Source of the DNA: Schizochytrium sp. TIO01
Taxonomy: Eukaryota > Protista > Bigyra: Labyrinthulomycetes
Length of the DNA stretch: 64,000 bases
Reading direction: 5' to 3'
Assembly (NCBI GenBank): GCA_004764695.1
Contig: SMSO01000033.1
Location: 1,860,001 to 1,924,000, forward strand
Of the stretch, positions 1-64,000 are shown piece after piece. The notes under the pieces were generated by a model that saw nothing but the letters and a program-made list of their open reading frames with translations, searched no databases and was not told the DNA's origin. The translations under genes were made by a program, and so were the position numbers. The stretch's first letter is position 1. Each line of letters starts with the position of its first letter.

Positions 1-210
1 CGCGTTATTCCTTCGGTACCTTGATCCACCAGCATGCTCTCCTGCATTCGCGCGTGATTCCTCCAGCATTTTGATGCACCACCTTTGAAGGTTTTGCTAT
101 GAACAATAAGCGCTTACATCTTGAAAAAGACTTTATCTATCCAAGCTACTCTTTTATTCTTTTTTTCAACTACAGTAAAGCTCTATTTACGCAATTGAAA
201 AGCAGAATTT

Positions 211-298
211 GGGATCAGGGGAGACTTGTGTCAAATTCTCTCTATGCCAGTCTAGGGATCAGGGGAGACTTGTGTCAAATTCTCTCTATGCCAGTCTA
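211..298 (+). repeat. Perfect 44-bp tandem duplication
   Basis: gggatcaggggagacttgtgtcaaattctctctatgccagtcta occurs at 211-254 and again at 255-298. Confidence 0.95.
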
Positions 299-1644
299 AC
301 TCAATAGAAGAGCCGTGACATGGAAGCCTGCTGTAATATACAATCATTCTGATTGTATCTAAATAAATGTATTCAAATCTTCAAATATAGGTAGCCTCAT
401 CTAAATTCTTATGGATATTTTAATAATTAATATTTAATTTTCAATTATAAAAAAGAAAAACCTCGATGTAGCTCGAAGGTGATCCACTTGAACACCTAAA
501 CATTACTACTTTTCGTTATGTATCAAAAGGCTGTAGAGACCAGAATGTTGCGTTATGAGAATGTTGTGCAAATTCATTGCACCAATATTATCTAGCAACG
601 TAACCTGGACGGTTCTTTGGAAACAGCTCAGCTAAAAGAAATGACATTTCATAGTATAGCTTAATGACACACACCTGCTCTCTTGTGTAAAGTGCTCGCG
701 AGATCTACGACCAGCATTTCTCACTTCCTGACTATGACCTTTGCTAGGTAAGGCAAAAATCCATTTTTATTCTCCTTTCCGTAAATCTGTGCTTTTAAGT
801 TGGACTCTGCGTACACATTACTTACTTATAAGTTTTATGTACCACATATCGGAAATCGAAGTAAAATGGGTCTGGGAAATATCCGCTCACCCGGCGCGAC
901 CCTGACTATTGCAGGTTAGTTTGAGGCGATCACCAAGAGATAGCGTAGGTAGAGAGATGAAGGAAAGGAATAGTTAGCATTAACATTCTGGAAGTGCTAG
1001 CAAGGCCTGACGTCCAAGTCTAGGCTTTGGGTTTGTATTCGTTTTACTTGGGTGTTTTCATAGATAAATACACCTATGTACACGCTTAGCTGTTATACTT
1101 CAATACTGACATAAAATGAAGAGGAAAGGATCAGCGGAAATAATTCGACAGAGGTAGTCATTAAAATGGTAAAGACAGGAGCAAAAGAAACATGACTTGT
1201 TTCAAATAGACAATAACATGCTCGAAGTTATTGGTATTAGGCTACTGCAAAACCTTTAGATTCCTGAAGAAATAACAAACAGAGTGCCTGCTTCTAATTC
1301 ATCATTGATCTCAACTAAGTACAAAGTATGCTTTGGTGCATCGTTTTGAATGAAACAGTACTTTCGATAACTTCAAGTGACGGAGAAAAGATGTGTATCA
1401 GGCGAACAAAGAAATGTAGACGCCATACTCTATTTTTTTTAGAACTACCACATGTACATTGCTTCCAAGAGCAAGCCAACTATCTCCGAACCCGAACAAG
1501 AGAAAGATGAATGCTGCAAGTTCTTTGCTATTTTGCCAGAGCGAAATGAAAAGATTCGCTTGTAGAAATTAAAAAACAAAAACATGTTTATACTCTTTTT
1601 CTCTTTTAGATAGCAGCAGTGAATTCAAAAGAGATCTACTATAC

Positions 1645-4600
1645 TTAACTTGAACCTCCAGCAGAGGAGCAGTCGAGATTGTCACTGTAGGAATAAGTGA
1701 GGCCAATCTGAAAGCCAAAGTTCGACATGCATGTGGCCTCAACATTCTGGCTAGCAGGGCAGCCATTCTCAGAGTTATCAACGTCGCACTGCTGAAAGCG
1801 AATCGGGTTTGTGAAAAGGGGAAGATACTTGCTGCTAGTCGCAGGTAGCTGCAAAATTCCATCGCAAGGTAAGTAATTAGAAGGCATGAAAAAGACTTCC
1901 ACCCAGTCGGAACCATCGTAATATTGAACAGAAACTCCGTTGATGCACGCATCAACATCATCACGCATTCCGTATTCAGATGGAGAGCTAGCGCAGTAGC
2001 TTTGAACAGATGCTCTGTCTCCTGCTGATCCATAGTTCTCGACGATTGCATAGTAGCCCTCAGTTTCTGCAAGGTCCTCACAAGAACGAAGAAAATCTGC
2101 GTCAGAATCTGTAGGTTGTTTCATCGGAAGAAGAGCCGTACAAACAGCCCTTGTCCAAAGCTTTGCGGTTCGTGTAGCGCTAGACCTTTTAATGCTGTTC
2201 ACACATTTCTGAACAGTCTTAGGCTGGTTAGCAATCGTACACCAACGCTCAATACCCAAATCAATCTGATCGGGGGTACAAGCACCAGACCAAAACGCCT
2301 TACATGCGGAGTGCGCTGCATTCAAATTAGTTTCTTCACATTCTTCGGCATCAGTGTTCTGAGTGTAGCTTTGGCCATAAGCACGAAGATCCGCAGTTAC
2401 ACAGAATCCATCAGTGTTGTCTCGTGTAAGATCTGTATCGATCAAATGCTCAATGTTCAAGCGATAGCCACCAACAAAGTCTGAGGTGATGGCCTTTGAG
2501 TTTACGCACGTAACACGGAAGAAAATGCCCATGTCAGGCTCGTAAACTGCCCAAACCCTATCGTCGTTACCGTAACCATGCTCACCGGCATCTGTGAAAT
2601 TCAAGACCAGAGCCGTGGAAACATCTTCCCCAGAGACTGTGGTCCAACCAGGGTAGTCAACATCATCATCGTAGCACGCAAGTGGATCCAAACGATAAGA
2701 ACCACGCGGGGTAGTCAAAAGCATTTGATCCAAAATTGAGCGCTCTCCAGTATAAAAGCTGAGTTTGTAGGACGGATTGGCTACTTCGTAGAGAACCACC
2801 TCATTTTCACCAGATCTCTCGTAATCCGGAAGACAAGGAGAACCGTAAGCACCAATGTTACCACGATTGTTTCCAATAAGGTCACGCACGGTCTGGTTCC
2901 ACACGCAAGGGTTACCAGCATGATCAAGTAGATTTTCGCAAACATCTTGCTGAGAAAAGCATGAAGTGTCACGCGCATCACAAACGATAAGCTTCTCGCG
3001 CGTGCCGTTAAATGACTGTCCAAAAGGATCACCCCAAAGCGCACAGTTATCACAGCATACCTTGTCGTAAAAACCAGAGTCAGGAGCAGAAACATTCAAG
3101 GTCAGCATGCCTTGTACATTTCTTCGGTCAAGCTGGTTGCAGATGGAGCTCATAGAGTCATCGTCACTGTCACAAAACGGCGTGTTGATGACCAGTTCAC
3201 GGCACGACTGCGACTCCTGCTCCGGAAGATAGTTGTTTGTGAGGCAACACTCCTCACAGAATCCGACATAGTACTCCTCAGTGTCGCCAGATTGGCAAAC
3301 TTGGGGCGACTCAGTGGAGCCATAGTCACGAACACATGTGGAGCAGTCTTCTCCTGACAATTGACAGAGGACACCAGAGAAGGAAAGTTCTGCATCAATT
3401 GAGACAACCGGCTGGCATTCCGTTCCTTCATCTTTAACAAGGCAACGTGCTGCAAGACCACATTGACGCATACGGACTTGGTAAAGAAACAGCTCTGGGA
3501 ACTGTGCTCCGTTGGCCTCGATCGAAGCGTCAGAGCAAGGTGGAGATTCAGGTGGAAAGTACAAAACAGGCACCCAGGTTCCACTTTGGTTCACCTCTAC
3601 CACAAGTCCAGATGCGCACTCGAGATCCTCAGGAATTGTGGTAAACTCATCAATAGAGCTAACACAGCGCTCCTCAGCGGTCCAATCATGAGCAATCAGA
3701 CCTTCATAGTTTTGGGCCCAAATATACCATCCATTTTCCTCAAGACGGTTAAGGCACTCATCTACATAAGAATTCTGTGCAGAACCACCGTACGGGAGTT
3801 GCGAGTTCATTTGACAGGCGTAGCGATCCCAAGTTGTGGCTCGTTCGTCTTCTGTTCCAGTGCGGATATCAGACAAACAAGTAGCAACCATCTCTTCGTA
3901 GGAGTTGGCACCACTCGAGGCCTGAGTGTACTGAAGCTCCGCCTTTTCGCACCAATATTGCTGCCACCCATCGATGGTACGCGGGTAGCAAGTGTCATCA
4001 GTCAAAGCCTTGCAGGTGTTTGCAAGGTCAGGAAGGTTGCGCGATACGCACGTAAAGTGACCAAGAGTGTCGTCGGTGTTGGTTCCACTCTGCTGCTCAG
4101 TATCAATGACACCTGTGAAACAGTAGCCTTCACCTCCGGTGCGGCTTTGCGTATCAGTAACATTTTCGATGTCTAGGCGGGTGCGTGTAGCGCCAATAGC
4201 TTTGTTACAGATCACATCGGCGTAAATACCAAGGTCATCATCACCGATATGCCAGCGAATCTCCACACTGTTCGGGATAGTCACTGTCCACGAAGAAGGG
4301 ATCTCAGAAACATTACTCGGAAGCACCCATGCGTTCGCAGCATTAGCTGTGCCAACGTCACGGGGATCGTAATCAAAACATACCGATGAAGAGATGGAAT
4401 ACGGCTCAGAATATCCAGGTAAGGTGATCATGAAGTCTGTCTGAACACCACGCTCACCGATGAGAGTGGAAAGGCGCAAACCATCGTAATCGAGCATCAC
4501 GAGTTCCAGCTGGCCGCTAACGTTGTAATCGGCCTGGCAAGGCGACCCATCAGCCAAGTTGCTTTGCCACCAAGGGAAATTATCGTTGCCCTTGAGCCAT

Positions 4601-5106
4601 TTACAACGGTTACCTGCGTGATCGTATTGTTGCCTGCAAATATCCTGTTGTAACTCACATGAGGTCATGTTGCGAGCATCGCATTCAATCATCTGGTCGC
4701 GAGATCCATCGAAAGCTTCACATAGAGGATCGCCATAGCACTTGCACTTTTGACAGCAAGTCTCACCGGCAGCAGCGTAGGTCATGGCCACATCAAAGGT
4801 GACAGTGTGAGTTGAGTTGGGTTCAAAGTTATCACAACCCAAGTTGGGGTTTTCACAGTACGCACTTTCCAGAATTGATGTACGGCAGACGCCATCATCG
4901 ACCTGGATTGCAGAATCGCTAGGAAGAACATTACCACAACATCCAACGAGACTAGTGCCCATGGTGCCGCATCCTGCAAGGCCGGTTGCACCCCACAAAA
5001 GTACATCCTCGCCTGCACTACATGTGGTTGTAGATGAATCCTGGGCACCAGCTAGTAGCACGGCAGATGCTAGTATGGCAGCTTTTGCTACCGATGTAGC
5101 GACCAT
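1645..5106 (-). CDS. Secreted Cys-rich acidic protein with two VWD-like repeats (paralog 1, 1153 aa)
   Basis: Long intronless ORF with N-terminal signal peptide (MVATSVAKAAILASAVLLAGA). Internal duplication: CCQKCKCYGDPLCEAFDG/CCDNCALWGDPFGQSFNG, DHAGNRCKW/DHAGNPCVW, GSPC, GERG/GERS, RLDIE/RLNIE. CxxxGDPxxxxFDG resembles the von Willebrand D-domain start. Colinear with the ORFs at 20005 and 27442. The gene is secure; the domain call is tentative. Confidence 0.9.
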   Translation of the reverse strand: MVATSVAKAAILASAVLLAGAQDSSTTTCSAGEDVLLWGATGLAGCGTMGTSLVGCCGNVLPSDSAIQVDDGVCRTSILESAYCENPNLGCDNFEPNSTHTVTFDVAMTYAAAGETCCQKCKCYGDPLCEAFDGSRDQMIECDARNMTSCELQQDICRQQYDHAGNRCKWLKGNDNFPWWQSNLADGSPCQADYNVSGQLELVMLDYDGLRLSTLIGERGVQTDFMITLPGYSEPYSISSSVCFDYDPRDVGTANAANAWVLPSNVSEIPSSWTVTIPNSVEIRWHIGDDDLGIYADVICNKAIGATRTRLDIENVTDTQSRTGGEGYCFTGVIDTEQQSGTNTDDTLGHFTCVSRNLPDLANTCKALTDDTCYPRTIDGWQQYWCEKAELQYTQASSGANSYEEMVATCLSDIRTGTEDERATTWDRYACQMNSQLPYGGSAQNSYVDECLNRLEENGWYIWAQNYEGLIAHDWTAEERCVSSIDEFTTIPEDLECASGLVVEVNQSGTWVPVLYFPPESPPCSDASIEANGAQFPELFLYQVRMRQCGLAARCLVKDEGTECQPVVSIDAELSFSGVLCQLSGEDCSTCVRDYGSTESPQVCQSGDTEEYYVGFCEECCLTNNYLPEQESQSCRELVINTPFCDSDDDSMSSICNQLDRRNVQGMLTLNVSAPDSGFYDKVCCDNCALWGDPFGQSFNGTREKLIVCDARDTSCFSQQDVCENLLDHAGNPCVWNQTVRDLIGNNRGNIGAYGSPCLPDYERSGENEVVLYEVANPSYKLSFYTGERSILDQMLLTTPRGSYRLDPLACYDDDVDYPGWTTVSGEDVSTALVLNFTDAGEHGYGNDDRVWAVYEPDMGIFFRVTCVNSKAITSDFVGGYRLNIEHLIDTDLTRDNTDGFCVTADLRAYGQSYTQNTDAEECEETNLNAAHSACKAFWSGACTPDQIDLGIERWCTIANQPKTVQKCVNSIKRSSATRTAKLWTRAVCTALLPMKQPTDSDADFLRSCEDLAETEGYYAIVENYGSAGDRASVQSYCASSPSEYGMRDDVDACINGVSVQYYDGSDWVEVFFMPSNYLPCDGILQLPATSSKYLPLFTNPIRFQQCDVDNSENGCPASQNVEATCMSNFGFQIGLTYSYSDNLDCSSAGGSS

Positions 5107-7471
5107 TTTGATGTCTTCGCAGCTGTCTGTTCAGTTGTTGTCAAGTGTCCAGGTTTAATCGTCAATTGTCAGTCTCATTCATCATTCAACACGGTACGTA
5201 TACGTATGTACTTGTTTTTATAACGTTTAATGTGGATTGCATAACCTACCTTTAGCTACAATAGACTTGCTGCTGCTTTGAAGCGAAGCTGCAAAAGCAG
5301 TTTCGGGTTTGCTGACTTCGCCGCTGTGATTGATTGAACTTTGATATTTCCACGGTTCTAGTGATGATGTTTTAGTGCGCGGTTTCCTTCTAATTCCACC
5401 TCTGCTCATATGTTGTCAAACCTAGTATTTCATAGTATTAACCTATGTGCAAAAATACCAAGTGTGACTTTTAAGCGTTTGAGTTGGGCCTTACAAATCC
5501 TTAGTGCATTACTATATACGGCCACACTCTGGCGTGATGACTTCAAAAAACCATTGCAAGGCTAAAAGACAAATGGAGCAATCACCAACATGAAAAGGAA
5601 TCATCACGTCTTTTGAAGAAATCATTACAGTGTCAAGTCACTACTTCCGTCCATTGCACATTTCCCAGATACAAATGATCACGAGGAAAATAAATATAAA
5701 GATACAAGTTTTTACGTATAACATTTTCTTAATTAGAGAGAGCATTCATTACTTGAGAGTTTCTTTCTCCTTCACTTAAAAGCTTCAATATCCCTACCAA
5801 AATTATGAGACAGAGTCACGTCATAGCCCATCCAAAAGTGGAAGCCATTTGTTCATAGTTCATTTCTACCAAGAGCTAACTTTGGCTACTGATTAAATGT
5901 CCTTCCGAGCGTGTGACCACCTTCTTTACCGCCTCCATTGAACAAGAATACTTGAAAAGTACGCATCAAATATCAAATTAAAGTCCTGTACCTTGGCCCT
6001 TTACTGTTTGCTTATCGATATGACTGCCAACCGCCCAGGCCGCCTGGTAAAGACCCAAGCTGGTAATGGGCCAAATGATTAGACGCACGCAGTTCGTATG
6101 ATAAGAATTTCGAGGACAACGCGAGTGCAGCCACGGATATTCTCCACTGCGATCGCAGCAGTCTTGCTATAAAGAAAGTCAGTCATGCGCAAGTGCACAA
6201 GTAATCAGAATCATGCAGCCAGACCTGCAACTAACTCTTCGGAGCCCTCAGCCTCAGCAGCAGTGTTGGCAGTAGCGAGACTAGCCGGTTTGAGATCTGC
6301 GCTGCTCGAGTGTGGACACTTGATTGGCATGAATTGCATCGTGATCGCAACACCGCAAGCTTGCTCCGATGGGCTCGTGCATGATGGGCACGTCTCACGT
6401 CCATGAGCATGCACCTTTTTCTTTGTTGAAGAAGCGTTTTCAGCAGAACAAGAAACACATTGGTTTCCCTATCCGCAGAGGGCCAATCATAGGAGTAGTA
6501 GCAGCTAATCAGCATGCCCCATTCCCTTTCACTCCTTTTCTTTTAATTCGAATAATTTCCAGGTCTGATTGTGTCCATGGCGTTCGGATTGGGAAGTGTT
6601 TGGAGCAAGGCGATGAATGTCCTAGGTAGCAATTTGAGAAGGATCCACGTGAGGATGTCTTTGTTGGCTGCAAACCATGGAACTATAACTGCTACTTTAT
6701 TCTCATTTTACCTCTTTTGTTTTTTTCCGCTGATTTATTACCAGAAAGGTCTCCTCGCTGGTCATACTTCAAAATAAAATTACATAAAGAATTAATGGAA
6801 TATAAATATTTACTTATAATACATCAAAAAAGCTTTGGAGAAATGTGCGAGGGTCATATTGACCCAGCATTGTTTCATCTTTGGTTTCACTGTATTTGGA
6901 TACGCTACGCCTGCTCGTCTTTTTGTTTCTTCGAACTCCAGCGCGCCTCCAGCTGCTCTCTAGGCTATTCCTACACAAATCCCAGATCCTTCTTTCTCTG
7001 CGCTTGATTCACAATCAATCAACCAGGGTTCACCACAAAGTGAGAAGCTGCTCATTCCCTTTTTTTCTTCATTTTTAATTCTAAGATCCCAAAATAACAA
7101 AACAAAACAAAACAAAAAACATACAAACAAGCACACAAAAAGAATAAGAAAAGAATGAGAAAAGAACAAGGAAAGAACAAGAGGAATTCGGTTCGTTTCT
7201 AGGCTCCACCGCGGCCATCAATCCATTGCCATACATTGAAGTTCCTCGAAGTAGAGCTGCCGAGGATTTCATCAACAGACCTCCACTTTGCGATCTTGGG
7301 CGAGGCCTGGGAAGAGCTGAGCCGCGCTTCAGTGTCGTCTTCCAGCATCCGCCAATCGCTCCGCTCCTCTTCCCGCCGCTCCAAACCAACTGACCGATCG
7401 CAGTTTCCTTCGCACACAGAAGAACGACCGCCCTTCAGCTCTTGACAGGCCGCCCGAGAGAGCCCTGAAGA

Positions 7472-7613
7472 ACATACATACATACATACATACATACATA
7501 CATACATACATACATACATACATACATACATACATACATACATACATACATACATACATACATACATACATACATACATACATACATACATACATACATA
7601 CATACATACATAC
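7472..7613. repeat. (ACAT)n microsatellite, ~35 units
   Basis: Pure tetranucleotide run. Confidence 0.98.
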
Positions 7614-7799
7614 GGCCCTCAGCCAATGGCCAAGCATGGCGCTAGATCCGCGCTTCGGCTCAAGCTCGCGTTGGCTCCTCAAGACAGGCCGCGAAGCTGG
7701 CTGCTCATACTGTTCAGCAAAAGCGCGAATGCACTGCGCCACGGAGCCAAGCAACTCCAGGGTCGCCTCTGCCAGTGAGTGAGGTTTCGTGGTGCCGAG

Positions 7800-7840
7800 T
7801 CTTCTTCTTCTTCTTCTTCTTCTTCTTCTTCTTCTTCTTC
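7800..7840. repeat. (CTT)n microsatellite
   Basis: Pure trinucleotide run. Confidence 0.95.
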
Positions 7841-10551
7841 ATGATGCAGAGGGTTCCTGCCGAGAGTGGATGGATGGACGGTATAGAAGTGACAGGCGAG
7901 GCGGGGCGGGGCGCCATCTTGTTGGTTGGCGAACCTGGCGAAGAACGTGGCGGTCCACCGACGATGGGCTCCTTCTTATTTAGTATGACCCTATGCTACA
8001 AAATATGCAGAAATCAGTATTATGCCTACCCTTGGGATTTAGTCTATTGTTCCATAAGAATTAAGGGTTTAATTATTTCCTGAAAATGAAGGGGGGTTCA
8101 GTTGGCGCTGGTATGGGTTCACGATTTCACTTTGACCTCTTGAGAGAATCTCTAGCTCAAGTATTGGCGCTCTCTACGAGGTGTGCAGAAAAATGAGATC
8201 CCCGTTCGTGCTTCTGTGCACGGAGGCTTTCTGGTGGACAAGTATAACTACTGCCGCGGCGTGTTCTCCAACCCCAGTGAGCCTCAAGGATATCCACCTT
8301 CATTTCTACAAGTTACACTTTTTTTTCTTCTGATTTTCTAGATTTTAAACTTTAAATTAAATACCTAGTCCTAAGTTACTACTTTTATGTTTTAAAATGT
8401 TATATTTTATTTTATTTATAAAAATAAATAAAAACGTCTAAACTTGAAATTTTTATCTATAAAAAGGACAGGATATATATTCTCACAAAGACATTCCAGC
8501 TTATTGCCGATACGACCTTCCCGGGATTACTCCACGCAGCCTGCCCCCACGCTCAGCAGCTTTCTCGAGCGCGGAGACCCTATCTTTCCTCGACGGATCT
8601 CAAAAAAAAAAAAAGGCCTAGCTTTAAAATGAAGCATCCCGTTGTAGTACGTACAGATTCAAACCTCTACTTAAAAAAACTGCGAAACATGTAATCGAAA
8701 ATTGACTTCATAAGTTGTAATGATAATTTATTAGAAATCTGTCGCATGTAAAACAGCACATTACTGAACTGTTTTGTATCATACCTAACTTCAGTGTGGC
8801 AAATCAAGATCAATTTTCGAAACATATACGTGAATTTCACGAGTTTGAGACTCGCAAAACATTCTGAAAATGAATAAGATATACTGCTGATATACTATAA
8901 ATATTTTGTTCACATTCTTCTGCTTGTATTCGTGTGACTTTATCCATTTTTTTAAGGTCTTGTCATAGTTGCGCTACTTATGAAATCTACTTTACTACCC
9001 AATGCTCTCTTATAACGTAACTAAGGACCTTGGAGTCATCATTGGGCTACTGTTTAGACTGTTAAAATTGTCAGATGCTACTTTACAGATAGGTATAGCA
9101 GGATAATAAATAATCTCGTACATTACCTCTCATAGTGACATTCTCGATCAGTCTGACTTCACTCGTGCACATCTTATGCAATCTTTCACTACTTTTATTT
9201 TGGAATTCTATTTTACATGGTGCAAATCATTTATCGAACTCACGAACCACAAATATGTGGCTTTTTCCAAAACAACAACCATCAGTAATCAAATGTAAGT
9301 CTATAGTTGCTTAAACCCCCACCCACCTCAGCAGCAGAACCCTTTCAGCGCATATAAATTATGAATGTATTCTGTCTCGTTCGAAACTCAATCGCCTGTT
9401 ATTATACGATTAAACTTCCAAAACACATTCGATCAGGAAAATTATGAAGCTATTATGAGTGTTGAAATCAGCAGCTAGTCCAAAGCTAAAACTTCACATA
9501 TTTTAGATCAACCAAACAGACTAAAAGTATAATGAAATTGTACCCCAAAGTTGAGTTCGCTTAAATCCTCGGGAGCTGGCAGATAAACTCTTTGCTTCAA
9601 TCTCTCATCAGAACAGTAGTTGGTGCATATAGAAGCTCGGCTTTGCCTTTGTTTGCAAAAAGAAATGCTCTATAAAACAAGTCAAGATTATGACCGTTTT
9701 CAACCAAACAATATTTTGACAGGCATATTCAACTTATATATACAGTGACATTCTATCTATATCTCATCTATCTTCCACTATTATCATCTTTTGAATGCGC
9801 GCGTAATCCATTCAATAGAAGTATCAATACGCCTGGATTTTCGATCTGAAAGTTTTACAGATTTTAATACATCATCGGCATATAGAAACTTTGAATACAG
9901 TAAGAACGATGTGCCAGTATAGTCCTATATGCTAGCTAGCTACCTGTTCAACTAGTGCAGCACTTCCAAAGGTCTCTGTTCGACTTTTCAACCAGCAAGG
10001 CACTGGCAAACGACTTATCTCAAGACAAGCTCCGTTGGACAATTTAATCAATTCTGTCTATACAAAACCGGAATTACAATTATCCCCAAATTCATTGGGT
10101 TCAATACATTAAATTACCTGCAGAGTGAAGCATATTTTAAAAAATTACGACGATTCTGTAAAATTGCTACTAACTAACTAAGTAGTTGGTACCTAGCAGA
10201 TTTCTATATTCATTAATCATTTATAACTTTTCTTTCTTTAATTATATTTATTATTGGCCTGAAATAAATTAACTTGATACTTCGAGTTGACCAGGTCGAA
10301 TTCTAGAAAACGCCATCATGCTCCATGTCTGCTAAAGGTATCAAGGATATAAAAGAAAAGAGACTAACTAGACCTACTAGTAATACCTACATCCTGTCAC
10401 GTAGGTAAATTTTGCATAGAGGGATGTTTTTGTACAGTCTAACAAAAACCGTTAAAATTTCTATAACTTATATTTCGATGTGCTTGTTTCATATTAATCA
10501 TATATTATACTTAGTTAGATCTTTAATAAGAAGTGGAGGTTAGGTAAGAAA

Positions 10552-11250
10552 ATGGGGAGGCCGAGGAACCGACAAGCTCCAAACACTGCAAGTGGAGCAA
10601 ACCTCGAATACAAACCAGCAAAGTTCTTTCACCGGAAGTTTGGGGTCTCAGCAAGCGCCCTTCGGGGCTGGGCCGACGGCGGACGCGTGCGCTTCGCGCG
10701 CTTCCCCGGAGGCAAGCGCATCTATGCCAGCGACGATGTTGAGCGCATCTTTGATTGCGGTTCCACCGGCCGCGAGCAACGCAGCTCTGGATGTACCGTT
10801 ATCTACGCCAGAGTGTCCTCGGTCAAGCAAAAGGAGGACCTCGAACGCCAGGTTGGCGATCTCCAGCGCGCCTACCCAGATGCTTCCGCCGTCTACAAAG
10901 ACATCGGTAGCGGGGTCAATTTCAAACGCCAAGGTCTGTGCTCCCTACTGGACGCCTGTGACCGCGGCGGAATCGGCCAAGTTGTGGTCATGCACCGCTA
11001 CCGACTTGCGCGAATCGCAGTCGACCTCTTGGAACACCTTTTCGAAAGATAAAATGTCAAACTCGTGGTACACGGCCAAGATGCACATGCCGGAGACTCA
11101 GACACCTTCACCAAAGACCTCCTCGGAATCATCACCGTCTTTGTGGCATCGCATCACGGAAAACGAGCAGCGCAAAATAGACGGCGACGACGCAGCGAGG
11201 AAGAAGCGAGCTCGCACGAAGGCGCGCAAGACCACCAAGAAAGAATATGA
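10552..11250 (+). pseudogene. tnpA: IS607 TnpA serine recombinase with a premature in-frame stop
   Basis: HTH (FGVSASALRGWADGG...FPGGKRIY), catalytic VIYARVSS.KQKEDLERQ, and DIGSGVNFKRQGL. TAA at 11050-11052. The same frame continues NVKLVVHG...KDLLGIITVFVASHHGKR, the typical IS607 TnpA C-terminal helix, to TGA at 11250. The conserved DRLAR motif reads YRLAR. Confidence 0.9.
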
Positions 11251-12529
11251 CCTTGTCCGTGCCAGAAAGGTTAGGGTATACCCTACTAAAGATCAGCGTA
11301 CACAGTTGCTTAAATGGTTTGGTGTCACTAGAAGAGCCTACAATACTGGCGTTGCGTTTCACCGAGACATGGCGAAGGGCGAGGAAGAAGCCATCAAATT
11401 GCATCAAGAAGCGTGCATCAAAAAGGATCGTAAGACGAAGCAGGTTTTGGTAGATGAAGATGGGAATCCAAAAACACATCGGGCCCTTGGTGGAGAACTG
11501 AATGCCGTCCGATATAAAGAAAGACATGATCCTCCTAAATGGGTTGTCGAGGTCCCACAGGCTATCCGTGATTCCGGGATTCGGGATTTCTTCAAGGCTC
11601 TTAACTCGGGACGAGCCAAAAACGAAGAACTCGCTGCACAAAAGAAAGTTCACGAGCAATCTTTTTATAAGTTTCGGACCAAGCGTGACGAATCACAGAT
11701 TTTCGAAGTGAATGCACGTACCTGGAATGCGAAGAAATCAAAGACCTCCAACTTTCTAAAAGAATTCCGAATGCGTAAAGAAAAGTTCCCCGACCAGATT
11801 TCGAACGCCATGCGTGTGCAAATGAATCGCCTTGGGCATGTCTACTTCTGCTTCTTACGAGAAGAAAAAAAGCGTCCAATGGACCAGGCACCCAAGGGGC
11901 ACCATGGTGTCATTGCTCTAGACCCGGGTGTTCGCTCGTTTCAGACGATGTATGACGCCGATGGCCGCGCCATTGAATGGGGCACAGGGAAAGATTTTAG
12001 AACCATATTCTATCTCTGTCGCCGCGTTGATAAGATCCAAAGCAGCATTGATAAAAAGAAAACTGCATCCAGTGATAAAGACAATTTCAACACCCCCTTG
12101 AAGCGCGCCTTCTATCGCGCCCAACTCAAGATCAAGAACAAGATCACTGAGATTCACCGCAAGCTCGCGCTTTGGCTTTGTGAAAACTATCGTGTTATTC
12201 TCTTGCCTAAATTCGAAACCTCTAAGATGAGTAGGAGGATGGAGCGACGGATCTCCAAGAAGTCTGTTCGAATGATGTGTCGTTGGCGCCATTTTGGGTT
12301 CCGACAGGCTCTCATTCATAAGGCTGAGATGTTCCCGTGGTGCAAGCTTGTTCTTTGCCAAGAGAGCTACACTTCAAAAACATGCAATGAGTGCGGTACC
12401 CTCCACCATAACCTCGGGGCATCCAAGATTTTCCAATGCCCTAATCCCAAGTGCAACCATGTAGCAGACCGTGATGTCCATGCCGCAAGAGGCATCCTTT
12501 TACGCTACCTATCCAAGGACATGATTTAA
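10592..12529 (+). CDS. tnpB: Fanzor2 (eukaryotic TnpB-like RNA-guided RuvC nuclease); start uncertain (in-frame ATGs at 10724, 10880, 11054)
   Basis: RKVRVYPTKDQ...WFG..R..YN N-terminal motif. RuvC-I IALDPGVRSF (Asp 11921). The canonical RuvC-II Glu position holds Pro (ILLPKF), with a relocated Glu in QESYTSKTC (12362). Zn finger CNEC...CPNPKC. RuvC-III DRDVHAARGIL (Asp 12473). NSWY motif and basic NLS-like RKKRARTKARKTTKK. No internal stops. Confidence 0.93.
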   Translation: MEQTSNTNQQSSFTGSLGSQQAPFGAGPTADACASRASPEASASMPATMLSASLIAVPPAASNAALDVPLSTPECPRSSKRRTSNARLAISSAPTQMLPPSTKTSVAGSISNAKVCAPYWTPVTAAESAKLWSCTATDLRESQSTSWNTFSKDKMSNSWYTAKMHMPETQTPSPKTSSESSPSLWHRITENEQRKIDGDDAARKKRARTKARKTTKKEYDLVRARKVRVYPTKDQRTQLLKWFGVTRRAYNTGVAFHRDMAKGEEEAIKLHQEACIKKDRKTKQVLVDEDGNPKTHRALGGELNAVRYKERHDPPKWVVEVPQAIRDSGIRDFFKALNSGRAKNEELAAQKKVHEQSFYKFRTKRDESQIFEVNARTWNAKKSKTSNFLKEFRMRKEKFPDQISNAMRVQMNRLGHVYFCFLREEKKRPMDQAPKGHHGVIALDPGVRSFQTMYDADGRAIEWGTGKDFRTIFYLCRRVDKIQSSIDKKKTASSDKDNFNTPLKRAFYRAQLKIKNKITEIHRKLALWLCENYRVILLPKFETSKMSRRMERRISKKSVRMMCRWRHFGFRQALIHKAEMFPWCKLVLCQESYTSKTCNECGTLHHNLGASKIFQCPNPKCNHVADRDVHAARGILLRYLSKDMI

Positions 12530-12655
12530 AAAAATCATTTCATTGAGTCGCGGGTTAGTCTAACTAGCTCGTGATGGAGTCTAGCTCCTTCTATGAAATG
12601 CAAGTTTTGCAAATTTTATAGTAAAATCTAAGAGTCCAAATCGGAGATTTTATTC
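12530..12655 (+). ncRNA. Candidate omegaRNA (fRNA) scaffold at the element right end
   Basis: Nested stems begin just after the Fanzor stop. CATTTCAT (12536-43) pairs with ATGAAATG (12593-600). It encloses a 12-bp stem with three G-U pairs (12548-12574) and a GGAG/CTCC stem (12576-12588). A further stem is possible at 12621-28/12646-53. The position matches known TnpB/Fanzor guide scaffolds. Confidence 0.65.
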
Positions 12656-13753
12656 AACTGAAAACCTAGCAAACTATTACGAACTTTGAAAAGAAAGGAG
12701 GGCAGTAGCAATCTCAGACGGTTATCTACCTTCAGGACTTCGAGGATGAATTTTATGTTTTGTAGTTGACTTAGGAGTGAAGGAATCAGAAAGTTTTGGC
12801 TTTGCTTTGTTTATGGGGGCTGTCACACCTGACCCAGCAAACTCAGCCTCCAAGGATTGTATACTACTCTGTGTCCTGGATGTCATACGGGCAACCTAGC
12901 ACAGAATACCTAGTCGCTCTATCAACGTCGAATTCAAAGCTTACAATCCTGCACATTGATAATCTTGCTTGATCGTCTCGTGAATCCCTCCAGGTTGTTG
13001 GAATTGTCGGATTAGACTGTTGAACATTGAGCACAACCAATTATCTTCATTTGAGGCGTTAACATCTTATATCACTGAATATCCATTATCGCATCAGTAC
13101 CTTACTTCGTTTTTTGGTGAAGAATAAGCACGATCATAAACTGTCTAAGAGCAACCATTTGGGGTGTGTTCAATGAATTACTCTAAGCCAAACCAAAACG
13201 CTATGCAAGGCAAAAATGATGTTTTTCAGTATGATCACTCCACCTTGAGTTCCATTAAGAGTTATTTAGAACAAAAATTCTTGAAGATCATCGCCATCTA
13301 AAATATTAGATAAAATCGCTGTAATATTATTTCCAAAACACCATCGTGTGGCAGATGGCAGTTTATCAAGCTTGCATTCATAATAAATCAGGTATCATTT
13401 GTGGATATATCTGATATATTTGACGAGAGATGTAGTTACGACTCATCCTGAACCTATCATTCAAGTAAAGTTGATAGTAGTAAAACTTGTATCCTGATAT
13501 TTCAAATCAATTTACTAGCTTTTTGTCGAAGAAACATGACTCTCACGAATTCTGCTGTCGCTCAGTATAGAGGGTATGAATAATAGAATTATTTTAAATT
13601 GAATATTTGCTGACGCAGTCGTTTTTTTGTTCTGTTTGCTGTCTGTAGTTTTCTGTTTTTAAAATCCTGTATCAATTGCTCATCTCTCGCTTTTAAAATT
13701 CTAAGCTTACAGGTTTAAGATTGATCAATCAAGCCTAGCAATATTTTTGGCTT

Positions 13754-14178
13754 TGTAGAATATCCAATGGAAGCAATTAATTGACAAGACATTGCTAGCG
13801 TTATAGGCATCCCTTTGTAAGAAACTATGAATATAAGATTTACAATAGAATAGAACTAGACAATCAGACTCGCCTGGATTAGGAGTCGAGAACCGAAAGT
13901 GCGCATACTTTAATACTAGAACCATTGTTGGAACTTGATGGAACCTGAATTGATAGTGAAAGATGCAAGTTAACCTGACCCCATCAAAAGTGTCTTATGC
14001 AGTTCAAGTATGGCTTACTCCCCTAATTACAACATAAAGCAGTCTGCGTTGGAAGTAGATTCCAAGGACAGCAGTTCTTTTACTCTTAAAATCCTAAAGT
14101 ATCATGCCTTCTTATACACCCTTAGAGCATTCATCAAGCCTCTTGCCTTCATCTCCATAGTTATTGAAGTAATATACA
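13754..14178 (+). repeat. Diverged solo-LTR-like copy, inverted relative to the adjacent copia LTR
   Basis: Starts TGTA and ends TACA. Colinear imperfect match to the reverse complement of 14184-14599, e.g. gacaagacattgctag vs gacaagatattgctag, taacctgaccccatc vs taacctaaccccatc, ggacagcagttc. No PPT upstream or PBS downstream. Confidence 0.65.
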
Positions 14179-14183
14179 GCTAC

Positions 14184-14599
14184 TACTGAAAGGTGATACT
14201 GATTAGCGTGAGGTTGACTGTAAAGATGAAGGTAGAAGGCTTGGTGAAGGCTATAAGAAGGTTGATTTAAGAGTTAGCGAACTGCTGTCCCGAGGAATGA
14301 AATCCAGGACAGATGAATTCATGTAGTAATTAGGGAGATTAAGACATTCTTGAATGTGGTTAGAGATAATCGATGGGGTTAGGTTATGCAACCTTCTCCA
14401 ACCATCGATCCAAGCTAAACCAAGATTGGGTGTCGGTGATGTGTATTCACACTTCTAGTTCTTGACTTCGGCAGCCACCTAAGTCTGGCTGCCTATTCTT
14501 GTTCTAATGTAAACCTTATTTCTGATGGGTTTTACAAAGGGACACCAAGAACTCTAGCAATATCTTGTCCACTAGTTCCTTCGATTAAGGATCTCAGCA
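14184..14599 (-). repeat. 3' LTR of the copia element (~416 bp)
   Basis: Begins immediately after the PPT. Termini TGCTGAGA...TTTCAGTA form an imperfect inverted repeat. Abuts the GCTAC TSD. Confidence 0.7.
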
Positions 14600-14645
14600 C
14601 TCCCCTCAAGTCCACAGTCTGTGCATTCAATAGTGTGTGACTATG

Positions 14646-17600
14646 TCATACATGATCGATGCGAGGCAGTGACTTGGTGAGACAATCGGAGGGGTTCAAT
14701 GTGCCAGGGATATGTGTGATTCGAATGTCACCTGCGTTCAGCTTGATTGACAGATCAAGGTACTTCAATAATAGGTGCTTGTTTCGTGATTGCAAACAAC
14801 CCTGCTCCACTACATTTATTACTGCTTGAGAGTCGGTGAAAATATCAATGCAACTGATGTTGATCCCGAATTCTTCTAGTAAATGTCGGACACCTTCCGC
14901 AGCACGACTAGCTTCGTAGATGCTAATGAGTTCTGCTTCAAAGGTGCTTTGGGCTGTGATAGTCTGTTTGGTTGATTTCCATAACACAGCACTATCATTG
15001 AGTCTTACTACGTATCCACTTACCGATTTCATGTGTGGGTCGTTGATTTGACCAAAGCTTGCATCAGCAAATACATTAATCTTGATATCCTTCACTGAGC
15101 TCTGTCCTTTTAGCACAAGACCATCATTTGTGGTTCCTCTAAGATATCTGAGGGTCCTCTTACATGCGTCCATGTGTACTGGTCCATTCTTGTGTCCGTG
15201 TCTAGATAGTTGGTGAAGTGGGTATCCAAGGTCGATTCGTGTGCAACTGAGGTACATGAGCTTTCCCACAATTGTTCGGTAGTCTGGGTGTTGTTCATCT
15301 TTATCATGGTCAGGAAGATAGCACTTAGCCTCCATTGGTGTTTTACATGAGTTAGCTTTGTCCATCCCGTGATCCTTTAATTTCTTTTCTATATGGACTG
15401 CCTGGGAAATCTTGCATGTTTTTGCATCCAGGTTGAACTCATGTTTGTTACCTAAGTAAGTGGCAGTGGCTGGGTTTATCTCACACTTGACGTCATACTT
15501 TGCTTTTAGAGTGTTGATTGTTTTCTTCACTGAATTCGGAGTTCCTGTGATTAATAGGTCGTCCACATGACTGATGACAATGGCTTCGAGTCCGATAAAG
15601 CAACTTGGGTCGAACTTGCTTTTCCGAAGTCCACAACCTTCTAGGGTTTGGGCTAGGTGTTCAGCCCACCTTCGAGGACTTGTTTTCAGTCCATAGAGGG
15701 ATCTACGAGGACTTGTTTTCAGTCCATAGAGGGATCTAGCAAGTTTGAAGATGCATCCTTCTGGTACTTGTACACCTCTCGGTGGTCGGATGTAGATGGG
15801 TTCCTTTTCATGATCGATTTCTGCTTGTAAGAATGCAGCCGATACATCCAATATCGCGAATGACTAGTTCTTAGTGAGAGCAACAATAATGGCTGTTCTC
15901 AGCGATAATCTGTCCGTGGTTGGGGCGAAAACATCCCACGGAGATGTTAGGGGTTCATTAGTCCCTTGAGCAACTAGCCTGGCCTTGGCGGTTTGCTGAG
16001 GTGTTTTGTATGTGAAAATCCATGCGGCATTGATGATAGTGCCTTTTGCATCCTGTTTGGGTACAATGAGGAAGGTCCCACTCCTTTCAAGATTAGACCA
16101 CTCTTTTCTTATCGCCTCAGTCCATATTTGACGTTCCTGGTATGGTAAACGTAGATAGTCACTGAAGTTTCGAGGCGCGACAATGAGTTTTGATTGTTGG
16201 TCCTGTTTTACTGTTGGTTCAATTCCAACCCGTGTGGATTGAGACTTCTTCTTCTTTGATGGGCTATGCATTTCATGTATTGCAGAGGGACTGTTACAGT
16301 GATCATAACGTGTCCGTTTCTGTAGTGCTTTTGTCCCATCATAGACTTGTGATACCTGCTCCCCCGGGACAAAGGACGGGGAATGGTCAAAAGAAGATGC
16401 CTGTAAAACATGAGAGGGATAGCGATAGGTATTGGCCCTCCCCAGGGCAGCCGCGTCCGCATTTATCCATTGGGTGCGGCGGGAAATTCGTCCACTCCTG
16501 GTCCGTACCTCTGTATTGGGTACGGGCTCCTTGGGATCCTCATCGGGATTCGACCAAGGTGGAGAGTTTGATTCAGACTCCGCATTATCATGTGGAGGAA
16601 TAGACATACGGTCTAGGTTGGATTCAATGTTAGTTGAATCAGCTACATCAGAACTAGTATGTGATGAGCTCGTATTCGCCGGAGAAGTCTCACTTCTATG
16701 GGAGAGTTCTGGCAAAGATAGATTATCGTGAGTCTCCGATAGGTCACAGGACGCTATCCCATCCTGTCGGTGCTCACCCTGACCAGCGTTTGCCTGTCTT
16801 TGAGATTGGGACAGGTCATGCTCGAAATCAGGTTGTATCAAGTCCTGTAGATTTCTAACCCTGCTCGGGTGATCAGGTCGAGATGTCGACAGTATGCGAC
16901 TGGGTGAATCCACGGAGAGGGCATCGTTGTCACACAGCCTGTTAGAGCTGGACGCAGATCCTAAATTGGGAGATGACGCTACCAGTGGGTCGTTTGGACC
17001 TGAGCTGGAAGCGGTCATTGAGGACAAGGAGGAGGAGTTCGACTAGTTAAGGTCACACATCGTAGGAAAGTAGAAGGATTTGAACCGGAGAGATGAGTCT
17101 TTTCTCGAACCGGAGCGTAGATGCTCCCCCATTGTTTTAGGACCTCCTTGTTCCACGGTGTTTTGATTGTTGGTGAACCGTGGGAAGGAGTTCATGACCC
17201 TGTCGACAATGGAATTCTCGAAGAACCGTACATCCCGTGTAGTGATGAGATGTGTAGTGCGGTTGTTCAGGATGAGATATGTAGAGTGGTTGTGATGTCG
17301 TGCCACACCCAGGAACTTGCCACTTAAACCGCGTGGAGCGAGCTTGTTTGGTGGAGCCTGGTCTTTAAACACAACGTCACAACCAAATATATGGAGGTTG
17401 TCTAGAGACGGCGAACGACCATAGTGAATCTCAAAGGGAGATTGTGTGGAACGTTGGGATGGAAGTCTGTTACGAATGTAACAAGCGTATTCATACGCAA
17501 AATACCAACAGCGAGAGGGAAGTTCAGCCGCCATAAGCATGGCTCTAGCCATCCGAAGGAGAACCCCATTCAAGGATTCAGCTGGGTGAAGAGCATGAGC

Positions 17601-19377
17601 CCCGCTGGGACTAATTGAAAGACTCCATCCCCATTGTGTGCAAGTTTCCTTGAATGTGCCACCAACGAAATAGGAAGCTCCATCAACATATAGTCGTGCT
17701 CGTCACTTCAAAACCATGCCAGTCTGCCCTCCATTGGTGAAGAGCAGTCGTGACTTGAGTGAGAGATTTTAATCCATAGCATTGTGCGATGCCAGAAACT
17801 AGATCCCGAATCACTAAGGCATGCTTGTAGCCATGTAGGAAGGAGGATTGAAATGGGCCAACGACGTCTAATGTAGCAGCCTGGCGAGGTGCGGTTGCTC
17901 GTGACTCGTGTGGGCCTTGAGGGACAGGTCTGGTTTTGATGTTGGCTAAAGCACAGGTCGGACACGAAAACTGTATTTTGGACGGAGGGACTTGGAGAAC
18001 ACGAGCCATACGAGTGATGTTGGGATGGCCTAATCGCAGGTGAGCGGCAAGCCAATCTCTCTGACGATTAGAGGAGACGGCCAACAATGCATGAGAAGGA
18101 GCTAGTCACTCTTGACGTATGCATGGTGAGCCATGATAGTCGCCGAGAATGACGGTATCTCCCCTTGGAGTAGAGAGCTCTCATCGTTGTGGTCCCAATG
18201 AGACCACAAAGTTGCGATCCGTGAGGTCGCGAACCGCAACGAGAGTGGGTGCTGGAGAGGGAACATAGTCTGCATCGATGGTTACAGTGATGGTTTTCCC
18301 TTTTGTGTTTTTCATTTTAACTTGAATTTGTCCTACTTGGGTGATATCCATGGTTTCACCGTTTGCAACCGTGATCCGTCGAGGTGCAGGAAGTTGTTCC
18401 AGGGATTGGAATAGGTTGCGATCACCGGTCATTGTTTTGGAACAGCCGCTGTCTAAGAGAATGACATCAGACGGAATAGACTGTGACAGGGCCATAAAGG
18501 AGAATAAGCCTGTCGAAGGATGAGTGGCGTGATTGAAATACGCCAAGTTCGGATCCAAATGCGAGTGTGTTTGAGGAGTCTGTAAGTTGCGTTTGGCTCG
18601 TTTTGAGCGTGTGTGAGATCGAGAATGTGACTGTTGTTGTTGGGCGGAGTTAGGTGTCGCTCTGCAATCGCGCCCATAGTGGCCGCGACGACCACAGTTG
18701 GCACAAGTAATGTGCTGATGGAACTTGGATTGTCTGGGATTCTTGGAGGTTTTGGAGACAGCCACTAACGCCCAGGGATCAGTGGTAGTTGGAGCATTTA
18801 TTTTTGGTTTATGTGGGTGATTGGCTACCGCCCTTTGAATAGTATGAATGGCTTTGGTGATCTGGAGTTGAGGTTCAAGTACTTCATTGATAGCTACCTC
18901 GTACTTACCTCCAGTGACTTCATGGAAGCGCATCAGACTAAGCAGTGTAACTAGTTCGAGTGGGTCAGTGTTGAGTGCAACTAGTTGTTCGCCTATGTTG
19001 ATGATTTGATAGAAAAATCCATTGCATACTTCAAAACTCTCGCCAGCTGTAGAGACAATTGCAGAACGGAGTAGCTTTTCCATTCGTTGAAGTATCTGCA
19101 CTTTACCTCGTGCACTTGATTCTGCAAACAGTTCATTGAGACGGTGCCACGCATGGATACCAGACTTGTGTGGGTTCGAGGCGGTGATAATATATAGCTT
19201 GTCTTGAGCATTTTCAGCTGCCTGAGTCAGGATCTGGTACAACTTCTGATCTCGGTCATACCAGATTTCTGGGGTGGGTGCATTGGCTATGTTCTCGGGT
19301 GTGAGACCATAGGTGCTGAGAAAATTGAAGAGTTTGACTCTATACTGATCCCAGGTTCCCTTCATGTCATCTGACAT
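14646..19377 (-). pseudogene. Copia gag-pol polyprotein with several in-frame stops and one frameshift
   Basis: Zn knuckle CANCGRRGHYGRDC; protease LLDSGCS; pre-integrase HLRLGH...CPTC; integrase LDVVGP, DG, PAES; RT KARLVAQG, DVSAAFLQ, SLYGLK, HVDDLL; RNase H FADASF, EAE, FTDSQ, NPSDCLTK. Stops at 18181, ~18107, 17043 and 15864; frameshift near 17685. Confidence 0.95.
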
Positions 19378-20004
19378 GAGAAGAAGTTCGATTGGAGATC
19401 TCAGCAGCTACTGCCTAACCTATTTTAACCTAACCTAATCAAGCTCTCCTGTCCACACATTCATCCCTGCCTGTATGCAGACCCGAAACCCCAATAACTC
19501 ATATATCATCCTCTTTCTTTCTCTTTCTCTTGAGTTCGTCATCCTAGTCAAACTACCTCTGTACGCTTCACAGCACAAGCTATTCTGCAATAATAGTCAA
19601 CCTCTAGATGACCAGATTCATCTCTGCAATTCTTAATATGTAAAGAAAATTGGCACGGTACTGAAAGGTGTCAAGTTAGTTGGACATGGTAAAGATATCT
19701 TAAGTCACGCATTTGAATTTACATAATTCATTCAAGACACTTGCTAGATTCCCAGATTTGGTCCTCATCCAATCCGTGTTCGCTTGTAGCTCGGGCCTCA
19801 TGAAGATTATTCGTGCAGATAGTTGCCCCGATCACGCTCTTCATTCTAACAAAAATAAAGGGGACAAATCTCCTGAACACGACCAAATTATACAAGTTAC
19901 CTGCGCGTGTTTGATTCGATATTTATCGCATCTTTTTGTACAAAGTTGAAAGGAAAAGGTGTTATTTGACTGCCAACATTTATATATATTAAACAGAAGC
20001 TTAA

Positions 20005-23000
20005 TTAAGAACTGCTCGAACATCCAATCTTGTTGTTGTGATTGTATGTCATTGTGACATTGAATGAGTACATCGGGCGACAGTTAGCTTCAGGGTCTTC
20101 GAAGAGAGGACACGAGGAGATATCTAGATCGCACTGTTCGAAGCGAACGGGGTAGATAAAGAGAGGATAGTATTTGCTGCTCCATGCGTTGATGACCAAT
20201 TGATTGTTGCAGGGACGGTAAGTCTCAGGGATGAAAAAGAGCTCTACCCAGTCTTCATCAGAAGAACCTGGGTTGTACTGGACCGAAACTCCCATAGTAC
20301 AGGAGTCGTACTTATCACGAGTATTGTACTTCGTAACGGAACTAGCACACGAGCTTTCCTGGAAGAATGACATGGAGTACGCATCACCCACTGAGTGATA
20401 TGTCTCAAAGATTTTGTAATAGGAATCATCTGAATCACTAGAAACCACGTTCTTGCACTCACTCAAAAACTTTTTCTTAGACAGTGAACCTTTCATGGGA
20501 AGCAAAGCAGTGCACACCGCATTCAGCCACCTCTTCGCGCGAGCTAGAGACGAGTCGCTCTTCCTGTAAATATTGTTGTAACACTGTTCAACAGACCAGC
20601 CGCTCGGACGATTGGCTGCCTCGCACCACTTCATAATACCACCTTCAATCTCGTTCAGAGTGCAGGACTTTGACCAGAATGCTTTGCATGCCCATTGGTC
20701 AGGATTCAAATTATTCTGGCAGATAACACCATCGTTGTTTCTTGTGTATTCCTGTCCGTACTGATCCATATCTCCTGAAGGGCAATACCCTTCCCCAGTT
20801 ATATTTTGGTGTCCACGTGGCTCAATCAGGGTCTCCAAATTGAAGCGGTAGCCACCCATGAGAGTTGGATCGCCACCCTCAAGGATCATCTTGATGCAGA
20901 CAACACGGAAGAACACTCCCGTTTCGCCATCGTAGACATTCCATACGCGTTCATATGCTCCATACCCATCATCTCCGCCTTCAATGTAGGAAAGTGTGAG
21001 CGCATCACCTACAGTAGTATCATTCCAACCAGGATACAGATTAGTATTGGTGCGTTCTTCAAAACATTTTTGGGGGTCGAGGGAAAAGTAACCTAGCTTA
21101 GTTTGGAGAAACATCTCGGTCAACACGGATCGCTCACCCATACTAAAACTTAGATCAAAGGGATCACTGGTTGAATATGCAGAAATCTTAGCAACGCCAG
21201 ATAATTCATAGTTCGCTTGGCAAGGAGATCCATATACACCAATAAGCGCCCACTTGTTTCCAATTTGTTCGGCGACAGTTTCATTCCAAGTACAATTATT
21301 GCCAGCATGGTCAAGAAGAAGCTCACAACGTGTTTCATCTTGTTTGCAAGTGTCAGTGTCCCTGGAATCACATATGATCAGCTCATCACGTTCGCCATCG
21401 AAACCTTCACCGTATGGATCGCCCCAAATTGTACAATTTTTGCAGCATGTGATGATATCTTCGGGAAACGTGAAATCCAGGGTCAGAGTACCACCAGATT
21501 TCTTTTTCTTCAGCTGATCGCAGTAATCACTCGTGCTGCTGTCGGCCGTGTTGCAATACGCTGTTTCAAGGGTGAGGTCACGGCATTCAGTAGATGAGTG
21601 GTTCACGATAAAGTTGTTTGTCCCACAACAACCATCGCAACTACCTAAGGTGTAGGGTGCAGCGTCTGTTGCTTCGCAGATTTCGGGACTATCGTCTTGG
21701 TTGGTCGTTGTGCAACTGCAAATTCCATCTTCACCGCAAATATTTTCATAGACAATCGAGGCAGTGACAGCTGGAACTGGTGAACACCCCAGTTGCTCGC
21801 GCTTTTTAATCAAACATTCCCCGCTCAAACCACACTGGCGCCAACGCAGTTGATTAATAAAGAGTTCAGGATACGCCGAACCATTGACACTTAAGAGAAC
21901 GTTATCGCAAATTGGCTTATCAGGAGGAAAGTAAAACTGAGGAACCCATTCATCATCAAGTTTATACTCAAGCATGACGCCTTTAGCGCACTCCTCATCA
22001 TCAGGCATATCTAAGAAGTCGGAAAGGGAGTCGTAGCAGCTGTCGCTTTGGTCGTCGGCCCAGACATGCTTGATAAGACCCTGATAGGCATTTGCCCAGG
22101 TTGTCCAGGTGTTCTCTCCAACGCTGCTGCTGCTAGTGAGACATTCAGTCACATACGTTGACATATCCGTAGACGAAGAGTCATATGTTTCTACGCCAGT
22201 TGTATAAACATAGTTCATCTGGCAAGCGTAGGTCGCCCAAGCTGTAGATTGCTCTTCCTCTGTACCACTTGTAATATCAGCGATGCATTGTGAGACCATT
22301 TCGCTGTAGATATCCGTTGTTTCAGATGCTTGCGTACCCTTCAACTCGGCACTTTCACACCAGTATTCTTGCCATCCAGGCACGCTAACAGCTTTGCAGC
22401 TATCATCCGCTAAATATCGGCACGTGTTTGTGAGGTCTGATAGATAGGATAGCAAACATTTCATGTGTAAGGACTTTGAGATATCCACGTTGCTTCCACT
22501 CATGCTGCCCTTGGAGATAACTCTATCAAAGCAAACACCTGAGCCATCTTCATGAAACTGATAATCCATAACACGTTCAACGTCAATGCGTGTACGCTCC
22601 GAGCTTTCACCTTGGGTGCAAACAAGGTCAACAAAAAAGCCTGTTGTCTTGTCACCCACGGTCCAAAGAACTTCGACGTCATTGGGCAGCGATGCTGACC
22701 ACCAAGATGGAATTGTATCGACCGTCGATGGCAACGTCCAAGCCTTCCAGGCTTCATCTGTTCCAACGTCACGCGGACTATAGTCGAAGCAAGCATCCGA
22801 GTTCAAAGTGAACGGCTCCGAGTAGTCAGGAAGTTGCACGCTTACATTAAGAATTACACCTCGTTCACCAGTCACAAGCCAAACTTTGAAACCATCGTCG
22901 GTGTCTACCATCGTCAGCTCATTGTATCCGCTCAATTCGAAGTCAGGCTGGCAAGGGGATCCAGATTGAGCAAAATTTACCCAACTACTTGTCTTTTTGA

Positions 23001-23544
23001 TCCAGGTGCAATTGTTACCTGAATGATCTATTTGATTAAGACAAATATCTTTAGTCATTTTGCAGGTATCTGGGTCACGCCCATCGCACTCAATCAATTG
23101 GTCAACTTCTCCATTGAATGCTTGGCAAATAGGGTCGCCATAGCACTTGCATGTTTGGCAACACGACGCAGTTGAGTAATTGAAAATAACCTCAAGCTCG
23201 AAGGTATCATTCTCGGTAGGCGTATAGGAATTGCAGTCAACATCAGGATAGTTTGCCTCGCAGAAACTGTCAGAAGTGACTAGTACATTACATTGGCCAT
23301 CGCTCTCGTCGTCGCTGAAAAAGGAGGTGCCACAGCAAGGTTCGGAACTAAATTGGAATCCTCCGCAATTAGTCTCAAAGGAGCCTGTGTCAAGTACAGG
23401 CTCACACGTGTCCAAAGTAGATGAAGAGGACGAATCAACAAGCTTGCGTGGCTGAAGTTGGCTTTTTGAGCCCTGAGAAGATAATGCTAATGCCAGGACT
23501 GCTGCAATGGCAGAGCAGCCAAGCCACTTCATGGTTAGTGCCAT
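20005..23544 (-). CDS. Secreted Cys-rich protein with two VWD-like repeats (paralog 2, 1179 aa)
   Basis: Signal peptide. CCQTCKCYGDPICQAFNG and CCKNCTIWGDPYGEGFDG. Same Cys framework as paralogs 1 and 3. Confidence 0.9.
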   Translation of the reverse strand: MALTMKWLGCSAIAAVLALALSSQGSKSQLQPRKLVDSSSSSTLDTCEPVLDTGSFETNCGGFQFSSEPCCGTSFFSDDESDGQCNVLVTSDSFCEANYPDVDCNSYTPTENDTFELEVIFNYSTASCCQTCKCYGDPICQAFNGEVDQLIECDGRDPDTCKMTKDICLNQIDHSGNNCTWIKKTSSWVNFAQSGSPCQPDFELSGYNELTMVDTDDGFKVWLVTGERGVILNVSVQLPDYSEPFTLNSDACFDYSPRDVGTDEAWKAWTLPSTVDTIPSWWSASLPNDVEVLWTVGDKTTGFFVDLVCTQGESSERTRIDVERVMDYQFHEDGSGVCFDRVISKGSMSGSNVDISKSLHMKCLLSYLSDLTNTCRYLADDSCKAVSVPGWQEYWCESAELKGTQASETTDIYSEMVSQCIADITSGTEEEQSTAWATYACQMNYVYTTGVETYDSSSTDMSTYVTECLTSSSSVGENTWTTWANAYQGLIKHVWADDQSDSCYDSLSDFLDMPDDEECAKGVMLEYKLDDEWVPQFYFPPDKPICDNVLLSVNGSAYPELFINQLRWRQCGLSGECLIKKREQLGCSPVPAVTASIVYENICGEDGICSCTTTNQDDSPEICEATDAAPYTLGSCDGCCGTNNFIVNHSSTECRDLTLETAYCNTADSSTSDYCDQLKKKKSGGTLTLDFTFPEDIITCCKNCTIWGDPYGEGFDGERDELIICDSRDTDTCKQDETRCELLLDHAGNNCTWNETVAEQIGNKWALIGVYGSPCQANYELSGVAKISAYSTSDPFDLSFSMGERSVLTEMFLQTKLGYFSLDPQKCFEERTNTNLYPGWNDTTVGDALTLSYIEGGDDGYGAYERVWNVYDGETGVFFRVVCIKMILEGGDPTLMGGYRFNLETLIEPRGHQNITGEGYCPSGDMDQYGQEYTRNNDGVICQNNLNPDQWACKAFWSKSCTLNEIEGGIMKWCEAANRPSGWSVEQCYNNIYRKSDSSLARAKRWLNAVCTALLPMKGSLSKKKFLSECKNVVSSDSDDSYYKIFETYHSVGDAYSMSFFQESSCASSVTKYNTRDKYDSCTMGVSVQYNPGSSDEDWVELFFIPETYRPCNNQLVINAWSSKYYPLFIYPVRFEQCDLDISSCPLFEDPEANCRPMYSFNVTMTYNHNNKIGCSSSS

Positions 23545-23785
23545 GAGTGAGCTTGAAGGCTCTTAAGTAGGAGAGCTTTTCCTATCCTCTACCTGAGATG
23601 GAATTTACGGTTGATACGTGTGTTGGTTAGTTTCCCAGGCCAATCAGATTTGTCTGATACCTCATTGAGGGTTTGTTTCAATGTTTTTCTTTGTCAGCCT
23701 AAAATCAGGAATTCTATCGAGAATTTCTGTAGATAGTTCTCTAGAGGGAAAGACTGTGCGTACTTTATCCCGGCTTAGTATCGCA

Positions 23786-23858
23786 GCACGCGAGTACTGC
23801 ACGTGAGTACTGCACGTGAGTACTGCACGTGAATACTGCACGTGAATACTGCACGTGC
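23786..23858. repeat. 13-bp tandem repeat (GCACGTGARTACT) x ~5.6 containing five CACGTG E/G-boxes, upstream of paralog 2
   Basis: Read directly; 240-315 bp upstream of the ATG at 23544. Confidence 0.9.
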
Positions 23859-26800
23859 TTACGACTTAAACTAAGTAACACATCAAACTGGATTTTTTAA
23901 AATTTAATTTTTTCCAAGAATGTGCTCCCTTTTGAGGTTTTCTTGCTTGATTTCCTAAACAAAGGGCAGCAGGTTAGGCCATGGCGCGGACTAGACGGTG
24001 GCGCGGACTGGGTGGCATTGCAATTTACCAAATCAGACGATGCCTTAAAAAAAAAAAAGAAAAAAGAAAAAAGAAACAGACAACAAGATATCTATTAACT
24101 AGAAACTATAAATGAGCAAAATGTTGGTTTTAGAGCGATACCCATGTTGTTGAGTTTGCGCTTGACACAATCGCGTACTCGAATGAGAGTCACGAACTAG
24201 AATAATTACTTCTTTTATTATTAAAAAAAATGAAGATCTTTTTTTAATGTACAATAGAAGCTTTATCTAGGAGAGTCTTTGCTCTACGTCAAGAAGCAAA
24301 TTCTGTTCTTAGCAACAGCTCTAGCTGCTGAAGTTCGCGTAATACAGGTTCTAGCGTTGCGTTGAAAGTTACTCATTTGCTTAAAGTGCCAGTGGCGTAA
24401 TATCCATTCACGTACTGTATCTTCTGGTGCAAGTTTTCTAATATTTTGCTAATTAAAAAGTTAAGCAAAATAACAGAGATTCTCAAGGAGAATATCATAA
24501 AAACCTATCCTTCACTTCAGAAATTTGAGTTTAAATCTCTATTAAAGTGTTATCTACCTGCAGATGTCCTACTCTAAACACATAACTTCATTTTTTTGAA
24601 ATCTATGCTTTATGCAATACTTTTCATTCTTAGATATATATCCGGTATTTCTCTTCTATCCCGTTTCAGAAAAAGAAGATCTTGACTAAAGGATTACTAA
24701 GAAATAATGTTTTTTTTCTTAAAAGAATAAATCAAGTAAAAGTAAGGGGGGGGGGGGGGGGTAGGCAGTGAAGCGACGTACAAAGTTTGTGGGAAGCACT
24801 TTGCTGGATTTTTGCCTTTGTGTTGACCAGTCAGCGTCTCAGCTTAAGTTGATCATTGCAGGGACGGTCTACAGACAATCTTCCTCCTGCTTTGCATAGA
24901 TCATGATGACTAAGCAGCCGAAACAGCATTCTGGTTTAGCCATCAGAACTTTGTTCTTTTTTATGTCTTTTATTTAACTAGTAGGTTTTGGCCAATGTCA
25001 AACATTTATGAGGTAATCCGCAACAGTTCCGGTGATATTGCAAATTATTTCCATCAGAATATATATATATATTAAAATGGCAAGTGCCTTATCACTCGTA
25101 TAATGGTAGTCTACATTATCTCAGAAAATGTGAATATGCAATCTTGGCCTAGTGATCACGCAAGAAAATGACTCCAAGGAAGTCTGAAGGTCATATGGCT
25201 CTTACTGGTACAAATATTTAAGAACGGCACTGAAACATTTAACGGATCTTTCCTCCTATTCTTTCCTTATATAATATAGCGACACGAAAAGAAAGAAAGA
25301 AAATGTAGCGTTGCCCAGGATTATTAAATTGAAAACATAAATTGTACAAGAATTACCAACATGGAAAACATTATCGCGAAATGAGAGCATTATCACTGCT
25401 ACCTTGTGAAGAAAAAAATCAAACAAAATACGTAAACATATACAATTTTTAACGTAAGTTCTTTTAGTTGGTTAGTTAGATAGAAAGGTAGGCACCACCT
25501 TCTGCGGAAAAAGGAAAAGGAAGAAAAACCTTTCACTATTAGTACGTGCCTATTACTTTTGCTAATTAGACGCATCCCTTACGTCCCTTACTAGGATAAA
25601 ACTCAAAGAACAAAAGGTACGTAGGAAACGAAAACAAGCACTATGCTCTTAAATGCCTGCGGTTATGTGTATTTCCATTTTCAGTGGTATCCACCCCCAC
25701 AGTTCACCTTTAATTGCCTGTTTTACTTGATCAATATTTCAGACAAAGCATTGAAAGTGTAGAACGAATAATTTTGCGCACTGAAAAAGAAGAAAAATTT
25801 CTCGATGGTTTCAATTGTTTTGTTTAGTAGGTCCCCCCCACTGCTCGATTGCCGCGGGCACATCTTGCTAATAGCTTGACCTTATTCTTCCTCTAAATCT
25901 TACTTATTGATACGTTTTGACTTGAGCTTTACCCCAAGAAAGAATTAATAGCAATAGTCCAGGGACACAGTATTATAAATATATAATTTAGAATTAAAAA
26001 AAAAATAAAAAAATTAGTTACACCGTTAAAGTTATGGAGCTCCAGACAAAGGGCACTCCGCAATTGCTGCCAATTGTCTCGTTCTTTTTGTTTCCTTTAA
26101 AAATATGAATATGAATATCTACTCAGGTAGGTACCATGCTGCATGAGAGCACGAAAGCTAGAAGCTGCTTATTTTTCGGAAGTGTAGAGCTTATGGTTTG
26201 TATCCGTTTCGAGCAAAATAGACGCGGGATGACTTGGTGCGACGCACAATGCAAAGACAACTTTGTGTTGAACACACCCTTTTGCCCATCAGTTGAAACC
26301 AATACTCTTGGATTGATCTGATTAGGTATGTGGACATTCCCGAGTATTGTCATACAGGACCTTTTCTAAAAAGTCACTATATGTGCATTTCTACCTTTTT
26401 TCTATAATTCTATTCTGCAAAATTGATACCTTCATCATTAGTGGTTATGGACACATGGGTATCGCAGCATAGGGGTAAGGGGTTGGACTCATGAAAAGTT
26501 TTTGTGGAGCCTATGAGCGTACAAGGCAGTTGGAGTCGAAACTAAAGCACACGACCGATGGATGAATCCGCGTATGGCTATTTCGATTATGGCTCTAGAC
26601 TTGAAGTCGTGCCAGCGGTATCAACTCCTTCTATTACTCCTAATTTTTTTTTTATTTTTTTAAACTTGCTTCGCACTGGATCAACACAGAGTCGTGAATC
26701 CTGGTTGAGAATCAGGCACAGAGAAGGGTCCGCGAGGGAACAGGCTAGCCGCCAGAAGGTAAACGGAGAGGTCGCGTGCGCGGAGCGCAGTCGCAGCTCG

Positions 26801-27441
26801 TTGAGAAAATTAACCTCTTGTGAATAAGCTAGGTTAACTAAGTGTATGCTACGGAGTTTGTGTGGCCGGTGAGACTTGGGTAATTTGGGCACGCTTGCTT
26901 GTGAAGCTGCTTCTACTTAGAGAGGTATGTAATTTCCTGATTGCACGATAGTGTGCACGATAATAGGAAACCTTTTTGTGTCAAAAATATTTTCGATTAT
27001 TTCTTTTAAAAGGTGGAAAAATAAAAGAAAAATTTAACCTGAAAGAACTTCTCTGGTTTTTCTTGATATGGCGAATAAATTCATTAGGCAACTTGAACAG
27101 AAATAGCGTTGAGGGCTAGGACAACACCCAAGCACTCACCAATCGAATAATTCTTGCAAGGAGAAAAAAAAACTCACGACACCTACTTGAAAGGAGTGTT
27201 CTTGAAGGTTTATATGATGAGTGCGAATCATTTATTCACCGCAGCCATCATCAAAGGCAAATAAAAGAAAATACTCACATGTTTGATCTACAAACCTTTC
27301 ACAGACATGGGTCTACCAATCAGTTCGAATGTTCGAGACCAACTTGAGCGTGAGCTTTTCATTATCCTCCTGTGGTCAGTGTAATTCTTCAGAATCAGTG
27401 AAAAGTAAAATTTCTAAAAATGATAATCAATTGCAACATGT

Positions 27442-30400
27442 TTAGGCAGAGCCAGTCTGGTCGGCAGGACATCCGATGTCATCATAAGAGTACGTCAAGG
27501 TAACATCGAAAGCAGAGCTTGACATGCAGGTAGCCTCGACATTTGAATATGCAGAGCACTCCGTAGAATCCACGTCACACTGTTCAAAACGAATAGGGTA
27601 CGCGAAAAGAGGCCAATACTTACTTTTATAAGCCGGGATCTCAAGAACACCGTTGCAAGGCTTGTAGTTGGATGGGATAAAGAAAAGCTCTTCCCAGCCA
27701 TCACCGGAATCGTATTGAACAGAGATACCTGTAATACAGGCACTTGTCTCACTACGTGAGCCATATGAATCAGCCGAGCTAGCGCAATAGCTTTGCACAG
27801 ATGCAAAATCACCAGCAGAGCCATAGTTTTCTACAATCGCGTAGTAGCCACTTGTAGAAGCCAGGTCCTCACACTCCCGCAAGAAGTCGTTGTCTGTATC
27901 TGTTGACTGCTTGAGCGGAAGCAAAGCGGTACAAACTGCTTTGGTCCAAAGAGTTGCGGTTTTTGATGAGCTGCTCTTTTTGATGCTCTTGACGCATTGG
28001 GCAACTGTGTTGGGTTGGTTGGCGGTCTCGCACCACTTCTCGACGCCGAGTTCAATCTGGTCTGGTGTACATGAGCCTGCCCAAAAAGCTTTACAGGCAA
28101 GAAGGTCACTAGAAAGGGAGTCTTCGCACTCCACAGCATACTGATTAGGAGTATAATCACCACCGTAAGCAACCAAATCAGCGGATACACAATATCCTGA
28201 GGCGTCGCGAGAAAGATCGGTGTCAATGAGATGTTCGATGTTGAGTCGGTAGCCTCCTACAAAGTTAGCATCAACCGCCTCTGAGTTTACGCATGTGACG
28301 CGAAAGAAAATTCCGAGGTTGGGTTCCAAAACTGCCCAGACTCGTTCGTCGTTTCCATAGCCATCCTCACTTGCGCCGGTGAAGGTAAGATTAAGCGCTG
28401 TAGAAATATCTTCACCTTCCTCTGTTGTCCATCCCGCATACTCACTTCCATCATAACAAGCCTCAGGGTCGAGAGTGTACTTTCCCTTTGGTGTAGTGAG
28501 AAACATCTTGTCCAAGATAGAACGCTCACCTGTATTGAAACTAATTTCGTAAGGATCTGAAGTGGAATACAACGTGATAGTAGCCTCACCCGAAGTTGAC
28601 CAATCCGGCTGACAAGGGGAACCATATGCGCCAATATTGGCTTTCTTGCCTCCAATAAGATCAGCCAAGGTTTGGTTCCACAAGCACGCGTTACCCTTGT
28701 GATCTACCATATTTTCACATGCATCTTCTTGCGAAAAGCAAGTGTCGTCACGGGAATCACAGATGATCAGCTTCTGGCGTGTACCATTGAAAGCTTGTCC
28801 GAAAGGGTCTCCCCAAAGAGCGCATGAATTGCAGCAGTTGCTATCAGTTTCACCATCAGGAGAGGTAAAGTTGATGGTGAGAAGGCCATTATTCTTCTTC
28901 TTCTTGAGATCCGAACAGTAAGAACTCACAGACGAATCGCTGGAGTCACAGAATGCACTGTCGACAACAAGCTCACGGCAAGTTTGGTTTTCCTCTCCTG
29001 GGAGATAGTTATTGGTGGTACAGCAGTTCTCGCAATATCCAACGTTATAAGTTTCCTGCGCGGAAGATGTACAAACCTTTGGGATGCTAGAGGTGAAGTC
29101 ACGAGTGCATGTCTCGCATGTTTCTCCGCTGAGAATACAAGAAGCGCCGCTGAAGGTAAGTTCTGCGTCAACAGAAATGACAGGCTTGCAGTCTGTGCCA
29201 GCTTGTGCAGCAAGGCACTCTGCAGAAAGACCACACTGACGAAGGCGAATTTCGTACTTGAAGAAATCGGGAAACTTGTCGCCAGTTGCTTCGATCGTAG
29301 AGCCATCGCAAGGGGGGGACTCCGGTGGAAAGTATAGTACTGGAGTCCACACATCGTTTTTGTAGACCTCCACCATAAGGCCAGAAGCACAAGTATCATC
29401 ATCCGGAATGTTGGTGAAGTTTTCAATAGATGTTACACATGTTTCAGTAACAGTCCATTGATGTTCAATGATGCTGGTGTACTTTTGGGACCATGAATAG
29501 TACCCTTCCTGTTCAAGGCTGTCAAGACACTCGTTAACGTAGGAGTTCTGGGAAGAGCCGCCGTACGGGGTCTCGGAGTTCATTTGACATGCATAAGTGT
29601 CCCACGTGGTGGCTTGCTGGTCATCAGTTCCATTAGTAATCTCAGAAATACAAGTGGCAACCATTTGTGCGTAGGTACTTGCACCAACGGAGGCTTGCGT
29701 GTACTCAAGCTCCGCGGTTTCACACCAGTACTGCTGCCAGCCAGGGACAGTCTGTGCTGTGCATGAGTCATCAGTAAGGGCTTTGCAGGTTGTGACAACA
29801 CTGGGAAGGGAGCGTTGAAGACAGTCGTAATGACTTTTGGTGTCGCCTACGTTAGTACCGGACTGTTTGCCGGACTCAAAGACTCCAGTGTAACAATATC
29901 CATCTCCGTCCAGACCCTGGGTATCAGTAATATTTTCAATATCAAGACGCGTACGAGTTGCACCTGCAGCGCGAGTACAGACAACGTCCACGTACATGCC
30001 AAGTTCCTCGCTGCCGACGTGCCAAACAATATCAACATTGTTTGGAGCACTCACGGTCCAGTAGGATGGTATAGACGATACGCCACTAGGCAAACTCCAT
30101 GCTTTGGCGGCTTTGGATTCACTCATATCCCGAGGATCGTAATCGTAACATACATCAGAGGACAAGTTGAAAGTACCTTCGATACCTGGCATGCCAATCA
30201 GAATATCAGTCTGCACGCCACGCTCTCCAATCAGAGATGAGACTGAGTAACCATCAACACTGACCATGACATGTTTCAGCTGGCCACTGACACTGTAATC
30301 TGCCTGGCAAGGGGAGCCACTTTCGAGATTGTTAACCCACCACGGAAAGTTCGAGTTTCCTTTAAGCCACTTGCATCGGTTGCCGGCGTGGTCGAATTGT

Positions 30401-30873
30401 AGTCTGCAAATGTCCTGCTCAAGCTCACAAGTGGAAAAGTTTCGTGCATCGCACTCGATCATTTGCGCTCGAGAGCCATCAAATGCTTCACAAAGTGGAT
30501 CACCGTAGCATTTGCAGCGCTGGCAGCAGGTTTCTTCAACATCTGGGTAGGTCACATCAATGACAAAATTGAGAGAAAATGTAGAGTTAGGCTCGAAGTT
30601 GTCACAACCAATTGCATCGTTCTCGCAAAATGGTGTTGTCATGGTTGCAGTTCGGCAAATAGCCTCTCCTGCTGATTCGTTGACTTGTGAAGCGATGGAA
30701 TTGCCACAGCAGCTTCCCATGCTCATACTAAGCGACTCGCATCCAGCAAGACTGTCTTGGTCCCATGTCAAGTATTGATCTTCGAGGTCGCATGCATTAG
30801 TATCACCCTGAGTTGGCAGGAAGCTGTACGCGGCCACCACCGCGATAGCGGCCAGGAGACCTGGCTTTGTCAT
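27442..30873 (-). CDS. Secreted Cys-rich protein with two VWD-like repeats (paralog 3)
   Basis: ORF 27442-30924; the ATG at 30873 gives a signal peptide (MTKPGLLAAIAVVAAYSFLPTQG). CCQRCKCYGDPLCEAFDG and CCNSCALWGDPFGQAFNG. Closest to paralog 1. Confidence 0.9.
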   Translation of the reverse strand: MTKPGLLAAIAVVAAYSFLPTQGDTNACDLEDQYLTWDQDSLAGCESLSMSMGSCCGNSIASQVNESAGEAICRTATMTTPFCENDAIGCDNFEPNSTFSLNFVIDVTYPDVEETCCQRCKCYGDPLCEAFDGSRAQMIECDARNFSTCELEQDICRLQFDHAGNRCKWLKGNSNFPWWVNNLESGSPCQADYSVSGQLKHVMVSVDGYSVSSLIGERGVQTDILIGMPGIEGTFNLSSDVCYDYDPRDMSESKAAKAWSLPSGVSSIPSYWTVSAPNNVDIVWHVGSEELGMYVDVVCTRAAGATRTRLDIENITDTQGLDGDGYCYTGVFESGKQSGTNVGDTKSHYDCLQRSLPSVVTTCKALTDDSCTAQTVPGWQQYWCETAELEYTQASVGASTYAQMVATCISEITNGTDDQQATTWDTYACQMNSETPYGGSSQNSYVNECLDSLEQEGYYSWSQKYTSIIEHQWTVTETCVTSIENFTNIPDDDTCASGLMVEVYKNDVWTPVLYFPPESPPCDGSTIEATGDKFPDFFKYEIRLRQCGLSAECLAAQAGTDCKPVISVDAELTFSGASCILSGETCETCTRDFTSSIPKVCTSSAQETYNVGYCENCCTTNNYLPGEENQTCRELVVDSAFCDSSDSSVSSYCSDLKKKKNNGLLTINFTSPDGETDSNCCNSCALWGDPFGQAFNGTRQKLIICDSRDDTCFSQEDACENMVDHKGNACLWNQTLADLIGGKKANIGAYGSPCQPDWSTSGEATITLYSTSDPYEISFNTGERSILDKMFLTTPKGKYTLDPEACYDGSEYAGWTTEEGEDISTALNLTFTGASEDGYGNDERVWAVLEPNLGIFFRVTCVNSEAVDANFVGGYRLNIEHLIDTDLSRDASGYCVSADLVAYGGDYTPNQYAVECEDSLSSDLLACKAFWAGSCTPDQIELGVEKWCETANQPNTVAQCVKSIKKSSSSKTATLWTKAVCTALLPLKQSTDTDNDFLRECEDLASTSGYYAIVENYGSAGDFASVQSYCASSADSYGSRSETSACITGISVQYDSGDGWEELFFIPSNYKPCNGVLEIPAYKSKYWPLFAYPIRFEQCDVDSTECSAYSNVEATCMSSSAFDVTLTYSYDDIGCPADQTGSA

Positions 30874-33800
30874 ATTGTTATACCGCAATTGGGCTATCTT
30901 TGATAATTGATTAAACCACAACACTCAACAAGGATCTACTACACAATCGAGGGACCCCGTGTGGTTCTTCTTTGCCGCGTTTGGGTTTTGCTAGACATTC
31001 TCCTCGCCAAGGTATCACGCCTACTTCTCTGTAAAAACTCAGAAGAAGAAAAAGTTTGTTTACTTTTTTTCTTAATTAAAATTGATTTTCTGAATGATTC
31101 GAATGACCTGATAGCTAGCTAGCTACCTTTATCAATCTTTTTATTTGTGTTAAATAGTCCCTTCTATTCATGACTTCTTCATACTGCTCTAGAGTGGGTA
31201 GATGTATGTAGGCAGCTTCCTACTAATTAACCACAAACACTAATTTTCGAATTGAAGGAGAAAAGGTCTCGGTTTTCGCGTGTAATCAGCTCTCGACTCA
31301 ATGAAGCTTGTGTCTGCGGCATATCTCTCGAGTACTTTGAGTGTTCTACGTGCTGTGATCAGAGCCGCGTGTCTGTGGAGCAAGCGAGGCAGTTCCCTGG
31401 GGCTCCTTCTGGCATGTTTGTTCTATTCTTGGTTTTCTAAAAGAGCTCTCGGTTCGGAAACAAGATGCATGCATTTATCCTTTCCACTCAAAAGCGTGTT
31501 CTCCAATAAGATCACTCACTGCCCACCTGCTTCCAAATCGCTCGCTCTTTTTCCAGGACAATCGAAGGTAGGCCCGCTGGTAAGAGATCTTGTAGCAATA
31601 GAACCAATGTCTTTCCCTCTGCACTCGTTTGATGTGCTTTTCGCTTTCTGCGATTGCTGCGCTCAAAAGGGCTCCTCTCCAGAGGAACCAAAGAATTGAA
31701 AGTCGAAAGCCTCTTCAAGCTCGCCAGCCGTCGTCTTCAGAGAGCGTTCAAAGAATCGATGCCTCCAAGCGGTCGGGAGACGTGAAGAAGACAACTTGAG
31801 TGAGTGCAGGAAATCAGCCGCCAGGATTTACAATGGCGCACAGAAGCGAAGCAAGCGAAGCAAGCAGCAAATCGTGCACCCAACATTCCGCCGCACTGTC
31901 GTGTCGCTCCTTCTTTATTACAGCATTCGACTTCAACCGAGTGAATCTATCTATCGCTCGTGATTATACGGTTGCATGAGCAAATCCCTTCGCTCAGCGC
32001 AGACTTTGAACATCGGAGTCCCATGCATGACCTGCATGCACAAATCCCTTCCTCCCCTTTATGAAGCTGTCTTCGCTTCCAGTACTATGATAAAGTAAAC
32101 TAAAGTAAGCACACATGAAAAGGAAAGCTGAGCAGCAATAGGAGGTAGTTAGCCTCAACAAGGCTGTATTCGTACTCTCTCTCTCTCTCTCTCTCTCTTT
32201 CTCCTCTGTTGACTTTTTACTCCGGCCTTTGTTTTGTTCATAAAATTACAAACTAAAACAGAGAAACTCCGTGCCGTCTTTGAAATTCTTTCTGTCCACA
32301 GACGTGGCCGCTAGACTATACGAAAGCTTGTGTGCAAAACCTGTCTATTATGATGCCCTCCTCTGCAAACCACATGGGCTGTTCGCGTCGCGCCTCCCCT
32401 GCTTTTTCTGCTCTGACTTCTGGACGGTCTCGTCCTCTCCGCTGCGACAGTATGCAAGGCGAAGCACGGGCTCCTTTTGCGTATGGGCCTGACTCTTTTT
32501 CTGTCACTTGCCTTCTGCTGAGGAGAAGAAGGTCTTCTTCTTGCATTTTAAACCGGTACTGTCTGCCTACGTACGCACCTAGGGCTAGTGATGAGGACTG
32601 ATCTCAACATTGATAATGGAAGATAGAGAACTTTGAAAATGAAACATTATATCAAGATTTTTAAAAGGGCGGTCTGTGAGAAGTATGTATGTCCATTCGG
32701 AGCCGCGGCGTGAGGGATGCTGAGGCTCGGCGCGAGCGTGGACGAAGCAGCCGACCGCTGCCTCGTGGCATCAGTCAGCGAACTATGCAGCATGTCCATG
32801 GAGTCGGTCTCCTCTCTATCCGCCATTGCCCAAAGTTCACTACGATTTCAATGCACCACTGGCAGAGCGAGAGCGCTTGCCTTCAAGTCCCCATGCTACG
32901 GATTGAAGAAGAATGTTCGAGTTTTCAGTGTAGAATAGTGGAATTAAATTACCGTAGTATGTTTTTTTTAGTTAGTTTTTTTGATTAAAATTAAAAGTCT
33001 TAAATTAATAATAAATATATATACACGTGTATAATATAAAATATCTTTTTTCAGTAAAGTTTAAATAAAACGTTTTTTTTGTTTTTGTTTTTTTCTGAAT
33101 TCGCAGTTTTTCACAACCTAATAAAATACAATTATGTAGGTACTATTAGTGCTTTTGAGGTTCTTCGTTGTGATTACAATGAATCGGAAAGCATTTGCGA
33201 ATGTAGGGTTCGGGGAAGACCTAGCTAGAGAATCGAACGAAGCCGAGTGAACTTGAAGCCGAAGAAATGAATGGTTCACTCGGCCGATTGCTGTTGAAAG
33301 CTCTCTCTCTGTCTCATGGCTCTTTGACATCATTGGACAGGTAAAATGCACGCAACGCCTTGGCGATGCTCATGTAATTTAAACAATTTCGACGCTACAA
33401 GCCATGAAAGAGTAAAGCGATCGAAGCGGGGAAAAGCAGGAGCTGGGAAAAGAGAGAGCCACTGAAGAATTAATCGAAAGATGGATCTCGCACAAAGCAA
33501 ATGGAACCTCAATCAATGGCTCTCCTTTTGGCGCCACGACCGTGCCTGCGACGTCCATTCGAGAATGTATGAGTTGAGCTCAAAGTCAGTGCTGCAGATC
33601 TCCTCACCAAACTAACGGCGCGTCTGCTTCCCCCCCTCCTCCAAGCTGAGTTTCGCAATCAGCGCAACCGGCAGAGCAAAGGAACATCCAAGAGAAACCA
33701 AGAGAATCGAGCCCAATCTAAAACTCCAATCCAATCTGTCAATTCTTTCTTACTCTCACTTTTGCATCCCATATCGAAACGTACCGTGTTCGTTTTTTTA

Positions 33801-35149
33801 AGTCTCACATGAGAGAAAGCCTCTAATACCCTCTAGGCAGCAGGCACTTTGGGTACAGGCCCGCCCTCTTGAAGTTGTTATTTAGCCATTTCCTACTGAG
33901 TGCTCCATCAACCGATTTCTCTCCGTCAAAGAACAACTACGGGTGGCTCTATGCGTCGCTACTGCAGAACACTAGGACTCTTCCGAACGACACTAAGCTA
34001 GCTAGAGAAAGTAAAATAAAGCAAAAATGATCAGTGATGTGATACGAATAGCGCTGGATCAATGGAGTATTTAGTCGCCAAAATAGTGCACAGCTCGCAC
34101 TTTTCGTGACCCGCGCAAAATGGGGTGAACAGTTAGGCAGGTGTATTTGGGCTGCTGACTGGCCGCCATGATCCTGAGAGAAATGATGATGCGACAAACG
34201 GCTCAAGACACCGACTGCCTCCGAACCTGCCGGCGCCGAGATGTCCTGGATCAGCTCTTATGTTTCCGTAGGCCGTACACGCCGCCAGCTTTCCCTTTCT
34301 TCTGAATCGCAAGCCCAAAATGTCTTGAATTTGAGCTAGAAAGGTCCCTAATCATTGAATTTATTATTCATAGGGTAAAAAACGAACCTAGAGTCGATTT
34401 TTTTTTTAAACTACTAATTTAAAAAAAGGTTAAAAATGAAAAGCCTAGAATTTTTTTTTTTTTTCTGTTTCTCTAAGCCAACGAACCTGAATCAAAACAA
34501 TTATTCAACAAAAGTAGCACAAAAGATATACTGAAGGGTCCCTTGAAGTTTTTCTTTTCTTATCCCACCGCCCCTCTTCTCCTTTTCTCCAGAGCAAGCA
34601 GCAGCTTTGTGCCGCGGCGTGACTCGCTGTGCTCTAAACGTGCATTTCATCAACCTAACCACCCCCAACTATCCTCGCTACACCCGCTACACGTTGCCGC
34701 GGCGTGCCACCTAATTGTCCTCGTCTCCACACGCCCCCTTTCTCGAAGGCTGCCTCGCCACCTTCCTCCGTGTCCAGCCAGAAGCCCGCAAACGCCCATC
34801 GACTTCGAGACACAGAGACGCCCCTTCCCTTCCACCACGCGGCTCTTCAGTCGTGTGTTCGGTGCGGCACGGGTCTCGGGAAAGCGTTTCTTCTTACAGA
34901 TGGGTGCCAGGGAGGCTGTGAGGCTGGGCGGCAGCGAGACCCGGAGAGGCCTGCGAGGAGCCGGCCTAGAAGTCTCCAGGGGCCTCTGGCAGCTAGAAGC
35001 AGCAGCGGCAGATCGCATGTATGTGATGCGTACGAGCGAAGCCAGACAGATCGAGGCTGTCGCTCTGACGGGGAAGAAGTAAGTAGGCACTAGCTAGCTG
35101 CCCAGCCATCCTTCTACCCACCCGGCTAGCCGTCCATCTACCCAGCTGG

Positions 35150-35250
35150 CCAGCTATAGCTAGCTAACCAACCAGCTATAGCTAGCTAACCAACCAGCTA
35201 TAGCTAGCTAACCAACCAGCTATAGCTAGCTAACCAGCTATAGCTAGCCA
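35150..35250. repeat. 22-bp minisatellite (CCAGCTATAGCTAGCTAACCAA) x ~5
   Basis: Read directly; the last units are shortened. Confidence 0.9.
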
Positions 35251-35444
35251 CTAGTGAGGGGCATCCCAAGACTCGCGTTGAGACCGCTAGCGATCGCTCT
35301 TAGAAGGCGCCGCTTTCTTCCTAACTTGGGCTCACAGGCCGCCTTCGAATGCGCCTCAAGGCTCGAGCTGGCCGGGGACAGGGGCCTTGTGGACCCAAAG
35401 CTGCGCCTAGCGACCCGTAAGGCGAGAACCCAACCAATAATAGC

Positions 35445-35509
<65 letters not shown>

Positions 35510-35520
35510 TGATGATGATG
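35445..35520. repeat. (AAT)n(GAT)n compound microsatellite
   Basis: Read directly. Confidence 0.95.
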
Positions 35521-37944
35521 ATAGATAGGCGGCTTGAGAGCACAGGGCGGTACGCAGAGAGAGAGAAGATGGAGAGAAGATGGAGGGCCGCCGCCCCTTC
35601 CTTGCTCTCGCAGTTTCCTGCCTTCTCTCGCAGGTCGAGCGCCAACGGCTTCGCTCCACGTGGTGGGAGAAACGGGAGCCGCGCTCGTTCCCCCTCCTCC
35701 ACGAGGACAGAAGGTTGAACGTCGACCACGACGAGGGCAGAAAGGGGCGAAGAGGAGGTCACGTGGATCGCCGAGAGCGTGGAAGGCATGACATGACATG
35801 GACCCGGTTCGCAGGTGTCCCGTCGATTCATGCATGGGGATGGGACTCTAAGACGTAACAGGAGGCGATGGATAGGAAAGAGGACCAACCAACTAACGGC
35901 CTGTCATCAGCTCTTTTAAAAAATTATTGTTACTGTTATATATATATATATATTTATTTATTTATTATTGTTTTACATATGGCAGGCAGTATGTAACGGT
36001 TGTTCTGTTTGTTCCAGACACTGGTGACACGAAGAGAGATTTCTTCAAAATGATTTTTTGTTGAGATAGTTTCTATAACGGCACAATCGACATCATCGTG
36101 CGCTTTTCGTTTGAAACTTAAAGCGAAGCGAAGAGGAAATGCCAAGTCGGTCTCGAGCGTATCAGAGATCCCACTGGGACTGATCTGATGGAGTATGGAT
36201 GGAGGGGGCCTTTCAGGCCCAAGCCCGAGCCGAGCAACGAGCAACGATGGGTTATAAAGCTCCCAGGGCAAGTTGCTTGGTTGTGCGTACGCATTGATCA
36301 AGTGTTCCTACCGCGACGGCTTGGTTTGTGAGAAAATAGCGACGAACGAAAAGGTGTCGCTACTTATGTAGAGAAATTGCGTGCATCTTCAATGTTGAAT
36401 GTGGACTCACTCCAACATCTCTGAATAAAATAACCGACTTCTGTGCAGTGCGGCAACGGTCTGTTTTTAAAAGAGCGATTTAGAATACAGAGACTGCGCA
36501 GTCCTCAGATCGTGCAAAATTCGCGCATGTTTACAGAGGTGGGAGGAATTTGACTCGAACTCATCGCATCTACCTGGTCGCACGCAGTACGGTCAAGAAC
36601 TATGATCATTTCGTCTCATTTCTTGATTTCGAAGATAGATAATTATGAGTCAGAAGGAAACGAAATGGTTGCTTGAGTCTGTATGGAACTAAGAAATGGG
36701 CTCACCCAAAAATAACAAAAAAGAAAAGAAAAAAAAAACCTTTGTAATTTTTAGAATTCCTTTTTAAAACTTTTTTCTTTCAAATTTTACTCCTTTTTTT
36801 AATCGTCATCTTCGTTTTTAGGTTTTATAAAAATGAGTAAAAACGTTTTTATGTGCAGAACTTTGGCACCAAGGCAGCACTGCAACTTGAAGAAAGAAAC
36901 TGAAAAAGAAAATGTGTTTCGCTTTCGGAATGAGCGACAAGCACATGCCCTTGCACTTGGCTGGGATATCAACAAGGTTGTCCAGAAGTTGCATCTGAGA
37001 AATGCATAAAATCAGTTTGTTTGGAATAAACAAAAGAGGGGCTCGTACGTACACCACTTGCCGTAGGAGGGGTTCTTTTCAAACAAGAGTATACTCATAT
37101 ACCTTTAGTGTGATTGATCTATAGTAATCAATCTGCCTGCATTGTGTTTTTTAACGGTGCTATCGAGAGAATGGCAGAGCTTAGCCCTGTAGCATGAAAC
37201 TCAATAGATAGATGGTAATAAAACTGAGAACTACTCATGGCGCATCTGGCTTTTTCACTTGAAATATCAGCAAAGTAAAAAAAATCCCCTTCACTCGAGC
37301 GAAATTGAAGCAAATAAGTCGCGCGGACCATTAAACAATCTCAAAGTCCACTATCCATGTTCAGAGTTCAAGTGAGTAATCTGCTTTAAATTTCTAAAGG
37401 AACGTGGTATATTCACAAGGGAGTTAACGCATCGCAACGTAAAGAATTGAGCAAAATTGTGAGTCTTCTGGATCCCTTTATCAATAGAGAAAAATGGTGC
37501 ATGGGAATTAACATCAGTTGAGACAGACCCAAAGAAATAGGCAAGGCAAATACAAGAAAATCATAAGATACGATTCACTATTCTAGGTAGCTGGCTAGGC
37601 AAAAGCAGATCTTGAAATCCTTTCAAAGCGAATACTATTTTCAATGAAAGTCTACTTTTAGATGGGGAAATTTGACGCAACAAGAATCTCAAGGAATGAT
37701 AATATAATTACCATGTGGTACCCACAGTGGCGATCAAAACTTCAGGAGATTTCGACCTATACAAAGTAGCTTCGTATGATAACCCCCCATTGAAGTTTTT
37801 TCTGCTGGAACTAGAAAAATCGCTACCCCTTGTTATTGACCTTGATCTCTTTGATCACAATGATCGAACACGTCAGTAGAAGTATGTACGCATACATACC
37901 GTATTCTCATTGATGTCACAAATCGTGCATAGGTCTAAATTACT

Positions 37945-39711
37945 TCATGCCTCGCGTGGGAAATCTATTGACTTGAAGTTAGAAGCGAAAAGATTCATAG
38001 GTCCCCCAACTGCATCAAAAACCCCATTCGAAAATGGCTTGTAGTTTTGCAAGGAAGCCATTGAGTAAAGGAGCCTGACAATATAGCATACTGTATCCTC
38101 CAAACGAAATCGATTCTTCATGAGATCAGAAATCCTTTCGTGAATTAATCTTGCCTCTTCAGCACCTTCCGGAGTATTCAACCACTCACGAATAAGAGGT
38201 AGATTGTCAAAGTTCGCATTCACTGGGACATAGTGCTCCCATGCTTGAAGAATATCATAGTAGTGCTCTCGGTATGTAACAGGAGATCGATGCCAAAGAA
38301 CTACAGATTGCATGAATAATTTGGAAATGAGCCCCCAGCTCGCAGAGTTTCCATCAATATGGACATGATAACGATGTTCTGCAAACGTAGACTTGCTAGC
38401 AAGCCGGGCGCTACGAGTCATATTCAAGAACCCTGCTTTTATCATGGATTTTGAGACTCCATCAAGTGTTGTAAGAGCTACATCGAACCCAGGTGTGTCT
38501 TTAAAACGGCGAACGAGTTCTGGACGAGGCATCATGTATACAATGTCAACATCGAATGGAATGCCGGTAGTTCCACCGCGCCAAAATATATCATCATTCC
38601 GTTTGCTCCACAACGGTTTTTCTACCCTCCTGCGCATCCCAGAGCCGCTGGGGGACAATCTGACTGCCCGAAGGAAGGGCGGTGTAGGAAACAGCGGGCA
38701 CGGGGAGGCGTCGGTTCCAACAAACCTCATCACTTGCGGCAGCGGATATGTCCACCCTTCAGAACTGTATTTGAAGGGGCTTTCACTTTGGGGTACTGCA
38801 TAGTCATTACCATCAAAACCAAAGAGTACGTCAGGTAGCTCCACAGCACATGCCACATCCTTGATTGCGTATAATGCCTCGTGAAAAGTCCGTTTTCCCG
38901 TGATATCACCCTCCATTTGGCACTCCTGGTAGAGAACCTCGTTTTTGCGAATCCATACAAGAAAAGGAAAGACCTCTGCTTTACACATGCGCAAGAGTCC
39001 TCGCAAATTGTATTTGGTGATCGAAAAGATTCGAAACATGCGCTCCAACTCTGGCTCCTTGCTTGGACATTGAGCCTCACACAAAAATTCATCCACCGGC
39101 ATACGATTCTCGCAAGTAGTACTGAATAGAAGGTTTTTCAAATTAAATCCGTGTTGGTTGTCAGCACCTTCCGTCGAGCGAAGCGACTGCCCTGGGTTTC
39201 TGTTCAAATCAAGTGAAATCGTTGCTTCAGCCTTGGCACGGTTCGAATGGCAACTGTCAACCTTTTCTTGGAGAGCCACAACCTGATGAATAGCCTTGAC
39301 CTGCCGACTTTCTCTCATCATTTGGTCATATTTTGGCGGAGGTCCCCGTACGAAAGGGATGCCTGTAGCTTCTGAAACAGCTTCAACAGCATCGACCAGA
39401 GTTGTCTCGACCGCAGCAGTGTCAAGGTTGGTTGAAACTGTTCCATTGCTAATCAATGAAACCAATTCTAGTGCTTGCTTGGTTTGCTCTGGGTGGATGA
39501 CTTGCAGCTCAGGTATGGATAGTGCTGCGATCCCGAGGTCTGCTTCGCGCAGGGAAAGGTCTGCTACGTGTTGTTTTGGCATCACCGACAAGCGGCTCGT
39601 CAACCTCACGAGGAGGCGATGCTGAAAAAGCAAGACCACACCCGCCAGAATCAAGAGGCACACCACAGAGGCCCTCTTCAAGCTCAACGGGGACATCTTT
39701 GCTAGAGACAT
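37945..39711 (-). CDS. Glycosyltransferase family 90 (CAP10/POGLUT/KDELC-like), type II membrane
   Basis: N-terminal TM anchor (VVCLLILAGVVLLF). GT90 motifs IFWRGGTTG, RYHVHIDGNSASW, SVVL and EHYYDILQAWEHYVPV. Confidence 0.85.
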   Translation of the reverse strand: MSLAKMSPLSLKRASVVCLLILAGVVLLFQHRLLVRLTSRLSVMPKQHVADLSLREADLGIAALSIPELQVIHPEQTKQALELVSLISNGTVSTNLDTAAVETTLVDAVEAVSEATGIPFVRGPPPKYDQMMRESRQVKAIHQVVALQEKVDSCHSNRAKAEATISLDLNRNPGQSLRSTEGADNQHGFNLKNLLFSTTCENRMPVDEFLCEAQCPSKEPELERMFRIFSITKYNLRGLLRMCKAEVFPFLVWIRKNEVLYQECQMEGDITGKRTFHEALYAIKDVACAVELPDVLFGFDGNDYAVPQSESPFKYSSEGWTYPLPQVMRFVGTDASPCPLFPTPPFLRAVRLSPSGSGMRRRVEKPLWSKRNDDIFWRGGTTGIPFDVDIVYMMPRPELVRRFKDTPGFDVALTTLDGVSKSMIKAGFLNMTRSARLASKSTFAEHRYHVHIDGNSASWGLISKLFMQSVVLWHRSPVTYREHYYDILQAWEHYVPVNANFDNLPLIREWLNTPEGAEEARLIHERISDLMKNRFRLEDTVCYIVRLLYSMASLQNYKPFSNGVFDAVGGPMNLFASNFKSIDFPREA

Positions 39712-40237
39712 CTCCGGGGCCTATCTTCCCCGCCCTCTGGTTCTGCAGTTGTTGCAACTTTGCTGCTGCGACTTCGCGTCAACCTCCAGAGCTAGTCCCT
39801 GCCTGGCACATTCAGTGACATTTTAGAATTAACATCGTGCAAGCAAGCGGACTGTTCTCTTCTTTCCTGCTATTACCGTGTGAATACCAACCGTTATCGT
39901 ACCCAAATAATATCGGTACTAACTAAGTACCTTCCATTTTTAAACTTTAGAAGAAAAGAACACAAAAATAAAAATGGTATGATCCACAGACACCTAAGAT
40001 AGCTAGCTAGCTCTACCTTTGCTGCGACCGCTCTGTATTAGTGGGATCTACAAAGTTCTTCGCTTCTGATTTGTCGGTTCCCCCTTTTTTCACGGTTACC
40101 CAGCTCTGCCAAAGCGCTGCAGAGGCAGGAACTGGCGCTCTTCTCCTGCAAGGGCGCGGCTGGAGACGCCTGCGCTTGTCCCCTCTCCGTCCATCCGTCT
40201 GCCAGTCCATCGCACTCAATCAAGCAACTCTGCATTT

Positions 40238-40295
40238 TCATTCATTCATTCATTCATTCATTCATTCATTCATTCTTCATTCATTCATTCATTCA
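40238..40295. repeat. (TTCA)n microsatellite
   Basis: Read directly; one interruption. Confidence 0.9.
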
Positions 40296-40579
40296 TGGTT
40301 TTCCCTGAAGAGAAACACAAAAAGAAGAACTTCAAGAAAAAACACAGTCTTTCCTGTCCTGACCTGCCTTGGTATTAAGCAATGTTGTCGCAGTTGAGAA
40401 GCAGAGCCTCGGCCTGCCTCCTCGCCCCTGCCAACTCAAACGTTAGATTGGAAGTCAAGCTCAGTCACAGTGTCGCCGCTGGCGTTTCCTGCGTGCGTCA
40501 TCTTGCTTTGCCTCATCCACGGCCATCAGTTGATTAGGCGACGCTTCATCTTCAGCATTGAGCTGCGACTCTTGAAGAC

Positions 40580-40663
40580 AAAAGCAACGCAAAGCAAAGC
40601 AAAGTAAAGTAAAGCAAAGCAAAGCAAAACAAAGCAAAGCAAAGCAAAGCAAAGCAAAGCAAA
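40580..40663. repeat. (AAAGC)n microsatellite
   Basis: Read directly; imperfect. Confidence 0.9.
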
Positions 40664-41413
40664 GTTAAGTTTTCTTCTTCGTCTTCTTCTTCTTCTTCTT
40701 CTTTATGTAATCAATTTCAAATTAAATCAAACTAAATTCTTACTTTTTTTTTTAAATTAAATTTAAAAGAAGTAGAAGAAGAACTAAAAAACCTGGTTCG
40801 TGAACCCTGAGATATCCCAGGAGCGTCCTCCGACGCTCGATCTCAGAACCAAAGCAGCCCTGCCTGCCTCATTTCTGTACCAGTGCCACAGCTTTTGAGG
40901 GCCCTCCGTGCTCGCTTCCATGGACTTAAGATCCCGTCGCGGTTTCAGCAACCAAAGTAGTTAGTTCTTCAAGTGCGCGCTTCCGCATGCTGTCGTGAGG
41001 ACCTCGCTTGCTACCTTCCTCCTGCATATGCAGGCTCCAACTCTCAACACGCGGTGTCACCTTGTGATGGTATTATGCTGTTGTGCTATTATGATGCAGT
41101 CAGTCAGTCTCAGTCAGTCAGTCAGTCAGTCAAGCGGAGATCACGATAGGAGTGGAGTGCGCGTCAATCCTGGAATCAGCGGAGCCGTCGCCGCTCCCGC
41201 CGCAGCCACCGCCACCACCTCCTGCAGGGCCACCAAGGGAGGACCTGCCAGCCTGCTCGTGAACTAGCAAGCAAAGTCAACCAAGAGGTTTGCGCTGGTT
41301 GCCTGGGATCATTGGGGGCGTCTGGTTCTGTAGTACCTAGAACCTAGGTGCTACCGTGGAGCATGTCACTTTGAATGGCCCTAAAGTGCGACGGGTCCAT
41401 TGAAGATGGGAGT

Positions 41414-41547
41414 TGCAATTGCTTGCAAATGAGAGCTGCAATTGCTTGCAAATGAGAGCTGCAATTGCTTGCAAATGAGAGCTGCAATTGCTTGCAAATG
41501 AGAGCTGCAATTGCTTGCAAATGAGAGCTGCAATTGCTTGCAAATGA
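41414..41547. repeat. 23-bp minisatellite (TGCAATTGCTTGCAAATGAGAGC) x ~5.8
   Basis: Identical head-to-tail units, no spacers. Confidence 0.95.
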
Positions 41548-43040
41548 ATGCAAAAGAAGGGCCCAGGTACAGAATGCAATATCCACCCGCAGAACATTGG
41601 CTTCTGCACAAGACAAAAGACAAACAGGCCACTGGCAGGCAATGAAAACCATCTAGGCAGGCAGCCCAGACGCCAGCCAAATCGGGAGAAACAAGATGGT
41701 TTATTCACCTGCCGCTCCACTCTTGCAGGCCGCAGCGGAGGGAGCGGCTCGGCTCACGCTGGCTGCCTGTCTGGCTGCCTTAAATTGCCTCGTTCGCTTA
41801 GAATCGTTCTCCAAATAGGCACATGCTGCCATGTTGAGCTAGAGACAACGAGCCTGAATAGATGCACAATCAGAAGATGAACCTGGGAACCAGGACTGAG
41901 AGATGACAAATGATCTGTTTTGGAAATATCTGAGCAGGTGCGGTGCCTGCCAGTGATTGGCGAGGCTGGTGTTATCAATGCGCGTGTGTGAATGGCTGCA
42001 GGGCGCAGCCACTCGTGGCTGCAGCTTGAGAGTGTATTTGACCTGCGGTCTTCCCAGATCCAACGGCGCAGACTCGTTAACAGACCTCAATGAGTGATTG
42101 TTTTTGTTTAATTTTTGAATTATGTTTAATTAAGTGTGACTCTAGAGTGAGAGTGCTCCCATCTCCGAATTTAACTTAGGGTGAGTGCGAGTGACACGAA
42201 TGGTTCGATGAATGAGATTGTTTAGGCTTGCTTTTTCTCCATAGTTAAAAGAAGATTTTAACTCATTTTAATTCACTACCTCTGGCTAGTAGTGAGAGCG
42301 CAGAAGGTTGTGGTGAAATGAAGAGAAACGAACACTTAGCTTCACTAAGGTGGTACATAGTATCCTACTACCTAGATGAAATGAGCGAGCAGATGGTAGC
42401 TGAGCGCTCTTTCCCAGCTCCCTCCTACCCTCAAGTTGGGTCTTACAGCCTCAAGTAAACTGACTAAACTGCCGCTTCTTCTCCTCCTGATTCAGGTCCG
42501 CATTAAGTAGTCTACTAATTGATTTAATCTTGGTGCGGTTGCCAAACACGGGCATCGGCTTTTCATTGATATAAACTGGAATTAGACTGAATTTTAACTC
42601 CTGGTAGGTTGACAACCACAGACACGAATAAGGCATAGCAAAAGCCTACCCTAGGTACTTTTCCATCTAGAAGGTGGCGACATGGATAGAATTTGGATGG
42701 TTCAAAATAATATTTAGAATTGTAAGCGGCGCTGATGGTCTCCCAAAAACACAGCATAACTACTTGCCTTATATATTCTTAATCTGCATGAGAGAATTTT
42801 ATAGAAGCAGAGAGATAGACAAATGGCCAAGCTGAACATTGTTATTAGTATGTGTTTCTTTCTTATATTTTAATGCAAGTCAAAGAATCAATAGTAGTAC
42901 CCTAGTGTCTTCTCAAAGGCCAAAGTGCATGCCAGAACAAGTCTCAATCTATCAGTACGCTTCTACATAGGGATTTATATGTAGTGCCGCTCCTTCGCAT
43001 GCGCAGAAAACCTGTTGCAGCACGAATTTCTTTTCTAAAA

Positions 43041-43211
43041 TTGTTTGTTTGTTTGTTTGTTTGTTTGTTTGTTTGTTTGTTTGTTTGTTTGTTTGTTTGT
43101 TTGTTTGTTTGTTTGTTTGTTTGTTTGTTTGTTTGTTTGTTTGTTTGTTTGTTTGTTTGTTTGTTTGTTTGTTTGTTTGTTTGTTTGTTTGTTTGTTTGT
43201 TTGTTTGTTTG
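43041..43211. repeat. (TTTG)n microsatellite, ~42 units
   Basis: Pure run. Confidence 0.98.
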
Positions 43212-44415
43212 TGTGTTTGTAAAAGAGTTGTAGGTTTAGAAGACTGAGTTTGGCTTTGTATAAGGTGATGTAGAGCAGAAAAAATGTCAACACCCCAATC
43301 TGTGTAGATGTTAGCGTTGCAGTAATGCTGAGTGTTGTGCGCGCTTCAGTTGTATAGGCATTATCATGCCAAAATGTATGATTGCGTATTTTCAGACCAT
43401 CCAGAATAATGAATGGCATTTTTCATTGTGTGAACGAAAACAGAGGATTACATGCTGTGTTCTAATAAGTAAAAATATTGGACTTGAAGCAATATTCTAT
43501 GTGGCAATAGAAGCAAAGCAAGCAAAGGCAAGTCTTTTATAGAAGACAGAGAGTGAATGTAATTTGGAAAGTAGAGTTCTCTGAAATTCGCACATGTAGA
43601 CTTTTTAAAATCTAATTCGACATGTTGTACACATGAGAAAAAAGTAGCCAAGTAGGTAAAACGAAAAGTTGGGTAAATTTGCATTTGTAAAGTATGAAAG
43701 GTTATAGAGAGATGGTTGTGAGTCTAACATGATTGCCTCCTGCAGTGAAGCTGAAGAAAACATAAGCCTAATTAGATCCTTGAACATTTGACACAAGGCT
43801 CAGACTAGTTGAATTCAGATCCGCATGAGCAGTGTGTGGGGGACGAATTAACGGCGATGCATGGCCTTGGTAGATGACAAAACCAAGCCCGCCCTGAGTT
43901 AGTTTGTGCATTGCTAATCAGTATCGTCATCGTGGTGTTGCAGCGTCCAAATAAGAGCGCTGTTGTTTCAGTTGAGTCGCATAGACATACCGAAGCTCGT
44001 TATCTCTTCCTCGCAGCCCAAATATAGGTGAACAGGTAGGAGAAATACGTTGAAGAGCTTCGATGCATGATCGAGGGTGCAACTCTCAGCAGGTTCGTCA
44101 GGTATGGTACGATCTGGCGAGAGACACCGAGATAGATTTGGTAATGGTGGTGGTGATTTGCAGTAGAAGAGACGGGATGTGTTCAAGAAGTGACAATGTA
44201 AGAACTCTGATCGACTGTCGAGTTTCATTGAATTGACTCGAGAAAAGTAGATTCCAGACACTTTACTTCAAGTTGAAAGGGGCTTGAAGTGAATTTCACA
44301 AGATCAAGAGGGAGATCACTGGGGGTTTTGTCGTTGCTCTCAGTGCTACTGCTGTAGTAGATAGGGTTGTGGTTATGATTGCTGGTGTTGTTGTTGCTGG
44401 TGCTGGTGGCGTGGC

Positions 44416-44760
44416 TTAGTCAACAATGAGATCCTTAATACTCCAGTCCTCAAAGGTGCCGTCGGGAAGGTACCGGCGGATAATGATGGGGATCTTACGT
44501 GCTTGGAGCTCCATTTGGGCGATGCGAAGAGGGTCAGTCTCGTCTTCAATCTCGACCATGACGGGTGCATTCATGGAAATCTGCAACGCACGCGTACCCA
44601 AGATCCGAGCGCGCTCATACTTCGTCAAGTAGCGGGTGGTTCGGCGAGGCTTTTCGTCGAGAACAGCTTCATCCTCGTTGAGGATCTCGCTCTGGTGCTG
44701 CGAGGGCGGGCTTGGCTGTACATCGCCAGTCTTCAGGCCTTGGTCAGTTTCTGCGCTCAT
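44416..44760 (-). CDS. RPB6: DNA-directed RNA polymerases I/II/III shared subunit RPABC2
   Basis: [28 protein letters not shown]...DPLRIA..EL...[17 protein letters not shown]. First ATG at 44760. Confidence 0.96.
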
Positions 44761-46166
44761 CGTAAGATAGCAAATAGGCTGAGTCCTCAAACAGAGTCAG
44801 ACAGAAACAACCACAGAGCGTCGCGTCCAAAGGCTGCCGTCACAGTCAATTACGTGCCGGCCCTTTCGAGGTTTGATTCTTTCCTATTCGTCTCCTTTGT
44901 TTCTCTCCTCCTTCTCATTCATACATCAAAGGCAACGAGTGCCTTCCATATATTTTATTTACCTTTAGCTGCTGTTTTTCCATTCCTTTCTGCCAATGAC
45001 TAGTAGGTATATCGTAGGCATAGATAGTCTCGTTTATTCGCTCGTTCATCTCATTCATCGCATTCAAGTTCTCCTCAATGACCTTTCGTTTGCTCTACCA
45101 TATAATACTTAGCTACTGTCCAATATCATGGCGAGGTAGCCACCAACTAGCCTAATGGTAGCCTACAGTTTTCAATAGCCAAACAAAAATGATCGGAGGA
45201 GAACAGAACATTGTGAAATGTCGGAATTTGTCCACAGAAAAGTGGTAGTTTTACCCAAAACAGAGATGACGACCCGTTATGGGCTCCAACGTGGAGGTAG
45301 TAGAGTTGTTATTAGATACTATAATAGTGTAAGAACTGAGATAAATTGCAACATTTGGAGGGATGAGCTTTTATGAATTGATGTGAAGCTTAACATGAAG
45401 ATACGCAAAGGATCTTGCAAGGACATACTTGAGAGTACGTAATAGATGGAGTCGAAGTCTAACAAGCTAAGGACACATGTTGTGATTCTAGTTTATTGCT
45501 TGTCTTCTAGAATTCAATCAAGTTTAATATTAGAATTTAACTAAGTTTAACATTATCACTCTCTATATTGGCTTCACTGGAGGCAATCTTGTGAATCTTG
45601 TAGCCTGGTCATTATCTTCAAAATTTGCATGGACAATTCAATTTTCCTTCAGTAGTTACCCCCATTTGCAGTGGCTTCTTCGTTACAAGTTTAGCTCATG
45701 ATCTTCAAAGCATAAGAATGGGAGGAAAATAAACGAAGACGCAAAGAAGCATTGAAAGAAGAACTTCTCTACCTAATAGGAAATAGGCTACTACTAACGA
45801 ATGAGCAGTAAAAAGATTCCAGACTGGAGTACTAAGTAAGTTATTATATAATGTTTGGGTTGGCAAGTAAGTAAACAGTCAACGCTTTTGCTATTGCTTG
45901 TGCTCCTGCTCCTGCGCCTGCTCGATCGGGGCAGGCAAAGCGTGCTCGGGCAGTGCGAATTGCTCGGACACTCTATAGCAGGAAATACCTGCGAGTCCCT
46001 TCGTCTGTCAGGCGTCTTTCCTATATCTCACGAGCGACAAAGGCTCAAACGCGCCTTGTCAACTGAAGACAGGCATAGTCGCTGTTCTTCTGATTCTTCA
46101 TTCTTTGTCGTCGGCAACGTTGTCCAAAACCGTTTAAGAAAAAAATAATCCTCTGTTCATATCATC

Positions 46167-48935
46167 ATGAACTGGAAAACTTCATGGCTCGTCGTCCTCG
46201 TGGCGGCGGCCGTCGCTATTGCTGCAGATGCAGCAGTAATTTTGGGCATTGATTTCGGCACCACCTTCATCAAGGTTTCTTATGTACAGCCCGGCAAGGC
46301 CTTTGACATTGTCCTAAACGAAGCCGGTAAGCGTAAGACTGACAACGTCATTGCCTTTGCGCGTGATTCTCGCATCTATGGCAGCACAGCCTCTGCTCTC
46401 TCTGCTCGTGACCCCGAACATGTTTTCTTTCGTACCCGCGATCTTCTTGGTGTTTCTGCCCACAGCGCTGAGGTGCAACACCTGGAGGCTCTTGAGTTCC
46501 CGTACGAGCTTGAGGAAAATCCCTCCACAGGGGGCTTTAAGGTTGTCATGGACAAAGGTACCTCGAAAGAGCGCAAGCTGCTGCCTGAAGAGCTTGTCGC
46601 AATGATTCTCACACACGTGCAGCGGCTCGCTTCCGATTTCACTGAATCTAAGGTTGTTGACTGCGTGTTGACAGTGCCACCGCACTTCTCACAGGCACAG
46701 CGGGAGTCGCTGCTGATTGCAGCAGAGATCGCAGGGCTCAAGGTGCTGACTCTTATTGACGAGAATGTCGCCGCTGCTGTGCAGCATGGCGTCTACACGG
46801 AGTTTAATAACGCTTCGCATAAGATGTTGCTGTACAACATGGGTAGTGCCAGTACGAAGGTCACACTCCTTGATTTCTACGGCAAGTTGCCTCAGGGTGC
46901 CAAGGCTAGCGCCAAGCCCTCCACGCAGATTGACGTGCTTGCAAAGGCTTGGGACCGCACACTTGGTGGCGACTCGCTTGACATGCTCCTCGTTGAGATG
47001 ATTCTTGACAACTTTGAGCAGACCCACGGTACCCAGGCTAGCGAACTCCGTGCGTCCCGCAGGGCTCTTGAGCGCGTTCGTGCCCAGGCGACCAAGATCA
47101 AGACTGTGCTCAGTGCCAATGCCGAGTTCCCGGTGTCCATTGAGAGCCTTCACGACGGAAGAGATGTTAGGTTTCACGTTACAAGACAGCAGCTTGAAGA
47201 CGCTGGAAAGGCTCTCTTTGAACGCGTAATTGCACCGGTAGAAAAGGTTCTTGGACAGGCGGGATTGACCGTAGAGGACATTGATGCAGTGGAGATCATC
47301 GGAGGAGGTGTACGTGTACCGCGCGTGAAAGAGATTCTTTCGCAGTATCTCCAGGGCAAGGAACTCGGAACCCACCTGAATGGAGATGAATCTAAAGCTC
47401 TCGGAGCAGTCTTTGTTGGAGCCAATATGAGCAAGGCATTTCGTGTGCGTCCCGTGGGACTGCGCGAGATTACTATGGACGCTGTCCAGCTCGATCTTGT
47501 CGAGGCAGGAGATGTCCAGATGGAATCCGAGCGGTGGGCGAAGAGCGCAGTGCTATTTAAGACTGGAGATGCACTTGACTCGCGCAAGATTGTAAGTGTG
47601 AATGTATCAAAGGACTTCACATGCGAGCTTTCGCGCACTTCGTACGAGTCTAACGAGCGCACGACTGTGGCATTCTACGAGATCTCTGGAGTGACTGAGG
47701 CCATTGAGCAGTTTGGACAGTTTGGAGAACCCAAAGTCAGTCTCACAATCAAGCTTGACCAAAACGATACAGTGAACTTGCTACAGGCTGAGGCGATCTT
47801 TGTTGAAAAGTTGACACCTTCTCCCGAAGAAGCTGCTGACGCTACTGCTTCAGAGGATGTTGCAGGCGACGCAGAGGATGCAGCTTCGGAGGAGAACAGC
47901 GACAGCGATAACTCGGAAGAAGTTGCGAACGAGGCGGGTGAGGACACAGAGGCGTCAACTGCCGATGACGCAGGAGCAACCGCAGATGGCGATGCAGAAG
48001 CGGAATCCAACGAGGCTGACAAGACCAAGGCTGACAAGACCAAAAGCAAGAAGAAGACCTCCTCAAAGAAGAGCAAGAAGAAAAAGGCGCCTACGCAACG
48101 CACCCATAGGTTTGCTTTGACTGTCAAGCGCACAGATAAGGGCCGGCCTATCCGTCTCATCAGCGAGGCTGCATTGGCAGAGGCTCGTGAAGTGCTTGCT
48201 TCTTTTGAAAAGTATGAAGAGGAACGCCGCAACCATGAAGCGGTGAAGAATGAGGTGGAATCATTCGTGTTTGAGGCTCGTGACCAGGTTCGGTCCGCCG
48301 AGGAGGAGGTCGACTTGGTCATGACTGAGGAGGACAAGACTCAGCTCTTTGATGATTTGGAAGAGCTCGAGGATTGGCTTGATGGAGATGGCGCGGATGC
48401 TCCCTTGGAGGAGTACAAAACGCGCCGTCTTGCTCTTGAGCGCCGTATTCGCAAGCTCATGAACCGTATTGCTGAGCTTGATCAACGCCCGGCCACCATT
48501 CGTGCTGCGCGTGTGCTGATTTCTACTGTGAAGAACCAGGTAGAGTCCGTGTGGGCCAAGGAGCGTCCTTGGATTACGTTAGAGGAGAAGCAGCATGTGC
48601 TAGCTCAGGTTGCTAAGTTCTCCGCATGGCTTGATGATGTTGAGGCTCAGCAGGCGGCCCTGACTTCACAGGAGCCTGCCGCAGTCACAAGTTCTGAGAT
48701 CATGATTCGCTTGGAGTCTGTGCAGGCTGTCCTAGAGCATGCCCTGCGTCGCCCACTCCCCACATTCCCAAAGAAGAAGAAGTCCGCAGCAAAAGTAAAG
48801 GTGAACACCACTGATGATGCAACAACTACGGAGGAGACTGATGAGGATGCAGATAGCCAAGATGAAAAGGACGATGCTGAGACTGAGAGCAACCAGGGTG
48901 AAAACACTGGTGCTGAAGAAAAGGATGAGCTTTGA
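46167..48935 (+). CDS. HYOU1: ER-luminal large Hsp70 / nucleotide exchange factor (GRP170/Lhs1)
   Basis: Signal peptide; ILGIDFGTTFIKV; IVLNEAGKRKT; IIGGGVRVPRV; LNGDES.ALGA; acidic insert; KNEVESF; C-terminal KDEL. Confidence 0.95.
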   Translation: MNWKTSWLVVLVAAAVAIAADAAVILGIDFGTTFIKVSYVQPGKAFDIVLNEAGKRKTDNVIAFARDSRIYGSTASALSARDPEHVFFRTRDLLGVSAHSAEVQHLEALEFPYELEENPSTGGFKVVMDKGTSKERKLLPEELVAMILTHVQRLASDFTESKVVDCVLTVPPHFSQAQRESLLIAAEIAGLKVLTLIDENVAAAVQHGVYTEFNNASHKMLLYNMGSASTKVTLLDFYGKLPQGAKASAKPSTQIDVLAKAWDRTLGGDSLDMLLVEMILDNFEQTHGTQASELRASRRALERVRAQATKIKTVLSANAEFPVSIESLHDGRDVRFHVTRQQLEDAGKALFERVIAPVEKVLGQAGLTVEDIDAVEIIGGGVRVPRVKEILSQYLQGKELGTHLNGDESKALGAVFVGANMSKAFRVRPVGLREITMDAVQLDLVEAGDVQMESERWAKSAVLFKTGDALDSRKIVSVNVSKDFTCELSRTSYESNERTTVAFYEISGVTEAIEQFGQFGEPKVSLTIKLDQNDTVNLLQAEAIFVEKLTPSPEEAADATASEDVAGDAEDAASEENSDSDNSEEVANEAGEDTEASTADDAGATADGDAEAESNEADKTKADKTKSKKKTSSKKSKKKKAPTQRTHRFALTVKRTDKGRPIRLISEAALAEAREVLASFEKYEEERRNHEAVKNEVESFVFEARDQVRSAEEEVDLVMTEEDKTQLFDDLEELEDWLDGDGADAPLEEYKTRRLALERRIRKLMNRIAELDQRPATIRAARVLISTVKNQVESVWAKERPWITLEEKQHVLAQVAKFSAWLDDVEAQQAALTSQEPAAVTSSEIMIRLESVQAVLEHALRRPLPTFPKKKKSAAKVKVNTTDDATTTEETDEDADSQDEKDDAETESNQGENTGAEEKDEL

Positions 48936-51900
48936 AACCATAAATTACTATCTACGTCCTTATTCTATTCTGGGACATGCTGACAAATGTAATTGTCAAC
49001 AAGAACAATGACAAAAGTTACGCTTTCCCATCTTATCACCTTCAAGTGAACAACAACCACAACATAACAAAAATAGAACAAAACAATCCCACTAACCCGT
49101 TCACCATCACAATTGCTGCACTACGCAGACATATACATCATAGAAAAATCTTACTAGATAACTACTACTCCATAATGAATATCTGAAAACAAGTCAAGTG
49201 CCAAATTGTTTTCTGAGCAAGTGCCACTTCTTTGTATGATTTTGTTCTAACAGTTTGTCTCCAAATTCATTACCACTTCAATGAGATTAAGTGAGAAGGG
49301 CCCCCAAAGCTAAAACTTACTTTGTGAATATTTCAGAGTCCTGCTGATGCGCAATCCGAGAGCATCTTTGAGACGACCCGCATAGTCTTTTTGTCTTAAA
49401 CATATGGGATGCCGCAGAGAATGTTGACGAGAATGGATTGAAAAGAGGGGAACCATGTGATAGAGATAAAATGAAAAAAAAAAAGAATGTGAAGAACAAA
49501 TCCACCGAAGGGAATACATACCCCCGAGGTGCGTTGCAAGAAGGACTTCTACGTAAGTTACAGGGGTAATTTACATATAGCAAGTGATCCTGGCTGATAG
49601 AACCTGCAGCTATTTAACAGTGATCAATTGAACATTAGCAAATCTGAATTATATGTTATTGATGCAAAAGACCTCCTTGATCTCCCGAGGTTTTGCCAAG
49701 TACATCGTTTACCTAGCTTGGATACAAATATACCTTGCAATGGTATCTCTTATTAGATTCAGGTTTAAGAATGCTGCTCCATTTTTGCTTTCTTCGCTTG
49801 AAGAAACAAGAAACAAAATGCATGCGCGAAGTGGTCTTGAAAGAAATATATTTTTTACAAAGGTTGAGAGCCGAATCTACCATGCTAGCCTGGCACGTGT
49901 TTGATGTTTGTCAAGTTTGCAAACTCACCTTGCAGTAATATGTCTCTTGTGGTCTAGGAGAGAATATCAAAAATGACGAACACTCAAGGAGAAGTGAGTT
50001 TTACCCATCTTTAGCCATCGATATGTGTTCCTTAATATTTGTTCATTCTCGATTCGCTTCAATCCTCCGTTCGTATGCTTGTGTTCGTAACCTTGTTTGT
50101 CTTTGTTGTTTGTTTCTAGAATTATGTGTTCGTTGCTTCGTTTATGTGTGTGTATTATAGCCTATCATCCAGTCCTAACTTCCTCCAAATTCAATAGGGT
50201 GGCATCCTGCCATTGCATAAGCTAGAGCTAACGGCACAGATGCTGCGAGAAGTCAAATTAATAAATGACATCTACGATTAAAGAGAAATCCTCTGATCGT
50301 TTCCAATTATCTTTTTTGGGCATGCTGGCGATGGTTTATTATACCAAGAATTCCATTAGCACATCCTATGCCCAACAAAGTGCATTCAAGAAACTCAATC
50401 TACTTGAGTGCTTCATCTTCAATCTTCTCCCGACTACTTCATGAGTGCGTTTTCCTCTTCATCCTAGGTGGACCCCTATTCTCTTGATGTTTTCTGCTCA
50501 TCGTTGTCAAGAAATGCAAGTCATGTCCATGCGATGAGTTGAATAAGGCACTTGTGGAGCCCGTTCTCAGTGATCTTCAGAGTCTCCAGCCTCAGCATCG
50601 AGCTCTGCAGCTTTCCTTGCGTGGCGAAGCCCTGCCTCTGCTGCGTTGGCGATGATGCCTGAACCCTGCATGCCGTTGAGCTGGCGAACGTAGTCCATGC
50701 ACGCCGCCTCCACGAACTCGCTGACGCCAGGAAAACGTTGCCCGGTATGGATGTCCACAAGAGAGGTGCCGTTGCTCTCCACGAGGGCGCACGGACGAGT
50801 GTGGCAGTGTTGCGCGTCGTCCCCTGCCCCGAAGGCGCTCGGGAACAAAGTCACGCGGCCTAGGGAGCGCACGCACGGACGGCGCTCCTGAAGACGAGAC
50901 GCGCTGTACATGAGGTGGAACTAAGAGAGTAGATTGAACGAAAGGAGAGGAAACCCAACGAGGCAAAACAAGTTAGGTTGGGCTGCCGAGACAAAGAAAC
51001 GCAAGAGGAAAGACAAAGAGAGATGTAAGGAAAAACTAGTGAAATGAAGGTCGCGTAGATCTCTTGCTGGGCCGCTTGCTAGCTGGGTTTTTCTCGATAC
51101 AGCGATCGAGGGAGCCACGAATGTGAAGGGATGGATGGTGTCGAAGTGATGAAGGAATGGATGACGGTCTTGCTGTGAAGGTTAAGACTACGAACGAATG
51201 TCTTGAAAGGAAGAGGCTACAGCTAACAAGTCCAACCGAACTATCTCCGCACAGCCTTGGGTCAGGGGGTCCTCGAAGGTCTCCTGCCTCCTTGGCTTGC
51301 TTTCTCTGTATTATGTTTGTTTGTTTGTTTATACGTACCTAGCCAGGTATGTATGAATGTATGTACGCATGTATGGCGAGCGAAATACTACTTTACTTCT
51401 CTTTCAGCTCGCTTAAGTAAGTGCCTATTCCTCCATTTCTTTTCTTTTCTTTTCTTTTCTTTTCTTTTCTTTTCTTTCTTTCTTTCTGTTTGTTTGTTTG
51501 TTTGTTTGTTTGTTTGTTTGTTTGTGGTCTCTCCTGCGCCACCCTGACTGTTACACGATTACTCCAACTAGTGCCTGTATCGATAGGCCTCTTCGTTCGA
51601 TAGGCCTCTTTCTCCCACCACTACTACTACCCTCTCCCCTAGGCAGCCCTACCGCCTCTACCACCAGTAACAGCTATCCAGCTACCTCTAGCACAGGCAT
51701 ATGCGCCTTAGAGGCTCCTTCCTTTCTCTGTCTGTCTGTCTGTGGGCACCTGCGGTTCTCGCCATCGGATTGGGTGATTCAGACTTGAGGAGGCAGGCCC
51801 TCTTCGATGGGCGCTCTTGCAAGCGAGAGACAATGCTGCTGAGGGCTGAGACCTCACGGCGAAGGCTCGAGGCCTCTCCGGGCGACCAGTGTTGGCTGAG

Positions 51901-52462
51901 CAGCAGCAGAACAAGCTGCCGAGTTCTGGGTTCTCTCAGGAACCTGAAGGCCTGAGCCACGATGGTGTTCCGCCGTTCTCTGTTCTCTGTTCCTGTTCTT
52001 CCGGAGGCTCGGATTAGGAGCCCTTCAAGTTGAGGCTTCCATGGATTCGTGTGCTTGCAATGCATCAATGCAGAAATGCATAAATGCATGCATGTGCATA
52101 CTCGCCCTTCTTTTGCGTGCACGCGAGGACCTAGCTTTGAGAAAGCCCACTTCGTCTGTGCGGATTGCGAGCACTGTCTGCAGACCCGCAATGAGCGAGC
52201 GATTCTCAAGCGCTTCTGCGGAATAGTCCGTGGAGCAATCTCGAGTCGCCCTTCGATGATTGTTCCAGCTCTCTCTAAATAGTATATCGATAGACTGGTG
52301 AGTGCATGCATCACGACTTCTACTGAAACACATAAGCTGGCGCTAGGACTCCGAAGTCTGGCGAAAGAAAGACTCCTGCTCCCTCACCTATTAGCTAGCT
52401 AGGCAGCTAGCACCTCCTACGAAACGGGTAAACGAAACTAGCACTGGGTGCAAGATTATTAC

Positions 52463-52857
52463 TTTCTTTGCTTTCTTTGCTTTCTTTGCTTTCTTTGCTG
52501 TCTTTGCTTTCTTTGCTTTCTTTGCTTTCTTTGCTGTCTTTGCTTTCTTTGCTTTCTTTGCTTTCTTTGCTTTCTTTGCTTTCTTTGTTTTCTTTGCTTT
52601 CTTTGCTTTCTTTACTTTCTTTGCTTTCTTTGCTTTCTTTGTTTTCATGCTTTCTTTGCTTTCTTTGCTTTCTTTGCTTTCTTTGCTTTCTTTGCTTTCT
52701 TTGCTTTCTTTACTTTCTTTGCTTTCTTTGTTTTCTTTGCTTTCTTTGCTTTCTTTGCTTTCTTTGCTTTCATGCTTTCTTTGCTTTCTTTGCTTTCTTT
52801 GCTTTCTTTGCTTTCTTTGCTTTCTTTGCTTTCTTTGCTTTCTATACTTTCTTTGCT
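52463..52857. repeat. 9-bp tandem array (TTTCTTTGC)n, ~44 units with variants
   Basis: Read directly. Variant units tgtctttgc, tttctttgt, tttctttac and an 8-bp tttcatgc recur. Confidence 0.95.
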
Positions 52858-54890
52858 TACTGATCAGGTACTACCTAGCTAACTAACTGACTGACTATCC
52901 AACAGGTAATGAATGAATGCTGCGCACCGCTTCACTTCCTCCAGGGCAGAGAAATCTCATGGAAAGCAGAGGTGACACCGCCGCGCAGGGAGACCTCAGT
53001 TGATGTTGTCTGTAAGCGCAGACCCCTCCAATGACGCATGTGCAGGTCCTGCGAGGGCTTTCTACCCAGGTCAGGTCAATGGAACTGGAGCAGTCGCAGG
53101 CGGGCCAGCAGGAGACGCGGGCCTAAGGTGAGGCTTTGGAGCCTGCCCAATCAAAGCAGCACAGCAGAGAGGAACCGGCACGATTCCAGTCTGGCACGAT
53201 CAGGAAGCCGCAGATGGTGGTGGCATGGCAGCACGTGTACGCCTGCGTCCACTGCGGCGTGGTCATAGCATAGAAGAGCCTTGCGAGACATGCATTGGGT
53301 CCTTGCTGGTTTTGCATCCGAATAGACTCTCGGCGTCGGCAGCGATCGTGTCTAGCCAGGCATTCGTTTGATTGTCATTAGTTGTCAGCACTGCAGAGAA
53401 GCACGTCAATACCTTCTCACGCTGTCTCCTCAAAGATTAGAACACCCTCGAAACGAAATGAAGAATCGAGAATCAAATTATGCAAGAAAGTGAAGGAAAC
53501 AATAAAATTTATTGGGGCTACGGCTCGAGGATGGAAATGAATTATAAGTTCTTGCAGAAGGCTTAAGAGAAGGGAAATGACGATCAATAGAGAGATAAAG
53601 AGAAGGTACGAATGAATGGGTGCACTCCTTCCGCACAAACTCAGCTCTCATCTTCGAGGACCACTTGAAAGGGTCACGCATGATGAAATAGTGGCTCATT
53701 GTTTTTAAGTGGCCCAAATTCAAGATACATTTTTATTTTTATTTTTATTTTATTTTTATTTACAAGAGAATCATTACTAATAAAACCATGCACCAACTTA
53801 AAATCTCAGGCATGGAACCGCGTTGTGCCAAGATTCAAGAACGGAGAGGTCAGTACACTCGAGAGAAAGATAATGGGTCTTCGGACAATGTAATTAAAAT
53901 ATTCATAGGTAAATAAATATATGTAGCAGGCAATTTTAAGGCACAATCTGTCTCAGAGCCCACGTTCCGGGGTCATCAATTCGATCACCCAGCTTGCCAC
54001 TTTTTACAGCCGCTCATGATCGTGTCGGTAAAGATAAACCCCGGTGTTTTCACCGCGTACCTTGCTTACTCTGGCTGCCTCGCAGGTACAGGATCTGCGC
54101 CTTGTGCGAATTCCTGCCTCTTGTGTTGATGCTAGATATGGATATCCTGCCGCAATGGGCCCTTCAGTAGTGAGTGCTATGGATGAGATGTGCTAGTGCC
54201 AGGTAGCCTACTGGTAGAAAGGAACTTTGATCTTGATCTTCAGTTAGTCGCTCATTGAAACACGACCAGACGGACATCCTAGTGCCTCCTGCGCTTAACT
54301 GCTAGTACTCTGCAATGGTAGTAGCGCAGCTATGGACCCTGGTAGGCGCCCCTTAGCGACGGCGGTAGTAGAAAGAAAGATACAGTTGTGCTAGGCTGGC
54401 AGCATTGCTCACTTACTTAAGGAGAGCACGAGTAAAGGAGAGAGGAGGAGAGAGAGAGAGAGACGTATGCTAGTTAGGTTAGTAGAAAGAGAGAGAGAGA
54501 GAGAGAGAAAGGGAAAGAGAGGGAAAGAGAGGGAGAGGAAGGAAAGCCGAGACAGCCGAGGCAGGCAAGGCAGACAGCCAAGGCAGAGCGGCAGGCGCGC
54601 GAGCTGCCGACACGAGGCTCGAAGACCAACTCAGGGAGGCGCGAGAGCTGTGTGGCGGCTCAAACTCACCCGGGGTGGTCTGACTCTCTCGCGACAGCGC
54701 GGTCGAGAGGAGAGGAGACACAGAGAGCGAAGGAGCTTGCCGTAGCTTGGTCGATCCTGAGCTGCTAGATATCGATCAATACAGATCGTCGGTACAAAAG
54801 TGCTCGCCTATCTATAAATAAATAAATACACATCGAGACCAGAAGAGCACAGGAATCGAAGGTTAGAAAGAAGACTAGACAAGACGCAAA

Positions 54891-56165
54891 ATGTCTGCAA
54901 GTGCAATCTTTTTCACAGACTTGAAGGGCAAGATCCTTATCAGCAGGAACTACCGTGGCGATGTGCCGGTATCGTGCATCGAAAGATTCGCGACCCGCAT
55001 CCAAGAGGAGGAGGAAGCTGACATGAAACCGGTCTTCACGGAGCAAGACGTGACCTTTGTTTACATTAAGTACAACAACCTTTATGTACTATCTGTCACC
55101 AAGAAAAACGCCAATGTGTTCACCATGATGAACTATATGGTGCGCTTGTGCGGTGTGCTCAAGGGCTACTTCGGAGAGGTCTCCGAAGAAAGTATCCGGG
55201 ATAACTTCGTCATCATCTATGAGCTTTTGGACGAGACCATGGACTTTGGCTTCCCGCAGACGACTGAGGAGAAGATCCTCCGCGAGTACATTACGCAAAG
55301 CAGTTTTCGTCTGGAAAAACAGCCACGCCCGCCCATGGCTCTTACCAACGCCGTGTCTTGGCGTTCAGAGGGCATTGTACACCGCAAGAACGAAGTCTTC
55401 CTTGACGTTATTGAGGAGCTCAATTTGCTGGTCTCGGCATCCGGTCAGGTTCTGCACTCTGAGATTCTTGGAAAGATTAAGATGAAGTCCTTTTTGTCCG
55501 GCATGCCCGAGCTCAAGCTTGGCCTCAACGATAAACTCATGTTCAAAGCCTCAGGTCGCAGCTATTCGAAGGGCAAGGCAGTGGAGCTCGAGGATGTTAA
55601 ATTTCACCAGTGTGTGCGTCTCGCTCGCTTTGAAAACGACAGAACAATCAGCTTCATCCCGCCAGATGGTGAGTTTGAGCTCATGAGCTACCGTCTTAAC
55701 ACCCACGTCAAGCCTCTGATCTGGGTTGAAGCGGTCGTTGAGCCCCACAAGTCTAGCCGCATCGAATATCTCATCACGGCGCGCTCACAGTTTAAATCAA
55801 GATCTATCGCCAACAATGTGGAGATTACCATTCCCGTGCCCACCGACGTGGACTCGCCCTCCTTCAAGACCACCATTGGTACCGTAACCTATGTACCGGA
55901 CAAGGACGCGATCGTGTGGTCCATCAAGCAATTTTATGGTGCCAAGGAGGTCGTCATGCGTGCTCACTTTGGCCTTCCATCCACCTCGGACCCCAACGAC
56001 ACTTCGTGGAAGCAGCCTGCCACTGTGAAGTTTGAGATCCCGTACTTTACTGTCTCTGGTATTCAGGTTCGGTACTTGAAAATCATTGAGCGTAGTGGAT
56101 ACAGTGCATTGCCCTGGGTACGCTATATTACACAGAACGGCGATTATAGTTTACGAATGAGCTAG
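54891..56165 (+). CDS. AP1M1: AP-1 clathrin adaptor complex mu subunit
   Basis: DLKGKILISRNYRGD, EESIRDNFVIIYELLDE.MDFGFPQ, NAVSWRSEGI, SFLSGMPELKLGLND, DVKFHQCVRLARFENDRTISFIPPDG, FEIPYFTVSGIQVRYLKIIE, ALPWVRYITQNGDY. Confidence 0.97.
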   Translation: MSASAIFFTDLKGKILISRNYRGDVPVSCIERFATRIQEEEEADMKPVFTEQDVTFVYIKYNNLYVLSVTKKNANVFTMMNYMVRLCGVLKGYFGEVSEESIRDNFVIIYELLDETMDFGFPQTTEEKILREYITQSSFRLEKQPRPPMALTNAVSWRSEGIVHRKNEVFLDVIEELNLLVSASGQVLHSEILGKIKMKSFLSGMPELKLGLNDKLMFKASGRSYSKGKAVELEDVKFHQCVRLARFENDRTISFIPPDGEFELMSYRLNTHVKPLIWVEAVVEPHKSSRIEYLITARSQFKSRSIANNVEITIPVPTDVDSPSFKTTIGTVTYVPDKDAIVWSIKQFYGAKEVVMRAHFGLPSTSDPNDTSWKQPATVKFEIPYFTVSGIQVRYLKIIERSGYSALPWVRYITQNGDYSLRMS

Positions 56166-56912
56166 TCGTGAATATGCTATCTCTGCCTCTCACAGGCCAG
56201 CAAAGGCACCGCGATTGTGACAAGAGAGGCGAAGTAAGTAACAAAAATTATCATAGTGTGCGAGAAAGAGAGAGAGAGATGCACAGATTGGGAGGTCGAG
56301 GCACCACTTGCTCAAAATTCTATTCTTTCATTTTTTGTTTGTTTGTTTATTTAATTGCTTGCTTGCTTGCTTGCTTGACGGTGCTCCCTGAGCTTATTTC
56401 TACATACCTTTCTGCTCCTGGTTACCTCGCTTTGACGCTCACCAGATGGTCCCCAGCTCACGATGCATGCGAAATTAACCCGCAGATACGTCAAGAATTT
56501 GTATGAACATCACATCACAGCTGAATATAGATTTCGGTGCAGTAAGAACTTCATCTGCTCCTTCTTCTCATAATAGTGTCGAAATGTGACTGTCGCAGTA
56601 GCAGCAAAAACAACGTCACATGAACCATGGCAGCAGCATGGCAGAAGTTAACAATTTCTATTGCTTGTAACTGCCTTTCCCAATTCCCAATTATGTCCAT
56701 TCCATCCTCTTTTCAACTTTCCATCCTTGTTACATTCCCTCCTTTTCTCAATTCAAAAAAAGAAAAGAAAAAGAGAAAATGGATGCCATGCTGTTCTCTT
56801 TTTGCAAATGCTCATTCCTAATATTGTAGTTGCCGCAATTACTAGTGATGCAGATTCCTCGCTGCTGGCAGGTATAATGTGTGGAGTCTCTGAATTCAAA
56901 GACAATACAAAC

Positions 56913-59900
56913 TTACAACAGACAGGATACCTTTTCGAAAAATAGTAAATAAGCTTCGTCCTCTAGAACCTGGTCTCTCGCTACTGGTCGCACTTGAGCA
57001 TCTGATGCAAACCACCACTGAGTCCGCAACGGAGGATTCGTGGGAGCTAATACGTTTTCTTTTCCATGTATAATTTGTCCATTTTGTTCTTTGGCAGATG
57101 GTTTTGATGTACCCACTTCGCCTGCGATATTCGATGCATCTTTCTCAATATCCGCAGAACAAGAGGTGACATCAGCTGGAGTGGTAGGTGCTATAGAATC
57201 CCCAGCCTTACCAACCTCGTGAAGAGTCTCACTGACCCTATCTTTCTGAAATAGAGTTTCGTCTTCCTCGCTCTTCTGCCCGGTATTGAGCACAAGCGCA
57301 CGGGTATAAGAAATATAGTGACCACGATTTAAGCCAGCACCACGGTGACAAACAACACCATAGAGTCGATACTTAACAGTTTCACCGGCAAACGTAAAAT
57401 CTTCATACTCAGAAACCCGTACATGCGTTTTCACCTTGTGTGTGCGCACCATACCTTTGCTAAATGTTGTTTGGAAGCGCTTCAAATGAAGAATGAAAAC
57501 CGGAGGTGCGCGTGAAAGAGTATCCCGGATTACTGCGTCTCGCTTCGTGACTAAAGGTTTCGATGGGGATGCAGGTGCTGAGTTCAACGTAGCACCAACA
57601 GCACCCATCATGTTGGCATCATTTTCAGGTCCACTATCGTCACTGTCAACAGCTGGATTCGTTGATAGCATAGCTTTATCTTCATCACAAGTCACTTCTC
57701 CAAACTCATTAGAATCGCCATCCTCGCTTTGATCACACTGGGAGTTGATCAAGGCATAAGCTGACCGCTCGTGGCGAGACGCTGAAGTGTCGTCACTCAG
57801 AGCAGGATCACTATCATCTGAGAGGTAGCAATCTTCGCCATCAACACCGTCATCTTGCTCATCTGCCGAGGCATTGCAAATGTTTGTGTTATCAACTGTG
57901 TTGAGGTTCAAACTGCCAAATTGATTTGCAATGTCATCTTCAATAATGTCGCTACCCTCACTGTGACCTCGAGTAGGTCTATCGAAATCAGCGGATGCGC
58001 TATTGCGGAGGGGATTGTTGTCGTCTTCAACAGTGGGTTCGTCACTTGAGCTAGGGTGAGTCTGCGGAGAACCTTCGCCTTGGATAACACCGTGGCTTTC
58101 TCCTTTCCACGGCGGGGGAACACTGGTGTTGGGGTTTTCCCGTGAACACTTGTCACATTCAAGCCCATTGTCATCAGCCACAAGAAGTCTCGTCTCTGCT
58201 TGAATTTGGTCCAGACAGTCACTAAGTTTAGCAGAACGCCCATTGGGCAAGTCAGGAACGTCAAGTGAGGTTACAACACTTTCTTCTGTGCGTCTCGAGG
58301 TATTTCCGCAATTCAGACACTTGACCTCGCGTGTAACCTCAGTTGAGAGATTGCGCCATACATATGATTGGAATGTGGTAAAGTTCTGCTTTGCGTCCGC
58401 GACTTTTGTTGATGAAACTGTGCCGTCATGCGGAGCTGACATGCTTTCCTTTTGGCTTGTTACAAGCGCTTTTTCGTCTTCTTCCAAGGCTCGTAAGACT
58501 TCTACGAGGAGCTCATGAGCATCCTGCTGACCATATCCACCCAGCTGCGGAGCACGCAGCATTATCTGGCCAAGAACCTCGCCAGGGTGAACACGCTTAA
58601 CTGGGCGTTTATGAGCTGGGGGTACTGGGTACTCTGTGTCTGATTTGCTCCCTTCATTGTCACTCCAAGCATCATTGTGAAGAGCTTTACCAGAACACGG
58701 GTCTCGCTTCCCCTTTCGTTTTTTGCCAATTCTGCGCCCATGATCTACAACGGTGCCGTACAACACGGCATTGAGAATACCTCCAACCGACTCAGTAAAG
58801 CTCATGTCAAGCTCAGGTTGGTCCTTAGCTTGTTCTTCACCGTCATCCATGGCAATGTCGACATCGTGAAGTAGCCCTGGGGAATGGGCTAGCACCTGGA
58901 GGACGCTATTGAGGAAGCATGAATTTCCAACATTTGAGATGCCAAAGAGTTGACCATCAGGTTTGTATTTATGCTTCTGTTGGGACTTAGATTGGGACGT
59001 TTTTTTATTTGACACCACCATCATACCGCTTTCATATTCAGCAGCGCCACCTAGGCTTTGCGCCTTTACATTTGCTCCAGAGCGTTCTGGTGAAGAAGAT
59101 GCTTCTGAGCGTTTTGTAGACTTCTTCGAAGACGTTTCCTTTTCATTGTTAATAACTTTCTTTGATTTTCTTCCCTTGCGACCCTTGCCCTTTGGGAAAT
59201 TTCCATCTCCATCACCCTCCTCATCTTCATCCGAAGCAGCTTTTTTCTTCTTGGACTTCTTAGTTTTCTTTGGCTTCTTGTCTACTTCATCCTTATCCTC
59301 GTTGTGTTTTGCATCTAACTCAGCTTGCTTTTGTTGTTTTTTCCTATGTTGATGCTGTTGTAGTTCCTCAGCCAAAACAGCCTCCCGAAGCGCGCCCATG
59401 TCATGCGAAGATACCCACTCTTTGATGCTTTCGAGGAAGTCAGGAAGCCGTGAGTCCTTCACAATAACGGGTGTGGCAACTCCAAAGTACGGTGGGGAGA
59501 CACGGGATTTTGACACGCACGCCACACATACAAGCACGCAGTCCTCATCATTAGACGCAAGAACGGCGGACACATGGTGGCTTGTAGACTCGGAATGCTC
59601 CTTAAGGGCCTCTGGTGAGCAGAAGAGAGCGCCGCAGGTCACACAGGTGCATGCAAGGCCCTCAGAGTGCGGAGAGCAGGGCGCTACAGGCTGTGCGGAA
59701 GATGTTGCAACAGAACCAGAGGCAGTCTCAGCGTGCGAACAGTCAGCACTAGAGAGAGGCACGTTGTAGCGTTTAAGAGCTCTCAGGCTGGATTTCTTGA
59801 CACCATCCTTCTTGAGATGCCGACAGCGCAGGATTGTCACTGAGGCCAGGGATGGGGCATGGGACTGTGGAGCAGATGCACAGGGAGGATGAATAGAAGA

Positions 59901-60194
59901 AGAGACAGGCGCAGGTAACTCTGAAATAGAAGAAGTTGGGGAAGGATCCGGAATAGTAGTAGGAGATGAAGGAGAAAAGCTCGAAAGAACAGATGGTGAC
60001 TTCGAACCCTCCGCACCCAACGCAGAAGGAACAGCTAAAGCTTCTAGAGACTGTGACGGAGAGATATAAGAGGAAATAGAGGGGTCAATGGCACCCTCAG
60101 TGTCCACCTCAACGGCGTCGCGCGAGGGCATCGCGCACCGCGCCTTTGCGGTTGTGGCCTTAGCCGCCCAGCCCATGAGAGGACGAGGAGCCAC
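56913..60194 (-). CDS. Ubiquitin-specific protease (C19), USP16/45-like with N-terminal ZnF-UBP-like domain; start probably an ATG slightly inside the ORF
   Basis: Cys box GISNVGNSCFLNSVLQ; QQDAHELL; CLNC...CDKC; ILHLKRF; His box VCHRG...GHYISY; WWFASD. N-terminal CRH...CVTCG..FC...H....HH...CVAC. Confidence 0.88.
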   Translation of the reverse strand: MAPRPLMGWAAKATTAKARCAMPSRDAVEVDTEGAIDPSISSYISPSQSLEALAVPSALGAEGSKSPSVLSSFSPSSPTTIPDPSPTSSISELPAPVSSSIHPPCASAPQSHAPSLASVTILRCRHLKKDGVKKSSLRALKRYNVPLSSADCSHAETASGSVATSSAQPVAPCSPHSEGLACTCVTCGALFCSPEALKEHSESTSHHVSAVLASNDEDCVLVCVACVSKSRVSPPYFGVATPVIVKDSRLPDFLESIKEWVSSHDMGALREAVLAEELQQHQHRKKQQKQAELDAKHNEDKDEVDKKPKKTKKSKKKKAASDEDEEGDGDGNFPKGKGRKGRKSKKVINNEKETSSKKSTKRSEASSSPERSGANVKAQSLGGAAEYESGMMVVSNKKTSQSKSQQKHKYKPDGQLFGISNVGNSCFLNSVLQVLAHSPGLLHDVDIAMDDGEEQAKDQPELDMSFTESVGGILNAVLYGTVVDHGRRIGKKRKGKRDPCSGKALHNDAWSDNEGSKSDTEYPVPPAHKRPVKRVHPGEVLGQIMLRAPQLGGYGQQDAHELLVEVLRALEEDEKALVTSQKESMSAPHDGTVSSTKVADAKQNFTTFQSYVWRNLSTEVTREVKCLNCGNTSRRTEESVVTSLDVPDLPNGRSAKLSDCLDQIQAETRLLVADDNGLECDKCSRENPNTSVPPPWKGESHGVIQGEGSPQTHPSSSDEPTVEDDNNPLRNSASADFDRPTRGHSEGSDIIEDDIANQFGSLNLNTVDNTNICNASADEQDDGVDGEDCYLSDDSDPALSDDTSASRHERSAYALINSQCDQSEDGDSNEFGEVTCDEDKAMLSTNPAVDSDDSGPENDANMMGAVGATLNSAPASPSKPLVTKRDAVIRDTLSRAPPVFILHLKRFQTTFSKGMVRTHKVKTHVRVSEYEDFTFAGETVKYRLYGVVCHRGAGLNRGHYISYTRALVLNTGQKSEEDETLFQKDRVSETLHEVGKAGDSIAPTTPADVTSCSADIEKDASNIAGEVGTSKPSAKEQNGQIIHGKENVLAPTNPPLRTQWWFASDAQVRPVARDQVLEDEAYLLFFEKVSCLL

Positions 60195-60597
60195 CTAGAG
60201 AGAAAGTTTTTACTATACGGCCCACTCGCACGCCACCGAGCGGTACTGGCGCGGACACTTCATATTAATACCAGCAGGTACTTCTACTCTCTCTACTTAT
60301 GTTCAACTATATGATCAGTTTAGAACTTACTTGGCACCCGAGTTAGTACTAACTTAAAAAGTTGCAGTATTATACTTAATCATAAGTGCTTTGTTACCAT
60401 ATGTCTCACAGCCAGTAGGTAGGAGTTTGTCTACCGGGTTGCTAAAACTAGAACTCACCATAGCTGCTTGTAATCAGAATGAACGAGATTCTATCAAAGT
60501 TGAGACTTCCACCAGCATAAAATGCCATTCGCAGAGTTCATGCGCTGATGGGTGGTTGTGGTCTCGACTAGGCTGGAAGGGAGTAACAGAGGAGGCC

Positions 60598-61485
60598 ATG
60601 GCATCATTTGGGCGAAGCCGAGAACCCGATGACTTGGAAAGGTCTCTAGAGAATTTACAAAAGACACTTAAGAACTACGTAAGTTTTAGAGCAACACGAT
60701 GAATATTTCCTCAGCTTGTAATGAATGCACTCAAAGTGAACCTCAGCGCTGACACTAGCATGCTCTGCACGAACTTATCGAAACCCACGCAATAATTTTT
60801 TATGTAGTCATCGGAGCTTTCGCGCACACGTTGCGAAAAGGCATACCTCCGCGAGATTAGCAAGCGCCAAAACGATCAACATGCATGGGTTTCAGGCACC
60901 CAAGGCATGGAGGCATATATCCAATCTATTCTTACTGCTAGACAAGCACAACGGCACCCAATTCAGCGTAGACGGCGGGAAGTATGGCGACATGAATCTG
61001 ACCCTAAGATGCAACAAATAAGAAACGATCTGCTCGAAGCCTCTAAGGCAAGCTTTGGCGCTGCTAGTGGACACAAAACCAAGGAACCTGACAAGGTGGG
61101 TCACAAGGTGATGATCAGAACCGAAAAAGATCTCGAGGAAACCCTGGAGGAGATTGCGCGTGTACGAACTCAACTATTTGACATTGTCGGGGCTTACAAC
61201 CGACGAGAATCCGCTTCAGAGACGCGGATTGCGGAACTGGAAGAGGTATTAAGGACTCTATACAAAAAGGCATTCCCAGCATGCTTCCCTGTAAAGAAGG
61301 CCCATCGCAAGCGGGCAGCGCGTATTATTGCTTCAAGCGTGTTAAATACGCAACCCAATCAACGGCCCCGCTCAGCCATTGCAAGACCCAGGCCTTCATC
61401 CGAATGGCTTTTGGACCTTCAACAACGGCAAGTAAATGGTCTACCTCACGTTCACCCTCGCACGTTGCACAACTTTACTAAATGA
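60598..61485 (+). CDS. Hypothetical coiled-coil protein, spliced (exon 60598-60678, intron 60679-60807, exon from 60808; 3' structure uncertain)
   Basis: Donor GTAAGT at 60679 and acceptor ttttatgtAG at 60807 join MASFGRSREP...LKNY in frame with the 60907-61485 ORF. Heptad-like LEETLEEIARVRTQL...IAELEEVL. Divergent from the USP gene. Confidence 0.55.
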
Positions 61486-63312
61486 ACTCATATGCTGACA
61501 GAAAAGATATGCTGGTTCTCTTATCCCTTCTTTGCAGCTTCGTGATCTATCACACTGCCATGCGCCGAAAACTCATCCGGGCTTACTACATCAAACTGTG
61601 TTGGCGTGCTCGATTTATCTCCATCCAGACAGAGTGCATGTATTGCATTTCCTAAATTTGACTTGCTTGAGTACAACCCTCTTCAATTTGAATCAAGAAA
61701 GGATGAGAACCGTCCAAACTAATAGTAAATCTCCGATTGACTTGGGCAAGACTAGATATGCTTGTATCTGTTTGTTTTGTTTTGATAAAAGACCGAAGTA
61801 ATAACATATACATGCTTAAATTGAAGCTATACGCATCAATGCCAGTCTCTGGCACTGCACAATCTTTCTCTGAGCTGGAGAGTACGCTGTAAGCTGGATC
61901 TTCCGGATCTTTTCACAAAGTTACGGAATGGAAGCTATCTCCGAATAGATCAAGATTTGTGAGAAGGTTTTAACAAAGCCTCTTGTATCTCAGAGCAAAT
62001 ATTCATGGAAGGATTCGTCTTCAAATTATGTTGGTTTCCCACATGAGCATTTCAACATTTTGTTTTATTGGGATGTTTATTCATTAAAAAATAAATTTGT
62101 CTTCATTTTTGGTTTCACAGTCTGGTGTGTTTGAGCGCTGATTTATAAGCATTATGTTTATCATGGAAATCAACAGAGTTGTTACATTTTCCAATATTGC
62201 AGCCAGGAGTCCATACTAGCTGCTTAGTCTATGAAAGCAGGTATAACGAACTAAGCAAGCATCTTGCAGGACAGTTTAGTTTAGCAAATCTGAAGCTATA
62301 TATTATACGAGTCCGTCTACGCCACAGATTGACTTCACGAAAAGTTGGCAGAAAAGAGCGCGAAGCCCACTAATCGCATTGGTTAGTTCTTAGAGGCAGG
62401 CTTTTCGTTTTTAATTGTAACCATAGAACCTACAGCTTTCGCTCCTAGTACGTAGCCGCATTCAATCCACATCTAGATTTGAGATGGTGCTGCACATATA
62501 CGAAGTACAATGAAACGATTGGCAGGCAGCCGAATCGGAAATCGGTGCTCTACATGCGAGCATGATTATCTTTCCGCAACCCTGGTCGCTAAACAAGTCA
62601 ACGTTGGTCCAATCTTGAGGATTAGTAAATTTAAAGACTCCGACTCGAGTCTCAGGCGTTTCTTTAAACCCGTGAGTTGCTCGTCGCAAGCGTGATAGCT
62701 CTCACCTACTTAGTACCTACTAGTAGTAGATATTCCGCACGTACTATGAAGGATAGTCGTCTTATAGTAATCTTAGTAGCAGTAGGTCACCAAATAAACA
62801 TGATCAATTAGGGGGCATCTTATGCACACTTTAGAGTGCAGAGACGTATTTCTTGCTGCTGCCACTCTCAGTACATTCCTGGACAGAGTTATGAGTTAAA
62901 ATCTTTCAACATTTGTAAAAACTCAAATCAAAACTAATAACTCACTTCAGCAGCTCTCTCTGTTGCTTCAAAATGTTAATTAGCACGAGGAGGACGACGA
63001 GAAATCAGGGGTTTGTATATTTTTTGTTTATTTATTTTCCTTTTAGAGAAAGATAGTTTGGCCAATCTTCGTTATTTGTCCTCAGTCCAAGCTTCCTACT
63101 TTGACCACCCGGGCGAGTCTGGAGCGAGCACTCTGCACCAATTTGGGGCTTTGCCTTTAAGCCTTAAAAGCTAATAGCGACGCGCTGTGCTGCTGCAAGA
63201 TGAATGGCATCTCTATCCTTCGAAGAGCTTTCTTTTGCGCAAGTCAATCCCTCCCGACCAACTAAACAGAGAACGACACTTGAACTCGAAGGTTTTGCGA
63301 ACACATCAATCG

Positions 63313-63367
<55 letters not shown>
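63313..63367. repeat. (TCAA)n microsatellite
   Basis: Read directly. Confidence 0.95.
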
Positions 63368-64000
63368 GGGCACTTTACGACTAATACCTTCCTGAACCAC
63401 ACGCAGGTAAGTAGGTACGTACCTAATATCTAGATAGCACTTAGTTTCACGCACTCCCTCTCTCTCTCTCTAATAATGGTAGCGAGAGGAGATGAGTTGG
63501 AATCTTTTAGCTTCAATCTGAGTTGAGTAAAAACTCAAGCCAAAACAATCACTCGCTACGTTTCCCCACGCCTCGTCAATGTTCGAGCCGCCTGCCCTCA
63601 CCTAACTTTTCACCTCTTTTCATTTCATCTTTGACAAACTCCTAAAGACACGGAGCAGACAAGAACCAGAGACAGACAACCCACGCCTCTCCTTAGCCTT
63701 TCCGAAACCAGGCATTCGATCCTTAGTTCGTCGTTTTTGATGTCATAACCATGGCCAACCTCCCTCGCCCATTCGCCTCTCTTCTTCTGTGTACCGATCT
63801 ATCAAGTCAAGCAAGCGCAGCATTTACCTCGCTTTGCTAGGGTTTCAACAGCATTAGAGATTATGATATGAGGCGCTGGTAGGAGGTAACAGTAGAAAAC
63901 GCACTTGAAGGAAAGAAGCAACATACAGGGCTCTCGCCATGCTGGTGGTAAATCATGGCACCTATCCGGCTTACAGGGGGAAGATAGTAGCTTCTAGGGC

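Follow-up and report, generated by a model that had tools for sequence, protein, structure and literature searches.

Does a marine protist keep a potentially active RNA-guided nuclease in its chromosomes, together with the transposon that carries it? The window, i.e. the whole stretch of 64,000 nt that we analysed, contains a Fanzor2 gene adjoining an IS607 recombinase gene. We consider it very probable that they form one copy of a young, multi-copy IS607-type transposon residing in the chromosomes of a thraustochytrid-like protist. IS607-linked Fanzor2 is already known as a kind, and the window element is a further member of it. Since the family looks alive in a marine protist, the role of a Fanzor in its own host becomes testable.

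The Fanzor2 gene and its active site

Frame 2 is free of stop codons from 10592 to 12529 (645 codons). Its first ATG, at 10724, opens a protein of 601 aa and the next usable one, at 11081, a protein of 482 aa. The usual start ATG of the family corresponds to window position 10676, where the window copy has ACG; most copies encode 617-618 aa, and the start at 10724 is also used by copies L005 and L015-L017. A size of ~490-600 aa had been proposed. Its upper end holds, as 601 aa is most likely in the window copy, and ~490 aa can be dropped. The 482-aa part matched NF040570 (guided_TnpB, 4e-25), PF07282 (1e-13) and PF12323 (1e-9). Residues below are in 482-aa numbering unless stated.

10724..12529, + strand: Fanzor2 gene, 601 aa plus stop, intronless (ORF from the first ATG in frame)
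11921..12475, + strand: split RuvC active site and C4 zinc finger (columns invariant in alignment A1)
nt 11921, + strand: RuvC-I D281 in ALDPGV (D400 in the 601-aa form)
nt 12206, + strand: Pro376 at the canonical RuvC-II position, in ILLPKFE
nt 12362, + strand: relocated glutamate E428 in CQESYTSKTC (E547 in the 601-aa form)
12383-12454, + strand: zinc finger C435/C438/C453/C458, CxxC...CxxxxC
nt 12473, + strand: RuvC-III D465 in ADRD (D584 in the 601-aa form)

The initial annotation had read three RuvC acidic residues and a complete C4 finger from this stop-free frame, and all of them were located in the sequence. It had also described Pro/Gly at the canonical RuvC-II glutamate and a glutamate moved to ExYTSKTC; these are Pro376 and E428, the latter aligning with E467 of ApmFz2. 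The triad and the zinc finger are invariant across 17 relatives, and alignment A1 shows no variation in L-D-x-G. Yoon et al. (bioRxiv 2023.08.09.552727) list the DPG motif and a glutamate shifted towards the C terminus as signatures of Fanzors, and the Fanzor motif has been given as D-x(125,275)-[TS][TS]-x-x-C4-x(5,50)-RD (PMC3627910).

The pN/pS of the Fanzor-only part was 0.27, and that of control frames 0.81 and 1.29, which indicates that this part is evolving under purifying selection. A transcriptome ORF of 601 aa (P0151) is 96% identical to the window Fanzor2, and a second one has 617 aa (P0260).

Relationship to known Fanzors

Both the sequence and the predicted fold mark the protein as a Fanzor2. 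Among solved structures, the mimivirus Fanzor2 ApmFz2 (9b0l) was the best match in sequence (E 1e-19) and also in fold (Foldseek E 1e-15). VIA-align against 9b0l gave a Z of 20.2 for model residues 72-601, with 422 of 466 residues aligned and the N-terminal domain included. The triad D400/E547/D584 (601-aa numbering) aligns one-to-one with the experimentally defined D324/E467/D501 of ApmFz2, whose thumb is formed by residues 109-130 (PMC11832414). With these matches and the adjoining tnpA, the assignment to an IS607-linked Fanzor2 in a eukaryotic chromosome stood.

ApmFz2, or ApmFNuc, is mimivirus L79 and lies in an IS607-type element (PDB 9B0L; PMC11832414, PMC10530073). The two proteins share the DPG motif, a Pro/Gly-type replacement at the canonical RuvC-II position, a glutamate shifted to just before the zinc finger, the C4 finger itself, an N-terminal domain that TnpB lacks, the association with an IS607 TnpA, and structure in the 3' RNA region. 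However, identity over the structural alignment is ~19%. The second zinc-finger pair is CxxxxC here and CxxC in ApmFz2, and the N-terminal extension is longer here, with an additional conserved PFW...LWSCTATDL motif. The likely TAM would be CAG, whereas that of ApmFz2 is GGG, and the host is a cellular eukaryote with ~20 copies instead of a giant virus with 3.

By description, the window gene also resembles the eukaryotic Fanzor2s of Phytophthora and Acanthamoeba (Bao & Jurka 2013, PMC3627910) and the molluscan MmFNuc, DpFNuc and BaFNuc (PMC10530073), which are IS607-linked, multi-copy, intronless and of TnpB-like size. The literature that we found names no labyrinthulomycete host of Fanzor2. 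The nearest named relative was a dinoflagellate (Durusdinium) protein, P0165, with 46% identity. A quick maximum-likelihood tree, built without curated Fanzor1, Fanzor2 and TnpB reference sets, placed the window protein with the dinoflagellate protein in a clade of 20 (SH-aLRT 98), apart from phage-like, MAG and giant-virus clades. An acquisition via a giant virus had been suggested; nothing spoke for it, and the sole giant-virus relative found was 31% identical. Fanzor1 elements ride on other transposon superfamilies, usually with introns, whereas the window gene is intronless and IS607-linked. Fanzor1 is likewise a eukaryotic TnpB-derived RNA-guided nuclease with a shifted glutamate, but SpuFz1 (PDB 8GKH) was a poor structural match (Foldseek E 1.5e-4, TM 0.30).

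The recombinase gene and the nested N-terminal domain

10552..11250, + strand: tnpA, IS607 serine recombinase, 232 aa in intact copies (frame 1; NF033518 3e-30, PF00239 2e-14, MerR-type HTH)
10937..11248, + strand: N-terminal domain of Fanzor2 (residues 72-175 in 601-aa numbering), read in the +1 frame of the tnpA 3' half
11189..11254, + strand: basic patch DAARKKRARTKARKTTKK (HMMER alignment to 9b0l residues 117-166)

The NF033518 and Resolvase matches cover the first 166 aa of TnpA, with MerR_1/HTH_17 at residues 28-66, Resolvase at 83-162 and the RVSS motif present; a C-terminal piece matches the end of the same NF033518 model. An IS607 serine recombinase is therefore present next to the nuclease ORF as described, but it is not intact in the window copy. 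An in-frame premature TAA occupies 11050-11052, where other copies have AAA or CAA, and because of this stop the gene reaches 105 bits where the cut-off is 110. The copy would therefore depend on the recombinase of other copies, at least 9 of which keep both genes.

As in the bacterial IS607 elements ISXfa1 and H. pylori IS607 (bioRxiv 2023.08.09.552727), tnpA precedes the nuclease gene on the same strand. The two genes overlap by 8 nt in one canonical bacterial element examined (L130), whereas here the overlap is ~530-700 nt, and the first ~175 nuclease residues are read in the +1 frame of tnpA. The N-terminal motif is conserved in relatives, also in those without tnpA, and tnpA third positions are constrained across the overlap with the domain. 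Model residues 72-601 align to residues 53-518 of 9b0l, and the alignment with ISDra2 TnpB begins only at about residue 175. This points, with moderate confidence, to a structured N-terminal domain (RuvC-R and a basic thumb) that is absent from TnpB. Confidence is moderate because pLDDT is below 50 in parts of the domain (model mean 69.6). The basic patch had been called NLS-like. The patch is there, but its counterpart in ApmFz2 is the DNA-clasping thumb and not the NLS of that protein.

Ends and copies of the element

10435..12634, + strand: whole IS607-type element, ~2.2 kb (identity to 20 other copies begins and ends here; flanks vary by copy)
10435..10437, + strand: CAG at the left tip, candidate TAM (at the left junction in 15 of 18 copies)
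10453..10476, + strand: left arm of a subterminal inverted repeat, where the recombinase may bind (24 nt; complementarity to 12595-12618 79%)
12595..12618, + strand: right subterminal inverted-repeat arm (pairs with 10453-10476)

The alignment of 20 copies set the left end at 10435 (CAG...) and the right end at 12634 (...CTAAGAG). The initial annotation had placed the IS607-Fanzor2 locus at 10420-12655; the locus was right, while the end at 12655 takes in 21 nt of flank. The inverted-repeat arms lie 18 nt (left) and 16 nt (right) from the ends. There are no long terminal inverted repeats beyond this 24-nt, 79% subterminal pair, and no target-site duplication is common to the flanks of 18 copies. 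When these 18 copies were compared, the left-tip CAG was followed by 1-7 hypervariable nucleotides, which a clean serine-recombinase mechanism does not explain.

A DNA search of the 64-Mb assembly returned 59 matches to the element. Looking for other copies and for empty alleles had been suggested as a check, and both were found: the allele without the element in run X9, described below, and at least 17 near-full copies, 94-98% identical to the window copy, on ten contigs among eukaryotic genes (near-full copies lie on C4, C5, C13 and C31-C36). The genome holds 16 open TnpB-type frames of 615-682 aa. Among 17 young copies the Fanzor frame is intact in 15, tnpA in 10 and both in 9, and a subfamily with disrupted tnpA is present at at least 5 sites. 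Mobility has been recent, as seen from the 94-98% identical copies at different sites, from the spread of this subfamily and from the presence/absence polymorphism at the window locus.

A candidate RNA and a proposed mechanism

12430..12634, + strand: candidate omega-RNA scaffold over the ORF end and the right end (fold z-score -4.1)
12547-12575, 12576-12588 and 12591-12621, + strand: hairpins in the candidate scaffold, kept with compensatory changes

The 5' limit of the putative scaffold (12430) was placed solely on the model of the ApmFz2 scaffold, which has 205 nt, and the 3' region had no match in Rfam. The RNA runs were examined as contigs, which do not resolve RNA ends. The three hairpins are retained, with compensatory changes, both in young copies and in old copies of ~67% identity.

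From this arrangement we infer RNA binding, a TAM, cleavage and homing. TnpA would move the element out of and into sites through recombination at a short core. The sequence suggests that this core is the AG found both in CAG at the left tip and in GAG at the right end; insertion would make no target-site duplication. Fanzor2 would be guided by an RNA that covers the final ~200 nt of the element and ~21 nt of flank. With this RNA it would find and cleave the vacated site, in which a 3-nt motif (probably CAG) precedes the flank sequence. Copying back from the sister or homologous chromosome would then save the element from loss. The bacterial IS607 elements named above likewise make no target-site duplication and have a core dinucleotide common to the ends and the target, and the shared AG is our candidate for the crossover dinucleotide. 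In ISXfa1 the TAM and the right end differ by one base (GGG and CGG); by analogy, CAG is a candidate TAM beside GAG here.

An allele without the element

12635..12655, + strand: 21-nt flank after the right end, candidate guide-matching target (missing from the X9 allele)

A contig of 3,082 nt from run X9 joins the two flanks without the element, passing from 10434 through a single A to 12656. Thus, it lacks 10435-12655, i.e. the element with its left-end CAG and exactly 21 nt after the right end. Because this empty allele has no CAG, the assignment of the TAM and the core rests on analogy and on reading the allele as a scar.

The X9 allele could be an ancestral empty site. In the lineage of the window, the element would have brought along CAG and a further 21 nt, as carried-over flank or as filler, and the allele would then say nothing about the nuclease. 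We regard this as a serious possibility, somewhat short of an even chance. The empty allele was seen at one locus only and has neither AG nor CAG at its junction. With up to 2 mismatches allowed, the genome has no second site for the 21-mer; its absence elsewhere in the assembly fits filler or a lost donor. However, among the flank differences listed, ~14 are private to X1, which has the insertion, 2 to X9 and ~7 to the window. In the absence of recombination, the insertion would therefore predate the split and X9 would have lost the element. There is also no AG at the distal boundary of the 21 nt, and a serine recombinase is not known to carry 21 nt past its right end.

Alternatively, and more tentatively, the allele may be a natural scar: excision would have restored CAG and the 21 nt matched by the element's own guide RNA, and a Fanzor2 cut there would have been followed by end joining. 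It is conceivable, though doubtful, that precisely the TAM (3 nt) and the target (21 nt) were lost in this joining, with one A in place of 24 nt. If true at more loci, such scars would be the first trace of a Fanzor at work inside a eukaryotic host, and CAG as the TAM and 21 nt as the guide length of this enzyme could be read from them without an experiment.

State and function of the window copy

The purifying selection, the intact copies, the transcripts and the insertion polymorphism lend indirect support to a potentially active nuclease. The window copy itself may be in early decay because its usual start codon is mutated (ACG at 10676, ATG in most copies) and its tnpA is truncated by the TAA at 11050-11052. 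The family would then be active now or once, and this locus would yield no useful protein. A divergence of 2-6% from related copies would fit, and the exact RNA-library contigs (X17) are short and may stem from identical stretches elsewhere or from DNA. Nevertheless, we think such a relic unlikely, and equally improbable that the open Fanzor frame reflects youth only. The ATG at 10724, with which L005 and L015-L017 also begin, precedes the conserved N-terminal domain and still opens a frame of 601 aa, as in transcript ORF P0151, and the catalytic residues are all intact.

Purifying selection by itself leaves the function unspecified, and bacterial TnpB relatives have reportedly been repurposed as RNA-guided transcription factors. 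The protein could by the same token be domesticated, e.g. as an RNA-guided DNA binder or regulator, and no longer be a nuclease serving the transposon. We find this very improbable: the catalytic triad and the zinc finger are invariant, the gene always lies within a mobile multi-copy element with its own ends, and a single conserved host gene form was never seen.

Chromosomal residence

TnpB and IS607 are typically prokaryotic, and a contig of 2.1 kb recorded under a Hydrogenophaga MAG carries a 46%-identical element, but the chance that the locus is a bacterial or viral contaminant or a misassembly is negligible, since ten contigs carry copies with unique eukaryotic flanks, contigs of independent runs cross both junctions at single-copy depth, the GC content of the element is similar to its surroundings and ordinary bacterial TnpBs are far more distant (E about 1e-7, 400 genomes searched). 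The contigs of run X1 span both element junctions. Contamination and misassembly, raised at the outset as a possible refutation, were excluded by the copy number, these junction-spanning contigs and the strain without the insertion. The embedding among eukaryotic genes and a copia element was confirmed as well; the neighbours in the window are a copia-type RVT_2, an Hsp70/110-type gene, an AP-complex mu subunit and a GT90 gene.

An IS607-Fanzor2 transposon in a Schizochytrium chromosome

DNA cleavage by Fanzors is established in vitro and in human cells. The transposon family described here makes it possible to approach what they do for their own transposons inside natural eukaryotic hosts. 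It has at least 9 copies with both genes intact, about 15 intact nuclease genes, signs of purifying selection and transcription, and at least one insertion that varies between sequenced strains. It also offers a compact nuclease of about 600 aa with a probable 3-nt CAG motif. The location of the Fanzor2 N-terminal domain in the +1 frame of the recombinase gene bears on the origin of this domain, and the nested frames bear on how one eukaryotic transcript yields two proteins. One allele, found in the public sequencing run X9, may record the nuclease at work.

The limits of the element were set by alignment with 20 further copies in the genome. Identity between copies spans 10435 (CAG...) to 12634 (...CTAAGAG), the flanks outside are unrelated, and in this alignment we observed no target-site duplication at the flanks of the element. 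An imperfect 24-nt inverted repeat lies 16-18 nt inside either end. Frame 1 from 10552 encodes the IS607 serine recombinase TnpA (NF033518, 3e-30; Resolvase, 2e-14; MerR-type HTH). A single TAA at 11050-11052 breaks this frame, which past the stop runs on to 11250 and includes the C-terminal motif of the family. An ORF in frame 2 of the + strand spans 10592-12529, and its C-terminal 420 residues match the TnpB models NF040570 (4e-25), PF07282 (1e-13) and PF12323 (1e-9). The left end also holds a short upstream ORF (10478-10543; ATG at 10478, frame 2, TAG just 5' of the tnpA ATG), which is relevant only if transcripts begin 5' of it.

The neighbours in the window are a copia-type reverse transcriptase, an Hsp70-family gene, an adaptor-complex mu subunit and a GT90 gene. 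The copia-type retroelement lies 2 kb downstream of the element on the minus strand (14646-19377), with RVT_2 and a Pol beta-barrel domain and with pol spread across several frames. Contigs from the independent run X1 span both element junctions (9300-10492 and 12593-13800), and in a 3,082-nt contig from run X9 only one A separates 10434 from 12656. The insertion is therefore real and polymorphic between strains, and the same contigs dispose of a contaminant or a misassembly as its source. The initial annotation had placed the element in a eukaryotic chromosome and named contamination or misassembly as a point to check; the presence of multiple copies on ten contigs and the junction-spanning independent contigs bear this placement out.

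In other copies, the site of the tnpA TAA reads AAA or CAA. The usual Fanzor start of the family, an ATG at window-equivalent 10676 (protein MADACA...), is ACG in the window copy. Its next ATG, at 10724, is still 5' of the conserved N-terminal domain, and translation from it gives 601 aa. Because of the TAA and this remaining start, the window copy is non-autonomous for movement and retains a complete nuclease gene, together with the 3' RNA region. The TAA at 11050-11052 was also found in five other copies (L003, L008 and L015-L017), which belong to different sublineages with differing left-end and 3' variants. This recurrence suggests that the copies have undergone gene conversion, or that an A-to-T change in an A-run has happened repeatedly.

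The nuclease is a Fanzor2

The element had been called an IS607-Fanzor2 locus from its sequence, and we found it to be real and correctly named by sequence, predicted fold, catalytic residues and IS607 linkage. The best solved relative by sequence was mimivirus L79, which is ApmFz2 (E 1e-19), followed by Cas12f (about 1e-6). An AlphaFold model was built from the 601-aa ORF (mean pLDDT 69.6). Its best fold match was ApmFz2 (Foldseek E 1e-15; VIA-align Z 20.2, 422 of 466 residues aligned), and Fanzor1 matched it poorly (E 1.5e-4). Residues D281, E428 and D465 in the 482-aa numbering are D400, E547 and D584 in the 601-aa form. They aligned with D324, E467 and D501, the catalytic triad of ApmFz2 (PMC11832414). 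The canonical RuvC-II position is a proline. Yoon et al. name two Fanzor signatures (bioRxiv 2023.08.09.552727), and the protein has both, a DPG motif and a shifted glutamate. The triad and the four zinc-finger cysteines are invariant across 17 relatives.

In the structural alignment, the model from residue 72 onward paired with ApmFz2 from residue 53, the start of the ApmFz2 N-terminal domain, whereas ISDra2 TnpB paired with the model only from residue 175. This pairing indicates that the modelled protein carries the Fanzor2-specific N-terminal domain reported by Schargel et al., which in the solved enzyme of mimivirus contacts both RNA and DNA (PMC11832414). The tie of this domain to ApmFz2 is by fold alignment only; as the sole query, the N-terminal 189 aa matched no solved structure by sequence. 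A basic patch that had been taken as NLS-like aligns instead with the DNA-clasping 'thumb' of the ApmFz2 N-terminal domain.

Copies, selection and transcription

The genome (64 Mb, 37 contigs) contains at least 59 DNA matches to the element. At least 17 are near-full copies with 94-98% identity to the window copy, spread over ten contigs, and older copies of 66-90% identity are also present. We counted 16 open TnpB-type frames of 615-682 codons. Of the 17 young copies, 15 have an intact Fanzor ORF, 10 an intact 232-aa TnpA and 9 both. Measured against the family consensus, pN/pS was 0.27 in the Fanzor-only part and 0.81 and 1.29 in two control frames. Purifying selection acts on the nuclease gene. 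In the transcriptome, two ORFs (601 and 617 aa) with 96% identity to the window's protein are colinear with the DNA; therefore, the Fanzor gene is intronless and the family is transcribed. Roughly 16 public DNA runs contain the family. Element contigs in run X6 have very high depth, but contigs cannot show expression levels. The Fanzor2-IS607 family is apparently living.

One subfamily carries a 294-bp dispersed repeat inside tnpA (L015:1207-1500, likewise L016, L017, L020 and L030), inserted at the point equivalent to window 10633/10634. The repeat contains (CTAAC)5 and has at least 40 copies in the genome. Since this tnpA-disrupted subfamily reached at least five different sites, it was moved by the recombinase of other copies. 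An intron explains neither the tnpA stop nor this insert: GT...AG borders are absent in both, and the insert is a dispersed repeat.

Two young copies (L005:1000-1500 and L009:3710-5019) stand head-to-head with old, diverged elements of their own kind, at the left-end region of the latter. Such pairs could reflect a preference for insertion beside resident ends. A search for paralogous empty sites among the fetched loci found none and returned only these two young copies abutting old ones.

The recombinase and nuclease frames are nested

Over 10592-11250, nearly the full length of the recombinase gene, the Fanzor2 frame is free of stops in the +1 frame of that gene and codes for the conserved N-terminal domain. 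The nuclease was always in the +1 frame of tnpA in about 40 related metagenome loci with both genes. There, the open frame of the nuclease shares 335-905 nt with tnpA, and it often begins no more than about 10 nt from the tnpA start. In contrast, tnpA and tnpB overlap by only 8 nt in the one canonical bacterial IS607 examined. Across the tnpA region, the +1 frame is stop-free in 18 of 29 non-redundant loci and the +2 frame has 1-25 stops. Synonymous-codon shuffles gave p of 0.005 or less at several loci, the window's family included. Third-position identity in tnpA is 0.34-0.37 over codons 20-80 and climbs to 0.51-0.54 over codons 140-200; that of the Fanzor-only part is 0.32. The N-terminal motif PFW...LW.(P/C)T...SW(F/Y)T is kept in four relatives without any tnpA and therefore belongs to the nuclease. 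The tnpA/nuclease overlap goes unmentioned in the papers that we consulted.

The ATGs of tnpA (10552) and Fanzor (10724) are consecutive on the + strand, an arrangement that would suit leaky scanning for the Fanzor start. Alternatively, the Fanzor protein may arise from an internal promoter or via a +1 frameshift.

The 3' RNA region

The final ~200 nt of the element fold better than shuffled sequences (z -4.1). Folding places three hairpins in the ~105-nt 3' untranslated part:

12547-12575, + strand, first hairpin
12576-12588, + strand, middle hairpin
12591-12621, + strand, third hairpin

Folds of individual copies show the three hairpins retained in young copies and also in old ones, which otherwise have only about 67% identity. 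Compensatory changes are visible, for example in the middle hairpin (GGAG/CUCC, CGGG/CCUG, GGGG/CCCC, GGGC/GCCC). The consensus that RNAalifold derived from 17 copies was only weak, with 2 compensatory pairs; MAFFT had misaligned the variable middle hairpin. A search of 10300-12800 against Rfam at E up to 10 returned no family, only chance lncRNA matches. The hairpins fit a candidate omega-RNA scaffold that would end at the right end of the element and take its guide from the flank.

The putative TAM and the X9 allele

The left tip is CAG in 15 of 18 copies and the right end is GAG in all 18. ISXfa1 has GGG as its TAM and CGG at its right end (bioRxiv 2023.08.09.552727). By analogy, AG might be the crossover dinucleotide and CAG the TAM, with the right-end GAG protecting the occupied site, a reading that we put forward tentatively. 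The 1-7 nt after CAG (10438-10444 in the window; left tips of L002-L021) vary in sequence and length among copies of 95-98% identity (TATG, TCTA, GTATA, AAGA, TTCGATG, TAGGG and others). This hypervariability is not predicted by a clean serine-recombinase mechanism.

Compared with the window, the X9 allele lacks 10435-12655 and has one A instead; the missing stretch is CAG plus the element plus a flank of exactly 21 nt. A search for a possible donor found this 21-mer nowhere else in the genome, where it is unique. The TAM of Fanzor2 is 3 nt long, and the guide used in the study of ApmFz2 had 21 nt (PMC11832414); target-strand cuts of this enzyme (ApmFNuc) lie at positions 15, 18 and 21. Excision, cleavage of the restored site by Fanzor2 and end joining could leave a loss of 3 + 21 nt. 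On the evidence of this single locus, it is conceivable but rather doubtful that the X9 allele is a scar of Fanzor2 at work. It may instead be the ancestral empty site, with a messy insertion in the window lineage. Among the flank differences listed, about 14 are private to X1, where the insertion is present, 2 to X9 and about 7 to the window. On these counts, the simplest history, given no recombination, is an old insertion later lost by X9.

Relatives and origin

The nearest named relative is a dinoflagellate protein (46% identity), which falls in the same well-supported clade of a quick ML tree as the window's protein. Ordinary TnpBs from 400 sampled Pseudomonadota genomes reached at best only E of about 1e-7. 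We found no labyrinthulomycete host of Fanzor or IS607 in the literature. The suggested acquisition from a giant virus was not upheld: of two viral-contig scans, the first gave nothing and the second one giant-virus MAG contig at 31% identity and without tnpA. A single-protein scan of bacterial genomes gave one match, on a 2.1-kb contig filed in a Hydrogenophaga MAG and probably mis-binned.

Elements 35-46% identical to the window's, with the same nested layout, were found on short contigs filed under bacterial MAGs (L032/L114, G001:C121, 2,116 bp; G063 contigs L115, L120, L123 and L128). The contig of exactly element size, 2.1 kb, may be eukaryotic or viral DNA placed in the wrong bin. L066, a relative at greater distance, is on a 74-kb phage-like contig that includes a tail-fibre gene.
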